Below are positions 1 to 64,000 of a stretch of 64,000 bases of DNA, piece by piece; the first letter of the stretch is position 1; each line of letters opens with the position of its first letter. This stretch comes from a virus (lineage: Duplodnaviria > Caudoviricetes), in the IMG/VR virus record IMGVR_UViG_3300036546_000109, positions 23,182 to 87,181 of that record, one strand, 5' to 3'. Below the pieces are notes generated by a model. It made no database searches. It had not been told where the DNA came from and was given only the letters and a program-made list of their open reading frames with translations. The translations under genes and the position numbers were made by a program.

Positions 1-97
1 AGAAAAAGCTTGTATCCTGTGCAGGGCTGTGAGAATATAGCCACATGGAGACACGTCCGAGAAGGGATGGTGCCTGTTCGTAAACTCACAGGTCAGA

Positions 98-123
98 CAA
101 AAGAAAAGGGCCTTTCGGCCCTT
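98..123 (-). terminator. Rho-independent terminator
   Basis: Minus strand AAGGGCC-GAAA-GGCCCTT followed by TTCTTTT. Confidence 0.8.
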
Positions 124-126
124 CCT

Positions 127-261
127 TTACACTTCCTCTAGCTTGTAGTCGAAGCGTCCGCGCAGCCCTTTGGTGTTGATGAGGGTGAGAACATCTAGAG
201 CCGCTTGCTTGTCGCTGTAGAGGGGGAAGACGCGGATGCTGTCGAGGGTGATAGCGTACAT
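127..261 (-). CDS. small early hypothetical protein (44 aa, MYAITLDSIRVFPLY...)
   Basis: AGGAG RBS, ATG at 261, lies between a promoter and a terminator; below the ORF-track cutoff. Confidence 0.7.
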   Translation of the reverse strand: MYAITLDSIRVFPLYSDKQAALDVLTLINTKGLRGRFDYKLEEV

Positions 262-299
262 GATGTTTCTCCTAGGTGGTGTTTGCTTTGTATGGGTTC

Positions 300-327
300 A
301 TTATACACCGGCTGGAAAGCGCGTCAA
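300..327 (-). promoter_or_regulatory. sigma70-type early promoter
   Basis: TTGACG-N16-TATAAT. Confidence 0.8.
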
Positions 328-425
328 CGCTTTTCTTCATTGGAATTTTCTATCGATTGGTTGACCCTGATAGGCTACTAAATTTAAGGCACATCCCTGC
401 CTCGTAGTGTGTCCCCGTGATTCAT

Positions 426-454
426 ATACTACGCAAAAGAAAAAGCCGGGTCAA
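426..454 (-). promoter_or_regulatory. sigma70-type early promoter
   Basis: TTGACC-N17-TAGTAT. Confidence 0.65.
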
Positions 455-624
455 GCCCCGGCGAGAAAAATTTCCAGCATTTTTGTGCAAGCCAAGAACA
501 TTCCGCCAGCGAAAACGAGGCCCCCTGCAATTGTTGCTGCTGCAATGAGGGATATATAGGCTTTATCGGACATTTTAAACCTCGGTTTCAAGAGACATGA
601 ATTGGCTATGCCAATGTTGGACGA

Positions 625-753
625 TTATTTTACAGACAGCACCCAGAAAGCGCCGTCATGCTCAAGCTTTACGCTTTCTTTCCAGTCTTTACCGTATACG
701 CGCTTAGCTTCAGTGATAGCGTCATTGCGGGAGAAGTGGCGAGTGGTTTGCAT
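625..753 (-). CDS. small early hypothetical protein (42 aa, MQTTRHFSRNDAITEAKRVYG...)
   Basis: GGAG RBS, directly downstream of promoter 792-819. Confidence 0.65.
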   Translation of the reverse strand: MQTTRHFSRNDAITEAKRVYGKDWKESVKLEHDGAFWVLSVK

Positions 754-791
754 GGTTGTCGCTCCGTTGGCTGTTTTGCTTTCTTGTGTTT

Positions 792-819
792 AGTATACAC
801 CAGCCACAAACAGAGTCAA
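792..819 (-). promoter_or_regulatory. sigma70-type early promoter
   Basis: TTGACT-N16-TATACT. Confidence 0.75.
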
Positions 820-980
820 CGCATTTATCCAATGAATGTTTCAATCGATCACAGCACATCAATAGATTTTCTTAGGATAGCGACCACACTCCCCGTTTGT
901 CTTCCCGTTCTAGCCGTCTTGTGGTCATCTTAGCGACCTTCGATGAACATGTCAATAGCTCATTTCATCTTCTTACAGAC

Positions 981-1010
981 AAAAGAAAGCCCCGCTCGAA
1001 AGCAGGGCTT
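981..1010 (-). terminator. Rho-independent terminator
   Basis: AAGCCCTGCT-TTCG-AGCGGGGCTT then TCTTTT (UUCG loop). Confidence 0.8.
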
Positions 1011-1024
1011 GTGTAATTTATTGA

Positions 1025-1276
1025 TTATTCCTCGTCTTCCTCTCCGCTTACCAGCTCCTCAAGGATAGCTTCTGCACGCTCTACCACCTTCACCATATCC
1101 TGACCGTACAAACCATTGTCAAAGCCTGTAGCACGACAGTCAGTGTTCTGGTATTTGCCGGAGTAGTCGCCGCACCAGATGTTGAAATAAGCGCCGTTAA
1201 CAGTGATGAGGATGTCAAAATCTTCGTTGGTAGCAACGATATAACCGTATTCGATAACTTCGTGGATGCTGTTCAT
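1025..1276 (-). CDS. acidic early hypothetical protein
   Basis: 83 aa ORF with AAGGA RBS. Confidence 0.75.
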   Translation of the reverse strand: MNSIHEVIEYGYIVATNEDFDILITVNGAYFNIWCGDYSGKYQNTDCRATGFDNGLYGQDMVKVVERAEAILEELVSGEEDEE

Positions 1277-1625
1277 TTCGTTTTTTCCTTAGCCTTTGGG
1301 CTTTTCGTTTGCTGTTGGGGTCATCCTAACAGCTTGGTTTGTGGTGTCAACAGCTACTTCGCTTTATTTTTAATCTTTCTGTTTGACGCTATCTGTTTGA
1401 GTATTGGCCAGACTACAGCCTGCATACATTCTTCGATGATAAAATCGGCCATAATCAGTAGCCAAGCCAGATCAGAACAGCCTGAGCTTCGTAGCTGTTA
1501 CGCAGCCCCATGTCCTGCACAAACTCTTCCCAGCTAGCCCCATCAGGAAGCCTAGACAGGTTGCGAAAGCTTCCATAGCTGCCATTTGTGTGCTGTTAGG
1601 GAGCCATTCGTTAGGGGGCTTCATA

Positions 1626-1865
1626 TCACAGCCCAACCATTGCAGCACGGATGCCAGCCTTAGACCACTTTACGCCATCGTCAGTGTGGGTAATTCCACG
1701 GCTGTGCAGTTCGTCAAGGACATTCTGAGCTGCTTTGTCCTTCGTACCAGAGCAATTATTTACATGTTCAACCATCATCTGATACAAGCCGTAATCGTTA
1801 TTCAGCCAAAGCGATTGATTCCACTGGGCGTAGTTCTTGTGGCCGTTGTAGGATTTAGTGGTCAT
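1626..1865 (-). CDS. conserved phage early protein (YNGxxNYxxWNxxLWxxND family)
   Basis: Motif YNGHKNYAQWNQSLWLNND is recurrent in phage early genes; AGGA RBS. Confidence 0.75.
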   Translation of the reverse strand: MTTKSYNGHKNYAQWNQSLWLNNDYGLYQMMVEHVNNCSGTKDKAAQNVLDELHSRGITHTDDGVKWSKAGIRAAMVGL

Positions 1866-1917
1866 GTCTGCGATTCCTGTTCTATCTGGAAGACACTGTG
1901 TCTTCTATGTTGTGTTC

Positions 1918-1945
1918 ATTCTACAACATACAGCTTTGATGGCAA
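1918..1945 (-). promoter_or_regulatory. sigma70-type early promoter
   Basis: TTGCCA-N16-TAGAAT. Confidence 0.65.
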
Positions 1946-1967
1946 ATTAATTGTTTCTATCAGAAAA

Positions 1968-2348
1968 CTAGTAATTAATAGAGCCAAGCCTGTCCATGTA
2001 TTTCTTACCTGCTAATTTTGGCTCAAGAACGTAAACTATTTTTGATTTATAAGACCCATCCCTAAAATCATCCTCACTTGGCGGATAATAGGCAAAGTAT
2101 TCCCATTCTCCTATCTTGTTCGCTTTGTACAGCTCATTAACCTTATCATCGTCGATTGGATTGTTGCCTTCTTTTTGCATCTGCCAGTTTACGCGCTCTT
2201 TATAACCTTTTAGTGTTAGTTTTTGCAATTGGGCGCTGTTGAGTGTTTTTGCTAGTGGTTGGAAGTCCTTGACAAACCCATTCCACACCATAATTTCGGG
2301 GTTTCCTTTCACACTCTCTAGCAATGCAATTAATTCATTTTTTCTCAT
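1968..2348 (-). CDS. hypothetical protein
   Basis: Start moved to MRKNEL (GGGGTG RBS). Confidence 0.7.
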   Translation of the reverse strand: MRKNELIALLESVKGNPEIMVWNGFVKDFQPLAKTLNSAQLQKLTLKGYKERVNWQMQKEGNNPIDDDKVNELYKANKIGEWEYFAYYPPSEDDFRDGSYKSKIVYVLEPKLAGKKYMDRLGSINY

Positions 2349-2502
2349 AAACACCCCACGATTTGGAAAGTTTAAAATTTTGTCTGTAATATGATAAATC
2401 ACTAACGTGAACAATGCTCACAGTTTCACTCATGTTCTCATAACCACTATCAAAAATGAATGCTTGACCGTTTTCGATCTTATACCAACGAGATTGCTTC
2501 AT
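2335..2502 (-). CDS. hypothetical protein
   Basis: Packed ORF overlapping both neighbours; start uncertain. Confidence 0.45.
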   Translation of the reverse strand: MKQSRWYKIENGQAFIFDSGYENMSETVSIVHVSDLSYYRQNFKLSKSWGVYEKK

Positions 2503-2686
2503 GTTCTTTGGTTCCAAATTTAATTTCTTGGTAATCATCTGACATATATGACATTTCAGGTAGTTCGTACCTGTAGCACCATGTTCCGCATGGCCACAAG
2601 ATTATGTCTTCGTGGTCTGCTAGATTGCTTGAACAATCAGGGCAAAGTTCCACAGGACTCCAATGCTCGCACATAATCCGCCCCAT
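2480..2686 (-). CDS. Cys-rich hypothetical protein (CEH...CPDC)
   Basis: Start set just after the upstream stop; possible zinc ribbon. Confidence 0.55.
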   Translation of the reverse strand: MGRIMCEHWSPVELCPDCSSNLADHEDIILWPCGTWCYRYELPEMSYMSDDYQEIKFGTKEHEAISLV

Positions 2687-2687
2687 G

Positions 2688-2843
2688 TCAGTACCACACC
2701 TTGCCATCATTCGACCATTGTTTGATGAGTCGAGCACGTTGTTTGCACCAATAGACGCCACCAATCTTATCGTTTCCTGCATCGTATGTATAGAAGATGC
2801 CTTTATTTGCTTTAGCGGCTTTGCAAGCTTCTTGATAGGTCAT
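2688..2843 (-). CDS. small hypothetical protein (MTYQEACKAAK...)
   Basis: GGAG RBS; the upstream ATG overlaps the -10 box so is unlikely to be used. Confidence 0.6.
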   Translation of the reverse strand: MTYQEACKAAKANKGIFYTYDAGNDKIGGVYWCKQRARLIKQWSNDGKVWY

Positions 2844-2877
2844 TTCGTGTTGCTCCGTGTTTGTTTCTGTTGTGCTC

Positions 2878-2905
2878 ATTATACGGGAATCTAAAACCAC
2901 CACAA
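2878..2905 (-). promoter_or_regulatory. sigma70-type early promoter
   Basis: TTGTGG-N16-TATAAT. Confidence 0.55.
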
Positions 2906-2924
2906 ATTGATTATTTCTATAGCT

Positions 2925-3113
2925 TCAATGCTTTGCGATAGATTCTTCCAATGATTCCTCCTTCATTTCCTCACAATAACTATGAATGCCTTGCTTGCGC
3001 TGATATGAGCTTTCCATAACACAAGTCGTCATGTCTTCGTACAGCTCAGGGCTAAGATCGTGGCATTGCCCATTAGACAGACATACACTCACCACAAGAG
3101 CATAGAGAATCAT
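2925..3113 (-). CDS. YebW/DUF1482-like small protein
   Basis: MILYALVVSVCLSNGQC..D...Y....C pattern resembles the YebW family. Confidence 0.6.
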   Translation of the reverse strand: MILYALVVSVCLSNGQCHDLSPELYEDMTTCVMESSYQRKQGIHSYCEEMKEESLEESIAKH

Positions 3114-3115
3114 TA

Positions 3116-3241
3116 TCAAACAACCCCATATTCTTCGTTTTGTGTTTCGATTACAGCAAGGCTCCAAACTACAAGAAGCAAAGGAACCAAAGCCAATATA
3201 GGATGTTGTATAACAGCCCACCCAAGCATTAGAAAGCCCAT
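3116..3241 (-). CDS. small membrane protein (41 aa)
   Basis: AGGAG RBS, hydrophobic stretch. Confidence 0.55.
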   Translation of the reverse strand: MGFLMLGWAVIQHPILALVPLLLVVWSLAVIETQNEEYGVV

Positions 3242-3268
3242 GATGTTCTCCTTTGTCAGTTTATCCGA

Positions 3269-3424
3269 CTACCGCCAATCGTAAGAAATACGCTTGTTTT
3301 GTGTGCTAACAGCGGCCTTTACATATGCTGCCATTCCATACGGAAAGCTTGTCTGTGTTTCCATTGTAGCCGCCTTGTTCACAGAAAGCATCAGGCGTTG
3401 ACGGAGAGATAAGGGCTTTTTCAT
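3269..3424 (-). CDS. small hypothetical protein (51 aa)
   Basis: Fills the gap between packed ORFs. Confidence 0.5.
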   Translation of the reverse strand: MKKPLSLRQRLMLSVNKAATMETQTSFPYGMAAYVKAAVSTQNKRISYDWR

Positions 3425-3427
3425 TTC

Positions 3428-3703
3428 TCAGCCCTCAAAATCTTCGATTTCTGACCCTTCGATGTAACTTACCAGTGTTTTCAGTACTGGTAACACTTTA
3501 TCACGGTTTTCTAGAAGATGTAGGCACATTCTAAATTGATCGTTTCGCGTTACATTGCCGTTCGTTGCTTTCATGGCCTCTAGTAACAACCCATCAAATT
3601 CCTCTCCGATGCAATCCAGGTCATGCTTTTTACAGTCTTTCTCATTTGTGAAAAGTTTACCATCTACAGCTTCAAACATAGATACCAATTTCATCTTCTT
3701 CAC
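3428..3703 (-). CDS. hypothetical protein
   Basis: 91 aa ORF. Confidence 0.65.
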   Translation of the reverse strand: MKKMKLVSMFEAVDGKLFTNEKDCKKHDLDCIGEEFDGLLLEAMKATNGNVTRNDQFRMCLHLLENRDKVLPVLKTLVSYIEGSEIEDFEG

Positions 3704-3798
3704 CTTGCTGTGTTAGGTTTTCGTTTCTGTTGGGGTTATTCTGACCCAATGCGCCTGTGTCGTCAAGAGGTTTTAAAGGAAAACCCACACAAAAGATT

Positions 3799-4014
3799 CT
3801 ATTGGTCTTGGCTCTTCAATAGCTTTAACTTATCAGCAGCCTCTGTATGCGCCACTAAGCGCTCCATAGCTTCTAGCTGGCGTTGCTGTTGTGCATATTC
3901 AAGCTTCCTGTTGCTATGAGCGTTAGCTAATAGACGCCAAATATAGATGATGACCCACAATCCGCCCGTTAGGAAGATCATCAAGATATGCAGGATGTGC
4001 CATGTCGATTTCAT
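3799..4014 (-). CDS. membrane protein with C-terminal coiled coil
   Basis: HILMIFLTGGLWVIIYIW transmembrane motif; AGGAG RBS. Confidence 0.65.
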   Translation of the reverse strand: MKSTWHILHILMIFLTGGLWVIIYIWRLLANAHSNRKLEYAQQQRQLEAMERLVAHTEAADKLKLLKSQDQ

Positions 4015-4026
4015 TGTGTACGCTCC

Positions 4027-4770
4027 TCAAAACAAAATTACAAACGTTATAAAGCTTAGGACAACACCCCCAATATAAGGGCTAAGCTTTTCTTTGTCAA
4101 CAGACATTTTCTTATTTACTACTGATTTCACTATGTCTTTTAGCTTGTTGTGTGTGAGGATGAAAACGTTTCCACCTTCCCACCATTCGCGTTTTTCTAC
4201 GATGTTTTTCCCTACTATCTCTGCCCGATCTTGCCATTCTGGCAGCATTTCTTCGTCTTCTTCTGCGTCAGGATCAACCCCGAGGGCTTTACAGCGAGAT
4301 TTCCATGCTCTATGCCTCTTTTGCTCCAAAGCGAAGATAAGCTGTTTAAATTCTTCCTCGCTTATCTCTTCATTCTCAAAAGCTCTATAAAGCTCCGCCT
4401 CTTGCTTATCCAGACGATCCAATGTCTTCTCTTGTGGAACAATTTGATGTGCAATTGGAATTGTTTTCTTAGCTGGGGTTTTCTTTTGATTAAGACCCAA
4501 AGCTTCATCACTAAAAGCTTTAATGTTCGGCTTTCCGTCTTTTGTCCAGACTTTATCGGTCGGAAGCTCACCTGCTACAGAAAGCTTGTTCGGCAATTCT
4601 TTACGCATAGCCCAATAGTCTGACCCTTGCAAGTCATTTATCTGACCAGTGATAGACGACCGAAACTGGCGTCCGTTTCTCGACAGACCTTTCCATTCGT
4701 CCTGTGTCCCGTCTTCGCACGTAGCACCTATGCCAGACCTAAATCCGTAACCCCTTGGGATGCTAATCAT
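4027..4770 (-). CDS. hypothetical protein with C-terminal hydrophobic anchor
   Basis: 247 aa ORF, GAGGA RBS. Confidence 0.7.
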   Translation of the reverse strand: MISIPRGYGFRSGIGATCEDGTQDEWKGLSRNGRQFRSSITGQINDLQGSDYWAMRKELPNKLSVAGELPTDKVWTKDGKPNIKAFSDEALGLNQKKTPAKKTIPIAHQIVPQEKTLDRLDKQEAELYRAFENEEISEEEFKQLIFALEQKRHRAWKSRCKALGVDPDAEEDEEMLPEWQDRAEIVGKNIVEKREWWEGGNVFILTHNKLKDIVKSVVNKKMSVDKEKLSPYIGGVVLSFITFVILF

Positions 4771-4782
4771 TTTCCTTTTCCT

Positions 4783-4960
4783 CTAGTCGTATGCTTTCCA
4801 AGATATTAGAGCAAGGTAGACACGTTCGTCAAGAAGATTTTTATAAATTTCTGCGACTTCCTTCACAACACGTTCTTTATTTTCCGCATACCACAGAACA
4901 CCTTGTTCCCGGCTTTTAAAATAAGGTACATCCGACCTACTGAACCAGACATTTTCTTTT
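4783..4960 (-). pseudogene. orphan C-terminal fragment of an HNH endonuclease family
   Basis: Start-less frame YFKSREQ...KERVVKEVAEIYKNLLDERVYLALISW resembles the C-terminus of 22744..23376. Confidence 0.45.
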
Positions 4961-4991
4961 CCTCTTACAGCTAAATTGCTTTGATGTGCCT

Positions 4992-5020
4992 AGAATAAAA
5001 GAAAAGCTCCGAGGAGTCAA
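4992..5020 (-). promoter_or_regulatory. sigma70-type promoter
   Basis: TTGACT-N17-TATTCT. Confidence 0.65.
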
Positions 5021-5051
5021 CCAAGGAGCTTATGAAAAGAATCTATTGATC

Positions 5052-5183
5052 TTAGTCAGCCGATTGCCAACGGTTATTACGATTCTTGCGAAGCTCACGG
5101 AAGTTTTTATGTTCCTTGCGCTCTTTCTGCTTGCTGTTGCTATATTCGTTGTGTTGATCTTGTGCATTCATACGGATTTTCAT
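5052..5183 (-). CDS. small basic protein (43 aa)
   Basis: GAGGAG RBS; K/R-rich. Confidence 0.65.
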   Translation of the reverse strand: MKIRMNAQDQHNEYSNSKQKERKEHKNFRELRKNRNNRWQSAD

Positions 5184-5193
5184 TTCTCTCTCC

Positions 5194-5445
5194 TCAATAC
5201 ATTTTCGTCTGTTTAAGCTGCTTTTCTCGGGCAGTTGAGATATTCTGGATCAGGATTAATCCCTTGTCAAAAGCTTTCTTTGCTTTTTCTTCATCTTTGA
5301 ACATCTCTCGAACATCGTGGGAAAGCTGAGCTGTTGCCCATGCTCGCCAATATCCCAAATCATAAGCGTTGATGGCTTTAGAAACGTATTGTAGATTTTT
5401 GTATACGTTCCAAGCTGCTGAGAGGTGTTGGTTATAGCCTAGCAT
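5194..5445 (-). CDS. hypothetical protein
   Basis: 83 aa ORF, AGGAG RBS. Confidence 0.7.
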   Translation of the reverse strand: MLGYNQHLSAAWNVYKNLQYVSKAINAYDLGYWRAWATAQLSHDVREMFKDEEKAKKAFDKGLILIQNISTAREKQLKQTKMY

Positions 5446-5463
5446 AGCTATTCTCCTGAAAAA

Positions 5464-5706
5464 TTACACAATTTTGGGATGTGTCTCACACTGCATCTTA
5501 ACATCATACCCACGGCCATCAAGTTTAAGCAACTTTTTACCTGTATCTACCCATATGTAGCCGTATTCTTTCTTGTGAAAGCTGCACATATACGGGCCTT
5601 CCGCATAAACTCCCGCGCCCTTCTTTAGCCAGTAATTGCACATACCCATTTGTTCGTTGGTCAGCCACTCGGCGTCAAGTTTTTCAATCTGAGACATGGT
5701 TTTCAT
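5464..5706 (-). CDS. hypothetical protein
   Basis: 80 aa ORF, GGAG RBS. Confidence 0.65.
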   Translation of the reverse strand: MKTMSQIEKLDAEWLTNEQMGMCNYWLKKGAGVYAEGPYMCSFHKKEYGYIWVDTGKKLLKLDGRGYDVKMQCETHPKIV

Positions 5707-5774
5707 TTCGCAACTCCGGTCGGTTTATGGTTATTAGTATAGACTTGACATTTGCTTGTGTATAATTGGAATTT

Positions 5775-7385
5775 TTAATCGCCACATAAAGCTGATAAGA
5801 TTTTCTCAATGACAGGAACTGTCCAACCATTTCCCAATACCCTATATCGCTGATTATCTGATATTCCCGCAGTGTACCCATCATACAGGCTCAGAGATAA
5901 ACAGGCTTTCCCCGTTTGCATTGGAATGTATCCAGTAATGACACTCTCTGCAAACCAGTAGCAAATTCTCAAAATCTGATCTGTACTCTTCATAGATAAA
6001 CGGGACAATGTGGTGAATGTGGAACTGCTGTCCATCATCATGTTCAAAATGGATTCCGCATCGTTGACATGTAGCATTGTCTCGTTTCCAAACAAATTTA
6101 ATTGCATCTTTCCAAGTGTCTGTTGAGTAAAAAGACTGTCTTTCTGAGGTAACTCCCCCCTTCCAATTTGCGCTATTTTCCCCTCTATTATACAAATAGA
6201 AACACCCTGAACTACAGAAACCTCCCCTGTTCTTTGAAAGAGGCACGGTTGTTTCTGTTCCGCACTGTCTGCACTCAAAAACTGTTCTATTTGTTGGTTG
6301 CGAGGCTTTGTTTGTAGCGGTATCCCCATACCTACACTTTCTGGAGCAGTATATTTTGTTAGCAGAAACTTTTGATGAGTATTGTACCCCACAGCCTTTA
6401 CAAACTCTTGTAGTTCTGTTTCTTCTACATTCAAAACAAGTTTTAGCAACTTGGGATTTTTCTTTACCACACTTACAAAGTTCTTTGCTTGGTCTAAACA
6501 TGTAAAAATTTCTACCTCTTTCTTAATAAATCCAAAACCCTGCGCCCTTTCGCACTCGATCGGTGTAAACTTTCTACGTTCTCCGTTTTCCTTTTCAACT
6601 AGGAAATTATGCTGCCAACTGCTTGTAGTAATACAAGGCATTTTGTCCACTAATCGAGTACCGCCTTTGTTATAACCTCTCGGCCAAGTCCACACCCCTT
6701 TATAATCTTTATCTTCCAAAATGTCTACAATCTTTGGCGAATGTTCCAAATCTTTTATATCTTTTTCGCCGTAAGTTGTTGTTTGCAGGAACGAGGACCA
6801 GTAGTAACGCTCTCGATTTTGAGCCGTAAAAGCCCTTGAATTAATTTTTACCGGCCAAGTCTTAAGATGGTGTGTTATTACGTCTTCAAATTCCGCACGC
6901 ATTTTTACATTCTCGAGTAGAAAATCAACGCTTCCTTGGTAATCCTCAATTTCTTTTTTAATCCTCACGAACTCAAAGAATAGTGCAGATCGAGGGTCAT
7001 TGAAATTCAATTCACTCCCAGCAAAGCTAAAGCCCTGGCAAGGTGAACCTGCCAAAATAAGGTCAACCTTCTGGTAGTAATTCTCGTCCCCCAATCGCCA
7101 TTTACCATTTTCAGACTCAATATAATTTCCACTAATTTTAACTGTCCGAACGTCACCAAGCCGAATGATATCAGGATGATTTTTCTCGCTAATCTTAATT
7201 GCGTTTGGTTCAATTTCTGAGGCAAAATACTTTATATTACTAAATCCAAGATTTTTAAGCGCTTGCAAACCACAGCTTATACCGTCAAATAAGCTAATAA
7301 CTACGATTTCACGGGATAGCAGGTTTTGTTTGTTTGTTTCAAAACAACTAATATTCTCTAAAAATTCACACTCAAATCGACTCAC
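5775..7385 (-). CDS. C5 DNA cytosine methyltransferase with a ~217-codon in-frame insertion between motifs IX and X
   Basis: Motif I SLFDGISCG, IV GSPCQGFS, VI LLENV, VIII QNRERYYW, IX RKFTPIECERAQGF, X QRYRVLGNGWTVPVI. Confidence 0.92.
   Translation of the reverse strand: MSRFECEFLENISCFETNKQNLLSREIVVISLFDGISCGLQALKNLGFSNIKYFASEIEPNAIKISEKNHPDIIRLGDVRTVKISGNYIESENGKWRLGDENYYQKVDLILAGSPCQGFSFAGSELNFNDPRSALFFEFVRIKKEIEDYQGSVDFLLENVKMRAEFEDVITHHLKTWPVKINSRAFTAQNRERYYWSSFLQTTTYGEKDIKDLEHSPKIVDILEDKDYKGVWTWPRGYNKGGTRLVDKMPCITTSSWQHNFLVEKENGERRKFTPIECERAQGFGFIKKEVEIFTCLDQAKNFVSVVKKNPKLLKLVLNVEETELQEFVKAVGYNTHQKFLLTKYTAPESVGMGIPLQTKPRNQQIEQFLSADSAEQKQPCLFQRTGEVSVVQGVSICIIEGKIAQIGRGELPQKDSLFTQQTLGKMQLNLFGNETMLHVNDAESILNMMMDSSSTFTTLSRLSMKSTDQILRICYWFAESVITGYIPMQTGKACLSLSLYDGYTAGISDNQRYRVLGNGWTVPVIEKILSALCGD
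5881..6501 (-). CDS. HNH homing endonuclease nested out of frame in the methyltransferase gene
   Basis: CxxC/CSxxC zinc motifs, GENSANWKGG, RDNATCQRC...HIHHIVP...NLLLVCRECHYWIH; own GAGGT RBS. Confidence 0.9.
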   Translation of the reverse strand: MFRPSKELCKCGKEKSQVAKTCFECRRNRTTRVCKGCGVQYSSKVSANKIYCSRKCRYGDTATNKASQPTNRTVFECRQCGTETTVPLSKNRGGFCSSGCFYLYNRGENSANWKGGVTSERQSFYSTDTWKDAIKFVWKRDNATCQRCGIHFEHDDGQQFHIHHIVPFIYEEYRSDFENLLLVCRECHYWIHSNANGESLFISEPV

Positions 7386-7585
7386 AATAATCCTCCCACT
7401 GTAAACAATTTATCTTCAAAATCTTTAAGGGCTTGGAGATATCCCTTGTCCTCATCATCTTGGGATGGACAGCCCTCCCAATGCTTCAAATGCTGCACAA
7501 GAGCGCTATAACCAAGCTTTATTGCATATTCACAATCCTCGACTCCCAATTGATACCCTTCGTTGTATTCTGTAGAGGTTTTCAT
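7382..7585 (-). CDS. hypothetical protein
   Basis: 67 aa; stop overlaps the MTase start (ATGA). Confidence 0.65.
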   Translation of the reverse strand: MKTSTEYNEGYQLGVEDCEYAIKLGYSALVQHLKHWEGCPSQDDEDKGYLQALKDFEDKLFTVGGLL

Positions 7586-7586
7586 A

Positions 7587-7763
7587 TCACATTCCTAATT
7601 CAATTTCAGCTTGTTTTAGAAGGCTTCCCAATGAAGCTGACCACAGAATAGGCTCTTTCTTATCAGTCGTCAAGCTAAAGACTGTCCAGAGTCTATCAAT
7701 CTTTTCTATGGAAAACCCCGATTCAATAAGCATGTTGTATAGCTTAGATGAATATGTGTTCAT
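7587..7763 (-). CDS. hypothetical protein (58 aa)
   Basis: Fills the gap between packed ORFs. Confidence 0.55.
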   Translation of the reverse strand: MNTYSSKLYNMLIESGFSIEKIDRLWTVFSLTTDKKEPILWSASLGSLLKQAEIELGM

Positions 7764-7772
7764 TTAGAGTCG

Positions 7773-8114
7773 TTACTCGTTGAATGCTTTCCACATATTC
7801 AACACCTTTTGTTCCAACTTGTCAAGAGAATCCTCAACCTGTTTTCGTGTCAGGGAGTAGATTTTAAGATCGCACCACTCGCCGTCTTTGTTCTCATGGC
7901 ACAAGCTCACTTCAAATGATTCACTCTTATACCCATGAATCAATAAATCTGAATGCAAGATATTCAACAAGGTCTTGTTATTGCATTGACACAGCGGGAT
8001 GGAGAATTTTAGGATTTCATCCTCTTGCAAACGCCTTTGGTAGTGCTTAACCACACCATAGCTTTCGTTGTCCGTCTTCCAGCATTTGTAGCCTTTTTCT
8101 TCTAGAATTTTCAT
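7773..8114 (-). CDS. hypothetical protein
   Basis: 113 aa, GAGGA RBS. Confidence 0.7.
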   Translation of the reverse strand: MKILEEKGYKCWKTDNESYGVVKHYQRRLQEDEILKFSIPLCQCNNKTLLNILHSDLLIHGYKSESFEVSLCHENKDGEWCDLKIYSLTRKQVEDSLDKLEQKVLNMWKAFNE

Positions 8115-8154
8115 CTATTCCTCACGTTCTTGCGGATATTGTTAATTTTCAAGG

Positions 8155-8183
8155 ATGTTACATGCTTTTCCTTACGATTGCAA
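8155..8183 (-). promoter_or_regulatory. sigma70-type promoter
   Basis: TTGCAA-N17-TAACAT. Confidence 0.55.
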
Positions 8184-8186
8184 GGG

Positions 8187-8462
8187 TTATTTTAAGCTCT
8201 GAAGAAATTCCTCGCAGTAAATACGCAGGGCTTTCAGCACGTCTTCACAGCTCCGACCTTGTGCAATCTCAATAAATTCTTCTGGGTTGCCATCTTCATT
8301 TTCTAATCCTGTATCAGCATATACAACAAAATCACCACCAAGTTCTTCCATGCTAATTGTAACACCGTTAGCAATAAAGAACTCCTCATCTTCTTGATTG
8401 ATTTTTGTAATATTAAGAATTTCTTTGTAACCATTTGGTGCTTTATAGAGTGTAACTTTCAT
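8187..8462 (-). CDS. hypothetical protein
   Basis: 91 aa, ATGA coupling to the upstream gene. Confidence 0.7.
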   Translation of the reverse strand: MKVTLYKAPNGYKEILNITKINQEDEEFFIANGVTISMEELGGDFVVYADTGLENEDGNPEEFIEIAQGRSCEDVLKALRIYCEEFLQSLK

Positions 8463-8920
8463 TGGGATAGCTCCTTAATCTCTTCAGCAAGCCACACCGC
8501 CTTGCGTTGTAGGTATTCAATTTCACTTTTTACGTCTGCGAGTTCCCGTTCTTTCTTGGCGAGAATGGCTTTCTTACTTTTACATACGCCCTTATCTACA
8601 GCAAAAAGCGGGTAACAGTGGTTCTGGTGGCTCAAATTATATACTTTGTCGTACTCGTCTGTATCTGATTTGTGAATAAATTCAACATCGTCAAGATTGC
8701 AAACAAACTCAAGGTCAATTTTTTCTTCGTCTAGAATTGTTGCGTGGGATGATAGGTATTGACCAGAAAGACCAGACCAATAGGTGTCTACAAGACCGAT
8801 ACCCTCCCAGTATACACACTGATTGTCTAAACACCAGTATGCCGTGCCAGAGCCAGCATGTTTTGCTCGGTATTCAGTATCATTCTTAAAATACCACCGG
8901 AACACATCACCATTTTTCAT
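8459..8920 (-). CDS. hypothetical protein
   Basis: 153 aa, GGAGG RBS. Confidence 0.7.
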   Translation of the reverse strand: MKNGDVFRWYFKNDTEYRAKHAGSGTAYWCLDNQCVYWEGIGLVDTYWSGLSGQYLSSHATILDEEKIDLEFVCNLDDVEFIHKSDTDEYDKVYNLSHQNHCYPLFAVDKGVCKSKKAILAKKERELADVKSEIEYLQRKAVWLAEEIKELSQ

Positions 8921-8921
8921 C

Positions 8922-9263
8922 TTATTCCTCCAAAAACTTCAGATAGTTGGTGTAATGCTTACGAATATTCTCTGCACCAACAGGATTTTGAGAATGGACC
9001 AAAACTTCAGGTAAAAGTATACCACCATCCATTACAAAATCAAGCATTCTCAGAAAACATGTGTACCCTGTACGTTCTTCTCCCTGGCCTGTAAAGTCTT
9101 GGATATCGTGGTCAAAAGAAACAATATCGTAATTAGACAGTAGCAAAGCATCTTCAAATTCTCTATAAGTCCTTACAATTTCCCAAGACATATCTAGTGG
9201 ATATTTGATCCACGTAACATCTTGAGGGTTACGCTCATCATCTAGAAACAGACCTTTCACCAT
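8922..9263 (-). CDS. cyclic-phosphate processing receiver (cREC)-like domain protein
   Basis: LFLDDERNP...SFDHD...TGY...VHSQNPVGAENI signature. Confidence 0.75.
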   Translation of the reverse strand: MVKGLFLDDERNPQDVTWIKYPLDMSWEIVRTYREFEDALLLSNYDIVSFDHDIQDFTGQGEERTGYTCFLRMLDFVMDGGILLPEVLVHSQNPVGAENIRKHYTNYLKFLEE

Positions 9264-9300
9264 TTATCCCGTGCCTCCAAAAGCATCAGTTGTTTGGCAT

Positions 9301-9330
9301 ACTTTACAATGCGTTTTGTGTCGTTGTCAA
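9301..9330 (-). promoter_or_regulatory. sigma70-type promoter
   Basis: TTGACA-N18-TAAAGT. Confidence 0.5.
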
Positions 9331-9343
9331 CACCTATTTCTTA

Positions 9344-9661
9344 CTAATTTTTCAGGATTTTCTCGATAAAGTCGTCAAAACCTTCACACTGCTCTGAAGG
9401 TTTCTGGGTATTTGTGGTCCACTTACGGGTGGATGGGAAATAATACAGGTCGTCAATAAACCACATCCCCGGCTTTCTTAGTTCAGCATGACCAAATCCT
9501 TTATCAACTAACTCCTTCGCAAAAAGGATATCGTTCTTACCTGCCAACTTGTAAGCATTCTTGTGATGTCCGTGTGATTCCGCCAATACCTCCCTGTAAA
9601 TCCTATCCTCTTCGACTCTACCAAGACCAACCCTTACAATATCATTTGCTGTAATAATCAT
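9344..9661 (-). CDS. hypothetical protein
   Basis: 105 aa ORF. Confidence 0.65.
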   Translation of the reverse strand: MIITANDIVRVGLGRVEEDRIYREVLAESHGHHKNAYKLAGKNDILFAKELVDKGFGHAELRKPGMWFIDDLYYFPSTRKWTTNTQKPSEQCEGFDDFIEKILKN

Positions 9662-9669
9662 ATATCCCT

Positions 9670-10938
9670 CTACGCCAAAATGTGATTCTTGTACACTGTC
9701 CCGTCTTGTTTGAAGCTTACAGTCACAGGAATCATTGTGTCAATACCAAATCTTGCACGGAAACAATCTCCCATCGTCTGAATGAGAAGTTCTTCATATT
9801 TTTCTGCCACTACGAAGCTATCATGCACAGGGAGGATAGGAATTTCTTTCTCCACAAATACAGAAAGGATATCTGCCGCCAGATTGCTGTCATCATTCTG
9901 TAGACGACGCCCGTAGCTATCCCCATTACAGAACAATTCCACAAAATCGGGGTAGCTATTGCAGATAGCATCAAACACACCACTCGCACGACCAAGTGTA
10001 TAAATCAGTTTTTCTTCGTCTGGCAGTTTATTTATCTCGCTCTGAATAGCTTTGATAGCATCTTTGTCATCATAAGAGTTGAACATAATGTTTACAGCGA
10101 GCTTGACAATTTCACGATCAACGTAGTTCTCTGGATCATCCACAATTCCAGAATAAACATCAGCCGGTAGCTCGTGCATATCCAATCCTTCTTTGGCTGC
10201 TGCTATGCGAAAATGAAGGTTACGAAAATCTACCTCTGTCACTGCCTCACCATTGATTGTCACACCAAACCGCTCTTGATTTTTCTTATGCTTGAGGCGA
10301 AGGATGTCAGCTTTGTAAAACCTACCCCCATACTCAAAACTTTCGTTGAACACTCGGCAATAAATGTTGGTCAAAACATTACCATTCTGGTCACGAATAT
10401 CTGATTGTTCATTAATTTTGTTCAGTTTGCGGATAAGTGTTTCCATTTCTTGCGTCATCTCTGTACTCCTAAACGGGATAGGCTTCTTTTTGGGGTTGCG
10501 CAGCTCAACAACCGAACACGTATCTAGATAAAATTCTTCATATGTCGGGTGCATGGCTTGCACGTCAAAAAAGGAAAAGAATTTCTCTGTGGGGAGGATG
10601 TAGCTCACACGCCTTTTATCTGGGTCGGGGTGAGCCTGTCCCTTAACGTTGCTAATGTACCCTTTCTCAACCAGAAAATCAATTGCTTTTATCACCCTTC
10701 TAGGGTTAATCTTTTTCTTTGCACTGCTACTAGCAGATGTGTTACGGGAATAGACAAGCAACTGACCCTTACGAGCACAAGCCAATAGGTTAGCAAAGAT
10801 GACATTTAGTGTTCGTATATCCGAATACCCAATACCTCTTGTCTTAGCTATGATGTCTACCCTGACCTTAAGATCATAAGTCAACAACCTTGTATTAACC
10901 ACCCTATACTCTAGGTATTCTTCCTCCTCTGTATCCAT
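9670..10938 (-). CDS. minimal superfamily-A (PolA/T7 RNAP-like) polymerase-core protein with possible N-terminal winged helix
   Basis: GGRFY, motif A EVDFRNLHFRI, motif B REIVKLAVNIMFN, motif C LPVHDSF; no exonuclease domain. Confidence 0.7.
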   Translation of the reverse strand: MDTEEEEYLEYRVVNTRLLTYDLKVRVDIIAKTRGIGYSDIRTLNVIFANLLACARKGQLLVYSRNTSASSSAKKKINPRRVIKAIDFLVEKGYISNVKGQAHPDPDKRRVSYILPTEKFFSFFDVQAMHPTYEEFYLDTCSVVELRNPKKKPIPFRSTEMTQEMETLIRKLNKINEQSDIRDQNGNVLTNIYCRVFNESFEYGGRFYKADILRLKHKKNQERFGVTINGEAVTEVDFRNLHFRIAAAKEGLDMHELPADVYSGIVDDPENYVDREIVKLAVNIMFNSYDDKDAIKAIQSEINKLPDEEKLIYTLGRASGVFDAICNSYPDFVELFCNGDSYGRRLQNDDSNLAADILSVFVEKEIPILPVHDSFVVAEKYEELLIQTMGDCFRARFGIDTMIPVTVSFKQDGTVYKNHILA

Positions 10939-11203
10939 CCTCCTCTCCTCTCTATCATATAACGCACTAAAAACAGCTCCAACCCAGGTGGCACTAAGGC
11001 CGTAGGCCGATTTGATGAAAAATATTAGCTTTATAGGTTAATTTCTACCACCAATTCTCCACCCTCCTCCCCTAAATGTCAACACACCACCCACTACAAT
11101 TTCTTCTATCATTCTCTGCATTCTCGATAGAAATTTACAATTGTATTTATCCCTAATCAAAGCCTAAGATAGTCGTATCGAATCCAACCAAGAGGGTGTG
11201 TAA

Positions 11204-11686
11204 ATGAAAGCTATGTATGATAAGGATGGTGTTGCTCCTTTGCAAGAGGTTGAGCTGATCGCTTATGACTGGGATAAGTATGTCACATTCAAGACTAAAG
11301 ATGGTGAAGTGCTCACTGAGAAGCTTTGGAAATTCAATGTAAAGCGCAGTAACAAGCTTTACCATCTTCCTCGTGGCTATGATGAAGATGTGCAAAAGCT
11401 GAGCCGTAAAGCAGTTTCTAAGCTCCTAAAAGAAGGACGTAAAGCTAAAACCAAATACTCTGTAAAGCTTGAAAGCGGAGAAATTCGTAGATTCAAAAGC
11501 TTGAACAAAGCCCTCAATTTCTGTAAGAGTTTTCACGGTGCCCTAGACCTTCACGGCAGCCACAATGCTAAACGCTGGTCGTGTTCCACTGGGATTATAA
11601 CCAAAGAAGACGGTTTCTGGTACTACTTCACCCGTCAAGTGTTCGTAAGTGAAGCCACACTCAGTCGGTTTTGTAAAGATAATTAA
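11204..11686 (+). CDS. basic hypothetical protein
   Basis: 160 aa; first gene of the rightward arm. Confidence 0.7.
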   Translation: MKAMYDKDGVAPLQEVELIAYDWDKYVTFKTKDGEVLTEKLWKFNVKRSNKLYHLPRGYDEDVQKLSRKAVSKLLKEGRKAKTKYSVKLESGEIRRFKSLNKALNFCKSFHGALDLHGSHNAKRWSCSTGIITKEDGFWYYFTRQVFVSEATLSRFCKDN

Positions 11687-11770
11687 TAAATACAATTATG
11701 CTTTCTGAGATGTTGATGTAGAATATGCCCAACACAAACAAATGCAAGAGAGCTTGCGAGGAGAGAAGAT

Positions 11771-12244
11771 ATGGGAATGTACACAGGGCTTCGTGGTAGG
11801 ATTCTTCTGAAGGACAATGAGCTGACTTCCGTTTTGATCGAAAAAGATTTTCAATGGGAAGAAGTTGCCTCTGTTTATTTTGATGAGACTATCTCAGCTT
11901 GGGCAAGCGTAGGACGTTGCAATTTCATCCCGAATGGAGCTGTCTGCTATATGCCTGCAAACTGGTCAGAGGGTTGGTCTGTTGAGGGCAACGTGCTATC
12001 CTTCACATGCTCTCTCAAAAACTACAACAATGAGATTGAAATCTTTATCACCTACGTGCTGCCTCATATAGCAGAGGCTTGGAACCTTGAGAAGCTATAT
12101 GAAGAATCTGCATATAGCACACTTATTTCCAGTGCTCAAGGGGTAGTTGATAATCTTAATAGTTGTAAGTATTATGATGACTACACAGGAGAGGAGCTTG
12201 AGCAGCTTCCGTATACAGATGTATTCTCATTGGGGCTAAAATGA
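11771..12244 (+). CDS. hypothetical protein
   Basis: 157 aa, GAGGAG RBS. Confidence 0.75.
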   Translation: MGMYTGLRGRILLKDNELTSVLIEKDFQWEEVASVYFDETISAWASVGRCNFIPNGAVCYMPANWSEGWSVEGNVLSFTCSLKNYNNEIEIFITYVLPHIAEAWNLEKLYEESAYSTLISSAQGVVDNLNSCKYYDDYTGEELEQLPYTDVFSLGLK

Positions 12245-12387
12245 AACAACGTAACATTGTCAAGAAACACACATTCTCCTTCAACAAGCCTAAAATTGAG
12301 CTTGACAAGAAAAAGGAAATGCGTAAGAATGGATACACAGAGCAAGAAGCTCTTAAACAAATGAAATCTTTGGAGGAAGAAGAATGA
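12241..12387 (+). CDS. small basic protein (48 aa)
   Basis: ATGA overlaps at both ends. Confidence 0.6.
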   Translation: MKQRNIVKKHTFSFNKPKIELDKKKEMRKNGYTEQEALKQMKSLEEEE

Positions 12388-12941
12388 CTAAGTTTAAGAT
12401 TGGGGATGAGGTGGAGTTGGTGGTAGTATCCTACGAACCATCCGTCCCAAAAGGCTCTATCCTAAATGTTGTAAAAGACGGCTCCCTTGGAGCTTACTGG
12501 ATCACTAAGGATAGCGTCGAGGTTTCAGCGCTCAACGACTACTCAGAGGAGTTTAAGCTTGTGAAAGATACCCCAAAAGCTCAAGACAATTCGTGGTATG
12601 AAAATGGTGAGCTTCCTCCTGTCGGAGCTAACATCGAATATAAGCTTGGAGCTGGCCCTTGGTATGCAGCTACGGTGAAATACGTGCTGGACGTTCTCGA
12701 TGGTGATGAGGGTGAGATTGTTATCGCTTGTCCACATCTAGGATTTGAACAGCTTTTGACGTTGAATAAGCATACAAAGATTCGTCCAATCCAAACACCT
12801 GAGCAGATTGCAGCACAAGAGCGAAAGAAGGTTATTGATGCTATCTCGGACGTGTTGATTGAAACCGAACGTATGTCTAGTTATACTGATGTGGCTGCAC
12901 ACCTTTATGAGTCAGGTCTTCGTTTTGTGGAGGAGGAATGA
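12384..12941 (+). CDS. conserved phage protein (GELPPVG motif)
   Basis: WYENGELPPVG motif is common in Pseudomonas phage proteins. Confidence 0.7.
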   Translation: MTKFKIGDEVELVVVSYEPSVPKGSILNVVKDGSLGAYWITKDSVEVSALNDYSEEFKLVKDTPKAQDNSWYENGELPPVGANIEYKLGAGPWYAATVKYVLDVLDGDEGEIVIACPHLGFEQLLTLNKHTKIRPIQTPEQIAAQERKKVIDAISDVLIETERMSSYTDVAAHLYESGLRFVEEE

Positions 12942-12942
12942 A

Positions 12943-13152
12943 ATGAAAGAGCTTAACATTTACAGCACAGTTGTGGGCGCTCTTCCTAAAATGGTGTCGA
13001 AGAAGGAAGCTAAAACTTTCATTCCTTACTCGGAGGTGCTAGAATTGAAAGACAAGCTTTGTGAGATTTATTCTAGTCCCAATCATACGCAATATCAGAA
13101 TAAATGCTATGCTGATTTCTTGCTTCGTAAGGTGGGGCTTAAAAATGAATGA
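12943..13152 (+). CDS. hypothetical protein
   Basis: Start moved to MKELNIY (GGAGG RBS). Confidence 0.6.
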   Translation: MKELNIYSTVVGALPKMVSKKEAKTFIPYSEVLELKDKLCEIYSSPNHTQYQNKCYADFLLRKVGLKNE

Positions 13153-13327
13153 CGATATGTCTCTCTGGCTTCCTGTAGCAGAGCATCTAAAGAATATTTC
13201 TTTGTCTGGCCTGTATACATTCAAAGATATTATTGAAACGGAGATTGTTATGAGGCAGGAATCGTTTTATAATGAACCTGAGCCTACGGAAAAGAAGCCA
13301 GCTATTAAATTGGAGGTGGTGAAATGA
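13145..13327 (+). CDS. hypothetical protein
   Basis: Start moved to MNDDMS. Confidence 0.55.
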   Translation: MNDDMSLWLPVAEHLKNISLSGLYTFKDIIETEIVMRQESFYNEPEPTEKKPAIKLEVVK

Positions 13328-13722
13328 ACACAAAAGAAAAGATTCTGCAAGATGCTCTTGAGGAACTTAAGCAAAAAGCTGGTGATGTGCTTGAAGACAT
13401 TATGTCTCGTCTTTACACTGATTATCTTCCATATGTAGAGACAGACACAGAATGCAATATTTCCTATCGTGTTGCTGGCTGCATTGAGAACATCTTGCAA
13501 GGGAAAATTACACAAGTGAGTGAGCAATCGTTCACTGTAAGTGATACATATGGTGCAGAGCATCTGATTAGTGTACGGGGCTGGCGGATGGATATGAAGC
13601 AACTGGCTGTTGCTCTGCTTCCTAGCATGGGAGAGACAATCCTTGAGGAACGAATCAAAGAGCTTGAGGAGCAGAATCAACGTCTTGTAGAAGAGATAAA
13701 GCAAGTATATCGTTCCTATTAA
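13324..13722 (+). CDS. hypothetical protein
   Basis: 132 aa, GGAGG RBS. Confidence 0.7.
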   Translation: MNTKEKILQDALEELKQKAGDVLEDIMSRLYTDYLPYVETDTECNISYRVAGCIENILQGKITQVSEQSFTVSDTYGAEHLISVRGWRMDMKQLAVALLPSMGETILEERIKELEEQNQRLVEEIKQVYRSY

Positions 13723-13734
13723 GGAGAACAAATA

Positions 13735-13917
13735 ATGCAACAGTCATCCCATAAATCAAAATCCTCTCTTCTTCGTGAGATTGATATGTATTTGAAGAAC
13801 GGAGGAACACAGATTACTGCGTGTATTTCAGAGGATGAGAAAGGAGCTACAGGCTATTTGTTTTCTCGTCCATTTGTTGTTAAGATGGTGGAACAAATTG
13901 AATATATGGAGGAATAG
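13735..13917 (+). CDS. hypothetical protein
   Basis: 60 aa, AGGAG RBS. Confidence 0.6.
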   Translation: MQQSSHKSKSSLLREIDMYLKNGGTQITACISEDEKGATGYLFSRPFVVKMVEQIEYMEE

Positions 13918-13919
13918 AG

Positions 13920-14891
13920 ATGACTTGGGTTGATAGCGTTGATAAAGCCTTTGATACTCTGAAGGCACAAGTGGAGCTTTTGAAGAAGAAAGCTGAAGAT
14001 GCTTTTCCTTCTCCTATGAAGATTAGTGATCTTCCACGAGCAGAGAGTAGTAAATGGGCTGTTGCTCATGGATGGAAGATTGAAGGTGGTTATTGGTCTT
14101 CTACTCGCGACCCTAACACTGTTGAAGAAGTGGACAAGCTTCTAGAAAAGGCTCTCTCTGTTCTTACAGAAGATATTCAAAAGCTGAAAGATGCACACGA
14201 AGTAAACGTCCCGGCTATCGAGAATAACCTTAAGATTCACGAGAAAGTGACACTGCTAATGCGGGACACTCTCAAAATCCCGTCTGGTTACAGCACTTAC
14301 GAATACAAATCAAGTCGTAGTCGAAACAAGACAGAAACACGTCATACGGCAGGCTACATCGGTGATTTACAGCGTAATGTCAAGACTTCTGACGGTTATG
14401 AGCAAAAGCTGCGCGACCTCAACAGCTATCCAGAAACCTTTAAGCGAATTGCAAACGATTTGAAAGGAAAAATTCGTTCTGCTGAGGCTGAGAAAGCGAA
14501 AGCAGAAAAAGCTAAGAAAGAAGTGCTCGCTAAAGCTCGCTTGCAGGTGAAGTATGGGTTGACAGAGGACAGTGATTGGTCTGATGTGCTTGACATCCTC
14601 GACAGCAAGTGTAAATATTTCAAGCTTGCGCGAGCAATGGAGGACACCCGTAATGACTGGAACGAAGGGTATGGTCGTGTACAATACGCCATTTCTTCGT
14701 TCTCTGTAGAAACTCCAGAAGATCAGGAAATCTACGATGAAATCTTTGAGCTTGCACACGAATATGGTGATATCGATGGTCGAGTGTTCCGGGACACATG
14801 TCACAATTATTCGGTTCTTTACGGGAAGGTTGACGCTGAGTTGATGAGTGACTACAACACCCTGAAAGAATACTATGACACTTCTTGGTGA
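13920..14891 (+). CDS. coiled-coil hypothetical protein
   Basis: 323 aa, GGAGG RBS. Confidence 0.75.
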   Translation: MTWVDSVDKAFDTLKAQVELLKKKAEDAFPSPMKISDLPRAESSKWAVAHGWKIEGGYWSSTRDPNTVEEVDKLLEKALSVLTEDIQKLKDAHEVNVPAIENNLKIHEKVTLLMRDTLKIPSGYSTYEYKSSRSRNKTETRHTAGYIGDLQRNVKTSDGYEQKLRDLNSYPETFKRIANDLKGKIRSAEAEKAKAEKAKKEVLAKARLQVKYGLTEDSDWSDVLDILDSKCKYFKLARAMEDTRNDWNEGYGRVQYAISSFSVETPEDQEIYDEIFELAHEYGDIDGRVFRDTCHNYSVLYGKVDAELMSDYNTLKEYYDTSW

Positions 14892-14901
14892 GGAATGATT
14901 T

Positions 14902-14994
14902 ATGTTTGAAGCCTTCTTGATTACGTTGATTGTTGTTGGGTGGTGTGTTGTCTCCGGCTTCCTGTTGTGGGGATTTTTCATTGAGTACGATTGA
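14902..14994 (+). CDS. small membrane peptide (30 aa)
   Basis: GAGGA RBS, single hydrophobic helix. Confidence 0.5.
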   Translation: MFEAFLITLIVVGWCVVSGFLLWGFFIEYD

Positions 14995-15220
14995 TATTTT
15001 AAAGGGCTTCCGTCAATATTCTCCAGAATCTCTCAGAGATTACACTTATCGGGGGTTGATTACATGCGGCTCCTATGATATGACCGATTTCCTTGAGCAC
15101 ATCTTTCAAGGGATGATTTCTGAAGCTGAGGCTGAGAGAATTGCTTTGGCTGAAGGAGAAAGGGCTTATGATGAGGGGTATAGTGAGGGCTGGAATGCCT
15201 GTGAGATTGATCGAGATTAA
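14930..15220 (+). CDS. acidic hypothetical protein (start uncertain)
   Basis: C-terminal AYDEGYSEGW motif; the true start is probably downstream of 14930. Confidence 0.5.
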   Translation: MLLGGVLSPASCCGDFSLSTIDILKGFRQYSPESLRDYTYRGLITCGSYDMTDFLEHIFQGMISEAEAERIALAEGERAYDEGYSEGWNACEIDRD

Positions 15221-15240
15221 ATATTGATAGGGGGTGGGGG

Positions 15241-16959
15241 GTGAGCGACTACGTTGTAGGAAAGAATCCTTGCAAACGTTGCAGGGCGAGAGGCAATGAC
15301 CACAACGGAGACAATTTCCACTTCTACGGAGAGGGTCTGGGTGGGCATTGCTTTGTTTGTAATTATACGCTGCCTTCTGACGATTGGTTGGCAGAGCATG
15401 GGGAAGTTAAAGAAGAGGAGTATGATCTAGTGGGAGCTGATTTTAACGATGACATCCACAAGAAACTGAAAGAGACGACGGGCGTAGATAGTAAAAACTA
15501 TCGCAGCGTTCGTACAGATGTGAGCAAACCGTTTGGCGTTCGTTATGCCTATTCTCAGGAAGATGGTAGCGTTGTTGAGACTTACTACCCTTGCACAAAG
15601 AATGGTGAGCTTTCGGGTTACAAAGTTCGTCACCATGTAAAACGCTTTGAGGCAATTGGTGAAACAGGCAAAGATTGTGAGATGTTTGGGCAGTTTAAGT
15701 TCAAGACAAACAGTCATACTGTAGTTATTACAGAAGGAGAGCACGACTGTCTGGCGGCATTCCAGATGCTGTCTGATGCACAGAAAAACAAACAATTTGA
15801 CCCTGTGGCTGTGGTCAGTACAACAATTGGTGGAGCAGGCGCCTACAAGCAAATTAAAAACAACTACGACTTCTTTAATCAGTTTAAGAAGATCATTGTT
15901 TGTATGGACGCGGATGCAGCAGGGGACAAGGCGACAGAAAGTGTCGTCGATGTTCTCCCTAAGGGGCGTGTATTTATCTTGAAGATGCGTTACAAAGACC
16001 CAAACTTTTACCTAGAAACAAACAAAGCGACTGAGTTCATCTCAGATTTTTGGTCAGCTAAGCCTTACACACCTGCTGGAGTTAAAAGTGCGGCTGAGGG
16101 TATTGATGAGATTCCAGATGAGTTGCGTAAACCACGGATTACCCTGCCGGAATATATGCACGTTATGCAGGACATGATGGGCGGGGGTATTATTCAGGGT
16201 CGCATAGCTAACGTGATCGCAGATACCTCGTGCGGCAAATCGACGCACGTTAATCGCATGGTATATCACTGGATTTTTAATAGCCCAGTAACCCCGACCA
16301 TTGTAAGTCTTGAAGCCACCGCTGCACAGTATATGTTGGAAATGTTGTCGATACATCTTGAGAAAAATCTTTTGTGGCGTATGACAAGTGAGCAGATTAT
16401 TGATTTTCTTGGCACCGAGGAAGGACAACGGGTTAAGAACGAACTGGCCTACAAAGAAACAGGTGAGCCACGGTTCTTTATCATCGATGAGCGTGCCGGA
16501 AGTATCAAGGACATGGAAGCAGAAATGGAGATGCTTTTCCGTAAACACGGCAGTAGGCTCTTTGTTATTGACGTTCTTACAGACTTGCTACGCGGAAGCA
16601 GCGAACAGTTTTCCGAGGATCACATGAATTTTCAGCGCAATATGGCAAAGAACGGGGTAACTACCGTGAACGTCCTGCATACACGAAAGCCACCACAAAA
16701 TGCTGAAGGTAAACCACGTAAAGTTAGTGAATTTGATGCACTTGGGACGGGCAGCTTCGTGCAGTCGGCTGCCTACAACATTGTGCTAAATCGAGATAAG
16801 CTTTCGGAGTCTGAGATTGACAAAAACACTACAGAAGTGGACTTGCCAAAATGTCGAGGCGGAAAAACGGGTTCAGCAGGTAAGTGGTTCTATGAATTTG
16901 AGAAAAGTAAGTGCCACGACCTTGATGATTGGCTTCGTAACAACCCACAAGATTTTTAA
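15241..16959 (+). CDS. DNA primase-helicase (T7 gp4-like)
   Basis: N-terminal zinc finger (CKRC...HCFVC), TOPRIM VVITEGEHD, Walker A ADTSCGKST, C-terminal SF4 helicase motifs. Confidence 0.92.
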   Translation: MSDYVVGKNPCKRCRARGNDHNGDNFHFYGEGLGGHCFVCNYTLPSDDWLAEHGEVKEEEYDLVGADFNDDIHKKLKETTGVDSKNYRSVRTDVSKPFGVRYAYSQEDGSVVETYYPCTKNGELSGYKVRHHVKRFEAIGETGKDCEMFGQFKFKTNSHTVVITEGEHDCLAAFQMLSDAQKNKQFDPVAVVSTTIGGAGAYKQIKNNYDFFNQFKKIIVCMDADAAGDKATESVVDVLPKGRVFILKMRYKDPNFYLETNKATEFISDFWSAKPYTPAGVKSAAEGIDEIPDELRKPRITLPEYMHVMQDMMGGGIIQGRIANVIADTSCGKSTHVNRMVYHWIFNSPVTPTIVSLEATAAQYMLEMLSIHLEKNLLWRMTSEQIIDFLGTEEGQRVKNELAYKETGEPRFFIIDERAGSIKDMEAEMEMLFRKHGSRLFVIDVLTDLLRGSSEQFSEDHMNFQRNMAKNGVTTVNVLHTRKPPQNAEGKPRKVSEFDALGTGSFVQSAAYNIVLNRDKLSESEIDKNTTEVDLPKCRGGKTGSAGKWFYEFEKSKCHDLDDWLRNNPQDF

Positions 16960-16990
16960 GGGGCTTTTTGAACATTGTTTATAAGCTAAC

Positions 16991-17021
16991 AAACCTTGAT
17001 CGCGAAAGCGGTCGAAGGTTT
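16991..17021 (+). terminator. GNRA stem-loop, probable terminator or processing site
   Basis: AAACCTT-GATCGC-GAAA-GCGGTC-G-AAGGTTT. Confidence 0.5.
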
Positions 17022-17061
17022 ATGTGTAGATTTTCTGCCGAAGTTTTGGAGGAATTGTTAA

Positions 17062-17940
17062 ATGACGATTGATTGGGCAAAGCATTTTGAGTACGACGAG
17101 AACAGCTTAACCTGTTTGGTGTGGAAAGATAAGTATAGGCTGGGTAGAGGGGGTAAACCTGTGCGTAGAATTAATGATGGACATGCCGGTAATCTTTCCC
17201 CGTCTGGTTACCCTGTTGTTACTTTGGACAAACGGCCATACTCCGCACAGAAGGTTGTATGGGAGCTATTTAATGGTCCCGTACCGGAGGGCAGGGACAT
17301 ATTGCCAAAAGATGGGAATGCGTTAAATTGTAAAATTGGAAACTTAGAGTTGAATTTCGAGATACCTAAAGACGTTTACAAATATGGGAGCTACCTAGCT
17401 GAGTTTTTCGAGTACGACCCAGAATCCCCTAGCGGATTACGTTGGAAACGTATTTACAAGAAGGGTAGTACTAGCAAGCCAGGGGATGTGGTAGGCTCTA
17501 ACGACAATGGGTATTGGCGCGTGCACGCTCTTGGCTCTCACTACAAGGCGCATAAAATAGTATGGGCATTGCATAATAACTTTGAAAGGCAAGAGGGCCT
17601 ACATATAGATCACATTGACGGCAACCCATCCAACAACAGAATTGAAAATCTGAGATTGGTGAGCGAGCACTTAAATGCGAGAAACAAGCCTATGATGAAA
17701 AACAATAAATCGGGTATACATGGGGTTTGTTTTCAAACCGTTAAGACAAAAGCTGGTAACTATATTGAGAGGTATGTGGCAGGGTGGCGTGGTCTTGACG
17801 GGAAACCAAAAACAAAGTGCTTCTCTGTAGGCAAATACGGCGCAGAGTTGGCTGAGTTTTTGGCGCAAGAGTACCGTCTCCACCAGATTGATTTGTTAAA
17901 CTTAATGGGCGCTGGCTACACTGACAGGCACGGGACATAG
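17062..17940 (+). CDS. HNH homing endonuclease with tandem modules and AP2-like C-terminus
   Basis: HIDHIDGNPSNNRIENLR; repeated FEYD...L.WK units; NNKSGIHGV. Confidence 0.88.
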   Translation: MTIDWAKHFEYDENSLTCLVWKDKYRLGRGGKPVRRINDGHAGNLSPSGYPVVTLDKRPYSAQKVVWELFNGPVPEGRDILPKDGNALNCKIGNLELNFEIPKDVYKYGSYLAEFFEYDPESPSGLRWKRIYKKGSTSKPGDVVGSNDNGYWRVHALGSHYKAHKIVWALHNNFERQEGLHIDHIDGNPSNNRIENLRLVSEHLNARNKPMMKNNKSGIHGVCFQTVKTKAGNYIERYVAGWRGLDGKPKTKCFSVGKYGAELAEFLAQEYRLHQIDLLNLMGAGYTDRHGT

Positions 17941-17945
17941 GGGGC

Positions 17946-17974
17946 TTGACGCCTCCTGCTTTTTCTGAAACAAT
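17946..17974 (+). promoter_or_regulatory. middle-type promoter for DNA polymerase
   Basis: TTGACG-N17-AACAAT. Confidence 0.6.
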
Positions 17975-18003
17975 ACGTAAGATAAAGAAAACTAGGAGGT
18001 AGT

Positions 18004-20559
18004 ATGCAACCTTGGCATCTGGTGTGGGACATTGAAAGTACAGGACTGCTAAACAGCTCAAGCATTGACTACACAAGCGTTCCTTATAAGCTTAAGGATT
18101 CGTTTCGTATTCACTGTATTGTTGTAAGCGTCGTTATGAACGGGAAGGAATATATTTACGGCTTCCATAATGGGGAGAAATATATCTTCGATGGTCGTGC
18201 ATACTCCCTCACCGTTGAGGGTGTTGAATATAAGCTGGATGAAGGATATGAACCAGTGGATTATATCCATAAACCGTTAGAGGATTTTCCCAAGTTTGTG
18301 AAAGCCATCCCTGAAAATAGTGTAGTTGCCGCACACAACCAGATTAATTTCGACTTACTTGCCGTGAAGCTTTACTACGGTATTCCATACGAAGTTGAGA
18401 GAGATGTTTCGATGGGGTGTGATCTTGGTGATGACTATTGGGATGGCAAAAAGGTTGTGTTTGACGATACTTTAGTTCGCTCCAAAACACTCAACCCGGA
18501 TCGATTCGGGGGACACTCTCTGGACGCACTCTCCGAGAAGACTGGCGTGCGTAAGATTGCATTTCGCAAGCATTTGCCGCAAGACGAACGCTTTAAACAT
18601 TTCGGCCCAGACATGCTGTACTACAACATTTATGACGTTAAGGCAAACCGGAGCATTCTGCCGATGCTTGATCTTGAACAGCAGGCTTACGGTTGGGGAA
18701 GTAAATGGAATCATGCCATCAAGCTTGAAAAGGCTGTTGCTGAGCTGATTACCCGACAAGAGCACCGAGGGTTTAAGTTCGACCTTGAATTGGCGTATAA
18801 GAATCTGGATCGCTTGGATGCGATGATGGAAGAGCGGAAGATGAAGATTGAAGCTATTCTTCCTAATCGCCCTGCGACTAAGAAAGTTATGGATGACAGC
18901 ACACCTTGTAAAATTCAATTCAAGAAGAACGGCGAAATTTCCGCGAACCTTGAGAAATTTGCTGAAAAGATGGGGGCTACATTAACAGAAGATAAGAAGT
19001 TTATTTACTCTGGACAGGTGTATGATCTACCACTACCTTTGGAGCCTCTTATCACAGAAATGAAGGCAACCGTAAACGACACTACGCACATCAAGGAGTG
19101 GCTAATTAGTCTAGGCTGGAGTCCTTCGGAATATAAAGAGAAAGACCTTACGGTAGATACAAAGAAGAATAAGCTTGCGCCTGAGAAGTTAAAAGCTGCC
19201 ATAGATCGTTATGTGGAGCAGACGGTTGGAAGTAACTTCTGTAAAGATCGTTGTGAGCATTTGGGTATTGTAGTCGGTCCTCGTATGACGAAACAAACCA
19301 TCAAGGATAAACTCAAACGCGAACTTGAGAAACGTGCAGAACGTCGTGGTGGCATTAAGGTACTGACTAACCCAAGCTTCACTGTCGGGCAAGAGAAAGA
19401 GATTTGTCCAGATTTGGAGAGGCTTGCTAGTTCTTCGGAAAAGCTTCGTTGCATTACAGATATTACCGAATATCTCACTTACCGCCATCGGCGTAACAGT
19501 ATTCTCGGTGGTGGTGCTGATTGGGACGACGATGAAGAGCCAGAAAAGGGTTATCTGTCTGCTGTACGGGAGGATGGGCGTATCCCTACACCGGCAGATA
19601 CTTGCGGCGCTGCTACTTCAAGATTCAAGCACAGGCTTGTGGCAAATATTCCCCGTGTAACATCGCTGTTTGGGTATGAAATGCGAGCTATGTTTGGTGT
19701 TGATGAGCATTGTTACCAAATCGGTTACGATTTTGATAGCCTTGAGGCGCGAGAAGAAGCAAACTTCTGTTGGCCCTTTGAAGTTGGAGAAGTTAAGGAG
19801 TATTGCAACTCCTTGCTTTTGGACAAACCGAACGATGTACATACGAAGATGGCAGAGAAGATTTCTGCTATTATTGCAAGGGAATTTACACGATCCCCTG
19901 CGAAGTCGGTTAAATATGGGGCAACCTACGGGGCACAGGGGCCGAAGATTGCAAAAACAATTGGTTGTGATGTCGAGACAGGGAATCAAATCTTTGAAGC
20001 TTTTTGGGAGGCCGCTGCCCCGCTTAAGAAGCTGAAAGATGCTCTGAATATTGAATGGGGGAAGTTTGATAAGAAACGTATTATTGGGATTGACGGTCGC
20101 TTGGTGCCTACACGCTCAGCTCACGCAATTCTAAACAGTAAGTTTCAAAGTGCTGGTGTTATCTGTGCCAAGCGTGCTATGGTGTTGCATGACCGCAAGC
20201 TGAGAGATGCAGGATTGTTGGTGGATTTCTTTAGAGACGATTGGACTAAGAAAGATTTTTGTCAGCAACTTATGGCCTATCACGATGAGGCTCAGTTGGA
20301 GACGAATAAAGGCTCTGTAGTCTTCAAGCGCTTTGAGACAAAAGAACAGGCGCAGGCTTTTAAAGATCAGCAGACGGAGCAGCATGGAAAGATTTGGAGT
20401 GATATCAAAGATTCACCCAAGGGGGGTGTTTACGTGGCTTATTGTTTGGGAGGGCATCTTGCGGTAGAGTCTGTGAATCAGTCTGGACGTGATTACGGAA
20501 TGGTTATTGACTTGACTGCGGGGTATATGGTGGAGCGCTCGTGGGCAGGATGCCACTAG
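18004..20559 (+). CDS. polA: DNA polymerase, family A (T7-like, Tyr at the 762-equivalent position)
   Basis: Exo I VWDIES, motif A YDFDSLEAR, motif B RSPAKSVKYGATYG, motif C YHDEAQ. Confidence 0.95.
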   Translation: MQPWHLVWDIESTGLLNSSSIDYTSVPYKLKDSFRIHCIVVSVVMNGKEYIYGFHNGEKYIFDGRAYSLTVEGVEYKLDEGYEPVDYIHKPLEDFPKFVKAIPENSVVAAHNQINFDLLAVKLYYGIPYEVERDVSMGCDLGDDYWDGKKVVFDDTLVRSKTLNPDRFGGHSLDALSEKTGVRKIAFRKHLPQDERFKHFGPDMLYYNIYDVKANRSILPMLDLEQQAYGWGSKWNHAIKLEKAVAELITRQEHRGFKFDLELAYKNLDRLDAMMEERKMKIEAILPNRPATKKVMDDSTPCKIQFKKNGEISANLEKFAEKMGATLTEDKKFIYSGQVYDLPLPLEPLITEMKATVNDTTHIKEWLISLGWSPSEYKEKDLTVDTKKNKLAPEKLKAAIDRYVEQTVGSNFCKDRCEHLGIVVGPRMTKQTIKDKLKRELEKRAERRGGIKVLTNPSFTVGQEKEICPDLERLASSSEKLRCITDITEYLTYRHRRNSILGGGADWDDDEEPEKGYLSAVREDGRIPTPADTCGAATSRFKHRLVANIPRVTSLFGYEMRAMFGVDEHCYQIGYDFDSLEAREEANFCWPFEVGEVKEYCNSLLLDKPNDVHTKMAEKISAIIAREFTRSPAKSVKYGATYGAQGPKIAKTIGCDVETGNQIFEAFWEAAAPLKKLKDALNIEWGKFDKKRIIGIDGRLVPTRSAHAILNSKFQSAGVICAKRAMVLHDRKLRDAGLLVDFFRDDWTKKDFCQQLMAYHDEAQLETNKGSVVFKRFETKEQAQAFKDQQTEQHGKIWSDIKDSPKGGVYVAYCLGGHLAVESVNQSGRDYGMVIDLTAGYMVERSWAGCH

Positions 20560-20574
20560 TCTCCAAAAATCCCC

Positions 20575-20603
20575 TTGACAATCACTAAAACATGCTTCAC
20601 AAT
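20575..20603 (+). promoter_or_regulatory. middle-type promoter
   Basis: TTGACA-N17-CACAAT. Confidence 0.55.
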
Positions 20604-20681
20604 GTATGTACATTAACAGGAGCGGGACGTAACCCGCTAACGTTCAAACGCCACTGGGGCTTTTAAAAGAGGAGAGAAGAG

Positions 20682-21008
20682 ATGGCATCTGTAACTAAAA
20701 CAATCACTGAAACAATCGGAGAAATTCAGAAAACAACATCCATGTATTTCAGTTCCTTTGAAGATTTCATGGAATATGAGCGTGTTGCTAATAAGGAGGG
20801 CCAACAAGACAACAAGACAGCTTTGAAAGAGCTTGTAGTAGGAAAGCAATACCGGGTTGTAAAAGATATCTCAGACCACTGTCAAGATATCGGAGACATT
20901 GTAACGGTCACGGAATATGATGAAGAGGACTACCGTCTTCCGTATCGTGTGGAAGATGCTCTTGGTAATGGTAGTTGGCTTAAACCAGAAGAAGTGGAGG
21001 AAATTTAA
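20682..21008 (+). CDS. hypothetical protein with SH3-like C-terminus
   Basis: 108 aa, GAGGAG RBS. Confidence 0.7.
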   Translation: MASVTKTITETIGEIQKTTSMYFSSFEDFMEYERVANKEGQQDNKTALKELVVGKQYRVVKDISDHCQDIGDIVTVTEYDEEDYRLPYRVEDALGNGSWLKPEEVEEI

Positions 21009-21176
21009 ATGAACATTGAAAAGATTAAAGCATGGGCTACAACAGATGAGAAAGGAAATGTAATTGCTTTGTGTGAGACACGCGATCAAGCGCGTTCTCA
21101 GCTTCGTTATGCAAAGCGTCATGGACACACTAAATTTAAGCTTGTTAAGCTTTCATTTGACAGTTTTCAACGATAA
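21009..21176 (+). CDS. small basic protein (55 aa)
   Basis: GGAGG RBS, abuts the upstream stop. Confidence 0.6.
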   Translation: MNIEKIKAWATTDEKGNVIALCETRDQARSQLRYAKRHGHTKFKLVKLSFDSFQR

Positions 21177-21190
21177 GGAGGGTGTATAAG

Positions 21191-21352
21191 ATGTGGTTCA
21201 TTTTGGGAATGATGTTTCTGATTATGTTTGGGCTGAAGCTTGCGGGAATTGCTACGATTAGCTGGGCTGTTGTCACTGCTCCTTTGTGGGCACCAGTGGT
21301 GATTGTGGGCCTTCTGTTCGTCTGCTCTACGATGTATTTTAAGAGCAAATAA
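21191..21352 (+). CDS. two-helix membrane protein (LKLAG.ATISWAVVTAPLW)
   Basis: GGAGG RBS; common phage membrane-protein motif. Confidence 0.65.
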   Translation: MWFILGMMFLIMFGLKLAGIATISWAVVTAPLWAPVVIVGLLFVCSTMYFKSK

Positions 21353-21365
21353 TTGAATTATTCTC

Positions 21366-21394
21366 TTGACGAAAAGAGAAAAGTTTGAAACAAT
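21366..21394 (+). promoter_or_regulatory. middle-type promoter
   Basis: TTGACG-N17-AACAAT. Confidence 0.6.
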
Positions 21395-21516
21395 ACAAAG
21401 CTTCAACGGAGGAGGAAATTATGGAGGTAATAAATTTGACTGTCTAAATCTGATGTAAACGCACGCAACAAACGTAACAACAAATGTATTTTCAAAAGAA
21501 AGAGGATTTAAACATT

Positions 21517-22140
21517 ATGGCAACTGTAAACAACTGCACCTTCATCTACACCAAAATCCAATCTCCGGTTAAGGCTTATAATCAAGTCGATACCGAGTGG
21601 TCTGTAGATGTTGTGATGAGTAAAAAAGACGCGAAGGCTATCAAGAAGGAGTTTCCTAAGACTTCGCTGAAAGAGTTTGAAAACGATGAGTTTCAAGAAA
21701 AGTTTGGTTTTGCTGCTCCTTTCCCAGATCAGGACGAGCAGTATATTCTCAAGTTCAAGAAGTCTCATGTTAAGAATGGCAAAGAAACTCCTGAAAAGTA
21801 CCGCCCACGGGTGATTCAACAGCTTGCAGACGGTACTCGTGAAGACATCACCTTCACTAAGCTTGTTGGTAATGGTAGTAAGGGTGTTCTTTCGTATCGG
21901 ATTAAGGAGACTTCTACCTACGGCAATTTTGTAGAGCTGCAAGCAATCCTCGTAACTGATCTTGTTGAGTATCAGTCCAAAGGTGGTGGCGTTACAGACG
22001 ACTTCGGTGATGTAGCCCTTGCCCCGGCACCACAATCTGAACAGGTTGTAGAGATTCAGGGTGATCCGAAGGCAAAGGCTAAGTCACGTCAGCCTACCCC
22101 TGAGCCTGACTTCGAAGAAGACCTAGACATTCCCTTCTGA
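21517..22140 (+). CDS. ssb: single-stranded DNA-binding protein (T7 gp2.5-like)
   Basis: Position in the replication cluster; VGNGSKG motif; acidic tail ending DIPF. Confidence 0.75.
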   Translation: MATVNNCTFIYTKIQSPVKAYNQVDTEWSVDVVMSKKDAKAIKKEFPKTSLKEFENDEFQEKFGFAAPFPDQDEQYILKFKKSHVKNGKETPEKYRPRVIQQLADGTREDITFTKLVGNGSKGVLSYRIKETSTYGNFVELQAILVTDLVEYQSKGGGVTDDFGDVALAPAPQSEQVVEIQGDPKAKAKSRQPTPEPDFEEDLDIPF

Positions 22141-22208
22141 TTTGTCTTTGTAAATCAATAGCTTACAAGCCCGTCTGAAATACGGCGGGCTATCTTAGGG
22201 GAAATGAG

Positions 22209-22418
22209 ATGAAAACCATTAGCCTAACAGATGAAGAGGCTTACATCCTTGCTTGTATCATTGGCTATATGAAGCCAAACAGTAATGTATATGGTCTTTT
22301 AGGGAAGATGGATGCTCTTGTTGATAAAGAACTTGACTGTGATGACTTCGACCGAGTAGCTTTTCAGATAGACATTGAGAAGGGTCAAGTAAGTAACGTA
22401 GAAATCGTATTTAATTGA
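22209..22418 (+). CDS. hypothetical protein
   Basis: 69 aa ORF. Confidence 0.55.
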   Translation: MKTISLTDEEAYILACIIGYMKPNSNVYGLLGKMDALVDKELDCDDFDRVAFQIDIEKGQVSNVEIVFN

Positions 22419-22437
22419 TTGAGGAGAAAATAAAGAT

Positions 22438-22698
22438 ATGAGTATTTCCCAACGCGAATTGTTTGATCGTCTTGTTGATCTTGAGTCTCAGAAACTGACT
22501 ATTGCTGACGATATCAAGCAGATTAAAGACGATGCTAAATATGATGAGGATGAGAATCCTCAAGGTATCAGCAAAGAAGATATTAAGCTGATTGCAGCCG
22601 CAGCAAAGCTTGAGGCTAAGCGTGATTACGAAGAGAAGCGTGAAGCTGCAACTGCCGTCTTCCGTAAATACGAAGAGCTTACTTGCTACAATAGCTAA
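22438..22698 (+). CDS. GapR/DUF2312-like double-stranded DNA-binding protein
   Basis: RLVDLESQKLTIADDIKQIKDDAK resembles the GapR N-terminal helix pattern. Confidence 0.6.
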   Translation: MSISQRELFDRLVDLESQKLTIADDIKQIKDDAKYDEDENPQGISKEDIKLIAAAAKLEAKRDYEEKREAATAVFRKYEELTCYNS

Positions 22699-22743
22699 TT
22701 CAAATGGGGCTGATTTACAGCCCCCCTTCTTTTAGGAGGGAGG

Positions 22744-23376
22744 ATGACAAAGAAATATAAGTCCAGTTACTACAACTCGGGCGGGGTGTATAAGACACGA
22801 CATTCCCCTCCTAGTAATGCTAAGACAAAGGCTTGTCAGTTGTGGGAAAATATCAAGAACAGGTGTGAGTATTTGCCATATAAAGACCCTGTACGTTTTG
22901 CTAACTATATAGATGTAGATTGTTGTCCAGAGTGGAAAGATTTCCAAAACTTCGCACAGTGGTTTGAAAGCGTTGTTGAAAATGGATATTTTCACGAAGG
23001 TTGGCATTTGGATAAAGATTTGTTGGTCAAGAATAATAAAATCTATTCCCCGGCGACCTGTGTATTTCTTCCAGAGGGAATCAATAAAGCACTCAGCACG
23101 AGGAGTGGGGATCGAGGGAAATTTCCGGCGGGATTGTGTTATGGGAAATTTTCTAAAGCTTTAGGTGAGATGACGTTGCAAGTTACTTTTAGTTGCAAGC
23201 ATCCAGACTTCTATCTAAAAACGGTTGTTCCTATTTCTAGGCTCGAAGAGTGTTTTAAAATGTACAAAGATGCGCGGGAGAGCTACATCCGGTATCTTGC
23301 AGGTGTCCATAAAGAACAACTTGACCCAAGAGCCTACGATGCACTTATGAAATATGAAATAACAATGGAGGACTAG
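22744..23376 (+). CDS. HNH-family homing endonuclease
   Basis: CPEWKDFQNFAQWF...WHLDKDLL...YSPATCVFLP; paralog of 33010..33636. Confidence 0.8.
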   Translation: MTKKYKSSYYNSGGVYKTRHSPPSNAKTKACQLWENIKNRCEYLPYKDPVRFANYIDVDCCPEWKDFQNFAQWFESVVENGYFHEGWHLDKDLLVKNNKIYSPATCVFLPEGINKALSTRSGDRGKFPAGLCYGKFSKALGEMTLQVTFSCKHPDFYLKTVVPISRLEECFKMYKDARESYIRYLAGVHKEQLDPRAYDALMKYEITMED

Positions 23377-24336
23377 ATGAGTTTATGTGTGATAGATGGT
23401 GACTTGATTGGGTTTAAATCGTCTGCTGCTTGTGAGAAGCGATTTATTAAAGCTGTCCACAAAGCAACGTCTCGTAGCAAAGACTTCCAGCATCGGACAG
23501 CTTTCCGTGATTGGTTGAAAGAGCAAGATAAGTGGGAAGAGTCCGAGTTTGAAATTGTTGATGATAGGACTGTTGACCCAATTGAAAATTGCTTGCATAC
23601 TGTGAAAGTGATGATTGATAATATCTGGAAGGCTTCTGGTTGTGCTGAGTTTAAGATTGTTGTGCAAGGAGAGGGGAATTTTCGTGATAGCCTTCTCCTT
23701 CCAACAAAATACAAAAGTAACCGAACAGACAGCATCCGACCCTTCCATCTGAAAGAAGTACAGAGCTATTTGATTGGTAAATACAAGGCAGAAAAAGCAA
23801 ACGGCAGAGAGAGCGACGATGTTCTTTCTTCTTATGCCTACGAAGGTTTTAAGACTAAAAAGCGCATTGTTCAGGCCACAATCGATAAAGACGCCAAGCA
23901 ATGCGCTGGCTGGCTGTATGATTGGGATAAGATGCAAGAACCGCGCTTTGTTAGTGGTCTTGGGGAACTGTTTCTGAACGAGAAAGGGAAGGTCGATGGT
24001 TATGGTAGAAAATGGCTGTATCTTCAAGCTACAATAGGTGATCCAAGTGATGCTTATAAGCCAACGGAACTTTGTGGCATCAAGTATGGAGAGAAGGCAG
24101 CGCTGAAAGATTTTGCCGATCTTAAGACAGACAAAGAGTGTTGGTTAAAGATGCAAGAGCTGTACAAGACTTGGTATCCAGAGGAAATCACTTATACAGC
24201 TTGGAATGGCCAAGACATCGTTGCTTCTTACCTCGATCTTATGCAAATCTATCTTGATTGCGGTCACATGCAGAGGTGGGAAGGAGATAGGGTCAATGTT
24301 CGAGATGTATTTGACAAGATGGGAATTAGTGTATGA
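23377..24336 (+). CDS. 5'-3' exonuclease (T7 gp6/PIN-like)
   Basis: VIDGDLI, NFR...YKSNR, ESDD, IDKD, GDPSDAY motifs. Confidence 0.88.
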   Translation: MSLCVIDGDLIGFKSSAACEKRFIKAVHKATSRSKDFQHRTAFRDWLKEQDKWEESEFEIVDDRTVDPIENCLHTVKVMIDNIWKASGCAEFKIVVQGEGNFRDSLLLPTKYKSNRTDSIRPFHLKEVQSYLIGKYKAEKANGRESDDVLSSYAYEGFKTKKRIVQATIDKDAKQCAGWLYDWDKMQEPRFVSGLGELFLNEKGKVDGYGRKWLYLQATIGDPSDAYKPTELCGIKYGEKAALKDFADLKTDKECWLKMQELYKTWYPEEITYTAWNGQDIVASYLDLMQIYLDCGHMQRWEGDRVNVRDVFDKMGISV

Positions 24337-24866
24337 AAGAGCCTTGGGAGGAATACCCACACATATTCAAAACCAAGTCTGCTTTCTTCACATTCCTTCG
24401 TGGTAAGCTTCGACAAGCTCTTTGGAATCATTGGCCCGGAAAGATTGAGTTTAAGAAAGAGATGGCTTTTCTTCCACCAGAGGGTTACACTGGAAGGGCT
24501 AAGAAACTTGGGAAGTGTGCATTGACAGGAGAAGTTGATGCAATCTCTAAAATGCAGGTCGATCATATCATTGGCAATGTCAGCTTAAGAGATTGGGAGG
24601 ATGTTCTTCCTTTTATTCTCCATCTCTGCGCAAGCAAAGAGAACATGCAGCTCGTAGCTGTAGAGGCGCACAAAATTAAGAGCTTCGCTGAGAAGAAAGG
24701 AATCAGCTTTGAACAGGCTGTCATTGAAAAGGAAGCGATTGCAATTTGTAAAGCTAAGCAGGATGTGGATTGGCTGAAAGAGCGAGGAATCAAACCAGAT
24801 AAAAACGGTTTGAAGAGACGAGGGCAAATTATTAAAGCTCTGATGGAGGAGAAAGAAAATGAATAA
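24333..24866 (+). CDS. HNH/endonuclease VII-like nuclease
   Basis: CALTG...MQVDHIIG motif; coupled to the exonuclease. Confidence 0.65.
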   Translation: MKEPWEEYPHIFKTKSAFFTFLRGKLRQALWNHWPGKIEFKKEMAFLPPEGYTGRAKKLGKCALTGEVDAISKMQVDHIIGNVSLRDWEDVLPFILHLCASKENMQLVAVEAHKIKSFAEKKGISFEQAVIEKEAIAICKAKQDVDWLKERGIKPDKNGLKRRGQIIKALMEEKENE

Positions 24867-24984
24867 ATATGAAGAGATGCTTGAGCTAGACAAGGATAAT
24901 TTCTTTGCTTGTTGGTTCTTTGCAGAAATTGTTCAGTTTGGTGTGTTTGCTAATGTGTTTATGAGCCAGATTGGTGTGGTGTGA
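24859..24984 (+). CDS. small hydrophobic protein (41 aa)
   Basis: GGAGG RBS. Confidence 0.5.
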   Translation: MNKYEEMLELDKDNFFACWFFAEIVQFGVFANVFMSQIGVV

Positions 24985-25139
24985 TGGAATGCCAATATAA
25001 GCTTGGGTATGAGGATGCTCTTATCCAGTGTCTTGTAAATACAAAAGAGCTAATCAATGAGCTTGGAGAAGAGCAAGGGTTGAAAGCTCTTCGAGATTGG
25101 CTTAAACATGAGCTTAAGAATATGGGAGGTGAAGAATGA
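24984..25139 (+). CDS. small hypothetical protein (51 aa)
   Basis: Overlapping stop/start at both ends. Confidence 0.55.
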   Translation: MECQYKLGYEDALIQCLVNTKELINELGEEQGLKALRDWLKHELKNMGGEE

Positions 25140-25318
25140 ACACTTTAGTTTTACATAGACCAGTAGCAGGGGATTGGACTGTAGCCTACCTGAATGACAA
25201 ACTCATTTATGAGGGACACAGTGGTTTGAATGACCTTTCTTGGGAAGTATTGTGTTCACTTGGGGTGGAAGTTAAGACAGTAGAATATTCTGATGAAGAG
25301 TTTCAGGAGAAGTTCTAA
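25136..25318 (+). CDS. hypothetical protein
   Basis: 60 aa, GGAGG RBS. Confidence 0.6.
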   Translation: MNTLVLHRPVAGDWTVAYLNDKLIYEGHSGLNDLSWEVLCSLGVEVKTVEYSDEEFQEKF

Positions 25319-25516
25319 ATGAAAGAAGACATTTATTATACAAATCTAATGATAAAGCTTGAGAAGCTTGAAGATAAGATTGAACGTCTTGAAAAGATTC
25401 TTCTTTCTCATCCTATTGAGCTGAAGACAAACTTCACCATTGAGAAGCCAATTACACCAGAAGACTTTAGCAGCTTTCTGGAATTTGGAGAAAACTTCCG
25501 CACTAACGCTAATTAA
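25319..25516 (+). CDS. hypothetical protein
   Basis: 65 aa, AGGAG RBS. Confidence 0.6.
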   Translation: MKEDIYYTNLMIKLEKLEDKIERLEKILLSHPIELKTNFTIEKPITPEDFSSFLEFGENFRTNAN

Positions 25517-25528
25517 GGAGATTAAATT

Positions 25529-26305
25529 TTGCGACACCTATTTCTACCAGACGTACAGGCAAAAGAGGGAGTTCCACTGCAACATCTTGAAGCAGCAGGA
25601 AACTATATCGTAAAGAAGCAACCAGAAGTGATTGTGTGTATTGGTGATTTTGCTGATATGCCGAGCTTGAGTTCTTACGATGTAGGTAAGAAAAGCTTTG
25701 AAGGGCGTATGTACACCAAGGATGTTGAAGCTTCTCGTAAAGCTATGGACATTCTTCTTGGCCCCCTGAAGCAATACAATATGCAGCAGGCTCTTAACCG
25801 CAAGAAGCAATATAAACCTCGTATGGTTATGTGCTACGGTAATCACTGCCAAGGTCGTATTGAGCGTGCTATTGAGAATGACCGTAAGCTTGAAGGTTTG
25901 ATTTCAGTAAACGATCTTGGTTTTGCTGAGGCGGGATGGGAATGTCACAACTTTCTAGACATTGTGAATATTGATGGAATTCGTTACAGCCATTACTTCG
26001 TAAACCCAAATAGCTTGTTGAAGAATTGTGTTGGTGGTAACATTGATGCAAAGCTCAAGAATCTTGGTTGGTCATTCAGCATGGGTCACCAACAAACTTT
26101 GCAATACGGTGTACAATACCTTCCAGACGGTGAATGTCGTCAAGGTCTTGTTGCAGGAGCTTTCTATCTTCACGACGAGAGCTATATGGGTGGTCAAGGT
26201 AATAAGAGTCATTGGCGCGGTATTGTGATGAAGAACCAAGTTGAGAATGGTAGGTACGATCCTTGCTTTGTCTCTATGAAGTATCTTTTGGACAAATACC
26301 TGTAA
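25529..26305 (+). CDS. calcineurin-like metallophosphoesterase
   Basis: LPDVQ, IGDFAD, YGNH, YSHYF, GHQQ motifs; TTG start. Confidence 0.9.
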   Translation: MRHLFLPDVQAKEGVPLQHLEAAGNYIVKKQPEVIVCIGDFADMPSLSSYDVGKKSFEGRMYTKDVEASRKAMDILLGPLKQYNMQQALNRKKQYKPRMVMCYGNHCQGRIERAIENDRKLEGLISVNDLGFAEAGWECHNFLDIVNIDGIRYSHYFVNPNSLLKNCVGGNIDAKLKNLGWSFSMGHQQTLQYGVQYLPDGECRQGLVAGAFYLHDESYMGGQGNKSHWRGIVMKNQVENGRYDPCFVSMKYLLDKYL

Positions 26306-26309
26306 CCGC

Positions 26310-26338
26310 TTGACAGACAAAAGAAAAGATGAAACAAT
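26310..26338 (+). promoter_or_regulatory. middle-type promoter
   Basis: TTGACA-N17-AACAAT. Confidence 0.6.
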
Positions 26339-26400
26339 ACGCAGCATGGACGACAAGGAAGGGAAAGGATTCCCAAAGAGAAATTAGAGAGGAGAACGAA

Positions 26401-26832
26401 TTGAAACTGAAGGTAAAACGTTTGTATCCAGAAGCTAAGCTTCCAACTTATGCAACTGAAGGAGCTGCTTGTTTTGACATCTCTACATATCTTAATGGGG
26501 ATGTAGATCATGGTGAAGCACATGTATTTTCTACAGGACTCGCATTTGAAATTCCAGAAGACCATGTTATGCTTGTCTTCAGTCGTAGTGGTCACGGGTT
26601 TAAGAATGATGTGCGGCTTTCCAACTGCGTTGCCGTGATCGACAGCGATTTTCGTGGAGAATTAATGATTAAATTAGCTTGTGATAAGCCGGGCTGGGGT
26701 CTTGAGGTTAATGCCGGGGAGAGGATTGCTCAGGCTATGGTTATCCCTGTCAAGCAAGTGCAGTTTGAAGAAGTAGATGAGCTTAAGTCTACGAAGCGTG
26801 GTGATAAAGGGTTGGGATCGACGGGACGTTAA
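26401..26832 (+). CDS. dut: trimeric dUTPase
   Basis: AACFDI, SRSGHG, VIDSDFRGE, RGDKGLGSTG; TTG start after GAGGAG. Confidence 0.92.
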   Translation: MKLKVKRLYPEAKLPTYATEGAACFDISTYLNGDVDHGEAHVFSTGLAFEIPEDHVMLVFSRSGHGFKNDVRLSNCVAVIDSDFRGELMIKLACDKPGWGLEVNAGERIAQAMVIPVKQVQFEEVDELKSTKRGDKGLGSTGR

Positions 26833-26889
26833 ATGTCTAACATTCGTTACATCTAAGCAAGATTGTTATGTAGACGTAACAGAGGAGGA

Positions 26890-27324
26890 ATGGAAATGAA
26901 AGTTCGAGTGAAGGTTGCTAATTATGAGTATATGGGGTTGATGAAGGGTTCTGTACATGATGCTTTTGTGTACACAAACTCTTTGGGTAATGTGGAATAT
27001 CACTTCACACTAAATGGCAGGAAGTGGGCATTGGCTGATGTGGATTGTGAAGAAGTGCCAGTACCAAACGAAAAGCTTCTTGATGTGATTAATACAGACT
27101 TGAAGCAAGACTCAGTTCTTGATATTCAGCACGGCGGCAGTCACTACAAAGACAAAAAGATTCAGCCAATTGAATACATCACGGCAAACAATCTTGATTT
27201 CTGCCAAGGAAACATTATTAAGTATGCGACACGTCACAAGGACAAGAACGGGGCTGAGGATATCCGTAAAGTTATCCACTACGCACAGTTTATTTTGAAG
27301 TTTCAATACGGGGAGGAGATTTAG
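26890..27324 (+). CDS. DUF3310 (SaV-like) domain protein
   Basis: GGSHYK...QPIEYI...FCQGNIIKYATR..K...EDIRKVIHY. Confidence 0.8.
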   Translation: MEMKVRVKVANYEYMGLMKGSVHDAFVYTNSLGNVEYHFTLNGRKWALADVDCEEVPVPNEKLLDVINTDLKQDSVLDIQHGGSHYKDKKIQPIEYITANNLDFCQGNIIKYATRHKDKNGAEDIRKVIHYAQFILKFQYGEEI

Positions 27325-27873
27325 GTGGCTAAGTTTGCAGATATGCGTGTCGATTACGTTTGTCACATGGGGTCTGACGTTAATGTGGTGAAATCGGTCA
27401 GTATTCGTGTTAAAGCTCCAATCTTCATGGCGCGTCAATTCGTAAAGCATCAGATTGGTTTAGTATGGAACGAAGAGAGTCGGCTGTACATTGACGATGA
27501 ACCAGAATTCTATCTTCCAGAGAAGTGGCGCTATCGTCCAGAGAATGCCAAACAGGGCAGTAGTCACGAGTTTGAGTATGATCAAGATATCGTTTCCGAG
27601 GCGGCTGACATTACTCGTGCTGCACTGGCAACCTACGAATACCTGCTGGATCGTAAGGTTGCTCCAGAACAAGCTAGAATGGTCTTACCACAGAACACTA
27701 TGACAAATTGGATGTGGACTGGCTCTCTTGTTGCTTTCGCTCGTGTGTGTAAGCTTTGCCTTGACAACCATGCGCAAAAAGAAGCACAAGAACTTGCTCA
27801 AAAGATTCACGATGTTGTTGCTCCGCTGTACCCTGTGTCATGGGCTGCTCTGATGGGGCATATGAAAGTTTGA
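27325..27873 (+). pseudogene. thyX: flavin-dependent thymidylate synthase, internally deleted and probably inactive
   Basis: HMGSD, KAPIFMARQFVKHQ, NEESRLY, PEQARMVLP and HAQKE present; the NAARVSF...HWSPFxH segment is absent. Confidence 0.7.
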
Positions 27874-27889
27874 TTGAGGAGTAAATAAA

Positions 27890-28087
27890 ATGATAGGCTT
27901 TCGAGAAGAGTTTCCTCTTGAGGATTGGATTGAGGAGCTTGCTGTTCTAATCAAGCACGTTGAAGGTATTAAAAAGAATGAGGCGTATCGTCGATTCATT
28001 GACAACGCCACGGAGTTCGTAGGCTACTATCAAGTTGGTATGAGCCCTCGCGCTGCATTGGATAAGTTGTGGGGAGGTAGTAAATGA
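27890..28087 (+). CDS. hypothetical protein
   Basis: 65 aa, GAGGAG RBS. Confidence 0.65.
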   Translation: MIGFREEFPLEDWIEELAVLIKHVEGIKKNEAYRRFIDNATEFVGYYQVGMSPRAALDKLWGGSK

Positions 28088-28434
28088 GTGGTGTACATTA
28101 CGCAAAGAGTTTTTATGATTTGATGCAGAACGAAGAGTTTAAGAGTTCTGTAGTGAATGAAGATAAAAAGAAAATGGAAGAGCTTTTGTTTTCTATTGGC
28201 TTCGACATTTCACAAGGGTATGATCTTGTTTCTGTTTTACATCGTCCAGAGACGACTAAGCAACCTTGGATGGGGCTTAGGGTAGAAGGCTTTGAACGTA
28301 CAGACAAAGCTTGGATTCGTAGTCCTTATGCAAGCCTTGAGGCGCACATTGCAGCTTGCCCAGATGCGAGTAAACGAGTACACTTGGCGATGCTCAACCC
28401 CCGTGGAGCGATTAGCTCTTGGGAAGATGACTGA
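28084..28434 (+). CDS. hypothetical protein
   Basis: 116 aa, ATGA coupling. Confidence 0.7.
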   Translation: MSGVHYAKSFYDLMQNEEFKSSVVNEDKKKMEELLFSIGFDISQGYDLVSVLHRPETTKQPWMGLRVEGFERTDKAWIRSPYASLEAHIAACPDASKRVHLAMLNPRGAISSWEDD

Positions 28435-28460
28435 TAGAAAAGAATTTTGAGGAGAGGAAA

Positions 28461-30647
28461 TTGCTTAAGAATGTAATTAAGAACAACGGTGTTGTAGAAG
28501 AATTTAGTGCAGAGAAGCTTAATAAGTGGGCACAATATGCCACCAAGACAGGCGGTAACTGGTCTGAGATTGCAATGGAGACGTACAAGCGTCTCCCTGA
28601 GACAGCAAAGTCCTCTGACATTCACCAGATGATGATTAATGTTTGTCTGGACAAAGAAGATATTAACTACTCCCGTATTGCTGCACGTCTTGAACAAGCA
28701 AACCTGCGTAAGAACATGGAGCGTGTTCTTGGTGTCTCTGATCGGGACAGTTTTAAAGCAATCTTTGAAGCAATGATTCGTGGTGGTGTTTGGGATGAAA
28801 AGACTATGCCTGAATACAACCCGGTATGGGAAAGTTGGTATGAGGAGATTTATCCAACTAAGCTTGAATACTGGCAAATTGTTCAGTGGGGCGATAAGTA
28901 TGCTATTCGTAAGGATGATGTACCTGTAGAAACTCCTCACATTGGTTGCATTGGCATTGGTCTTGGCTTGCATGGTGATACGCAAGAAGCTTTTGATCTT
29001 GCTAAAGCTTTGGTAGAAGGAAAAGTAAATCTTCCAACCCCTGCACTTAACGGTATTCGCACAGGAGATTTTGATACCATTAGTTGCTGCATTATCACCG
29101 GAGGGGATAGCGTAGACAGTATTGGTGTTGCCGAACACATTGCTTATAAGATGACGGCAAAGAAAGCAGGCATCGGTATTGAGTTTGATACGCGCTCGAA
29201 AGGGGCACCAGTTAAAGGTGGGGCTGTAAAGCATTTGGGTAAACACCCGATTTATTCTACCCTCGACAAAGCTGTAAAGATGTTTACTCAGATTAGCCGT
29301 GGCGGCAGTGCTACAGTTACTTTTAAGTGTATTGATCCTGAAGTAGAAAGTATTGTTCTTTGGAAAACTCAGAGGGTAGATATCGAAACTCGTCTGGATA
29401 AGATGGACTACAGCTTTGCTTATAACGATGCTTTCTTGCAGGCTGTTATCAATAATGAAGACTGGTATCTGTTTGATTTGACTGAGGCACCAGAGATTCA
29501 CGAAGCTTTCTATGTGCTGAAGGCGGATAAATATAACTCCGTAGTCAAAGGTTGTATTGAAAAGGGTAAGAAGTTTAAGAAACTAAAAGCCCGTGATCTA
29601 CTAAAGAGTGTGTTGATTGCTCGTAATGAAACAGGGCGTATGTACTCCATTAACGTGACTCGTGTTAATGAGCATACGCCATTTATTGACGTTATCCGAC
29701 TGTCAAATTTATGTCAGGAAATATGCCTCCCTACAAAAGCTTACAAGAATATGCAAGACTTGTATGCCGAAGAGTCAGAAGCTGAAACTGCTTTTTGTAC
29801 ACTTTCAGCAATTAATGTTGGTAAAGTAAGTTTTGAAGAGTATGAGTATGTGGCCGAAGTTGCTTTGCGTGCTGTAGACAAGATGATTGACAAAGCGCCA
29901 ATGATGACAGCTTCAATGAAGAACAGCATCATGCGTCGTCGTAGTGCAGGGGTTGGTATTACGGGGTTGGCTGGAGCGCTGTATCGTGAAGGTCTTGATT
30001 ATGATGGTAGCGAAGAGTCTTTTACCTTTGTGAGCAAAATTGCTGAAACCCATTACTTTTATCTTCTGAAAGCTTCTCAGAAATTGGCAGAAGAAAGTGG
30101 CTATGCTGTTGAGGGTATTAAGAAAGATTGGTTGCCTGTTGACACTCGCGTGAACAAAGGCTACACTCTGACGCTTGATTGGGAGTCGCTTCGTGGTAAG
30201 CCCCGTAAGCATTCTGTGCTAGCTGCACATATGCCTACAGAGTCAAGTGCTGTGTTCTGTGATGCAGATAACAGCTTGTACCCACCACGGCAGAAAGTGA
30301 TTAACAAGAAATCTCGGAAAGGTATCATTCAGTATATCTCGAAAGATTGGACGCCGGGTAAGAAACTGGCTTGGGACGTGGACAACATTACTTTGTCCAA
30401 GTATTATTCCAGAGTACAGGATTTTACTGACCAAGCTATCAGTGCTGATTACTACTTTGATCCGAGTAAATATGAAGATGAGAAGAAGCCGCTAAGTGAG
30501 CTTATGAAGGAATGGGTAGCACAGGCTAAGGCCGGGAATAAGACCCAGTACTACATGAACACCCGCGACTACAACGGAGGTGGTGTTCAAGGTATCCTTG
30601 GTGCTACACAACCTGAAGAGGAAGCTTGCGAAAGCTGCAAACTTTAA
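28461..30647 (+). CDS. nrdA: class Ia ribonucleotide reductase, alpha subunit
   Basis: ATP-cone-like N-terminus, PTP, SCC, SNLCQEI, CTLSAIN, MPTESS, C-terminal CESCKL. Confidence 0.95.
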   Translation: MLKNVIKNNGVVEEFSAEKLNKWAQYATKTGGNWSEIAMETYKRLPETAKSSDIHQMMINVCLDKEDINYSRIAARLEQANLRKNMERVLGVSDRDSFKAIFEAMIRGGVWDEKTMPEYNPVWESWYEEIYPTKLEYWQIVQWGDKYAIRKDDVPVETPHIGCIGIGLGLHGDTQEAFDLAKALVEGKVNLPTPALNGIRTGDFDTISCCIITGGDSVDSIGVAEHIAYKMTAKKAGIGIEFDTRSKGAPVKGGAVKHLGKHPIYSTLDKAVKMFTQISRGGSATVTFKCIDPEVESIVLWKTQRVDIETRLDKMDYSFAYNDAFLQAVINNEDWYLFDLTEAPEIHEAFYVLKADKYNSVVKGCIEKGKKFKKLKARDLLKSVLIARNETGRMYSINVTRVNEHTPFIDVIRLSNLCQEICLPTKAYKNMQDLYAEESEAETAFCTLSAINVGKVSFEEYEYVAEVALRAVDKMIDKAPMMTASMKNSIMRRRSAGVGITGLAGALYREGLDYDGSEESFTFVSKIAETHYFYLLKASQKLAEESGYAVEGIKKDWLPVDTRVNKGYTLTLDWESLRGKPRKHSVLAAHMPTESSAVFCDADNSLYPPRQKVINKKSRKGIIQYISKDWTPGKKLAWDVDNITLSKYYSRVQDFTDQAISADYYFDPSKYEDEKKPLSELMKEWVAQAKAGNKTQYYMNTRDYNGGGVQGILGATQPEEEACESCKL

Positions 30648-30691
30648 GTAAGATAGGGGCTGAAATATGCCCCTTTATTTAGGAGAGAAAA

Positions 30692-31765
30692 ATGTCTGTA
30701 TTTAATGCAAATAACAAAGGTTATGAAAGTAACAAATACCCACTATTCCTTGGGGAAGATTTGGGATTGTTTGACACAGTAAATATTGCTTACCCCGAAC
30801 TTGAAGACTTGTATCAAAAGCAGGTCAGCCAGATTTGGAACGAGAATGAAGTGTCTCTGACACAAGACAAACAGGATATGATGAATGCCCCTAAAGATGT
30901 TGTTGATCTTATGGTGAAAACAATCTCATGGCAACATCTCGCAGACAGCGTGGCTTCTAAGTCTATTGCTGGTTTGCTTATGCGTTATGTTACTAACTCT
31001 GAACTTGAGGGATTGATTAACGCTTGGTCTTTTTTTGAGACAATTCACGCCAGGACATACAGCCACATTGTAAAGCAGACGGTGGTTAATCCGAACCAAG
31101 TGCTACGTGACACGTACAACAACATGGATATTGTCTCCCGTAGTGGTGCTATTGTTAAAGCTTTTGACCAACTTGAAGTCCTACCAGTGGATGCAACAAT
31201 TGAGGAAAAACGCAAAGCTATTGCTCTGGCATTCGCTGCACTGTTTGCCCTCGAAGCTATTGCATTTATGAGTAGCTTTGCTGTCACGTTTGCCATTGCA
31301 GAGACTGGAATCTTTCAGGGCATTGGTAGTTTGGTAACTCTGATTGCTCGTGATGAAGTGCTGCATACCCGAATGGACTACGCAATTCTTAATATCCTAA
31401 AGCAAAGTCCTGAGTGGGTGAACACTTTTAAAGAGCTGGCCCCAGACATTAAATCTGTTTTGGATGCTATCACAAACCAAGAGCTGAGTAATGCTGACTA
31501 CTTGTTTAGTGAAGGTCGTCAAGTGATCGGTCTTACATCTGGGCTACTTAAAGAGTATACGCTTTACATGGCACGCCCTTTGTATGTTGCTCTGGGTATT
31601 CCCTTTGACTTTGAAGTGATTGAAAAGAATCCTTGCAGTTACATGGATAAATACATCGACAGCTCCAAGATGCAAGTAGCTCCACAAGAGATTCAGATTA
31701 CTTCTTACAAGATTGGGTCGGTGAAAGACGATACTGAGAATCTTGATTTGGATTTTGATTTTTAA
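30692..31765 (+). CDS. nrdB: class Ia ribonucleotide reductase, beta subunit
   Basis: QIWNENE, ETIHARTY, LEAIAF, RDEVLH, PQEIQITSY. Confidence 0.93.
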   Translation: MSVFNANNKGYESNKYPLFLGEDLGLFDTVNIAYPELEDLYQKQVSQIWNENEVSLTQDKQDMMNAPKDVVDLMVKTISWQHLADSVASKSIAGLLMRYVTNSELEGLINAWSFFETIHARTYSHIVKQTVVNPNQVLRDTYNNMDIVSRSGAIVKAFDQLEVLPVDATIEEKRKAIALAFAALFALEAIAFMSSFAVTFAIAETGIFQGIGSLVTLIARDEVLHTRMDYAILNILKQSPEWVNTFKELAPDIKSVLDAITNQELSNADYLFSEGRQVIGLTSGLLKEYTLYMARPLYVALGIPFDFEVIEKNPCSYMDKYIDSSKMQVAPQEIQITSYKIGSVKDDTENLDLDFDF

Positions 31766-31780
31766 TAAAAAGGAGAGAAG

Positions 31781-32065
31781 ATGTTTATTGTATACGGTGG
31801 GGAGAAGTGCAGCTATTGCACTAAAGCTAAGATGCTGCTTGACATGCGAGAGAAAGATTATCAATACTACGATATCTACGATCAATGCAACGGAGCAGAA
31901 GAGGGATGTGAGACACCTCTCACATATCGTGACCAGCTATTCACTCTAATGCAAGATATGGGACTTCCTCTTCCACGCAGTATTCCTCAAATCTTTGTTG
32001 TAAATGGAAATGAGATGGAGTATATTGGCGGCTTTGATAATCTGAAAGAGTATTTGGGAGAGTAA
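31781..32065 (+). CDS. glutaredoxin
   Basis: CSYC active site, IPQIF, IGGFD. Confidence 0.9.
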   Translation: MFIVYGGEKCSYCTKAKMLLDMREKDYQYYDIYDQCNGAEEGCETPLTYRDQLFTLMQDMGLPLPRSIPQIFVVNGNEMEYIGGFDNLKEYLGE

Positions 32066-32105
32066 GGTTCCGGTGTAACTCTTTTACCCGTTGCCATTAT
32101 TTTTC

Positions 32106-32285
32106 ATATAAGCTACGCTTTGCACAAACAAAATATAAGCTTCGCTTTTAAAAGCAGAGCACCAATACGGAGTATTGTGTGAGCGTAGCGAACATTCAGG
32201 AGAGAGAAGATAAATTGAAATAAAACTAAGCTCTTATATTTTTACTTAATCATTTTTAATATATCATTTTTACTATTGTAACTAT
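32106..32285. repeat. two 16-bp direct repeats and an AT-rich tract (candidate origin or operator)
   Basis: ATATAAGCT(A/T)CGCTTT at 32106 and 32133; AT-rich 32205-32285 with TCATTTTTA twice. Confidence 0.5.
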
Positions 32286-32350
32286 GGTTCCCAGTGGTAG
32301 GGGTATTTGGGTTACTCCGGCTGGAATTAAAGTTACATTGGGAGGATAAA

Positions 32351-32527
32351 ATGCAGAAAGTCCGAGTGACTTTGAGTGAGGAAGCTTCGATGAATCTGAT
32401 TGCCACAATGCAGAGAATGGGTCATTCGTCCCCTACGCATACGGCAAACCTAATCATCACTAAATTTAGTAAACTACTATCCCCGAGCGAGGAAAGCAAT
32501 GCACGAGACAAACAAAGAAACAGTTGA
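32351..32527 (+). CDS. ribbon-helix-helix-like (CopG/Arc) DNA-binding protein
   Basis: KVRVTLS strand followed by two short helices; GGAGG RBS; 58 aa. Confidence 0.55.
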   Translation: MQKVRVTLSEEASMNLIATMQRMGHSSPTHTANLIITKFSKLLSPSEESNARDKQRNS

Positions 32528-32999
32528 CAGTTATTTTCCGACATACCATAATGTTACGAAAGCAACACACCTTCTCAACTTAAACACGGGAGAATATGAG
32601 AAGTTCCCTGATGTGCAGAAGCTTGTCTTTCATTACATGCTTGATAGATGGAAGTTCTTCAAAGGACAGGGTAATGGCTATTTTGATAACCAAGAAGACA
32701 TAGCAACTGCTTGTTGTGTCGTGCGTAAGACTGTCGGCAAAGCTATTAAGCTTCTTGCTGACTGCGGCTATTTGTCAGTGAAAGGTAAAATGTCATTCAA
32801 CCATCGAAGTAATTCCTACATCTTTGACAGAGAATTAAATCTTGCTATTCTTGATAAAGAGGGTAAGATTATGGAGTCTTTCAGGACAAATATAGTTGGT
32901 TCTACAAAGCTTGACAAGAAAGTAGCTAAAAAGCCTGTCCCACAAAAGAGCTATATTCCATCTCCGAGTTGGGACGATGAAGAAGGATTACCATTTTAG
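32499..32999 (+). CDS. winged helix-turn-helix protein, replication-initiator-like
   Basis: NQEDIATACCVVRKTVGKAIKLLADCGYL HTH; C-terminal DEEGLPF. Confidence 0.65.
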   Translation: MHETNKETVDSYFPTYHNVTKATHLLNLNTGEYEKFPDVQKLVFHYMLDRWKFFKGQGNGYFDNQEDIATACCVVRKTVGKAIKLLADCGYLSVKGKMSFNHRSNSYIFDRELNLAILDKEGKIMESFRTNIVGSTKLDKKVAKKPVPQKSYIPSPSWDDEEGLPF

Positions 33000-33009
33000 G
33001 AGGTGTGTT

Positions 33010-33636
33010 GTGAAGAAAAAGAAATTGGTGTGTGGTGTCGGGATAAACGATGCAGATTATATTGTGATGATAAAGGAAACGATCGGATATGAGAATGGTA
33101 AACAAAAACAGAAGTTTGTGTGGATTTGCCCATTCTACTCCAGATGGCGGCTGATGATTCAGCGTTGCTATTCTGTTAAATATCAAGAGAAATTTCCTAC
33201 CTATAAAGGGTGTTTCGTTTGTAAAGAGTGGCTAACCTTTAGTAAGTTTCGACAGTGGATGCAAAACCAAGATTGGGGAGGGAAGCAGCTTGATAAGGAT
33301 ATTCTTGTTCCTGGGAACAAAGTGTATAGTCCTGACACCTGTGTGTTTGTAGAAAAAAGAGTTAATGTGTTCCTGACTGAGAGTACCGCATCCCGTGGAC
33401 AGCATCTCATTGGGGCGAGCTTGGATAAGACTCTCAATAAATTTCACGCATACTGCAACGACGGTTCTGGGAAAAAGAAACACCTCGGTCTGTTCGACAC
33501 AGAACTAGAAGCCCACAAAGCATGGCTTGCTTTTAAACTTGAACAAGCTAAGATTCTGGCTGCTGAACAATCAGACCCTCGTGTTGCCAAAGCTTTGATT
33601 GAACGCTATGAAAACTACGTCATTGAAGAACACTAA
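33010..33636 (+). CDS. HNH-family homing endonuclease with AP2-like C-terminus
   Basis: VCKEWLTFSKFRQWM...LDKDIL...YSPDTCVFV...HLGLFDTELEAH; GTG start after GGAGG. Confidence 0.82.
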   Translation: MKKKKLVCGVGINDADYIVMIKETIGYENGKQKQKFVWICPFYSRWRLMIQRCYSVKYQEKFPTYKGCFVCKEWLTFSKFRQWMQNQDWGGKQLDKDILVPGNKVYSPDTCVFVEKRVNVFLTESTASRGQHLIGASLDKTLNKFHAYCNDGSGKKKHLGLFDTELEAHKAWLAFKLEQAKILAAEQSDPRVAKALIERYENYVIEEH

Positions 33637-33647
33637 ATCGCAGACAA

Positions 33648-33695
33648 CAAAAACCCCGGAGAGCCAGTTAAGGTTCTACCGGGGCATATTTATTC
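33648..33695. terminator. probable bidirectional terminator between convergent arms
   Basis: CCCCGG...CCGGGG stem flanked by A and T runs at the convergence point. Confidence 0.6.
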
Positions 33696-33734
33696 TTATT
33701 GTAATCTAATAGTCGCTTCTAACAAAGACACTAG

Positions 33735-34157
33735 CTATGGCACATCTCTCTTTGTTTCACTTGTTGCCTCAGATTTCTTAACTTGAACATCAGTACCATT
33801 GATAGTGAGCGAGTTGTGCAGGCTGTTATTATTAATCAACCTCTGCTTAGGCTCTTTCTTAGACAACTGCTCTACTTTATTCTCCAGCAATGTGATCTTT
33901 CTGGATGTAGAGAATTGGTAGTCATTCTGAACTTTAGCAAGGGAGTTTATCTTTTGTTCTAAGAAGGTGGTGTTGTTTCCAATCACCTTCCTATTCTCAT
34001 CCCTCACCATCTCTATCTGTTCAAGTAGATTATTGGCTGCTACGTTATCTTGTGTGCTGCCCCAAAGAATAATCAGTAAGGCGACAGCTAAGAGCAGAAA
34101 AACAAAATTTACAACATTCTGTAATAGCGTCCCCACAGGAATCCCCTTACACGCCAC
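33735..34157 (-). CDS. membrane-anchored coiled-coil protein (lysis region)
   Basis: N-terminal transmembrane helix; coupled to the upstream gene. Confidence 0.65.
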   Translation of the reverse strand: MACKGIPVGTLLQNVVNFVFLLLAVALLIILWGSTQDNVAANNLLEQIEMVRDENRKVIGNNTTFLEQKINSLAKVQNDYQFSTSRKITLLENKVEQLSKKEPKQRLINNNSLHNSLTINGTDVQVKKSEATSETKRDVP

Positions 34158-34459
34158 TACGGCTTCTGCTTAAAGTAGACATCGAGTCTGGAGATGATGC
34201 TTGCTTGTAAAAGGTCTTGTCGGGCTAGGATATCGCTCTTTAGAGCATCCATTTTTGAATTAAGGCGCTCTTCCAATTCCTTCAGATCACCCCGATCAAC
34301 TTTCACCTTGTCCATTGCAATTACTTTGGCTTCAAGGTTTTCAACCCTTTGACCTTGTTCCTTGAATGCCCACACTGTAAGAGACATGACAATAGCCAAT
34401 AGTCCAATTGCAGCCCTCTCCCAATATGAATTAATTCTACTTTCAGCACTATGGGACAT
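34157..34459 (-). CDS. single-TM coiled-coil protein (holin/antiholin-like)
   Basis: One transmembrane helix followed by a coiled coil, in the lysis cassette. Confidence 0.6.
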   Translation of the reverse strand: MSHSAESRINSYWERAAIGLLAIVMSLTVWAFKEQGQRVENLEAKVIAMDKVKVDRGDLKELEERLNSKMDALKSDILARQDLLQASIISRLDVYFKQKP

Positions 34460-34727
34460 TGTAAAGCTCCACTATCTGTTGCTTGTGTTTCCTCTGCTTC
34501 TCAAGCAAGAGTTTATATTTCCCGATGCAAGATGTGTTCTCTATGTAGCCCTTTGCAAGACTCCTCACAGACCACCCAGCCTCTTTAGCCTCGCAAGGAT
34601 CAACAAGAAGACTATCGGGGGTTAGGTGTAGATTGTTCTTGTACACTGTTGTAGGATTGTTGGAGCAACTTGATAAGCTCATCAGGCAAGCGACTATCAA
34701 GGTGTACAACACCACCATCTTCAACAT
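34449..34727 (-). CDS. o-spanin (Rz1-like lipoprotein)
   Basis: Signal peptide with lipobox LSSC; overlaps the 3' end of the i-spanin. Confidence 0.8.
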   Translation of the reverse strand: MLKMVVLYTLIVACLMSLSSCSNNPTTVYKNNLHLTPDSLLVDPCEAKEAGWSVRSLAKGYIENTSCIGKYKLLLEKQRKHKQQIVELYNVP

Positions 34728-35049
34728 ATGAGGATTCCTTATCTGTTGCCTTCTTAGGAGCTTTACTTTGAATGCTTGGTAAGCTGTCAACTTTCTCAAC
34801 AAGCTCTTCTTTCTTCTCATCCAAGGCTTTCTGTTCTTCGTTGTGCTTTCTATTGATTTCATCAACGATAAGACAGGATTTAGTAGCCTTTTCTACATCA
34901 GAAACAAGCGTTGCATTAGCTTTCGCTAAACGATCCACATCAGCTTTAAGCGTTGCTTTATCACTGTAAAATGAGTAGGATAGGTAGCCAAACAAACACA
35001 TTCCACTAAAGAGGACAGCGATTACAAGCATCAGTGGTTTTGATAGCAT
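34612..35049 (-). CDS. i-spanin (Rz-like)
   Basis: N-terminal transmembrane helix and periplasmic coiled coil. Confidence 0.8.
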   Translation of the reverse strand: MLSKPLMLVIAVLFSGMCLFGYLSYSFYSDKATLKADVDRLAKANATLVSDVEKATKSCLIVDEINRKHNEEQKALDEKKEELVEKVDSLPSIQSKAPKKATDKESSYVEDGGVVHLDSRLPDELIKLLQQSYNSVQEQSTPNPR

Positions 35050-35059
35050 GTTGTTCTCC

Positions 35060-35326
35060 TTAATCTGGAATATTGCGTTGTTTGATGAGTCGTCCCAACC
35101 CGCCGAGCACGTTCAATACAAACATCGTCACACCATAAGCTGCTGGGGTGAACATAGGTTCAATCAGAAACATATGCGGGAGGATGATTTCTACGAATGT
35201 CAAAAGCGCAGACAGAGCATGGAAGATGAATGAATAGCTTTTAAGAAGCTCACGCCAGTTATCGAGAAGCTTTGGTTTTACTACGTCCTTAGTTGTGCTA
35301 ACAACCACTTCCTTTACCTTTTGCAT
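35060..35326 (-). CDS. holin
   Basis: LLDNWRELLKSYSF motif, two transmembrane helices, adjacent to the endolysin. Confidence 0.7.
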   Translation of the reverse strand: MQKVKEVVVSTTKDVVKPKLLDNWRELLKSYSFIFHALSALLTFVEIILPHMFLIEPMFTPAAYGVTMFVLNVLGGLGRLIKQRNIPD

Positions 35327-35970
35327 TACACTACTCCCAAAGCTTTCTTAGCGCGTTCCAATCGCTTCTTACGGTCATCGAGGCCATGTGTTCCACCATT
35401 AATCCGTTTTGTAATGGTCAGAATATCATCCCTGTCAGCAAAGCTATTCAATCCTCTGCTATCCCAGAACCATGCAGCTGCTAATGCAGAGATAAGATTA
35501 TCTTCTACAAGACGTTCTGGACGATTAACAAGATCGAAGTTAAGAGATTGATTCAGCTTAGTGTAGTTAGCACGTCCTGTGACTTGCAGAAGTCCTCTTC
35601 CGCGAAACTTCCAGCCGTCTCCGGGCTGAGTGTTCCCAAGGTTCTTTACTCCCCACTCACCACCATATACAATGTTAGCAATTGCTTGTTGGTCTGCTGG
35701 TTGTGTAGAAGTACGACCATATTTATGAGCATCCATTTCAGAGATACGGGTACGAGAGAATGTTTTAAGAAGCCCATCCACGCTATAATTCAAGCTTTCA
35801 CTTACAGATTTGAAGCTATTGGATTCATGTCCAACCTGAGCAAGAAAATGAGCTTTGCGTAGAGGAGTATTAATGTCATACCGCTGCATAGCATTAGTGA
35901 TTGGCGACCACCAAAGAGCCGCCAAGTCTTCACTAATGCCTACAGCTTTAGCTAAGTCGGAAATATTCAT
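35326..35970 (-). CDS. endolysin, glycoside hydrolase family 19
   Basis: AHFLAQVGHES, ESLNYS, GDGWKFRGRGLLQVTGRANY, ITKRINGG. Confidence 0.93.
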   Translation of the reverse strand: MNISDLAKAVGISEDLAALWWSPITNAMQRYDINTPLRKAHFLAQVGHESNSFKSVSESLNYSVDGLLKTFSRTRISEMDAHKYGRTSTQPADQQAIANIVYGGEWGVKNLGNTQPGDGWKFRGRGLLQVTGRANYTKLNQSLNFDLVNRPERLVEDNLISALAAAWFWDSRGLNSFADRDDILTITKRINGGTHGLDDRKKRLERAKKALGVV

Positions 35971-36062
35971 TACTTTCCTATACCATATGCAACAAAAGCA
36001 GCCGGGGCACTAAGCCCCGCTGCAATAAATGCTGCAATCAGTTTATTTTTGATTGCTCTCAT
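35970..36062 (-). pseudogene. 30-aa SAR-endolysin-like N-terminal fragment
   Basis: MRAIKNKLIAAFIAAGLSAPAAFVAYGIGK; its stop overlaps the GH19 start (TAATG). Confidence 0.55.
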
Positions 36063-36063
36063 T

Positions 36064-36126
36064 CTACACCATTAGTGATTGGCGACAACTAACCCCGACA
36101 GCCTTAGGTAAGTCGGCTATACCCAT
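36064..36126 (-). pseudogene. degenerate copy of the GH19 endolysin 5' end
   Basis: MGIADLPKAVGVS versus MNISDLAKAVGIS; 17-bp exact repeat at 36070-36086 and 35892-35908. Confidence 0.7.
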
Positions 36127-36150
36127 TATTTTCTCACTACTGTTGTATAA

Positions 36151-37908
36151 TTACTTGAAAATTATCCCATTAGCTGTGATTGAGTTTGGTGTAATGTTAG
36201 TGCCCCCGACCGCCCCGTTACCTTGAATGATCGAGCCGTTAATCGCTCGTAAATCTGATGTGGAGTCAACCCCCTCGGTTTTACGAGCCTGGACGTTTAG
36301 TGCTGATACATGTGAGCCTTGTCGAGCGTGAACACAAATACCACCCGCACCCGTAAGGGTGGAGCTGTCTAGATTTATGCGGGAGGATGCCACCCTTACA
36401 TTATCTACCAAACAGTTAACGGCACTTACCAAGTTGGCGTTCACAGATGAGCCAGAAAGTGCTACAATCCCGTCTTTGCAATTGTTGAACTGTCCACCTG
36501 AAACATTCACCACCGCAGCATTCTGAGAAAAACAGCCGATGGTTGTACAGCTACTACCAACCCCACTAGATGCTGTCAAGAAGGCAGCATCTGCCATATA
36601 CCCGGTGGCACAGTTTATAGCACTAGTATTGTTAGCGCTGAGAGTAGCACCATATTCGCTCAAATAACCAATACCTGAGCAATTGTTTGCTGTGGAGTTG
36701 TTTGCAGAGACATGGGATCGTCGAGCCGTTAAGCCATTTTCAACCCCGTTGTCGAACTTACCAAACATGACGTTCACAATAGAGCCTCGGGAAATGTACA
36801 AACAAGCACCCCCACCCTCTGGAACATAGGACTCAGAGCAATCAATCCCCTGCGCATTCAAATGACTACCTGTTGTAACATTTGACCCATTGTTGCACTT
36901 GGAAAAATTTGCTGTAGATGCTTGCATTTTTGAAGCGTTGTCTAAATAAAATCCAAATGTACCAGCGCGGGTAACTCCCTTATTAGGATTAACTAAGATA
37001 AAAGACCCATTTGTTACATGCAAGCCCGCACCGTATTGCAACCCCATATCAAAAAGAGTGTCAATTACTGGACCTCTTGCGTTATCTATAACAAATAAGC
37101 AATTTTGGAGGGTGGGGATGGACGAAGAGGATACGCCAACAAAAGACGGGGATAGGTGTACCACCCCGTCTTCTGATTTTATAGTAAATTTAGAGAAATC
37201 TCCATTTCTGAAAATACAACCGGACGTCAACGCGTGACCGGCCTCGACTAGCAACGTAATCCCCCTCCCGTTTTTGATTACGGTATCGCTCATCGCATCA
37301 ACAGCACTAGTGATAGAAGAATAGTCGGATGGGATTTTGACAATAACTGACTCCTGAATAATAACCCTATCCAGGGTGTATTTAACTGTGCTATTTTTAT
37401 AACCAATTAAAGCAGAACCTGTCTCACTAGCTAACTCATATCTTAAATTATCTGTGTATCCTTGGGACTGAGCCTCTGATACATCCAGCTCCGCTTTACT
37501 GGCAAAATAGTCTAAGTCTTGATAAGCTGCTGTACCAAGTTCAGACACAGTAAGCTCAATATCAGCAATTCGACTATTCAGCGATGATGGTGACTCAACA
37601 ACAGACAAGGAACTTCCGTCAAACTTATAAACCACCCCCGTCGATCTGATTTGGAACTCGAACCACCTAGGTGTAGGTGTAGAATACCAACTAGAATCCA
37701 CCCTGAAATACATACGATTGTCTGTAGTCAGGAAAAACGCTTGACCATTTACGGGACTGGACGGGAGTGTTGAAACAATGGCATCAATATTTCTATCAAA
37801 CAGGAAAGAGAACTTTGTAAGGTTCTCATCCATACCAAAATTCCAACCCGACTCCCCGTAGTTCCATCCGTACTTGCTCTCTACAAATGGGCTAATCTTT
37901 TGTGGCAT
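36151..37908 (-). CDS. tail spike/fibre with parallel beta-helix repeats
   Basis: Virion-anchoring N-terminus; repetitive G/A/N/C-rich beta-helix C-terminus. Confidence 0.8.
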   Translation of the reverse strand: MPQKISPFVESKYGWNYGESGWNFGMDENLTKFSFLFDRNIDAIVSTLPSSPVNGQAFFLTTDNRMYFRVDSSWYSTPTPRWFEFQIRSTGVVYKFDGSSLSVVESPSSLNSRIADIELTVSELGTAAYQDLDYFASKAELDVSEAQSQGYTDNLRYELASETGSALIGYKNSTVKYTLDRVIIQESVIVKIPSDYSSITSAVDAMSDTVIKNGRGITLLVEAGHALTSGCIFRNGDFSKFTIKSEDGVVHLSPSFVGVSSSSIPTLQNCLFVIDNARGPVIDTLFDMGLQYGAGLHVTNGSFILVNPNKGVTRAGTFGFYLDNASKMQASTANFSKCNNGSNVTTGSHLNAQGIDCSESYVPEGGGACLYISRGSIVNVMFGKFDNGVENGLTARRSHVSANNSTANNCSGIGYLSEYGATLSANNTSAINCATGYMADAAFLTASSGVGSSCTTIGCFSQNAAVVNVSGGQFNNCKDGIVALSGSSVNANLVSAVNCLVDNVRVASSRINLDSSTLTGAGGICVHARQGSHVSALNVQARKTEGVDSTSDLRAINGSIIQGNGAVGGTNITPNSITANGIIFK

Positions 37909-37923
37909 GTTATTCCCCTCCCA

Positions 37924-38808
37924 TTAAAACCCAAGTGCGAAATATCGGCAAAGGGCGCTACCAGCCCCTGTTGAGCCACTGTCTCTTGCAAAAAGGATAG
38001 AAGCCCCGCTGTTAGTTATGGTGTCAGAGTTCACTTTCCAACTACTTACAATTGTATCGCTATTACCAACGTCTGTAATATATATTCCAATTACTCCGTT
38101 CGGGAAGGCGGTTGGAAAGGAGATTGGGTATAGTGTGTTTGGGGTAGCGGAGCTGTTAGAATAACCCCCCCACTGCAAAATCAAACCACCCGGAAGATTT
38201 TGCCTACCAGATGATGTTGAGAGAATTTGATTTGCCCCCTTAAAAGCATCAGCTAATCTCAGCGGAGTAAGTAAGACATTGTTGCTTGTCAATGCCTGAG
38301 ACTGTGCTGCTGATGCAACGGTCGTCTTACCATCAACCTCAGTTTTTGTGTAAGTTTCCGCCTTACTGTACACACTTAAATTTGTACGGAAGGTTGCAGA
38401 ATTGTACTCACTTCCGTTATTTGAAATACGGGCATAGCGAGCATCGCTTTCTGTTGCAGTATAAAAGTCTCCAGCAGAAGCAAAAGCAATAATCCAATAG
38501 GTGTTACTTACGTCTAGATCGGGGTCTTGGTTTGTGTGTGTGAGTACGCAACGATACACAGTACCTGTTGCCCCTTGAACATAGCTTTGGTCTGCTTGAT
38601 ATTCTGTCTCATTATCCCAAACAGGAATACCGTATTGATTCAAGTGAGCAAGCATTTGATCTTGCTTATAATCAATCTCGTTAAAATACTGACGGGGTGG
38701 AATCTCCACTTGCCAACCAGTTGCATACTTTGTATCGCCGGGGTAAATTCGGTCCCCACCACTAGCCCACACATTGTTTAGATTGCTAGGCTTCAAAAAT
38801 TGTGCCAT
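37924..38808 (-). CDS. tail fibre protein
   Basis: GWQVEIPPRQYFN N-terminus; LPGGLILQWG C-terminal fibre motif. Confidence 0.8.
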   Translation of the reverse strand: MAQFLKPSNLNNVWASGGDRIYPGDTKYATGWQVEIPPRQYFNEIDYKQDQMLAHLNQYGIPVWDNETEYQADQSYVQGATGTVYRCVLTHTNQDPDLDVSNTYWIIAFASAGDFYTATESDARYARISNNGSEYNSATFRTNLSVYSKAETYTKTEVDGKTTVASAAQSQALTSNNVLLTPLRLADAFKGANQILSTSSGRQNLPGGLILQWGGYSNSSATPNTLYPISFPTAFPNGVIGIYITDVGNSDTIVSSWKVNSDTITNSGASILFARDSGSTGAGSALCRYFALGF

Positions 38809-38824
38809 TTGTTTCCTCTCTTAA

Positions 38825-39625
38825 TTAGTAAAGCGTAGCAAATAGCCCGCCATCGCCAGTAAGCTCGAAGTCTGAGTCACCGTATTCAAGACCATAACCA
38901 AGACCATAACCGTATGTGCCTGTAAATTCCCCAAAACCTTTAGCGCCGGGGGCACCTTGAAATCCAAAGTAATTTCCACCCTCAAACTCTCCGTAATTAA
39001 TACGGACACCAACAGTCTTTGGAATGAGTCTTGAAGGGTAGCCTTGAGATGTACTCACATAGTTCAGAAGAGCTTTCTCAAAAGCTGTTAGAATACGTCC
39101 AAACATTAATGTTACTTGAGCATCACCCTCGGAGCTGATTGATATAGGAAGATCAAAGATCGTGTTTACAACGGTGATAAATTCTTCTGGTGTAGATGCT
39201 GTTACGTTCTTGAAAATCTTAGCCTTGATAAATTTACGGTAGGTTGCATCATCCAGTAAGACGTTGCCACCCAAGGGTGTTCCGTAGTTGTAGAACAAAC
39301 CGCCAATGCTTGAATTACCAAACTCACCAAAGCTTTGTGCATTAGTTGCACCTTGCAAACCAAAGTATTCATATAGGTCTGCTTCAAGAAGTTCTCTTGG
39401 TTGCCCAACAATCCTTCCGATTACGTTAAGCTGCTCGCCCTCCGCTGTATCAATGCTACGAAGCTGCATCACTTGTTTTAAAGCTTCTTGAATCTCAACT
39501 TGACCAAGGATCAGTAACTGTAGATACTTATCGAAGATGGGCTTATCGGTGAAAGCGTAGGTTACGCGATTACGGGCTTCTTCTAGGTAGGATACTGTGT
39601 CAAACTCATTTACAGCCATCAGCAC
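38825..39625 (-). CDS. baseplate wedge protein (DUF2612-like)
   Basis: AEGEQLNVIGRIVG, LDDATYRKFIKAKI. Confidence 0.8.
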   Translation of the reverse strand: MLMAVNEFDTVSYLEEARNRVTYAFTDKPIFDKYLQLLILGQVEIQEALKQVMQLRSIDTAEGEQLNVIGRIVGQPRELLEADLYEYFGLQGATNAQSFGEFGNSSIGGLFYNYGTPLGGNVLLDDATYRKFIKAKIFKNVTASTPEEFITVVNTIFDLPISISSEGDAQVTLMFGRILTAFEKALLNYVSTSQGYPSRLIPKTVGVRINYGEFEGGNYFGFQGAPGAKGFGEFTGTYGYGLGYGLEYGDSDFELTGDGGLFATLY

Positions 39626-39630
39626 CCTCC

Positions 39631-41079
39631 TTAAGACGTTGTGATTGTGATATTGTTAGGATCAAGAGAGAACAGCTCATTGAAACCAATAGAGATGTTT
39701 GCAACTCCAGTAGGAGATGGGGACGTTCCGATTGTCAAGCTGTTTACAAAGTGTCCTTGAATACTGTTAATCGGCGTGTACAGACGGCTGTAAACAACAT
39801 CTTCGCCAATACCAAACTGTGCTTCCGTGTATGCAGCAATTGCATCTTTAATAGCCTGCTCGCCGTTTTGAGGAAACTCGGAGTTGGTGGTAATATCCAA
39901 GTCAATATAAATGGTGACAGGATTTGGACGCTCAAAACCAATATCGTGTGGGAAGCCTTGACTATCGTAGATCGTTACAGATGTGTTTCCATAACTACGA
40001 ATACCAAGGGGCTTATTCTCCCAAATACTTTGTGCAATGTTTGTGGAAATACCACCAAGAACAATCGGCATAAAACTGTGAGCAGGGATACCATTAGCAT
40101 CCGTTACATCTGTATCGTTCTCATAAATAACCACTTGCTCTACAGTGTCAAGGTTAATCAGAGCAGAGTACAATGCTTCAAGAATGTTAGAGGCACGTTC
40201 AAACTTACTTACACGGAAACGTTCACGAAGCTCTTCATCTGTCTCAACATACCTGCCAGCAACCGCACTGACAGGGTTTGTAACACTATCCCATCCAAGA
40301 ACAGGGGTGGAAACCGAAGTGATTGTATTTGGAGCTTGCTCAATCGGGCCATATTCTTGGGCAATCAAGTCACCGAGCTTATCAACCTTAGTGATCCCAA
40401 GATTAGCTGAAGTGCTGAAAGAGGTTACTTGGAAAATATCGTCAAGATCAATTTCCAAAGTCGTCCCAACAACAGTAGCAATCAATTGAGGATGATTAGC
40501 ATCAATCTCTGCTTTCAGTCCTGCAAGAATGCTCGCTGCTGTGGCTCCAACACCACTTGTGTAACTAACAGTGCTTGAGCTGGTAATCCGAGAATAGGTG
40601 ATGGTGTACAACGTGCTGCTTGCAACAGTTGGTACTGTAATAGTGACACCAGAAGCAAGAGACGGCGACAACGCCACACTTGCCACAACATTAAAGCTTT
40701 GTCCAGTTGTGTCACTAGAAACAACACTTCCAGAAGGAATCAGGGTTCCGTTGTTGCCTGTGAAGATAGCTTGAGCTGTAGTGTAAGTGTTAGAGAAGCG
40801 AGTGATTCCACCAAGAGCTACGAGATTATCAAGAGCAATGCCTGTTGCTGAGTTTGGGTCAAAAGCTGAGTATACTTCTTGTACAGCCCCCCAAAGATCA
40901 GCCAACGAAGGGGAGATAAGACCAATCAATCGACCAAGCGTAGAATCTTCAGATGTATCTACAACGTCATTCGGGTCTTCAAGCAAATCTTGAAAGATTG
41001 GAACGGCTTCTTGACGAAGGTCTGTGATTACTTCAACTAGCCTTTTAATATCCAACCCTGAATTAGTCAATCCAGCCAT
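39631..41079 (-). CDS. baseplate J-like protein
   Basis: ATGIALD, ETDEELRER motifs. Confidence 0.88.
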   Translation of the reverse strand: MAGLTNSGLDIKRLVEVITDLRQEAVPIFQDLLEDPNDVVDTSEDSTLGRLIGLISPSLADLWGAVQEVYSAFDPNSATGIALDNLVALGGITRFSNTYTTAQAIFTGNNGTLIPSGSVVSSDTTGQSFNVVASVALSPSLASGVTITVPTVASSTLYTITYSRITSSSTVSYTSGVGATAASILAGLKAEIDANHPQLIATVVGTTLEIDLDDIFQVTSFSTSANLGITKVDKLGDLIAQEYGPIEQAPNTITSVSTPVLGWDSVTNPVSAVAGRYVETDEELRERFRVSKFERASNILEALYSALINLDTVEQVVIYENDTDVTDANGIPAHSFMPIVLGGISTNIAQSIWENKPLGIRSYGNTSVTIYDSQGFPHDIGFERPNPVTIYIDLDITTNSEFPQNGEQAIKDAIAAYTEAQFGIGEDVVYSRLYTPINSIQGHFVNSLTIGTSPSPTGVANISIGFNELFSLDPNNITITTS

Positions 41080-41093
41080 AATTTATGATTACC

Positions 41094-41465
41094 TTAAGTT
41101 GTGGGTGAATTGACAATGATTTGATTGGTCAAACCACCGTTTGTTGTTTTAACTGTGAACTTACAACTATAGTTTCTGTTGACGTTATCAATGTTGCTTG
41201 TCCAAGAAACAATCTCACGGACACCTTGTACAGAAAGAACTTCTCGTTGTAAGATTGCATCCACTTGTTGTTTTGTTTTCTTAGTGCCTAAGATTTCAAA
41301 CCAAGGAACACCATATGGCTCGTCGAGGAACCACTCGGCTCGAAAGGTTCTGAGGTGAATGGCAAGTCTTTGAGCTACAACATCTGCTTCAATGTAGGTG
41401 CGAGGAGATGCACCATTAACGAACACCATATCTCCAGTGCCGTTAATATCCATTAATAGGTCCAT
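41094..41465 (-). CDS. baseplate wedge protein (gp25-like)
   Basis: LRTFRAEWFLD..YGVPW. Confidence 0.75.
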   Translation of the reverse strand: MDLLMDINGTGDMVFVNGASPRTYIEADVVAQRLAIHLRTFRAEWFLDEPYGVPWFEILGTKKTKQQVDAILQREVLSVQGVREIVSWTSNIDNVNRNYSCKFTVKTTNGGLTNQIIVNSPTT

Positions 41466-42181
41466 TAAACAACCCCTCCGGTGTTACTGGGGCCAGATTG
41501 AACCCCGCTATGAACGTGAGACTGATAAGGAACACCATTGATAGTCAGAGTTCCGACATAATTGATATTGCCAACCCAATCTGTGTGAGCAGCATCTACA
41601 AGCAAAGTTTGAACATTCACTCGTGCTACATCAGCATTAACAGTCACTTCTTGGTTTGTGTTAATAGTCACACCACCACCGCGATGTAAACGAATCTCTG
41701 TCTCTTCAGCACTGCCTAATCCGTGATAGAGAACCACATCGTTAGGACTGTGTTCCCATAAGTGTTTTTCTGGATTATTTACACTTTCGCTAAAAGGAAA
41801 GGGGGATGGAATAGCAACGCAATCTCTTTTATCAAACTTCCTAAAGTCGGAGGAAGTTGTTGGCATCCCGTTACCACGTTTCCAAAGATCAATACCCACC
41901 ATTGAAAACATAAGCCAGACGGGATCACCAACAGAAATATTGTGAGTAAGCCCACCCTCACGTCCAGACGGCATTTGCACGGGGACATTCAGAATTACAG
42001 GTCGATCTTGTACTGTCCCATCTTCTTTTTTAATGTTAATTGCAGGCTGAACATCAATAGCTAGGTTTTGAAAGTTATCTCTTACTCGAACAACAATACC
42101 GGGAATAGATGTGTAAACATTCTCCATTCCGCTCCAGAAATTCTTAGTCAATGTCCCTTGCAGAGATTTTTCTTGTGCCAT
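41465..42181 (-). CDS. baseplate central spike (Gp138-like)
   Basis: OB-fold N-terminus, D..DCVAIP motif, C-terminal HVHSGV iron-binding tip. Confidence 0.85.
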   Translation of the reverse strand: MAQEKSLQGTLTKNFWSGMENVYTSIPGIVVRVRDNFQNLAIDVQPAINIKKEDGTVQDRPVILNVPVQMPSGREGGLTHNISVGDPVWLMFSMVGIDLWKRGNGMPTTSSDFRKFDKRDCVAIPSPFPFSESVNNPEKHLWEHSPNDVVLYHGLGSAEETEIRLHRGGGVTINTNQEVTVNADVARVNVQTLLVDAAHTDWVGNINYVGTLTINGVPYQSHVHSGVQSGPSNTGGVV

Positions 42182-43056
42182 TATACGCTCCCGACCTTCT
42201 CTGTAAGTTTAATGTCCATAGACCAGTCATCTACACGCCAACCACCTTTAATCCTCATGGAATCAATTCGGTAGTAGCCAGTAAGTTCTTCGTACTCAAG
42301 TTTGATTAAAGAGCCAGCAACCAATTCTGGAATAATCAGGCAACGGAATTGTAATCCTCTTTTCTTCTTTTTATCTTTTACAGATCGGTTTACATCACCT
42401 GTTGTAAGATAGGGACGATCCAGCAAGCCTGAAGACTGACTAATTACAACAACAGAATTAATGTCGGTCGTGTGGCTCTCAGTGGCGTCGCTTACATACA
42501 GCACTTTGTCGTCAATTGACCAATCCATTTGATTGGCTCTGCACACTTCGTCTAGCATGTGTCGTGGAGTGCCGGAAAGTGGATAGCCGTCAATCACAGG
42601 ATTTTTACAGTTAACACCTGTAATGACGTTGCGACTTGTGCCAAGTTCTTTGGCAATCTCTTTAATAACGTCTTCGTAAGTACTCCCCTCTGGGACAATC
42701 TTACTAATTGTTTGATGATTAAGTTCAACATAGTCAACACCAACATTCAAAATGGTGATTACATCAGCACCAGATTTTCTTGTAGATGCTTCTGTAACTT
42801 GGCCTGCAAAAAGACGTTTAAGTCCTGTATCAAGCCAACCTACACTAAGAACAAGACCAATGTATTTTCTTTCAAGGAATCTTTGTTTCTCTTTGGATAG
42901 GTTGTATATTTCAATTGTTGCACTATTGTTCTTTTGCTTGTTGTCGCTCATTTTGCTGATATCGAAGGTGATGTGAAGATCAGTAATTTCCCATCCATCT
43001 CCTGTTTTGATATCACCAACAATAAGAGAGTAAATCCTGTTAGTCTGTAAAGGCAT
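42181..43056 (-). CDS. baseplate hub protein
   Basis: ATIEIYNLS, WSIDD motifs; synteny. Confidence 0.8.
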   Translation of the reverse strand: MPLQTNRIYSLIVGDIKTGDGWEITDLHITFDISKMSDNKQKNNSATIEIYNLSKEKQRFLERKYIGLVLSVGWLDTGLKRLFAGQVTEASTRKSGADVITILNVGVDYVELNHQTISKIVPEGSTYEDVIKEIAKELGTSRNVITGVNCKNPVIDGYPLSGTPRHMLDEVCRANQMDWSIDDKVLYVSDATESHTTDINSVVVISQSSGLLDRPYLTTGDVNRSVKDKKKKRGLQFRCLIIPELVAGSLIKLEYEELTGYYRIDSMRIKGGWRVDDWSMDIKLTEKVGSV

Positions 43057-43072
43057 TCACCCTCCCATTAAT

Positions 43073-43396
43073 TTAAAGATCAGTAATGAAGAACAAACGA
43101 AACCATTTATACAAACTGAAAGAATCAGTTCTAAACTTCTCGGCACTATCGCCAATAGGTTCCAACCAAAGAAAGCCTGAGAATGGTAAGTGTGTATAAT
43201 CAAGGAGGATTGGGTAAAGTAGAACCAATCTTTCTCCTTGCACAAAATAATTGGTCGATCCTTCTTCTCTCAGATCAAAGAACCATCCGTCTACTCGCTG
43301 GTTGTAGTAGAGTCGAAAGACGCAAGCCACCCCATCTAGTACAACAGAGTAGAAGTAATCTTGTTCCTGATACAGAGGTAAACTAACGTAATTCAT
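43073..43396 (-). CDS. baseplate/virion structural protein
   Basis: Synteny; FRLYYNQRVDGWFFDL. Confidence 0.7.
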   Translation of the reverse strand: MNYVSLPLYQEQDYFYSVVLDGVACVFRLYYNQRVDGWFFDLREEGSTNYFVQGERLVLLYPILLDYTHLPFSGFLWLEPIGDSAEKFRTDSFSLYKWFRLFFITDL

Positions 43397-44233
43397 TTAA
43401 CCTCCAGGCCCCTTACCGTGGAAAAGTTCACTAAGCTGAGTCTGCGAGTAGACAGGCCCGACAAAATCTTTAGAAGACTCGTCTGTACTACCGGATACAG
43501 GTTTTTTAGTAGAGTCGGCCTTTCCTTTGTTGGCACTTGCTGCTGCCTGTTTCTTAATCTCTTCAGAAACATCCTCTGGAAGCTCCTCTCTGCGAATCTC
43601 GACAAATCGAGCTTGTTCAAGAGTCATATCAAAATGACAACCATTGCCGGTGTCAGGAGTTTCATTTACTCTGAAATCTGTTACGACAAGATTGGTATAA
43701 GGTGCTTTACTGTATTGGTTGCCCTCCATCTCATACAAAGATACAGTGACAATACTATTTCTGTATGTCTGTGATACAGGGTTGTAAATGACATCCAGAA
43801 TCATTTTCTCGATAAATTCTGAGAAAGATGGACCTGCTTCTGCAACAAGAGATTCATCACCAAACACTTCTGGTTCAACAGGCGAGAGGAACTGACCAAT
43901 CACGTCCGGTAGAAACTGATTCAGAAGAGTCTTTCCATCATCCACCGTAACAGCAACTGGCGGTTCACCCATTTGAATATTGTTTGCACCAACAGCAGCA
44001 AAACTTGTGGTATATGCTGCGAAGGTAATATCCGCAGAGGTAATAACTCCACGGATATTGAACGTCATATTTTCTGAAATGAAGTGATCTGATATGCTTA
44101 CACCAGAGTCCAAAGGATGTTTGGATAGCTTACCGTTCACCGTCTTTGTATAGGACTCTACAGCGTTGATGTAGTAGACAGCACTAATATCTTCAGGACC
44201 ACCGTTGTTTCCAAATTGTAAAACTAACGACAT
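43397..44233 (-). CDS. tail tube initiator/baseplate organiser (Dit-like)
   Basis: SKHPLDSGVSISDH motif; follows the tape measure gene. Confidence 0.7.
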   Translation of the reverse strand: MSLVLQFGNNGGPEDISAVYYINAVESYTKTVNGKLSKHPLDSGVSISDHFISENMTFNIRGVITSADITFAAYTTSFAAVGANNIQMGEPPVAVTVDDGKTLLNQFLPDVIGQFLSPVEPEVFGDESLVAEAGPSFSEFIEKMILDVIYNPVSQTYRNSIVTVSLYEMEGNQYSKAPYTNLVVTDFRVNETPDTGNGCHFDMTLEQARFVEIRREELPEDVSEEIKKQAAASANKGKADSTKKPVSGSTDESSKDFVGPVYSQTQLSELFHGKGPGG

Positions 44234-46431
44234 TATTTACTCCCGTAAGATATATCAACTTCACCAAGCTGGTTAGTCCACCAACCCTCAATCTGAGGAA
44301 GAATCTCCTGATTGAAGATATTCTCCATATTTGTGGGATCAATCACACCATCAATCTTGATTTCAAATGTGTTGGTGATAGTGTTGGATGTGTTGCCCAT
44401 CATACCCATTTGAGCTATAGCTTGTTCTGGCGTATTAGGCACCGAAGGAATGTCCGATTGCCCATTTCCCTCTCCATACAACGCTTGTTGTTTTTTGAAG
44501 TCTAAGAAATCTGATGGGCTTTCCCATTGCCTACCTAGGCCACTGAGATACTCGTCTCTTTGGTGCCAAGGGATGTTTCCTCCAGTACCAAGAGTTCTAC
44601 CGATAGCACCAAGCCCGCCACCAAACAACCTCTCAAGGATGACAGAAGATTCTTCTCTAAAATCATAATCTTGATTGTAGCGAAGTTTGAAGTCTTCTTG
44701 GTTCATTCCCCAATAAGACGCCAGAGCAAGCAATGGACCGCCGCGCATCATCATCAAACCAGCACCGCTGAGCATCCTCATCCAACCAGCACCCGGAGAT
44801 GTTGGTTTACCTTTACCGGGGATTGACTTATCTGGTGTTCCTGGCATATCACCCGGAAAGCCGGATTGCTTTTTCAAGAAGTCATAAAGAAGAGAAGCGC
44901 CTAGCACTTTAGATGCAAGTTTAATTGCTGCGGCTACCGTTAAGAAAGCCATTGCAACGCCCATTATACCTCTATCAAATTCTACGAATTTCTCAAGGAA
45001 TTTGAACAGATCGCCAGTTACACTTTTCTTGCCGCCTCCCATTGCAGCAGAAATATCTTCCAGAAGCATAAACATACCCTGAAAAATAAGACCAAGCCGC
45101 CCCCACTTAGACATAATCAGCAATCCCAAGCCCGCAAACGTTGATGCTGCTGGGTGTATTTCATTCATCGCCTCAGTAAGCCCTTCAACGGCTTTTTTGG
45201 TGTTTTCAAAGTACATACCAAGATCGCCAAGGACGCCTATTGGCATTTCTAATTGCTTGGTTAACCAATTAAAAGCTTTAGCTAATCCTTCGACAACGGG
45301 GGTTAACTTGCTTGCTGCATCACCAACCATTTTAAAGAAGCGGGCAAAGCCTTCATCACCGCCCTTTTCTCCGAAGGTCTTTAAGAGGTCTTCAAACTTC
45401 TTACCCATGAACCCCTGAGCAAACACAGAGGTTTTAAAATACTTCGGAAGCATTGGTTCTGCTTCTTCTTTCAGCCGTGCATACAAGAGGGGGAGGTGTA
45501 CATTAGGGTCTAGCTGACCCATCTCCATCATTTTATTAAGTTTCTTGGTGTCTCCACCAGCAGCAACGTCCGCCATCAAGCGAACAATAGGTGGTAGGTG
45601 TTCAGCCGCTTGTCCACGAAGCTCTTCAGCCATGATTTGCTGTTTGCCGATCATCTGTGTGAATGCCCGGATTGTACCTTTGATCTTCTGGTCATCAAGC
45701 ATCATTACAGAAGAGTATTCCATAAGGCTTTCAAAACCAGTCATCAAGTGAGGCTCAAGTGCAGTACCTTTAGAGCCAGCCAGCATTTGTGCAAAGAACG
45801 GAGTCATGGTAGATGTCTTTTTACCTAGACGATCACCAAGGTTGTTCAGAAACTCGGTATACTGCTTTGTATCAGCTTCATTACCAGCAGAAGCAGAAAG
45901 TGCCATAGCGTTTGCTTGTAGTTCTTGTGACCCCCTATTAAGGGTCATCAAGCCATAAGCCCCGCCAATAAACGGCACACTACCAAACCCATAACGTGCT
46001 AAAGCACCTGCCGTTCCACCACCATACATGAAATTACGACCAGACCTGTCGGCAAGTTGCGGGCGTTCGTGTCTAGTAACTGTGGTGTTAGCTCTGTGCA
46101 AGCTTGATTGATAAGGAACAGCCTCTCTTGCAAAAGAACGTCCAGCACGAAGCATTGCGGCTCGCAGGTTTCTTTCATTTACAGCAAAGCGGCTAACCTC
46201 AAACACCACATCTTTACTTGCTTTATCAAGAGCATTGCCGAGAGTGCGCTTTAAGCTTCTTTCATTAACAAAGAATGAGGAAATACCGAGAGAGAAATTC
46301 TTACTGAAAAGCTTCTCAAATCTCTTTAGTTTAGTCTCTACATGCTTCAGGTAGCGATCAACTTTTCGCAAATCTTGAATGCGAGTGTTAATCCCCACCT
46401 GAGCGTAAAAGGATGAAATCGGTCCAGTCAT
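44233..46431 (-). CDS. tape measure protein
   Basis: 732 aa helical protein; QMIGKQQIMAEELRGQ motif; follows the tail chaperones. Confidence 0.88.
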   Translation of the reverse strand: MTGPISSFYAQVGINTRIQDLRKVDRYLKHVETKLKRFEKLFSKNFSLGISSFFVNERSLKRTLGNALDKASKDVVFEVSRFAVNERNLRAAMLRAGRSFAREAVPYQSSLHRANTTVTRHERPQLADRSGRNFMYGGGTAGALARYGFGSVPFIGGAYGLMTLNRGSQELQANAMALSASAGNEADTKQYTEFLNNLGDRLGKKTSTMTPFFAQMLAGSKGTALEPHLMTGFESLMEYSSVMMLDDQKIKGTIRAFTQMIGKQQIMAEELRGQAAEHLPPIVRLMADVAAGGDTKKLNKMMEMGQLDPNVHLPLLYARLKEEAEPMLPKYFKTSVFAQGFMGKKFEDLLKTFGEKGGDEGFARFFKMVGDAASKLTPVVEGLAKAFNWLTKQLEMPIGVLGDLGMYFENTKKAVEGLTEAMNEIHPAASTFAGLGLLIMSKWGRLGLIFQGMFMLLEDISAAMGGGKKSVTGDLFKFLEKFVEFDRGIMGVAMAFLTVAAAIKLASKVLGASLLYDFLKKQSGFPGDMPGTPDKSIPGKGKPTSPGAGWMRMLSGAGLMMMRGGPLLALASYWGMNQEDFKLRYNQDYDFREESSVILERLFGGGLGAIGRTLGTGGNIPWHQRDEYLSGLGRQWESPSDFLDFKKQQALYGEGNGQSDIPSVPNTPEQAIAQMGMMGNTSNTITNTFEIKIDGVIDPTNMENIFNQEILPQIEGWWTNQLGEVDISYGSK

Positions 46432-46443
46432 GCTCCACCTTCT

Positions 46444-46662
46444 CTATCGTTTTGATTGTTTGGACTTTATCTCTTTCTCTTGCTCAGCTCTTGCAATAGC
46501 TTTAAGCTCTTCATGCACATCTAAATATTCAAGATACTCATTAAACAAAGGAGTAGAATATTTGTGGTGAAGGTTATATAAAGTTTCTATTGGGTTGTCT
46601 GTAGAGAAGATGACACGCATGACATCGTAATCACCCGAGAAGTTATCTCTAATGTTATTCAT
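46444..46662 (-). CDS. tail assembly chaperone, frameshift-extension (T) domain
   Basis: In the -1 frame relative to the upstream chaperone and open back to the slippery site. Confidence 0.7.
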   Translation of the reverse strand: MNNIRDNFSGDYDVMRVIFSTDNPIETLYNLHHKYSTPLFNEYLEYLDVHEELKAIARAEQEKEIKSKQSKR

Positions 46663-46694
46663 TCTCGGGTTTTGAGATTGTTGCGATACAGCCT

Positions 46695-46994
46695 TTACAG
46701 GTCTTCTGTATCGCTTTCGGCGTTTCCCTCGTTCAGATCGGGGAAGTTAAACTCTACTACAGCATCAACCAGCTTCATCAGGTGGCCATAACGTCCACGG
46801 AAATGAGAGTTGAATTTCTTTTCACTAAACGATGCACTGCCGATTTGCACACAACGGCTCACAGCATCAAACACTACACGAGCCGACATGCCTTCTTTAT
46901 TCAGACGGGAGATAAAATCAAGGCCATCCATAGTGGGAAGCAGCTTGATAATATAAGTTTGTTCGTCAATAGTGATTTCTTTAGTTTCTTGCAT
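46695..46994 (-). CDS. tail assembly chaperone (G)
   Basis: Lies between tube genes and tape measure; G GGA AAC slippery heptamer. Confidence 0.8.
   Translation of the reverse strand: MQETKEITIDEQTYIIKLLPTMDGLDFISRLNKEGMSARVVFDAVSRCVQIGSASFSEKKFNSHFRGRYGHLMKLVDAVVEFNFPDLNEGNAESDTEDL
46722..46728 (-). promoter_or_regulatory. -1 programmed ribosomal frameshift site GGGAAAC
   Basis: X XXY YYZ in the correct phase; a -1 shift joins 46994 to 46444 without a stop. Confidence 0.75.
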
Positions 46995-47015
46995 AATTGT
47001 TTCCTCCAGTTTTAT

Positions 47016-47537
47016 TTAAAACAAATTACCAACACTGCTAACAGCTCCAGAGATTGCACTACCTGCACTCCCCAAAGCACCACTAATCACGTCAGTAATT
47101 GCATTCTTGTTAGCTTCATTTCCTTTAAGTGTCCACTCAGATGAGTCACAAAGGAACTTCCACTCAATTTCATTTAACTCAGCCCCATACACGATATTGG
47201 GCCATCCACCAATGTAACACTCAACTGATGTGAATACAGGGCCACCAGCTTCATCTTTAAGCATTATTTCAAGCCTAACTTTTCCCTTCGAGGTTTGTTC
47301 AAGCTCAAGCACTTTTCCGAGAATTGTATTAACTTCCGTACTTTGTGGAATAGTGAGTAGGATGGTGCAAGACGTATCACGGCTAACTTCTTTTGCGTGC
47401 TTACCACGAATACCACGAATCTGTTTTACAAACTCTGTATTCCGTTGAATGGCAATTCTGTTCCAACCATTAACTCTATATCCACCAAAGATAAGAGCTA
47501 CTTGGTCTGGGCTGTATGTAAGGATATCTGCTGCCAT
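47016..47537 (-). CDS. tail tube-like protein (DUF3277-like)
   Basis: TYSPDQV motif; paralog of its neighbours. Confidence 0.75.
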   Translation of the reverse strand: MAADILTYSPDQVALIFGGYRVNGWNRIAIQRNTEFVKQIRGIRGKHAKEVSRDTSCTILLTIPQSTEVNTILGKVLELEQTSKGKVRLEIMLKDEAGGPVFTSVECYIGGWPNIVYGAELNEIEWKFLCDSSEWTLKGNEANKNAITDVISGALGSAGSAISGAVSSVGNLF

Positions 47538-47545
47538 TTAATCAC

Positions 47546-48034
47546 CTATAGGATGCCTGGTAGAGCAGATGCTACAGTACCAAGAATGTCTTCCGCCATA
47601 GAGCTTGGACTTTCGTTTCCATTGATATTAACAACAGCATTTGCGCTCTTGAGTGTCCATACACGCTCTGTCATCTCAACACCATAAGTGATAGATGGAA
47701 GTTCCTCGATCCAAGTGGTTGTGGAGAAGATTAATGTCCCCCCGAAACCATCTTTAATCATTAATGGAAACTTACCACGTTTCGTCACACGATCAAGAAG
47801 AACTAGCTTATCAAGGAATCCATTTGAAGGACTTGTATTCATTAGTGTAAACTGAATATCCCAAATATCGGCAGCATTGTAAGTTCTGGTGACACGACCA
47901 TCTGCCGTGGAAGATGATGTAAAGACGGGTGCTTGTCTTGTTACAGAAACAAATGTACCATCAACAACACCTTCCAACGGAACTCCCATTACAAGGATTG
48001 TCACCTCTTCTGGGCTATATGTCCAAAGGTCCAT
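47546..48034 (-). CDS. tail tube-like protein (DUF3277-like)
   Basis: TYSPEEV motif. Confidence 0.75.
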   Translation of the reverse strand: MDLWTYSPEEVTILVMGVPLEGVVDGTFVSVTRQAPVFTSSSTADGRVTRTYNAADIWDIQFTLMNTSPSNGFLDKLVLLDRVTKRGKFPLMIKDGFGGTLIFSTTTWIEELPSITYGVEMTERVWTLKSANAVVNINGNESPSSMAEDILGTVASALPGIL

Positions 48035-48076
48035 ATTAACTCCTTGTTAGGAAGGAAGGGGATTTCTCCCCTTCAA

Positions 48077-48601
48077 TTAAGAAGTCTTCCAGTCTTCAGC
48101 TACATCGTAGCCAACATCTTCAAGAGTGTTGACGCTAGCAGCATCCAGCAAACCACCACCACCAACGTGGGCGTTCAGGTCGATACACTGAATAACCCAA
48201 TCACGGTTATCACCTTCAGTACCAAACGAAATGTCGGGCATGTTGGCGATGTATGCTTGTGGGCTGAAGAAAACAGAACGACCCGAGCCATCTTTGATGG
48301 TCAAGTGGAACAGCCAATCGTTGTTCATTGCATCTTCATCGTTCTTCAGAATCTGACTGAAAACGTCATTCGAGTCACTACCTTGCATCAGGGTGACAGT
48401 GACGGTAGAGGCACGGTTCTTACGACGAACACGCATGGCGCTCATGTCACCACCAATCACCAACTGAGTAGCTGGGGTTTCACGAGCAATAGTAATGAAA
48501 GTGCCCTCAGCAACACCACTTACGATATGGCTGAAGTTATCATTACCAAGAACAATACTAACTGCTTCAGGGAAGTAGGTAGAAAGAATATTTGCAGACA
48601 T
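48077..48601 (-). CDS. tail tube protein (DUF3277-like)
   Basis: TYFPEAV motif; follows the sheath gene. Confidence 0.8.
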   Translation of the reverse strand: MSANILSTYFPEAVSIVLGNDNFSHIVSGVAEGTFITIARETPATQLVIGGDMSAMRVRRKNRASTVTVTLMQGSDSNDVFSQILKNDEDAMNNDWLFHLTIKDGSGRSVFFSPQAYIANMPDISFGTEGDNRDWVIQCIDLNAHVGGGGLLDAASVNTLEDVGYDVAEDWKTS

Positions 48602-48611
48602 TTACTTCTCC

Positions 48612-49889
48612 TTAGACAGATACGGTTGCACGGATTGCGCTGACCTTGTGGACACTTCCAGCCAAACGGAATGTGACAATGAAGTCACCCATTACGCGAG
48701 TGGCACGAATCATTTCTGGAATTGCCAGAACATTAGGGGCTTGTACTGTAGGTGCTGGAGTATCAGCAATGCCACCGTTGGCAATACCTTGGGCGTTGAT
48801 GTTGCGAATCTCAGCCTCAATCAAAGTTGCGCCTTGCTGGGTGTAGGGAATTTTGCGGCTGTTAATCAGGCGATAGAACACGGCCTCTTGGACACGAGCT
48901 TTCCACCAGTCGAGGAAAATGGTTTCATCGAGCCATGTGCCCCCAGCCATCTGACCATTCATAATAATGGCAGCACCTTTAACACGGCGGAAGTAGTTGA
49001 CATTCTTGCTATTCAGTACGTTAACTTCAGTCTCAGAGAGACGACTAACAGTGACAAGAGCAAGTTCTTTCAGTGCCCAAGTATTGCTACCCGGAACTTC
49101 AAGCATCTGGTGCAACCAAGCAGCTTCTGGATATTGAGTATCAGCAGTAGCCGACCAAATAACAAAGGTTCGCTCAAGATTCAGATTATAAAGCTGAGAA
49201 CCAATGTCAGTGGTGGAAGCAGCCGAAAGCACTTGACGGTCAGAAGTCGAAGTACCAAAGATTTTGGTCATACCTTCAATAGTCTGAGCAAAGGCAAGAA
49301 CTTCGGCTGCATCGTGACTGTCAATTACAACAGCATAGAAATCATCATTCTCTTCTTGTACAGCAAACAGTGCGTCACTGTAGGTTTCAACTGAAGTGAC
49401 AGGGGTTACAACAGTGTTTACATTACCAATGACGGTGAAGTCGGTATAGATAGAAAGCTCATCACCTCCCGCGTTAACACCGGCAACAACACCAGTGACT
49501 CCATCAATCAGTGCATACAGACCAGCAATAATATCTGCTTCAGTTTCGCCAGTGCCAGAAGTATACGTGTAAGCAACGGAATTGATGGTAAGGGTGTAGG
49601 TGGTTGCATTCAGCGCAGTTACTGTAACTACATCATGGTCAATGTCTTTACGACCAATGACGATTTGCTGAAAAACTAGCTCTTGCCCAAATAGGCGTTG
49701 AGCCATAATATAGGTGGTGGAAGTGGTGGGGAAGTCTTCAGCAACACCAGTGAGGCTATTGTACACACGAGCACGCTCTGGGAACTGGCCGTGGGCAGAA
49801 AGAATCATTGGAATACTGAAAGATGTAATATCAATCTGCTGAGTGTTTTTAGTAATAAACACTTCAACAAAAGAGTCAATTGCTGCCAA
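48612..49889 (-). CDS. tail sheath protein (DUF3383-like)
   Basis: PGSNTWALK, WLDETIFLDW, KIPYTQQG. Confidence 0.88.
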   Translation of the reverse strand: MAAIDSFVEVFITKNTQQIDITSFSIPMILSAHGQFPERARVYNSLTGVAEDFPTTSTTYIMAQRLFGQELVFQQIVIGRKDIDHDVVTVTALNATTYTLTINSVAYTYTSGTGETEADIIAGLYALIDGVTGVVAGVNAGGDELSIYTDFTVIGNVNTVVTPVTSVETYSDALFAVQEENDDFYAVVIDSHDAAEVLAFAQTIEGMTKIFGTSTSDRQVLSAASTTDIGSQLYNLNLERTFVIWSATADTQYPEAAWLHQMLEVPGSNTWALKELALVTVSRLSETEVNVLNSKNVNYFRRVKGAAIIMNGQMAGGTWLDETIFLDWWKARVQEAVFYRLINSRKIPYTQQGATLIEAEIRNINAQGIANGGIADTPAPTVQAPNVLAIPEMIRATRVMGDFIVTFRLAGSVHKVSAIRATVSV

Positions 49890-49923
49890 TTGCGTATCCT
49901 CTTGTGTTATTTAATAAGGCGAT

Positions 49924-50460
49924 TTAAGCCACTGGTGGAATGGTAGAAGACCTACCATTTGTATTGATTGTGACATGCTCAACCCAATCAACTTCTTTAG
50001 ATTCATGCACGCCATAAGCAAAGGTAACAGTGAAGTTAAAAGCATCAACCCACTGTGTGTCCCTCAACTGAGGGTTGTATACAACTTGTGTTTTTCTATT
50101 AGGTGCCAACCCAAATCTACACCAATCATCACGAGTCATTGTGTAGTTGTTGATATAGCGATGAAATACATCAGCAATATCGCCCGAGTTGCTGCCGTAA
50201 AAACTGAACTGAACACGAGCTTCGTGGAAGCTTTGGAAGTGTGATTTAAGACCTGTTGGGCTTACAATCCCATCTGTCAAAGATGAGTTGTAAACTCTTC
50301 CCGTTTGTTCAAGTCCAAGAATGTTAATCACGATGTAGTCATTAGTTGGTTCTAAGCCATTACCGTGACTAAAGATAATATGTGGGGTGTATTCCGTTCT
50401 TTTTATTAGGGCATCAGAACCATCGAACAATGCGTCTCTGATTTGACTGTAGACAGACAT
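49924..50460 (-). CDS. tail completion/neck terminator protein
   Basis: Synteny before the sheath gene. Confidence 0.7.
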   Translation of the reverse strand: MSVYSQIRDALFDGSDALIKRTEYTPHIIFSHGNGLEPTNDYIVINILGLEQTGRVYNSSLTDGIVSPTGLKSHFQSFHEARVQFSFYGSNSGDIADVFHRYINNYTMTRDDWCRFGLAPNRKTQVVYNPQLRDTQWVDAFNFTVTFAYGVHESKEVDWVEHVTINTNGRSSTIPPVA

Positions 50461-50972
50461 TAAACAAACTCCTTATCTCCGATACGCCATTTAACTTTGG
50501 AGATAAGTTCTCCCGTTTTATCCAGAGGATCGTCTCGTCCTTTCAGTGCGATTGTAAGAGGAGCATTAGCCGGATAAGACCAAGAGTCCATCACCATCTG
50601 AAGCAACTCCACCATCTCATCACCAAGAGAAGCATAAAGTTGTTCCCAACTCATCCTCCCTTCAATAACCAAAGGAAGGCGTCTTTTCAAAGCGTTCTCA
50701 AAGATTGGTCTGTTCTTTAAGTACACCATGAAGCCTTCGGCTATGAATGGTCTTGGTGGTATTGTTGAACCATTGGTATTCACCGTACCATCGTGCAACC
50801 ATTTGGCAAGTTGAGCTAGCGGGATTGGTGGGCCAGCTTCAGTTGCCTGAGAATGCAAATCTCCATTAAACCAACCTATCTGCAAACTCTTTTTGTTCGA
50901 AGCAAGAAGCTGCCTTTTGATTCGTTTCCATTCCGAGGTATCTGCCGTATAACCTGTTCTAATCATACACAC
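50460..50972 (-). CDS. neck/tail completion protein
   Basis: IPPRPF, NAPLTIALKGRDDPLDKTG motifs. Confidence 0.75.
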   Translation of the reverse strand: MCMIRTGYTADTSEWKRIKRQLLASNKKSLQIGWFNGDLHSQATEAGPPIPLAQLAKWLHDGTVNTNGSTIPPRPFIAEGFMVYLKNRPIFENALKRRLPLVIEGRMSWEQLYASLGDEMVELLQMVMDSWSYPANAPLTIALKGRDDPLDKTGELISKVKWRIGDKEFV

Positions 50973-50973
50973 C

Positions 50974-51342
50974 TCAATTTGGAGTTACAGAAATCCTAGC
51001 AGCCCACGCCGAATAATGGTCAAGAACTCCCATATCCCAGCTCTGAACTTTCATTATCTGGTAACGATAACCCTTCCAAATAAATTCATCGGCATCGTAT
51101 CCTTGTGCCCCCTCTTGCTTTGTTCTTACAAGGTCAGTTGTCCAAAGCCTGTACCACTCACGAGTGCGATCAGATTCAGGCATCATCTGAACTTCGGAAG
51201 GTTTCAAAGGCTGGATGTTTGCACGAATTGGTACTTCAACGATTGGTCCTTCTACCCACACACCACGGACATAAGAACCCGCTTCTTGTCGGTAGATGGT
51301 AAGGGGGACTGTTCTTGTCAGGAGAAATCTTGGAATAGACAT
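50974..51342 (-). CDS. head closure protein
   Basis: Synteny; GSYVRGVWVEG, ADEFIWKG. Confidence 0.7.
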   Translation of the reverse strand: MSIPRFLLTRTVPLTIYRQEAGSYVRGVWVEGPIVEVPIRANIQPLKPSEVQMMPESDRTREWYRLWTTDLVRTKQEGAQGYDADEFIWKGYRYQIMKVQSWDMGVLDHYSAWAARISVTPN

Positions 51343-51353
51343 TCACTTCTCCT

Positions 51354-51767
51354 TCAGAAAGTAGAACCGTAGGCTTTGCAAGTGTTACAACTACAAGATT
51401 CTTCGTGGTCACACACTTGAATATTCAAGAGCTTGGAACAACTGTCTTTACTACCATACCAAGGATACAATCCGTCAGGCATAAACATGCCTGCACCTTT
51501 CATCAGATTTTCAAGAACTTTAAAGTAGCTTGTTGATACAGAGTTCCATACTTCTATCGAACCAGTACGTTCACGAGTGCTCCAAGCAGACAATTGTGCG
51601 TAAGCACTTGCTGCCGCAAACCTCGCTGCTTTATAAACATCTCCCTTGGAGAAATCTAAAAGTTTTTGAATTTCTACATCAGTCAGAAGCATATAAAATG
51701 GAGACGTTTCAGTATCTCCGATCAAGATTCGAATTAAACTGATCTTTTCTTCGTCAGTCATGGGCAA
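51354..51767 (-). CDS. head-tail adaptor
   Basis: IRILIGD...LLTDVEI motif. Confidence 0.75.
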   Translation of the reverse strand: MPMTDEEKISLIRILIGDTETSPFYMLLTDVEIQKLLDFSKGDVYKAARFAAASAYAQLSAWSTRERTGSIEVWNSVSTSYFKVLENLMKGAGMFMPDGLYPWYGSKDSCSKLLNIQVCDHEESCSCNTCKAYGSTF

Positions 51768-51821
51768 AGCCTCTCCTTTTAATTTAAGGAGGGCAAAACC
51801 AAACGGCTTGCCCTATAATCT

Positions 51822-52007
51822 TTAAGCCTGTAGAGCAGCAACTACTTCATTCAGAAGGGTAGCAACATCTGCTGCTGTCGCAGTAGCTGGGTCAGCAATC
51901 GGAGTCAGGGCAACTACTTCAGGCTTGGTAGAAACTTCACCAGCTTCTACAACCGCTGCGAGTTGGCGAAGTGCATAAATCCAACCAGCTTTAATTTCAA
52001 CATTCAT
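51822..52007 (-). CDS. small head fibre/decoration-like protein
   Basis: IADPATATAADVATLLNEVVAALQA. Confidence 0.6.
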   Translation of the reverse strand: MNVEIKAGWIYALRQLAAVVEAGEVSTKPEVVALTPIADPATATAADVATLLNEVVAALQA

Positions 52008-52076
52008 AGGAATCTCCTAAATATAGGAGGCTATATTTCAAGCCTCCTTATTGTCTAACTAGAAATCCTAAGAGGA

Positions 52077-53138
52077 TTAAACCAGCGACAGACGAACGAT
52101 AGCACCCGGATTCAGCAGGGCGTTCAGGAAGTTCTGCTCAGTCATGATTTCGATGATGTCATCTTTCTCATTCATGTACTCGTACCAGTAGCTACCTTGA
52201 GCACGGCGGTTGATAGTACCAAAACGGTTAGCCGGAGCGAAGTAGGTCTTGAACATATCACGAACACCAACCGGCAGCATGTATGCGTCACCTTCAGCCA
52301 CGAACGGAACGAAAGTACCAGCAGCATTCTCATAGCCAGCAGCGCCAGCGTTAATGAAAGTGATACCGAAGACGTTCACATACTCGAAACGAGCATCGGT
52401 AGCCAGTGACTGCGGCTGACCCAGCAGAACGCTCAGAGACTGTTGACCAGCTTCGTACTTCATTGCATCAGTGATGTACGGGTTCATCAGCAGTGCTTGG
52501 AAGTAGCTATCCGAGGCCAGAACAACGAAGGCACGGACAGTACCAGCTTGACCGCCAGTCAGGCCAGCACGAACAGCTTTCTTGGCATCAGCAAAGTCAG
52601 CACGAGGGTCGGTAGATGTAGCCAGCGAAGTAACAATCTCTTCACGGGTAATGCCGAACTCAGTGTAGTAGTTGGTCGATACAGTGCCGTTCGGGGCATA
52701 AACAGTACCGGCAGTGATAAGCTGCATACGAGCGGCTTCAAGGGTAAGACCATGAGCTTCACGCAGGTCAAACATCTTGTCAGCACGGACAGCAGCAACG
52801 CTTTCCAGCTCAGCAGCTTCAGCCATGGAGTTGGCAGAAACAATACCGTCGATGTCGTTCGGGGTGATAGCGTCATCTGCCGGGAAGTGCGGAATCTTCA
52901 ACAGCAGCGAGTCACGATCACGACCAGCGATGGTTTGGTTACGCTCATCCCAGTTACGGTCTTCCAGCAAAGTGGAGCCACGCTTGGTACGAACAACTTC
53001 CACAGTTTTCTGAGTGGAGTAGGTGGGGGTGAACAGACCCAGCGCGTTGGCGATACCTACAGTGTTCGGGATTTGAATCAGGCTGTCGGTACGATCAACT
53101 ACCTTAGTGCGGTCATTAGGGTTAATTACGAGAGGCAT
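52077..53138 (-). CDS. major capsid protein (lambda gpE-like family)
   Basis: 353 aa, highly biased codon usage, follows protease and decoration genes. Confidence 0.9.
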   Translation of the reverse strand: MPLVINPNDRTKVVDRTDSLIQIPNTVGIANALGLFTPTYSTQKTVEVVRTKRGSTLLEDRNWDERNQTIAGRDRDSLLLKIPHFPADDAITPNDIDGIVSANSMAEAAELESVAAVRADKMFDLREAHGLTLEAARMQLITAGTVYAPNGTVSTNYYTEFGITREEIVTSLATSTDPRADFADAKKAVRAGLTGGQAGTVRAFVVLASDSYFQALLMNPYITDAMKYEAGQQSLSVLLGQPQSLATDARFEYVNVFGITFINAGAAGYENAAGTFVPFVAEGDAYMLPVGVRDMFKTYFAPANRFGTINRRAQGSYWYEYMNEKDDIIEIMTEQNFLNALLNPGAIVRLSLV

Positions 53139-53185
53139 ATTTTAACTTTCCTTTATTTAATTAATAACGTGGCAAAATATGCCGA

Positions 53186-53632
53186 TTACTTGGTTTCCAG
53201 AACCACAATACCCTGCTTTTCCAGCACTTCTTTCAGAGAAGCAAACTGAGCATCAGTGAGGGCAGAGTGAACTTGCTTCAGGAAGTATTCTTTCAGTTGC
53301 AGGCCACCAGAATGACCAACAAAACCAACAGCGTTGAACTGACCAGCAGCAATAGCACGCGGAACGAACGAGGGGTTGAAGCTGTAATGGTCGCCGTAAA
53401 TAACAGCAAACTCGTTGGTTTCTACAATTTGAGAAGCAGCGCTCAGAACTGCGTAAGCACCTTCGGGGTTGGTGCCCTTAGCACGGTAAACAACAGTACC
53501 GATTTCAACAGCAGCGCCACCAGCCGGAGGAGTGACGTTTACACATTTACGGCCATAACCAACACTCGGATCAATTTCGTGAACAACGAGGTCAGACAGG
53601 CGCTTGGAGTAAGGCATAGTTACGAAAGGCAT
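53186..53632 (-). CDS. head decoration protein
   Basis: Lies between protease and MCP; biased codon usage. Confidence 0.75.
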   Translation of the reverse strand: MPFVTMPYSKRLSDLVVHEIDPSVGYGRKCVNVTPPAGGAAVEIGTVVYRAKGTNPEGAYAVLSAASQIVETNEFAVIYGDHYSFNPSFVPRAIAAGQFNAVGFVGHSGGLQLKEYFLKQVHSALTDAQFASLKEVLEKQGIVVLETK

Positions 53633-53650
53633 ATTTTAAATTCCTTTAAA

Positions 53651-55027
53651 TTAACGGTTTTGAAGACGGGCTTGAATCAGCGCATCGGTAGTGGAAGTTT
53701 TCGGAGCAGCGACATCTTCAACAGAAGCCTCTACGCCTTGGTCACCGACCTCGGTGAACATCTCACTGTTTTCAACAGCTTTAGCTTGAGCAGCCATAGC
53801 GCCTACAACAGTGGAGAATGCAGCGTCGTCCAGAGAAGACAGGGAAGCAGCCAGAGCTTCTACTTGGTCAGCGGAAGTGACAGCAGCCAGCTTGTCTTTA
53901 CGAGCTTGCAATTTCTGCTCTACTTTCTCTTGTTCCAGTTGTGCAACCAGAGCTTGAGCGTCAGCCAGAGCGGTTTCTTTCTCACCCAGAGCAGCTTCAA
54001 GGGAAGCTTTCAGTTGGGTCATATCTTCAAGGGATGCTTGCAGGGTAGTAACTTGTGCCTGATAGTCAGACAGTTGGGTTTGAAGCTCTTCGAGCTTTGG
54101 CATATCCACGGACATATTAGGAGTTACCTCATTCTTCATAAATTTAAAAATACGATTGTTCATTTCTTTCCCGGTCTTATTAGATTGGGCCTCTGACGAC
54201 AAGTAAGAGTAGAAGTCTTCCAGAGTCATTATTTTATCAGCTAGACCCAAAGCAACAGCTTCTTCTGAAAGAAACGTTTTAGCTTCGGTATTCCTCACTG
54301 CTTCCACGGACATGCCACGATGTTCTGCAACATATTCAGTGAAATCTTTGTAGAGAGCATCCACTTTGTCTTGAAGGTCTTGAATAAATTCTTTTCGAAA
54401 ACTTCCGTCTTCAGCAAAAGGAATTTTTTCTGATCCTGCTGTAACAAAGGTTCGCTCATAACCTTTCTGCTCAAGAGCCTTTGAATCATTCATCAAGCGG
54501 ATAAGAACTCCGACCGATCCAATCTCAGACTGCTTGTTCGAAACAATTTCGTCGGAGATTGCGGTAAGCCCATATGCTGCCGATGCACTAAGGCCATCCA
54601 CATAACTAATGATTCGTACACCGTTCTCATCAGCCAGTTTGCGCAGATAATTACCAGTGTCCATCATTCCGTAAGCTTCACCACCACCAGACTCAACCAT
54701 AAAAGCAATGGTCTTGGCACCTTCAACAACAAGAGATTCGAAGTCTTCTTTAATACTCTCGTAAGAAGTTCCACCACAGAGAGCTTCCCACCCGGTAGAC
54801 TTATTAGTCAGTGGGCCATTGATGCTAATTACGCCGAGGTTGTTTTCCTCGTAATAAAGGGTGTCGTACATCGAAAACTCTAGAGAATCTTCTTTAGTCT
54901 CCAGTACAGCACCACCTTCACAACGCTTGTCCAGATAATTCATCACCGATTCGAAGGTGCGAGGATCGATCAACAAAGGAGTGTCGAACATCTTGCTTCT
55001 TAGGCGAGTGAGTTCATGGGCCATCAT
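53651..55027 (-). CDS. S49 prohead protease with C-terminal scaffold domain
   Basis: ESGGGE, SASAAY, IGSVGV motifs; coiled-coil tail. Confidence 0.9.
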   Translation of the reverse strand: MMAHELTRLRSKMFDTPLLIDPRTFESVMNYLDKRCEGGAVLETKEDSLEFSMYDTLYYEENNLGVISINGPLTNKSTGWEALCGGTSYESIKEDFESLVVEGAKTIAFMVESGGGEAYGMMDTGNYLRKLADENGVRIISYVDGLSASAAYGLTAISDEIVSNKQSEIGSVGVLIRLMNDSKALEQKGYERTFVTAGSEKIPFAEDGSFRKEFIQDLQDKVDALYKDFTEYVAEHRGMSVEAVRNTEAKTFLSEEAVALGLADKIMTLEDFYSYLSSEAQSNKTGKEMNNRIFKFMKNEVTPNMSVDMPKLEELQTQLSDYQAQVTTLQASLEDMTQLKASLEAALGEKETALADAQALVAQLEQEKVEQKLQARKDKLAAVTSADQVEALAASLSSLDDAAFSTVVGAMAAQAKAVENSEMFTEVGDQGVEASVEDVAAPKTSTTDALIQARLQNR

Positions 55028-55035
55028 TCACTCCT

Positions 55036-56556
55036 TCATGTGTTTTCATTGTTGGAAATTGATCCGTCACCAGAACTGCCATCCACTGTACCCGTGCCCG
55101 AGTTAAGCCCCTCAACCATTCCGCTTCCTGACTTCGATGTCATGTTCCCAAGGGCTTCATCAAGCTCTTCTTGAGTCATGGTGTCTGGAACACGATAAGG
55201 GATATCAGCCTGCTTCATTACCCAGTTGATTGTGTCTCGATTACGCGGGAATGTGGAAACAGCGGCAGTACGTTGGATAAACTTACTTACTTCATCCAAA
55301 GATTCTTTACTAACGTTCCCGTAAGTGAATTCTGGCATGATTGTTGTATCCCACCCGTTCTGCTCCCAAAGTGTACGAACAAGTTGGTGATTAAGCTGAT
55401 TCTTGATTTCGTCAAGCTTGGCTTGAATACCCATCTCAATAATGCTTACTTTTGTTTCACCAAGAGCAAACGATCCACCACCTTGTTGACCAAGGGCCAA
55501 GAAGTCAGCAAACAAGCAAGTGAGGATTTCAGCGTTATAACGAGCAATGATTGCGTTAGTGTCAAACGAACGTTGTCCTGTGACACTCATCACTTCAAAG
55601 TCAAACATCCGCTTACCAGTTTCATCTAGCAGCAGAGGAAGAATCAAACCGCTCTGCTTGGCAACGTGCATATTAGCCATTGCTTGCTGATAGGCTTGAA
55701 ACACTGCCTTGTTTTCATCAGAAGCATCAGCAGCCATATACTGCGGAGGCAGGTACAACACTTTAAAGCCATTCACGTCTTGAGCAGCACCAATGGCCTC
55801 TGCTTCTTGAAATGCTGTCTTATACTTCCAGGCTTGCCACGCTCCATTCAAACTGCTCACCCCGGTCGGTGAATCCTTTAGTGGATTGTTACGAAAGAGC
55901 AAAAACTTCTTCCTAGCCAGTCTTACGGGTTTTGTTTTAGTAGAGGCTGTTGAAGTATTTACAAAATCCCACCCGTAGTCGGGAGTGGCGCTATCTGGAA
56001 TCACGACTCGTTGAACAAGACCAGCAAGCTCACGTCCACTGTTCTTCCAATACCAACCTTCGATAGTGTCTTGAGCGCGAATAGGAAGCTTCTTAACCCC
56101 TACAAGCCCGTCATTGAACTTCGATCCATTCTCTTTACGGCGATAGCGAAGAACAATCTCAAGAACAGAGAAACCATAACGGTTGAACGTAGCAGCTTGC
56201 TTAATCATGCTCTGCCAGTCATGATCCATGTCCACCATCACTTGCTTGAGATAATTGGCTTTATCGGCAAGTTCCTCCTCATATCCTTCAGGAATCTTGA
56301 CATCCCAAGGAACTCGTGCAATCATGGTTTCAACAAGTTCAAGGGCTGGGCTGATAGCAGCATCCTTAGCCATCTTCTTGTATGTTTCTATCGCTTGAGG
56401 AAATCTCAATTCGTGAGAACACTCCTCCATTACCTGCCCACCTAAAGTCAGGATTCCATTGAAACCCTGCTCACGATAGGAGATGGAGGGTATCGGATTC
56501 TCCCCGGCAGGTGGTGCTGAAGAGGAATTTTCAGCTATGCTTTCATCATCTTCCAC
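55036..56556 (-). CDS. portal protein (DUF935-like)
   Basis: 506 aa after the terminase; GGSFALG motif; GTG start. Confidence 0.88.
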   Translation of the reverse strand: MEDDESIAENSSSAPPAGENPIPSISYREQGFNGILTLGGQVMEECSHELRFPQAIETYKKMAKDAAISPALELVETMIARVPWDVKIPEGYEEELADKANYLKQVMVDMDHDWQSMIKQAATFNRYGFSVLEIVLRYRRKENGSKFNDGLVGVKKLPIRAQDTIEGWYWKNSGRELAGLVQRVVIPDSATPDYGWDFVNTSTASTKTKPVRLARKKFLLFRNNPLKDSPTGVSSLNGAWQAWKYKTAFQEAEAIGAAQDVNGFKVLYLPPQYMAADASDENKAVFQAYQQAMANMHVAKQSGLILPLLLDETGKRMFDFEVMSVTGQRSFDTNAIIARYNAEILTCLFADFLALGQQGGGSFALGETKVSIIEMGIQAKLDEIKNQLNHQLVRTLWEQNGWDTTIMPEFTYGNVSKESLDEVSKFIQRTAAVSTFPRNRDTINWVMKQADIPYRVPDTMTQEELDEALGNMTSKSGSGMVEGLNSGTGTVDGSSGDGSISNNENT

Positions 56557-57298
56557 ACATAGTCTCCTTAAAAGTTAACCACTTACCGTCCTCCGATGGA
56601 ATCCAACCAGAAGAAAACATTTGGCAGATTTTAGTAAATCTGAAGTGTTCTAACGTGTCGCAAAATACTTCATTATATATTTTACACAGCCGTCGAGGGC
56701 CGATTTTATCAGCCTGATACCATAGATCGTAAATGATATCCGAAACCGCCCAGAATTGCAGGGAGTGCGGTCTAATTAGACAACCAGATGTTTGCCAAGG
56801 GCTGAGGTTCTTATTTATCGCAGCCTCGGACATATTCTTTATTGCCTCTTCAGAACGTTTACTTCCTAAATTGGCTAAGCGTGTTCTTTCAATAGATGAG
56901 GCGGGCATTTTCTTTCCGCGACGGGCATTCCCCATAATCTCTCTATTCTCTGGAGTATGGGTCTTACCAAAGAAATGATTTCTAGCTCCTTTGGACATTT
57001 CCGCAACATCTTGGCGAAGCCTTGTAAACATCTTTGAATTTACAATCTTACCTCGTCCCTTCATTAGGATCATAGCTTGTTTCATTTCTTTACTGTCTGG
57101 GTATATTTTCACTAGGAGCAGGTGTGCAATAAAGTGTTCTCTTGGAGTGAGTAAAACTTTATTCCAAACTCCGTCCGAACCTCCCAAAGATTTTGGAACT
57201 ATGTGGTGTGACTCTGTATAATAATCCAAATCTCTCTTATAGACACCTCTGTATTTTCGGCTGTCTACTAAAGCTTTGTATATCTTTTGATAATTCAT
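56546..57298 (-). CDS. HNH homing endonuclease with NUMOD3 repeats
   Basis: ESHHIVPKSLGGSD...LTPREHFIAHLLL; HFFGKTHTPE. Confidence 0.9.
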   Translation of the reverse strand: MNYQKIYKALVDSRKYRGVYKRDLDYYTESHHIVPKSLGGSDGVWNKVLLTPREHFIAHLLLVKIYPDSKEMKQAMILMKGRGKIVNSKMFTRLRQDVAEMSKGARNHFFGKTHTPENREIMGNARRGKKMPASSIERTRLANLGSKRSEEAIKNMSEAAINKNLSPWQTSGCLIRPHSLQFWAVSDIIYDLWYQADKIGPRRLCKIYNEVFCDTLEHFRFTKICQMFSSGWIPSEDGKWLTFKETMCGR

Positions 57299-57429
57299 TT
57301 AATTCTCCGATCAGAAATGGTGCGCCTATTTAGTTGATCGGAACTAAAAGAGTAGCTAACTCGTTCGGCGCATAAACCAGCCATTTAGAAGACGCACTGT
57401 TGTGCGTAGGCTCAAGAGAGCCTTCCTCC

Positions 57430-58866
57430 TTATATGTTGGAAAATGGGTTGTTAGATTTGAGGTTTGTTGATAGGAGACCGGGACCAAAGTTTGGAATAT
57501 GTATCCTAGACGCTAGGGCAGCGAAACAGTCGCTTAGCGTATCGACGACATCATCGTGGCCGTTTTTACCCGACTTGCGCTGTCCCGTGAAGTTCTCCAC
57601 TTCGTTGTAGAAGAATGTCAGATCGTCATATACCCCATTCTCAAAATCAGTGCCGCAGTCTTTGAGAATATGCATAAACCCGTTATTAATAAAAGCAGCA
57701 ACAGGACGGAAGCGATTAAGCTTATCCCCACTCGCCTTCATTTCACGAACAACATATCCTTGACTGATGATCTCTTTCTTGATTTGAGAGTTTGCAAATC
57801 TTGCACTAGCTCCGGGGTCAAGAGGAATGATAATGTCAACGCTTCTACCATCACGCTCTGCGTTTTCAAGAATGAACTTAGCCCATTCTTCAACACCAAT
57901 CCGAGTTCGTTGAACGTCGTGAATGAAATAATCACCATTTTTCAACTTACTCATTTTAATAGATACAAAATAGTCTGGATCGTAGGTCATATCCTTTGTC
58001 TTCTTCGTAGAAGCAAAGTCATATGCGCGAACAGTCTTTACAATCTCGTTCCACGGAGGAGGATTATCAGCTTCTTTAAATGCTTCCCGTCTGACAAGAC
58101 CTTCACCTGCAGCGCGGGCCTCCCAGTTACCGTGCAGCAGAATTTCTTTCTCAATACGCCCAAGACCTTCAAGAAAAGCAATATAACTGTCTTCGATGTA
58201 TGGGTTGTCATATACCGAGGCAGAAATCATCGCAAACGAAAGTGGTTTGATTTGCTTCTGGTGTGAGTCAGGAAGAAGATTTCCATCTTCATCTTTTCTT
58301 CCGTACTTCTCGAAAAGTTCGTCTCGTGTGTCAGCCCAAATCATTTCGTTATCAATACGAATGAACCAACGAACTTTACCCTGCTTATCTGGATCAGGGC
58401 GACCAAAGAACTCGTGCCCCGACGGGTACAAATACCAGTCGATCCATTTTCTAACCCAGGAGTCAGGCAGGGGATTCATCGTCGCACGGGCGACTGGCTT
58501 CATGTCGGCCTTTGTACGCAAACGAGAGAGAATATAGAGGAACTGAGACTCCTCGAACTGGCACAACTCATCTAGGACACACGAGGAAATTTGTGAGCCT
58601 TGAAAATTGTCCGTATCATCTACACGTTCAAAGTGTGTAAAAGAAATCTCTGCCTTTCTCTCTACTTCTTTAACAGGACCGAGCGTAATCTTCATATCTT
58701 TCAACCGAATCTTTGCTGATCGGTCTACTTGTTTGTAGAGTGCCCTTGCCTCATCCCATATTGCTCCGGGTTTAGTCAGCATCGGAGTGGTCCGACGAAT
58801 TGTCAAACCTTTGTAATAAGGGATATGAATATATTTTAGGTGGTGCATAAGGCTGGCAAAAGACTT
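57430..58866 (-). CDS. terL: terminase large subunit, exon 2
   Basis: Begins with the K-S of Walker A; Walker B VLDELCQF; ATMNP; RNase H-like domain RAYDFA...HDDVVD. Confidence 0.92.
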   Translation of the reverse strand, partial: KSFASLMHHLKYIHIPYYKGLTIRRTTPMLTKPGAIWDEARALYKQVDRSAKIRLKDMKITLGPVKEVERKAEISFTHFERVDDTDNFQGSQISSCVLDELCQFEESQFLYILSRLRTKADMKPVARATMNPLPDSWVRKWIDWYLYPSGHEFFGRPDPDKQGKVRWFIRIDNEMIWADTRDELFEKYGRKDEDGNLLPDSHQKQIKPLSFAMISASVYDNPYIEDSYIAFLEGLGRIEKEILLHGNWEARAAGEGLVRREAFKEADNPPPWNEIVKTVRAYDFASTKKTKDMTYDPDYFVSIKMSKLKNGDYFIHDVQRTRIGVEEWAKFILENAERDGRSVDIIIPLDPGASARFANSQIKKEIISQGYVVREMKASGDKLNRFRPVAAFINNGFMHILKDCGTDFENGVYDDLTFFYNEVENFTGQRKSGKNGHDDVVDTLSDCFAALASRIHIPNFGPGLLSTNLKSNNPFSNI

Positions 58867-59170
58867 CTGGTTCTTCAAGATTGGTCGCTACTCAATCCCC
58901 GCAACATTACTTGCAGCTCTTATTTTCATAAGAAGTTGAGACTATATCATCACCCCTCGGGGTGCCTACCGCTTCGTCCTGCTTAGGACTACATTTAGTC
59001 GTTGAGGGTTTCTCTTTTAAGAGACTTCCCTGCTGATTGCCCATTGTTACATCCGATAACTTTTCAAACCGTGGCTTTGACTTTCGTCTCGCAGTGGTAT
59101 ATCGACTTTAGGGGTTTCCAGCATTTCAATAGGTTTTTACTTCACCGTTACCGATGAAGGGGGCAAATCT
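58867..59170 (-). ncRNA. group I self-splicing intron (304 nt, no ORF)
   Basis: P1 GGGGGU/GCCCCC with U-G at the splice site; P AATGCTGGAAA, Q AATCAGCAGG, R TCAACGACTA, S GATATAGTC; terminal G; splicing restores GGQAGGGKS. Confidence 0.92.
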
Positions 59171-59332
59171 ACCCCCGCCTGCTTGTCCACCATAGAAGAT
59201 AATATCTACCTCCTCCCCTTCATCAGTGGCATACTTGCTACGCTTACCCGTCCCGTCTCTTAGTGTGAGAAACAACTCTTGGGGTTTACTGCAAGGGGAT
59301 ATTACTGTCTTATTACTCTTTGTTCCAGCCAT
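59171..59332 (-). CDS. terL: terminase large subunit, exon 1 (54 codons)
   Basis: PQELF...[11 protein letters not shown]; spliced product is 532 aa. Confidence 0.9.
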
Positions 59333-60176
59333 AATATTTCAGTTCAGCCTCCTCACGAGCTTTAACAGCATCGTCAAAATTAGCAAACATTCCCAATCGG
59401 ATATGTTCGTTATTGACATGGATTTCGGCAGACCACTTTCCTTGTTGAGTATAGAAACTCACTCCTGATTTACCGGAAGTGTTGTTTGGATCAAGCCGTT
59501 TGTTGTAACCTTGGACACTATTCGTTGCCCATCGGCAATTTTCTTTAGAGTAGTCACCGTTATAATCTATTCGATCAAGACTCATACCGTCCGGTGCCGG
59601 ACCCATATCTTCGTAGAAATTTTCAAACGAACCACCAGCTTTAGGATTCCAGCGGTCACAAACTTTAATACCTCTACCACCGTAGTTTTCATAACCCAAT
59701 TGCTGAGGGCAATTGCAACGGCGAAGCATACCTTCATGGATTTGATAAGTTCTGGTATTTGATAAGCCGTGTGTCTTCCGACTTTCCTCGCCAACGCAAC
59801 CACAGGAAGTGGTATTTCCCGATTTAAGATTATTCGTTCTAACTAAAGTCAGATTAGGATTTCCACAAGAGCATTTACACCAAACTTGTCGAACTGTGCC
59901 GGAGTCGTATTTGACCTTTGGTCCTTCTGAGATAATGGTAAGTAGGCCAAAACTATTGCCCGGAAGGTAATCAGCAGATTTCATCCCACAACCGCAAGTG
60001 ATCTTTTTCTTGCCTGTGACTTGTTTGTGTTCTAGAATAATTGTCCCACCACAATCACAAACGGCGTTCCACTGTGCTGTCAGTGCTGTGTCAGTCTCTG
60101 TGGGATTATTTCTGCCTAGAATTGTGAGAAACCCTATCTTCTCGTTGGTGTAATCTTTTAATTTGTACTTTCTCAT
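59313..60176 (-). CDS. HNH homing endonuclease with AP2 domain
   Basis: Repeated GLLTI...C.C.CG units, [34 protein letters not shown]2 tail. Confidence 0.9.
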
Positions 60177-60321
60177 AAAACAAATCTCCTAAATAAAGAT
60201 GACGCCCTGCTGGCGTAGCCGTATTTCTACAACTCTATAGCCAGCCTTACGGACCGTCAATATTTATCACAACAGAGGCCAAACTATTGTTCAACATGTT
60301 GTTGGAGCTAATTAAATAAAA

Positions 60322-60405
60322 TGGTGGATGAGGTTCGACTTGCACGAACATTGCTTTCGCGGCGGATTTACAGTCCGCTGGGGTTACTAATTTTCCTACT
60401 CATCC
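60322..60405 (-). tRNA. tRNA-Tyr (GTA)
   Basis: GGATGAG/CTCATCC acceptor stem, CTGTAAA anticodon loop, long variable arm, encoded CCA. Confidence 0.9.
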
Positions 60406-60476
60406 GAAAACTTTTCTTCAAGCTATGTGCTAATTATAAGTCATAGCTTGTTTCTACGTCAAGCACTTGTAGCTAG

Positions 60477-60944
60477 TTATTCTTCTTTTTCTTCAGAAAT
60501 TTCTTCTACTTTACTTTCAGAGTCTTCTGTCGAAGGAGATTCTTCTTCAACCAACCCACCTTTAGGAACAAGCTTCTCCTTAGAGATAGCATTGGCATCT
60601 TGTCCTGTAGCTTTCAGATATTGTCGAGTCATAATTGCACGATCACGACCGCGAATTTGACGACTCTTAACAGCATCCCTGAAAGCAGGAAACTCCATAG
60701 CATCAAGTTGTTCACGAGTGTACACTTCATCAATCTTAAACACTTGAACACCCGGCTCATTACGAAGCAACTCAGATGTTTCAATGGTAAGCCAAGCATG
60801 GTGGGGGAATTTAGCTTTAGGGGTGTGGCCCTCTTTGACCTCAGCACCCATCTTGATAAAGCGAATGAGGTTTTCCAACCACTTAATGCCAAGCACATCT
60901 ACAGGACCAAGTTGAATCTCATATTTATTTACAATGTTTGTCAT
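60477..60944 (-). CDS. hypothetical protein with acidic C-terminus
   Basis: 155 aa, AGGAG RBS. Confidence 0.75.
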   Translation of the reverse strand: MTNIVNKYEIQLGPVDVLGIKWLENLIRFIKMGAEVKEGHTPKAKFPHHAWLTIETSELLRNEPGVQVFKIDEVYTREQLDAMEFPAFRDAVKSRQIRGRDRAIMTRQYLKATGQDANAISKEKLVPKGGLVEEESPSTEDSESKVEEISEEKEE

Positions 60945-60984
60945 AATTCGTATCTCCTAATTCTGTTATTAAGGGCAACCTTAA

Positions 60985-61212
60985 GGTTGAGTGATACGCT
61001 CCTCCTTTAGAAACGTATTAGTCAAACTTAAAGAAATAGGAGCAGCCTGCTTGGAACGAGGGCTGCAAGCTCGTCGGAGGAGGAGCATCTTTCGATGCCA
61101 TGCCAAGCTCATGTGAATTCCCACTGGAATGCAACCGTCAGGAAAAGGAACGGGCACTCTTTGTGGGGAGGAGAAGCAACCAAATGAGAATTCCCTTGCG
61201 GGAAAGGTTGCT
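60985..61212 (-). ncRNA. candidate structured RNA rich in CUCCU motifs
   Basis: ORF-poor region with several hairpins, including GCAA and GAAA tetraloops on the minus strand. Confidence 0.45.
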
Positions 61213-61852
61213 AGGAGATGTCTTTGTACGGGTTTATTTCGCAGGTATAGCCTTTCCAATAGTCATACTCATCAGCTTCAACCACTCCATTGTGTTCAAG
61301 CTTGATTTTGTTACCAATCTGAATAACAAGCGCACGTTCGCTGTTTCCATACTGCTTTACAAGATAGAACATATAGCGAGGAATCCATTTACCGGATTTC
61401 TTGGTAGGAGTGGCTTTCAAGAATTGCCACCCCGTATTCACTAAATCATCACGGACATAATCTTGACCAGCAAGCTTGGTGAACGTATAGTCTCGTACAT
61501 CACAGCCAATTACAAAGCGCTTGAAGTAGTTGAATGGGTTGCGTACTGCACTCCACCAAAACATATTAAATGGCTTAGAGCTATCTGCACCAAAGCTATT
61601 AGCGTCCCACCAACCTCTGTGGTCGCCTCTAAGGCCATCTTCGATGTTCTGCCAAGGCTTCAACCAATTAGGTAAATCTTCGTACACCCAATTTCTGTGA
61701 GTGTTGAAAGTAGTGAAGGGTTTTTCTGTACTAGAATCTTTCTTTCTGAATATCAAACCCAGAGGGACGACAATCAATCCGAGGACAATCCCTGCGAGCT
61801 GCATCAGAAAGAAGAAAAGCCACGTAATAGTGGCTGTTAGAATATCTTTCAT
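61211..61852 (-). CDS. membrane-associated conserved phage protein
   Basis: N-terminal transmembrane segment; Trp-rich LPNWLKPW..EDG...WSAVRNPFN. Confidence 0.75.
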   Translation of the reverse strand: MKDILTATITWLFFFLMQLAGIVLGLIVVPLGLIFRKKDSSTEKPFTTFNTHRNWVYEDLPNWLKPWQNIEDGLRGDHRGWWDANSFGADSSKPFNMFWWSAVRNPFNYFKRFVIGCDVRDYTFTKLAGQDYVRDDLVNTGWQFLKATPTKKSGKWIPRYMFYLVKQYGNSERALVIQIGNKIKLEHNGVVEADEYDYWKGYTCEINPYKDIS

Positions 61853-61859
61853 TTAATCC

Positions 61860-62470
61860 TCCAAAAGAATAAGCGAATGTATAGCCACCAGCAACCCTAT
61901 GCCTACATTCCGAGCCGTCATACTACAGCCCCTCAACCATAACGTAGCGGACATGGTAGATGTGCGCCTTTAACACGTCGCACAATGGCGCGCTTAAATA
62001 TTTGCCACCTTTCGCTAAACGGTGAAATTAGTATGAGTTGGCAACTCAGGTTCATGACGGGATTCACAACCCTACACGTCTTTCCGTAGTGTCTTTATAC
62101 AAGCCATCGGGTCTTTCGGGGTTACTGGTTTGTGTGCTCTACTATAAACCCTTTTTCGAGAAACTAAACACACCTAACAGCGTTACTGACTTGCATATAA
62201 ATCGGACTCTCTTAAAGCTAAGCTTCGTATTCCACTCTAGGTTGGAACCTCGTGAGAGGCGGCGGGATGCTTTCTTCCGGTTGCATTACCTCTTTTATTT
62301 CGTAGCGCCATAGGGACTCGAAAGTCTTCTACGTCCTAGCTGCATAGGCTGGTCTACTCGGCAGCGTCATAGATTGCTTGGCATGAAAGCACTTTACCAA
62401 CCTATGATCCGAATTTCGATAACGAGAAATCAAATCGGCTTGTTTCCAACCAAGCTTAGGAATCTTTTAT
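61860..62470 (-). ncRNA. candidate large (~600 nt) structured non-coding RNA
   Basis: Longest gap without a credible ORF in the late arm; dense hairpins, UUCG/GNRA loops and long-range complementarity. Confidence 0.55.
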
Positions 62471-62497
62471 TTATTCAGGAGTGTGTTTCGTCAGAAA

Positions 62498-62878
62498 TCA
62501 CTTCTTCCCATCAACAACAGTGAAGCTCAGAATAGCTGCGCCTTCTTCTTCTTCATCGTCATCTTGTGGTGCTTCACCTGTTGGGGTGTCAGGTTTGTAG
62601 CATTCGTTAGTAAGCTCAATTGCTTTATCAATAACAAGCTTAGCTGCTTGCAACTGAACTGTAGCACTTACTCCGCCCTTCTCAAGGTCAGCGTCTAGAA
62701 TTGCTTCAGCTTTAGCAAGAGCTTTAGCTACAATCGGATTTAGTTTATTAAGCACCTCTGCCAATTTTTTCTGGCGTGGTGTACGGCTAGATTTGGTTCC
62801 GGGTTTTCTCCCACCTTTCGCTGCTCCGGTTCTTCCCAACTTATCCGGGACATCTCTAGAGTTTACTTCATTAGTCAT
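62498..62878 (-). CDS. probable terminase small subunit
   Basis: Basic GGRKPG N-terminus, helical body, position upstream of terL. Confidence 0.55.
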   Translation of the reverse strand: MTNEVNSRDVPDKLGRTGAAKGGRKPGTKSSRTPRQKKLAEVLNKLNPIVAKALAKAEAILDADLEKGGVSATVQLQAAKLVIDKAIELTNECYKPDTPTGEAPQDDDEEEEGAAILSFTVVDGKK

Positions 62879-63385
62879 TACAAATCCTTATAATCTTGAT
62901 TAGCTACTTTATATATCATTCTAGCTGTAAAATTTGTTTTGTTGAGAATTTCTTTTCTGGAAAACCCGTCCAAGAGCATTTGTTCAATCACCAACTTACC
63001 CTTTCTTGTAAGGCGATTATGGAACATATCAACATCTAAATCTCGCCAATCGTAAGGAGGAATTTTGGTGTAACAAGAATATGCTGTTCCACATATCGTC
63101 CGTTCTATAGCTCGACGTGCTACACCGTATTCTTCTGCAAGCTCTTTGCTTAGTATTTTACCCGTCTTAAATCTTTCCCTGATTTCATAGACTTGATCTT
63201 CTGTAAGCTTAGCCATCAAATTATCAGAACCATCTTGCTCAATAAGCCTTGTATGGCCATCTACAAGCATGTCCAACCAATTATCACGATCTGTTCCCGG
63301 TTCAAGATGTAGTGGGTTACAACACAGCTTTTCGTGACAACGGTGTCGAATCAGAAGACCATCTGGAATTGGACCTATAAATGCC
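62878..63385 (-). pseudogene. HNH endonuclease, 5'-truncated by IS insertion
   Basis: AFIGPIPDGLLIRHRCHEKLCCNPLHLEPGT..DN followed by HTH; the ORF-track N-terminus is IS sequence. Confidence 0.75.
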
Positions 63386-64000
63386 GGGTATTCGTAAAAG
63401 TGGGTTGGAACGGGGGTCAAAGCTCCCCCGCCTCGATCATGTGGATGAGTGTTGAAATGTCCGCGCCATAGTTCTTCTCCCATTTCTCATGCTTGTGTGG
63501 GTCGTAGGCTTCGGGCGGACGCATCGAGCGCACTTTCTCCATCACCGGCAACCCGTAGCCGATGGCATCGTCCGGCAGTCCATATCCCATTTCGACCGGC
63601 TCTGCCTCGCGCTTGCGCTCGAACCGTGGTCGCTTCTGCTTGTTGCTGTGGATGCCCACGCGCTTGCCGTGCATGGGCAAGTCCTTGAACACCTGCTCGC
63701 GGGTTCCCCACGAAGTCAGTCGGTCGGACTGGCAGTGCGGGCAGACAGCGGTCACGTCCACCGGCTCGGCGGTGACGTGGTAATCGTGGTCGGTTTCCTC
63801 AACCCGCAGCACGCTGTACTGCGGGAGGTTCAGGATATTAGCGGGCATCAACCACGCCTCCATAGCCATTTAGATGGCCGTCGTAGTACCCCTGTTCGAC
63901 CTTGTGAGCATCTTTGGGGAGATCAACAACTGCGTGCTTGGGAACCAAAACAGTCTCGCCACAATTGACGTAGCGCCGACCGGGCAGCATGACGCCGCCC
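63386..64000 (-). mobile_element. ISL3-family element derivative (continues beyond the window)
   Basis: Abrupt GC rise; end sequence GGGTATTCGTAAAAGTGGGTTG; truncated ISL3 transposase. Confidence 0.75.
63417..63869 (-). pseudogene. tnpA: ISL3 transposase with the catalytic core deleted
   Basis: zf-ISL3 N-terminus (CPHC...DLPMHGKRVGI) fused directly to a C-terminal tail; only 150 aa. Confidence 0.75.

Follow-up and report, generated by a model that had tools for sequence, protein, structure and literature searches.

In the window, by which we mean the whole 64,000-nt stretch of phage DNA analysed here, the gene of a predicted C5 cytosine DNA methyltransferase (MTase) carries an insert of about 650 nt in the DNA that encodes its motif IX. 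We read this insert as a splice-free homing element that keeps the frame of its host gene open, and we give this reading a probability of roughly three in four. As the original prediction had claimed, an HNH endonuclease gene lies out of frame inside an unbroken MTase ORF: the HNH domain match is nested in an ORF with a methylase match, and the MTase frame holds no stop (Table 1). Because selection keeps that frame stop-free, translation of the MTase probably continues across the insert, with no splicing.

Table 1. Features of the MTase locus, in positions of the window.
Feature	Position	Strand	Basis or remark
Unbroken C5 cytosine DNA methyltransferase ORF, 536 aa	5775..7385	-	PF00145, E 4.5e-28
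MTase part upstream of insert, motifs I to first half of IX, ending ...ECERAQG(F)	6536..7385	-	Alignment to empty alleles L051, L053
Mobile insert	5877..6535	-	659 nt in place of 11 nt (TGCCAGATAAC) of the nearest empty allele
GAGGT, candidate ribosome-binding site of the HNH gene	6514..6518	-	12 nt before the ATG
Zinc-ribbon HNH endonuclease gene, 206 aa	5881..6501	-	PF01844, E 3.7e-10; -1 frame relative to MTase
MTase part downstream of insert: second half of motif IX (YT), motif X (QRYRVLGNGWTVPVI), then stop codon	5775..5876	-	

The MTase ORF starts at a GTG codon (7385-7383), with GGGAGGA at 7397-7391, and shows motifs I (FxGxG), IV (PC), VI (ENV), VIII (QxRxR), IX and X (GN) in this order. 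Three residues of motif X, R513, G518 and N519, are invariant across an alignment of 67 MTases, some of which carry the insert and some of which lack it. An AF2 model of the protein gives the MTase core a pLDDT above 90 and a DNMT3-like fold, for which Foldseek matched DNMT3-type domains at E 2e-17; the part downstream of the insert is modelled at a pLDDT of 83-96. Judged by its motifs and its modelled fold, the ORF qualifies as a C5 cytosine DNA methyltransferase. When a collection of isolated phages was searched, the DNA search gave no close relative, and the MTase protein found matches at 37-45% identity only, which reach up to the insertion point. A baseplate-wedge gene is also present.

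The junctions of the insert were fixed by alignment to the insert-free alleles L051 and L053, a comparison that had been proposed at the outset. The net gain over these empty alleles is 648 nt, or 216 codons, and the minimal reading of the insert is 652 nt (5883-6534) in place of GCCA, the wider limits being those of Table 1. The insertion that had been predicted, of about 651 nt at 5883-6533, is thus real, and its limits and net length are amended in this way. Its position had been given as between motifs IX and X and has to be corrected, since the break falls inside motif IX, between QG[LF]PD and xYT. In the MTase frame the insert is stop-free and covers about residues 284-500. When MTase proteins were clustered, 30 clusters were empty (299-342 aa, 70-93% identity) versus five that were occupied (536-545 aa), and the occupied allele of a sister phage (L001) matches the empty allele L053 at each of the 29 nt that precede the junction.

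The distribution of the insert is disjunct, and the insert is far better conserved than the host gene. Between the window and the sister phage L001 it is identical at 648 of 648 positions, in flanks that are 93% identical and mosaic, while the insert of L054 is 95.1% identical to that of the window and lies in flanks that are 74% and 67% identical. Across the family of related inserts described below, HNH identity is up to 0.84 where the upstream MTase part reaches 0.25 only. Inserts 100% and 95% identical within flanks 93% and 74% identical constitute a signature of homing, and the insert is mobile between diverged MTases.

The HNH gene begins at an ATG (6501-6499) about 34 nt into the insert and ends, as had been predicted, at the right junction, where its TGA stop codon (5883-5881) overlaps the Y-D codons of the MTase. 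Residues C145, C148, H163, H164, N179, C184, C187 and H188 of its product are invariant in relatives. The protein sequence displays a beta-beta-alpha-metal motif with His-Asn-His and two CxxC pairs, by which it qualifies as an HNH endonuclease; relatives in the PDB are 6me0, 5h0m and 6ghc, and the closest relative in isolated phages is gp256 of Bacillus phage Sophrita, located between two helicase-like ORFs. GAGGT had been put forward as the gene's own ribosome-binding site; the motif is present, but its distance to the ATG is long for a Shine-Dalgarno site, and no Shine-Dalgarno site is conserved before the HNH start in the relatives, where the ATG alone is conserved. A sigma-70-type promoter internal to the MTase gene, from which the HNH gene could be transcribed, was also looked for, and none scored above chance.

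The open MTase frame would be incidental if a self-splicing intron, unrecognised or highly reduced, carried the HNH gene and left the mRNA. Group I introns often house phage HNH genes, and this phage has one in its terminase region. The Rfam search that detected this terminase intron (RF00028, 96.6 bits, 58917-59180), our positive control, gave no match over 5400-7800 at E up to 10, in agreement with the earlier claim that the insert holds no group I core; a group I or II intron was rejected on this result. Moreover, the HNH ORF occupies 621 of about 652 nt, and for this reason there is no space for a ribozyme core. Introns need no open exon frame, yet the frame is open in each of the diverged copies described below, with significant selection against stops. 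We therefore regard splicing of an overlooked intron as very unlikely.

Removal at the protein level, by an atypical intein or some other excision, would also restore the MTase, and a programmed -1 frameshift would instead yield an MTase-HNH fusion. Like an intein, the insert lies in the frame of its host gene, and the HNH frame is offset by -1 from the MTase frame, as such a frameshift would have it. Pfam searches found no Hint or intein domain, however, and the translated insert opens with G-F-I-K-K and closes with L-S-L-Y, after which comes D, so that it has neither C, S or T at its start nor a terminal Asn or HN. The lack of intein termini, which had already been pointed out from the sequence, thus holds, and an intein was rejected on these termini, the missing Hint domain and a disordered AF2 model. 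As for a frameshift, the HNH frame carries a stop 7-18 codons upstream of the conserved ATG, and no slippery site before the HNH start is conserved in the relatives. We give hardly any credence to either process. A free-standing homing endonuclease gene (HEG) that splits its host gene was rejected as well, the host being a single 536-aa ORF.

The reading that we favour, a splice-free element with an open host frame, finds its main support in a family of related inserts. This family was collected by a search with the HNH protein alone, which is blind to the MTase frame, and comprises 33 distinct HNH copies with 42-60% HNH identity, every one at the same motif-IX site. In all 33 the MTase (+1) frame is open across the HNH gene and beyond, over 378-854 codons in those ORFs that lie completely on their contig, while the third frame shows open runs of 3-63 codons only. 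Even in the three copies with a broken HNH gene (L006, L022, L044) the MTase frame is still open. By comparison, free-standing HNH relatives have 5-15 stops in the corresponding frame, and with randomised synonymous codons a mean of 5.0 MTase-frame stops is expected per copy. Frequent stops in the MTase frame of relatives, which the original prediction had named as the outcome that would speak against it, were looked for in the 33 copies and occur in none.

For the openness of the frame in the window a chance of 3e-5 had been given, a figure that is based on the wrong null. Once the HNH protein is given, 5.6% of random-synonymous-codon trials for the window alone are stop-free in the MTase frame (P 0.056), and the strong evidence is family-wide. 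Ten phylogenetically independent close pairs were expected to show 21.8 HNH-synonymous differences that introduce a stop into the MTase frame, and none was observed (P 3.5e-10), so that the test for selection against stops that had been called for proved significant.

Substitution rates separate the two frames. The HNH frame, with dNN/dSN of 0.30 and dNS/dSS of 0.26 (omega about 0.3), is under strong purifying selection. For the insert read in the MTase frame, the ratios are 0.68 (dNN/dNS) and 0.61 (dSN/dSS), an omega of about 0.6-0.7, and the observed amino-acid identity is 0.28 versus 0.24 in simulations; here stops are selected against and amino acids are constrained weakly. Given this omega and the small excess over simulation, the data do not support strong selection on the amino acids of the read-through peptide.

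The AF2 model, computed with an alignment that includes about 45 insert-bearing sequences, assigns residues 292-500 of the insert a pLDDT below 50 (about 25-45 over the 209 residues), and predicts that the insert is a largely disordered loop on an intact MTase core. Strands are modelled at both insert ends (287-294 and 495-502) and are predicted, with low confidence, to pair. It is conceivable that the DNA is overprinted for two functions, the MTase-frame peptide being a functional domain that, for example, regulates the methylase or confers immunity to the HNH protein. The slight excess of identity over simulation, the two MTase-frame ratios, each below 1, and end strands that could pair would all fit such a domain. 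On the other hand, conservation in the MTase frame mostly follows from that of the HNH protein, the small excess could reflect residual shared ancestry or codon bias, and the pLDDT stays low despite the many insert-bearing sequences in the alignment. A selected function of the peptide is, in our view, distinctly unlikely.

A further alternative is that the invaded MTase is dead or irrelevant and that its frame stays open to a different end, e.g., to spare downstream genes transcriptional polarity or to let ribosome traffic aid HNH translation. Orphan phage methylases are often dispensable, the read-through peptide is only weakly constrained in its amino acids, and MTase activity could suffer from a 216-residue loop beside the hinge that connects the two MTase domains. 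In addition, the host ORFs of a few copies (L017, L030, L039) are without the N-terminal MTase motifs, and for this reason a working MTase is not universal among the hosts of the insert. Against this stand the facts that most complete host ORFs of the family keep all catalytic motifs, that motif X, downstream of the insert, does not vary among the aligned sequences, that the element recurs in intact, diverged MTases, and that the MTase frame is open even in copies whose HNH gene has decayed. Polarity is a weak reason in any case, because HNH translation covers the region nearly to the junction. We consider a dead or irrelevant MTase unlikely.

Empty and occupied alleles, the conservation of the insert, the open frame in 33 of 33 copies, the selection against stops and the lack of intron or intein features together support the idea, present in the original prediction, of a mobile element that spares its host gene by an open frame and not by splicing. 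In the mechanism that we propose, the HNH protein would be read from the internal ATG in the -1 frame, with translation ending on the right junction, and would cut or nick empty MTase alleles of co-infecting relatives at the conserved motif-IX site. Recombinational repair would then copy the element into the cut allele. The element would be removed neither as RNA nor as protein; the MTase would be translated across it as a 536-aa protein, with the extra ~216 residues forming a loop between motifs IX and X, and, with its catalytic core intact, the loop-bearing MTase may be active.

HEGs are thought to persist inside genes through self-splicing introns, inteins or gene splitting. A broader reading of our data, which we hold to be slightly better than an even bet, is that the element represents a third general HEG lifestyle, besides introns and inteins, within sequence that looks essential, in which the gene is overprinted on an in-frame, stop-free, disordered and tolerated loop. 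On this reading, an old and widespread lineage would occupy motif IX of C5 MTases in phages of many environments, would leave the methylases fully active, and would have evolved independently of the similar element known from actinophages, the ShiLan element. There is also a consequence for annotation, in which a methylase of this type is called as one long protein and its nested nuclease gene is overlooked. The near-isogenic empty and occupied alleles, in turn, make a ready experimental system.

Several known systems share part of this arrangement. HNH genes encoded in group I introns (RF00028), e.g., I-HmuI of Bacillus phage SPO1, are likewise homing genes in a conserved phage gene, with a conserved target site and presence/absence polymorphism; unlike them, the window element has no ribozyme core, leaves the host frame open and is filled by its ORF. 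Free-standing HEGs can also split a host gene into two ORFs, as mobE does in nrdA of phage Aeh1. There, too, the HEG sits inside a coding gene without intron or intein and host function is rescued at the protein level, whereas here the host product is one continuous polypeptide and the nuclease gene is overprinted in another frame. A cyanobacterial dnaX intein houses a homing endonuclease encoded out of frame (bioRxiv 10.64898/2026.09.14.751524) and resembles our case in that the host gene holds an in-frame insertion whose DNA encodes an HEG in an alternative frame; its carrier, however, is a protein-splicing intein, and the insert in the window has no splicing domain.

The closest parallel is the ShiLan domain, a hidden out-of-frame HNH gene in the gp65 DNA methylase of mycobacteriophage ShiLan and in other actinophages (Gosselin et al. 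2023, PMC9957025; Arsenault, Gosselin and Gogarten 2025, PMC11855218). The second of these papers also treats the Pacc40 gp60 insertion, and it was there, in 2025, that the splice-free route for HEGs was proposed from a handful of mycobacteriophage methylases, without experimental test (PMC11855218). The precedent that the original prediction had named is real (PMC11855218), though it concerns a different methylase class and a different HNH protein. In both systems the host frame is stop-free across the insert, a second frame encodes a zinc-ribbon HNH protein of ~200 aa, with its start a few bases into the insert and its stop among the final ones, intron and intein signatures are lacking, the read-through peptide is predicted to be disordered or hairpin-like, and the distribution is disjunct with an insert conserved above the host gene. 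The window element thus shows every feature of a ShiLan-type element, i.e., insertion in a methylase, an open host frame, an HNH gene that fills the insert, no recognisable intron or intein, and a disjunct distribution.

The two differ, however, in host, in sequence and in setting. The ShiLan host is an N6/N4 amino-methyltransferase (PF01555), while here a C5 MTase (PF00145) is broken in motif IX; the HNH proteins are 23% identical only and share generic zinc-ribbon and HNH residues. Membership of the ShiLan domain proper, taken as a sequence family, was rejected on these two points, which speak against close homology. The ShiLan HNH gene has a leaderless-type GTG start, ours an ATG with a possible upstream GAGGT, and the hosts are temperate mycobacteriophages in the one case and uncultured phages from diverse environments in the other. 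Finally, to the published case our family adds an unbiased sample of 33 diverged copies with free-standing relatives as natural controls, and a quantitative selection test, which shows selection against stops in the host frame and a read-through peptide that varies almost freely. The same, probably splice-free, design occurs here in another class of methylase and in phages that are unrelated. Given the N6/N4 host of ShiLan and the 23% identity of the HNH proteins, the expectation of an independent or wider case is borne out, and the window element is a separate, widespread lineage of the known ShiLan-type design.

The window is part of the genome, approximately 90 kb long, of a tailed phage, and its genes include primase/helicase, DNA polymerase, ribonucleotide reductase, baseplate wedge, portal and terminase; no close relative was found among isolated phages. 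The original prediction, that a gene for an HNH endonuclease lies out of frame inside an unbroken C5 cytosine DNA methyltransferase (MTase) ORF, was confirmed by domain searches, which recognized both proteins in different frames of the same DNA. The MTase starts with a GTG at 7385, with GGGAGGA just upstream. The HNH gene is read in the -1 frame relative to the MTase; its ATG lies about 34 nt into the insert and, at the right end, the Y-D codons are overlapped by its TGA, and in its product cysteine-rich zinc-ribbon repeats precede the HNH domain. GAGGT, a candidate ribosome-binding site, is found 12 nt before the HNH ATG; its conservation was looked for in relatives and not found, and no internal promoter for the HNH stands out. 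The only methionine of the HNH protein is its initiator. An ATG followed by a codon beginning with A gives a TGA in the MTase frame, so the overlap may have left its mark on the HNH protein in the form of this single methionine.

Features of the window, with the profile match that identifies each
Feature	Position	Strand	Match
MTase ORF, 536 aa	5775..7385	minus	PF00145, E 4.5e-28
HNH ORF, 206 aa, nested	5881..6501	minus	PF01844, E 3.7e-10
Group I intron, full-length, terminase region	58917-59180	minus	RF00028, 96.6 bits, E 2.3e-25

A protein search returned four further clusters of occupied relatives (544-545 aa, ~86% identity) with the same insert in an open frame, 30 empty clusters (299-342 aa, 70-93% identity), in which ...ECERAQG-L-P-D-x-Y/H-T... 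is uninterrupted, and a third group of many 500-560-aa MTases, ~42% identical, that carry an insert in this position too. Another relative, P0051 (657 aa), contains a Hint_2 domain (PF13403), so this C5-MTase family is invaded by inteins as well. The proposed alignment with insert-free alleles was performed on DNA, and the empty alleles L051 and L053, together with the diverged occupied allele L054, fix the junctions and show a net gain of 648 nt (216 codons). The cleanest comparison is that of L001, an occupied sister phage, with L053: over the whole 5' flank the two share 90.7% identity, some 100-nt blocks reach 97-100%, and they do not differ in the last 29 nt before the junction. Between CAGGGTT and TACACT, L001 has 659 nt (window 5877-6535) in place of the 11 nt TGCCAGATAAC, and the minimal reading is that GCCA was replaced by 5883-6534. 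The break, predicted between motifs IX and X, falls inside motif IX.

Further copies were sought in viral, metagenome and genome contigs with queries limited to the HNH (the protein or an alignment), so that the condition of the MTase frame played no part in the sampling. After duplicate removal, 33 distinct full-length copies were obtained, with HNH proteins 42-60% identical to that of the window. In 33/33, the +1 frame relative to the HNH has no stop over the entire HNH and stays open beyond it on both sides; relatives with frequent MTase-frame stops, looked for as counter-evidence to the original prediction, are absent from this set. Where the contig allows, the open run reaches 378-854 codons, against 3-63 for the third frame. 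The ORF that surrounds the insert encodes a C5 MTase, interrupted at the motif-IX position used in the window (...ECERLQ(G/T)(F/V)P(D/E), then the insert, then x(Y/W/F)T...), and motifs I, IV, VI, VIII and X are kept in most complete host ORFs. In three family members, L006 (=L043), L022 and L044, it is the HNH frame that carries stops, one to three each, and the MTase frame is open in 3/3; these probably represent the decay stage of a homing cycle. The L006 host ORF has 854 codons and a motif order that looks permuted or fused. Three insert-bearing host ORFs of 378-508 codons (L017, L030 and L039) lack recognisable N-terminal motifs I and IV and may be truncated, split or degenerate. Five loci matched the C-terminal HNH domain only and are free-standing genes, the four distinct ones having 5-15 stops in the +1 frame.

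The stop-free frame had been given a chance of 3e-5. With the HNH protein fixed and synonymous codons drawn from flank codon usage, 2.35 stops are expected in the +1 frame of the window, whose HNH protein has few stop-prone codon pairs, and the mean across the family is 5.0. The chance of no stop in the window is then 0.056, so the earlier figure is too strong for a single locus. The selection test called for in the original prediction was performed on ten non-overlapping close pairs, which respects relatedness. HNH-synonymous changes that would introduce a stop in the +1 frame account for 4.4% of synonymous sites; 21.8 such differences were expected and none was seen (P 3.5e-10). As evidence that selection keeps the host frame open, this is unusually clean.

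The peptide encoded by the insert in the MTase frame appears far less constrained. For pairs whose HNH identity falls below 0.5, amino-acid identities are 0.47 for the HNH frame and 0.28 for the MTase frame, and the nucleotide position that varies most is the HNH wobble position. Simulations that kept the HNH proteins, randomised their synonymous codons and allowed no +1 stops gave an MTase-frame identity of 0.236, and therefore most of the apparent conservation of that frame is a by-product of HNH conservation. When differences in the ten independent pairs were classed by their effect in both frames, the HNH frame gave dNN/dSN 0.30 and dNS/dSS 0.26, and the MTase frame of the insert dNN/dNS 0.68 and dSN/dSS 0.61, the latter from few doubly synonymous sites. 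Between the window and L054, 17/26 differences are HNH-synonymous yet alter the read-through peptide. These values point to the HNH as the strongly selected gene, and to an insert whose main requirement in the MTase frame is to remain open, with almost no other limit on its variation.

Removal of the insert by splicing would be an alternative to read-through. The claim that no room is left for a group I core held: the HNH ORF leaves ~30 nt of the insert unused, and an Rfam search of 5400-7800 at E up to 10 gave no relevant match. The same search found the terminase-region intron, so intron detection works on this genome. An intein was likewise rejected, as had been predicted, since the insert termini are not intein-like and a Pfam search found no Hint domain. 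A frameshift fusion is argued against by a stop in the HNH frame 7-18 codons upstream of its conserved ATG and by the lack of a conserved slippery site before the HNH.

Read-through was also considered at the level of structure, with an AlphaFold2 model built from a 67-sequence alignment that included ~45 insert-bearing MTases. The core (~residues 20-290 and 500-536) has pLDDT ~90-96, and a Foldseek search matches it to DNMT3-type catalytic domains (E 2e-17, TM ~0.67 on target); residues 292-500 fall below pLDDT 50. Predicted strands 287-294 and 495-502 bracket the insert, most of the former (pLDDT ~42-71) and all of 495-500 being of low confidence. The model fits a tolerated loop with its ends held together.

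The insert is identical between the window and L001 (648/648), and identity over their MTase flanks is 93%, in a mosaic of blocks that range from 76% to 100%. Relative to L054, the insert is 95.1% identical and the flanks 73.6% and 67%; the empty alleles (86%) are closer to the window's MTase than this occupied one. Across the wider family, HNH and upstream-MTase identities are loosely coupled (Pearson 0.41), some pairs having 0.84 for the HNH versus 0.25 for the upstream MTase part. This is the signature expected of an element moving between diverged alleles of a conserved target. Taken with the empty alleles and the stop test, it supports the predicted mobile element that spares its host gene by an open frame; in the proposed mechanism the insert would be read through, the MTase would be active and the HNH would mediate homing. 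Separately, per-100-nt identity of window 5700-7460 to L001 and L053 jumps between ~70% and 100%; these mosaic MTase alleles suggest frequent recombination within the gene in the phage population.

Two isolated phages carry related genes. In Escherichia phage BUCT618 (OM735461.1), a 620-aa N6/N4 methylase (PF01555) at 1139-3001, its frame open, contains a nested out-of-frame ORF (1552-2157) for a 201-aa zinc-ribbon HNH; the record annotates the methyltransferase only, and the insert is a ShiLan-type element in a tractable, isolated E. coli phage. Among isolated phages, the window's HNH has its closest relative (37% identity) in a free-standing gene: gp256 of Bacillus phage vB_BanS_Sophrita (OK499991.1, 1671-2495), mis-named histone-lysine N-methyltransferase, which lies between two "helicase-like" ORFs, gp255 and gp257, as if a homing endonuclease gene had split one gene in two.

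The ShiLan precedent named in the original prediction exists: a description of the ShiLan domain appeared in 2023, and in 2025 it was recast as an HNH hidden out of frame in the mycobacteriophage methylase gp65 (PMC9957025; PMC11855218). Among the papers on such elements in the collection searched, none concerns C5 MTases. Compared with ShiLan (NC_041988.1), the window's element has the same design, and its predicted loop resembles the one reported there. However, ShiLan gp65 is an N6/N4 methylase (PF01555), its 195-aa HNH is 23% identical to that of the window, sharing only generic zinc-ribbon and HNH residues, and the two differ in host gene class, site, HNH lineage and phage hosts. The window's element is a new lineage within a kind of element whose description is recent.

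Follow-up and report, generated by a model that had tools for sequence, protein, structure and literature searches.

The window analyzed in the present work is the stretch of 64,000 nucleotides that closes an IMG/VR virus record of 87,181 bp; this record carries direct terminal repeats. A non-coding gap of 645 nt is present at positions 61853–62497 of this window, located between two minus-strand genes. One of these genes (61211–61852) encodes a 213 amino acid (aa) protein (DUF7338/phrog_2143) and is preceded by its own SD sequence and ATG, and the other (62498–62878) is an ORF of 126 aa to which no family could be assigned; they are separate genes, each with a start and a stop of its own. The ORFs that can be read within the gap (91, 49, 44, 34, and 34 aa in length) have no match in Pfam or PHROG and exhibit no coding signal, and the longest of them spans an indel boundary that is missing from related phages. 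An earlier examination of these letters made without database searches (the sequence-only reading) had concluded that the gap contains no credible ORF, and our results bear this out. The sole tRNA gene of the window is a tRNA-Tyr (60322–60405; ARAGORN), located 1.5 kb from the gap, and the only feature reported by Rfam 15 for the whole window at gathering thresholds is a group I intron (58917–59180, 96.6 bits).

The gap had previously been interpreted as a single, densely structured RNA of about 600 nt, which could belong either to the large phage RNA families GOLLD (RF01998) and ROOL (RF03087) or to a new class. Membership in GOLLD or ROOL is not supported, because a permissive Rfam scan (cmscan of positions 61500–62900, both strands, E ≤ 10) names neither of them. 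tRNA, tmRNA, and RNase P RNA were also not found in the gap by ARAGORN or by the same Rfam scan, and there is no match within it to group I or group II introns (Rfam, E ≤ 10). The density of structure is likewise not borne out by folding energies: folded as a whole, the gap reaches a minimum free energy that is not more favorable than that of dinucleotide-shuffled sequences (z = +0.54 for the minus and +1.06 for the plus strand), the z-scores of single modules are −0.68, +0.73, +0.58, and −1.31, and thermodynamic folding thus lends no support. The complementary words that had been listed are present at their sites, as seen for the three that were checked (viz. GACT..AGTC at 62315–62326, GAATGTA/TACATTC at 61875–61910, and CCGTCAT/ATGACGG at 61915–61921 and 62054–62060). 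The helices that are backed by comparison of related sequences (viz. P1–P4 and the pseudoknot of C1, and Sa and Sb of C2, described below) are missing from that list.

A cassette slot at the site of tRNA genes

On the minus strand, the gap is made up of five independent modules, each of them self-closing and arranged head-to-tail (A–B–C1–C2–D), and the content of this site varies among the relatives with which it was compared, viz. loci in which the 213 aa protein is 94–96% identical to that of the window. In L006, the gene for the 126 aa protein abuts a D module of ~115 nt, which is followed by the gene for the 213 aa protein. In L007, D is followed by tRNA-Trp; in L008, a small part of A (A′) directly adjoins D; L009 contains B, D, tRNA-Ser, and tRNA-Arg; and in L057 the 126 aa gene is followed by B (97% identical) and D, with the whole of module A missing. 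The tRNA genes of L007 and L009 are inserted directly after D, and an alignment of the window with L009 identifies an additional 230 nt in the window that constitute module C (61968–62197), in which C1 and C2 are followed by a short 3′ tail. Four RNA libraries provided contigs that map to this region; being assemblies, these can contain DNA and can neither define ends nor prove transcription, and they span the same indel boundaries. One such contig joins position 61967 directly to 62198, in another B and C are replaced by 91 other letters, a 263-nt contig (depth 31) covers only B (62215–62414), and a 206-nt contig covers C1 together with part of B. Parts of the stretch are without cover in some of the runs.

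The differing content of the relatives and the joints within these contigs indicate, therefore, that the site is a slot for cassettes consisting either of tRNAs or of small non-coding modules. The gap is hence a hypervariable small-RNA cassette slot, which occupies the same intergenic site as the tRNA genes of sister phages, and it is not one conserved RNA of 600 nt: relatives that lack B, C, or both retain the flanks and D, and both C1 and C2 are found singly elsewhere. The sequence-only reading was thus right in recognizing a real non-coding, structured, and tRNA-linked locus of the minus strand, and it misjudged the nature of that locus. Its placement of the gap near tRNA genes holds for the relatives, which have tRNAs at the same site, and for the C1 family, which is found inside tRNA arrays elsewhere; it does not hold for the window itself, given the distance of its only tRNA. 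Free-standing HNH endonuclease genes flank the locus, and they probably help the shuffling of its cassettes.

Module A (62425–62497, minus strand) is the 3′ trailer of the 126 aa gene. A terminator scan located in it a terminator-like hairpin (62438–62455; GCUUG/CAAGC) followed by a U-rich tail, and its first 31 nt are common to L008. No sigma-70-like promoter was detected within the gap, and given this and the terminator-like nature of A, the modules from B to D may be transcribed by a polymerase of the phage's own. Module B (62198–62424, minus strand) is a candidate structured RNA of ~230 nt, with a predicted closing stem (62407–62412 with 62202–62207) and a predicted H-type pseudoknot, in which GCUGC (62361–62365) would pair with GCAGC (62339–62343) and CCUA (62345–62348) with UAGG (62335–62338). 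The B module of L009 is 81% identical to that of the window, and both stems of the pseudoknot have undergone compensatory changes in it (GCUGC/GCAGC to GUUGG/CCAAC, and CCUA/UAGG to CCCG/CGGG). L009 also has a different hairpin in place of an internal one of B, and the CCUC/GAGG hairpin has the loop GUAA in one RNA-library contig in place of UCAC. B has no match in Rfam, and a pattern scan for it found only two relatives. Coming from three sequences, these observations are suggestive, and no more, of a structured RNA.

Module D (61853–61993, minus strand) is a lineage-conserved non-coding element of ~115–140 nt with three hairpins, the last of which (GAAUGUAGGC..GCUAUACAUUC) is followed by a U-rich tail, and it ends at the SD sequence and ATG of the 213 aa gene. 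Positions 61853–61967 are 97–100% identical in four relatives, and the module reaches to about 61993 if a hairpin common to L008 is counted. D is confined to one lineage, a pattern scan having returned only the four known relatives, and it may represent an RNA cassette or else a leader or a promoter. The sequences GGGGCUG of D and CCCGCCGCCUC of B suggested that the two modules might form a two-piece tmRNA. This possibility was rejected, because three relatives have D but lack B and nothing is recognized by ARAGORN.

C1 and C2, two structured RNA families without Rfam entries

C1 (62089–62196, minus strand) is a type-A member of an unnamed family of pseudoknotted phage RNAs, and our analyses establish it as a genuine structured RNA of a widespread family that has no entry in Rfam. 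Its elements are, in order, a closing helix P1 (62188–62196 with 62097–62105), P2 (GCUS/SAGU; 62178–62181 with 62124–62127), an internal loop (UUAGG/CAAAC), P3 (62168–62173 with 62132–62137), an optional hairpin at the junction of P3 and P4, and P4 (62158–62160 with 62137–62139), which is capped by an 18-nt loop, GAAnAAGGGUUnAnAGUA. Within this loop GGGUU (62147–62151) pairs with AACCC (62119–62123) of the strand that follows P2 (AACCCYGAAAGACCC), and the resulting 5-bp pseudoknot ties P2, P3, and P4 together in an RNA of ~100 nt containing ~28 invariant nucleotides. The copy in the window carries the blocks that characterize the family (viz. GCUS-UUAGG, the P4 loop sequence, and CAAAC-SAGU-AACCC, along with the pseudoknot), and all of its helices are complementary. 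It is matched by the covariance model R1 over positions 1–108 of the model (108 bits, E 6e-32), and it is the sole copy in the window.

To evaluate covariation within C1, 15 copies of type A were aligned with Infernal. Paired cells account for 90% of this alignment, compared with 61.6% for shuffles. It has a covariation score of 0.716, which none of the 500 shuffles reached (shuffles, 0.214; slid controls, 0.06–0.13), and double changes are present at 13 of the 18 pairs. Among the 78 copies that could be scored, P2 occurs as GCUC/GAGU (39 copies), GCUG/CAGU (33 copies), or ACUG/CAGU (6 copies), with no exception, and P3 is represented by 31 distinct strands. The variants AGGUU:AACCU (9 copies), GGGAU:AUCCU (2), AGGAU:AUCCU (1), and AGUCU:AGACU (1) make the pseudoknot compensatory at four of its five positions. 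The fifth position is compensatory in the variant GGGGC:GACCC (2 copies), but this variant also introduces a G-A mismatch.

C1 occurs naturally as two circular permutations. In type A, which comprises the window and the tRNA-array copies of enterobacterial phages, GCUS-UUAGG and the 5′ strand of P3 are located upstream of the core, and both ends of the RNA lie within P1. Type B has this block 60–111 nt downstream of the core, P1 is reduced to a loop or a small hairpin, and both ends lie in a helix of 6–16 bp at the P3/P4 junction, this closing helix being present in most copies. P2 and P3 of type B are paired at 8.79 of 9 positions with their own partners vs. 5.70 of 9 with non-self partners, and among the metagenome copies type B is represented 52 times vs. 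26 for type A. Natural circular permutation of small RNAs has so far been reported for hammerhead and twister ribozymes, 5S rRNA, and group II introns (PMC10085705).

The C1 family was first seen in blastn searches against cultured phages, in which ~85 nt of module C match unannotated spots within tRNA arrays, on the strand of the tRNAs, in the Klebsiella phages KP13-26 and RaK2, Erwinia Henunavirus, and Pectobacterium phage PM2. A pattern scan of IMG/VR identified 39 loci, a relaxed pattern identified 85 metagenome loci, and a query based on type B identified 48 cultured-phage records with one copy each, nearly all of them unannotated. The family comprises about 85 distinct copies, found almost only in viral DNA, and since a search of 185,579 prokaryote species genomes (one per species) yielded only three matches, all of them in MAG contigs, C1 is essentially viral.

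Type-A copies of C1 often occupy a slot within a tRNA array. In the E. coli K-12 phage mogra, a T4-like Mosigvirus, C1 follows tRNA-Met by 3 nt and precedes tRNA-Arg by 1 nt; in the T5-like Proteus phage PM135 it precedes tRNA-Ile by 2 nt; in Klebsiella phage KP13-26 (Stephanstirmvirinae) it precedes tRNA-Val by 1 nt; and in Erwinia phage pEp_SNUABM_01 it follows tRNA-Gly by 8 nt and precedes tRNA-Glu by 11 nt. A further copy, of type B, is located at L026 and starts 3 nt past the encoded CCA of tRNA-Thr. Wherever a tRNA or tmRNA is located near C1, it shares the strand of C1 and is never on the opposite one (about 100 loci). The type-B copies are mostly located away from tRNAs, with a same-strand tRNA being present in 4 of 44 metagenome loci and within 300 nt in one of them.

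C2 (62004–62093, minus strand), which begins 3 nt past P1 of C1, is a two-domain element of ~90 nt and belongs to a second unnamed RNA family; it, too, is a genuine structured RNA of a widespread family lacking an Rfam entry. The fold of the family consists of a CUAC/GUAG hairpin with the nearly constant loop GGAAAGACGU, followed by a stem Sa that encloses the unpaired sequence (A)AGCCGUYAUGAG and a hairpin Sb. All of these features are present in the window, where hairpin 1 (62086–62089 with 62072–62075) closes the conserved loop, Sa (GUGAA/UUCAC; 62063–62067 with 62022–62026) encloses CCGUYAUGA in the unpaired conserved core CCGUCAUGA (62052–62060), and Sb is formed by UGAGUU/AACUCA (62043–62048 with 62034–62039). 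The window copy is matched by the covariance model R2 over its full length (60.2 bits, E 4e-17), and it represents a divergent subtype common to Pseudomonas phage vB_PsaM_M1, in which the closest copy is located beside the tRNAs of M1. The 20-nt 5′ core of C2 is identical in 27 IMG/VR contigs, and variants were recovered with a second pattern.

For the alignment of C2, a structure set by hand was combined with Infernal realignment; MAFFT misaligned the variable stems, and RNAalifold was thus unusable. In the Infernal realignment, the share of paired cells is 94.6% (73.1% for shuffles), the covariation score of 0.548 was reached by 0 of 500 shuffles (shuffles, 0.153; slid controls, 0.04–0.08), and 10 of the 15 pairs show double changes. 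A first control, in which the strands of Sa were paired with own and with non-self partners, discriminated poorly (5.2 vs. 4.4 bp). Covariation among homologs, the examination of which had been proposed in the sequence-only reading, was evaluated here against shuffled controls and is present in both C1 and C2. The notion of a new class put forward there is fair for these small motifs, as none of them is in Rfam, and it does not apply to one large RNA. The long-range CCGTCAT/ATGACGG pairing is not upheld: in the C2 family, CCGUCAU constitutes the conserved core and is unpaired, and elsewhere C2 is found without D and D without C2. We have also rejected the possibility that GGGUUGUGAAUCCC of C2 is a remnant of a tRNA T-arm, since the covariation of the family shows Sa and Sb. 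Nothing relevant to the conserved sequence strings was located in a search of the literature.

The similarity between different C2 loci ends sharply at the borders of the ~90–100-nt motif, and C1 and C2 are each found alone, with sharp boundaries of ~100 nt, in unrelated genomes. In lambdoid prophages, C2 is located in the late leader, upstream of a terminator and tRNA-Arg. The first ~100 nt of the late-leader RNA of these prophages match positions 44613–44713 of lambda (the pR′–tR′ leader, in the 6S RNA region), whereas lambda itself is without C2. In another case (L060), C2 is located inside a phage tmRNA, downstream of the tag reading frame and upstream of the 3′ tRNA-like domain, where it occupies the site at which PK2–PK4 normally lie; there is, in contrast, no tmRNA in the window, and C2 is not a pseudoknot in the supported model. 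C2 is also present in long non-coding stretches near tRNAs and in non-lambdoid phages of 88 kb. It is a portable domain that links the tRNA slot, the late leader, and the tmRNA.

Probable processing and possible roles of the cassettes

The interpretation that we favor, with a probability of roughly two in three, is that the gap consists of small-RNA cassettes that are co-transcribed, cut out by the tRNA-processing machinery, and persist as small stable RNAs. The cassettes would be transcribed together with their neighbors as a single unit, and they would be excised by RNase P acting at the 5′ end of the next tRNA in combination with 3′ trimming. The RNAs released in this manner would persist as small stable species, and they may exert an effect in trans on some conserved factor of the host or the phage, similar to the species 1 and 2 RNAs of T4. 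Co-transcription and excision are what we infer from the occurrence of C1 in a tRNA-sized slot, 1–3 nt from tRNAs, in unrelated large lytic phages. Most type-B copies are located away from tRNAs, and processing linked to tRNAs therefore cannot be the general rule for the C1 family. The terminator-like hairpin of A, the lack of a sigma-70-like promoter in the gap, and the unremarkable folding energies also speak against this interpretation.

The presence of non-tRNA RNAs within the tRNA clusters of phages was recognized as early as T4, and the release of the species 1 and 2 RNAs as stable RNAs acting in trans was proposed long ago; to our knowledge, these RNAs have no known function. The T4 RNAs (rnaC and rnaD; NC_000866) are small, stable, and arranged head-to-tail with tRNAs on the same strand, and in the T4-like phage mogra C1 fills the equivalent slot, between tRNA-Met and tRNA-Arg. 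However, R1 and R2 find no match in the tRNA region of T4 (69000–74000), and there is no relation in sequence or structure, for which reason an identification of C1 or C2 with rnaC or rnaD was rejected. Additionally, rnaC and rnaD end in tRNA-like T-arms, whereas C1 has a pseudoknot fold, two permutations, and a far wider distribution among phages.

A distinctly less probable, although tenable, explanation is that C1, and perhaps C2, represents a new class of small self-cleaving ribozyme, which would cut the polycistronic transcript at its own boundary and free the neighboring tRNAs either without host nucleases or alongside them. A length of ~100 nt, a pseudoknotted core, and ~28 invariant junction nucleotides are consistent with such a role, as is the lack of a conserved neighboring protein, no protein family being shared by 29 C1 loci. 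The naturally permuted ribozymes (viz. hammerhead types I–III and twister P1/P3/P5) resemble C1 in their size, junction core, pseudoknot, free-standing intergenic copies, and permutation (PMC10085705), a property for which few other RNA classes are listed. The HDV-like theta ribozymes, which adjoin phage tRNAs as C1 does, provide a precedent (PMC10879173), and the type-B copy that starts directly downstream of the CCA of tRNA-Thr points in the same direction. Circular permutation is rare among small RNAs and is mainly known from self-cleaving ribozymes, which makes C1 a concrete candidate for either a ribozyme of a new class or an RNA partner of a conserved host factor.

Against catalysis, no known self-cleaving ribozyme (hammerhead, twister, twister-sister, pistol, hatchet, hairpin, or HDV-like) was recognized at E ≤ 10 in either the type-A copy of the window or the type-B copy of L017. 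C1 matches no known ribozyme family in Rfam and differs from the HDV fold in the order of its strands, and 15 C1 neighborhoods contain tRNAs and tmRNAs only, with no known ribozymes. Moreover, the sequence names no cleavage site, RNase P alone would suffice where type A abuts tRNAs, and the permutation fits equally well any fold in which the helix ends are dispensable. Tentatively, C1 may be a kind of catalytic RNA that has so far gone unrecognized, the simplest case being a self-cleaving ribozyme in two permutations that would mature phage tRNA or small-RNA transcripts, and C2 would be a second portable device of this sort. The users of such a catalytic RNA would be large lytic phages of the T4-like, T5-like, and jumbo kinds that infect E. 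coli, Klebsiella, Proteus, Erwinia, and Rhizobium.

It is unlikely that the modules, instead of acting in trans, act in cis through processive antitermination or through the protection of untranslated arrays from Rho or RNase. In lambdoid prophages, C2 is located in the pR′–tR′ late leader and immediately precedes the terminator and tRNA-Arg, which would fit a role of this kind, as would the need of long untranslated arrays for protection from Rho. C1 of enterobacterial phages also contains CGCUCUUA, which we take to be the boxA sequence of lambda nut. However, boxA acts in single-stranded form, and CGCUCUUA is base-paired in P2 of C1, where it shows perfect covariation from C/G to G/C. C2 and the put RNA of HK022 are both two-domain elements of less than 100 nt, but R2 finds nothing in the complete genome of HK022, and the identification of C2 as put RNA was rejected. 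The presence of C2 within a tmRNA, where antitermination makes little sense, and the location of C1 inside arrays and not at their start also argue against an action in cis.

A very improbable reading is that the gap contains decayed tRNA genes or ordinary promoter and terminator DNA and has no RNA function of its own. The tRNAs that relatives carry at this site, the hairpins of A and D with the U-rich tracts that follow them, and the unremarkable folding energies are in keeping with it. No tRNA-like signal was detected by ARAGORN or with the Rfam tRNA model at E ≤ 10, however, and C1 and C2 score 108 and 60 bits, respectively, against covarying families with many positions invariant across distant phages. 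This reading is refuted for C1 and C2 and is possible for A and D. We give the least credence to the view that the whole ~600 nt forms one large ornate RNA of the GOLLD/ROOL kind or a new relative of it: GOLLD and ROOL are likewise associated with phages, often occur near tRNAs, and have a similar total non-coding length, and several modules of the gap abut with spacers of 0–3 nt, but what is present here are independent cassettes of ~90–230 nt, gained and lost separately among sister phages and in part found singly elsewhere, with no match to either model and a positive folding z-score for the gap as a whole.

Our results indicate that C1 is a sharply conserved, virus-specific fold of many large lytic phages and not a curiosity of a single phage. 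C1 and C2 could become Rfam families, which would improve the annotation of phage genomes, and both can be tested at the bench in model systems. C1 is currently unannotated in Mosigvirus mogra, which infects E. coli K-12, in the Klebsiella phages RaK2 and K64-1, and in Proteus phage PM135.

Genomic neighbourhoods of the C1 and C2 RNA families

In several of the phage contigs that carry C1, the pseudoknotted RNA family of about 100 nt, its strand also encodes tmRNAs and arrays of tRNAs (viz. L015, at 102-1644 on the minus strand, L140, and L137), and these contigs look like stable-RNA operons. In another contig, L033, a type-A C1 is immediately followed on the plus strand by a tRNA-like element (~3500-3570). 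This element has a GGUUCGAUUCC T-arm as well as a stem resembling an acceptor, but ARAGORN does not call it.

The second family, C2, of about 90 nt, is found in other settings. One of these is a phage tmRNA on the plus strand of contig L060 (6247-6662), which was identified by ARAGORN and scored 44.8 bits with Rfam, slightly below the gathering score of 47. The C2 motif (6487-6577) replaces part of the pseudoknot region of this tmRNA. With 23 residues, the tag peptide predicted for the tmRNA is unusually long. In contig L065, the C2 copy (1009-1121) is directly preceded on its upstream side by an abiF RNA motif (RF03085; 1124-1161, minus strand; 40 bits vs. a gathering score of 37). Lastly, the cultured Pseudomonas phage vB_PsaM_M1 (L004; 89 kb) contains a non-coding stretch of ~425 nt (2318-2744, minus strand), located upstream of tRNA-Pro, tRNA-Asn, and tRNA-Thr, within which a C2 copy of 74.7 bits is present. 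This phage represents a tractable relative of the locus in the window.

Likeness of C1 to boxA and boxB

The P2 region of the C1 copies from enterobacterial phages reads CGCUCUUA (e.g. L001, 2560-2570, minus strand), which is identical to the lambda nut boxA, and the P4 loop of these copies, GAAAAAGGG, is reminiscent of boxB. This likeness is probably coincidental, because covariation shows that the CGCUCUUA stretch is base-paired.

Surroundings of the slot in the window

The slot that holds the small RNAs and tRNAs is bracketed by two free-standing HNH endonuclease genes, both on the minus strand (62878-63483 and 59313-60176; phrog_59 and phrog_374, respectively), a placement similar to that of segB in the tRNA cluster of T4, and cassette turnover could be driven by homing-type recombination. 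A group I intron is also present on the minus strand at 58917-59180 (Rfam Intron_gpI, 96.6 bits, E 1e-23).

Within the slot, an RNA-library contig from run X19, which aligns to 62215-62414, contains an inverted repeat (TTGATGTGCGCTTT ... AAAGCGCACATCAA) that flanks the structured RNA candidate module B in that relative, and contigs from two further runs have fold-back joints within module B. Either misassembly at hairpins or a real palindromic setting may account for these features.

At the end of the genome, the G+C content jumps from ~42% to 60–63% for the final ~600 nt (63400-64000). A minus-strand ORF of 150 aa in this region (63417-63869), which weakly matches the transposase PHROG phrog_5749 (E 1.6e-8), extends into the first part of the HNH gene (62878-63483). 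Possible origins of this end are a foreign insert, the terminal repeat (of which it would form part), and an assembly chimera.
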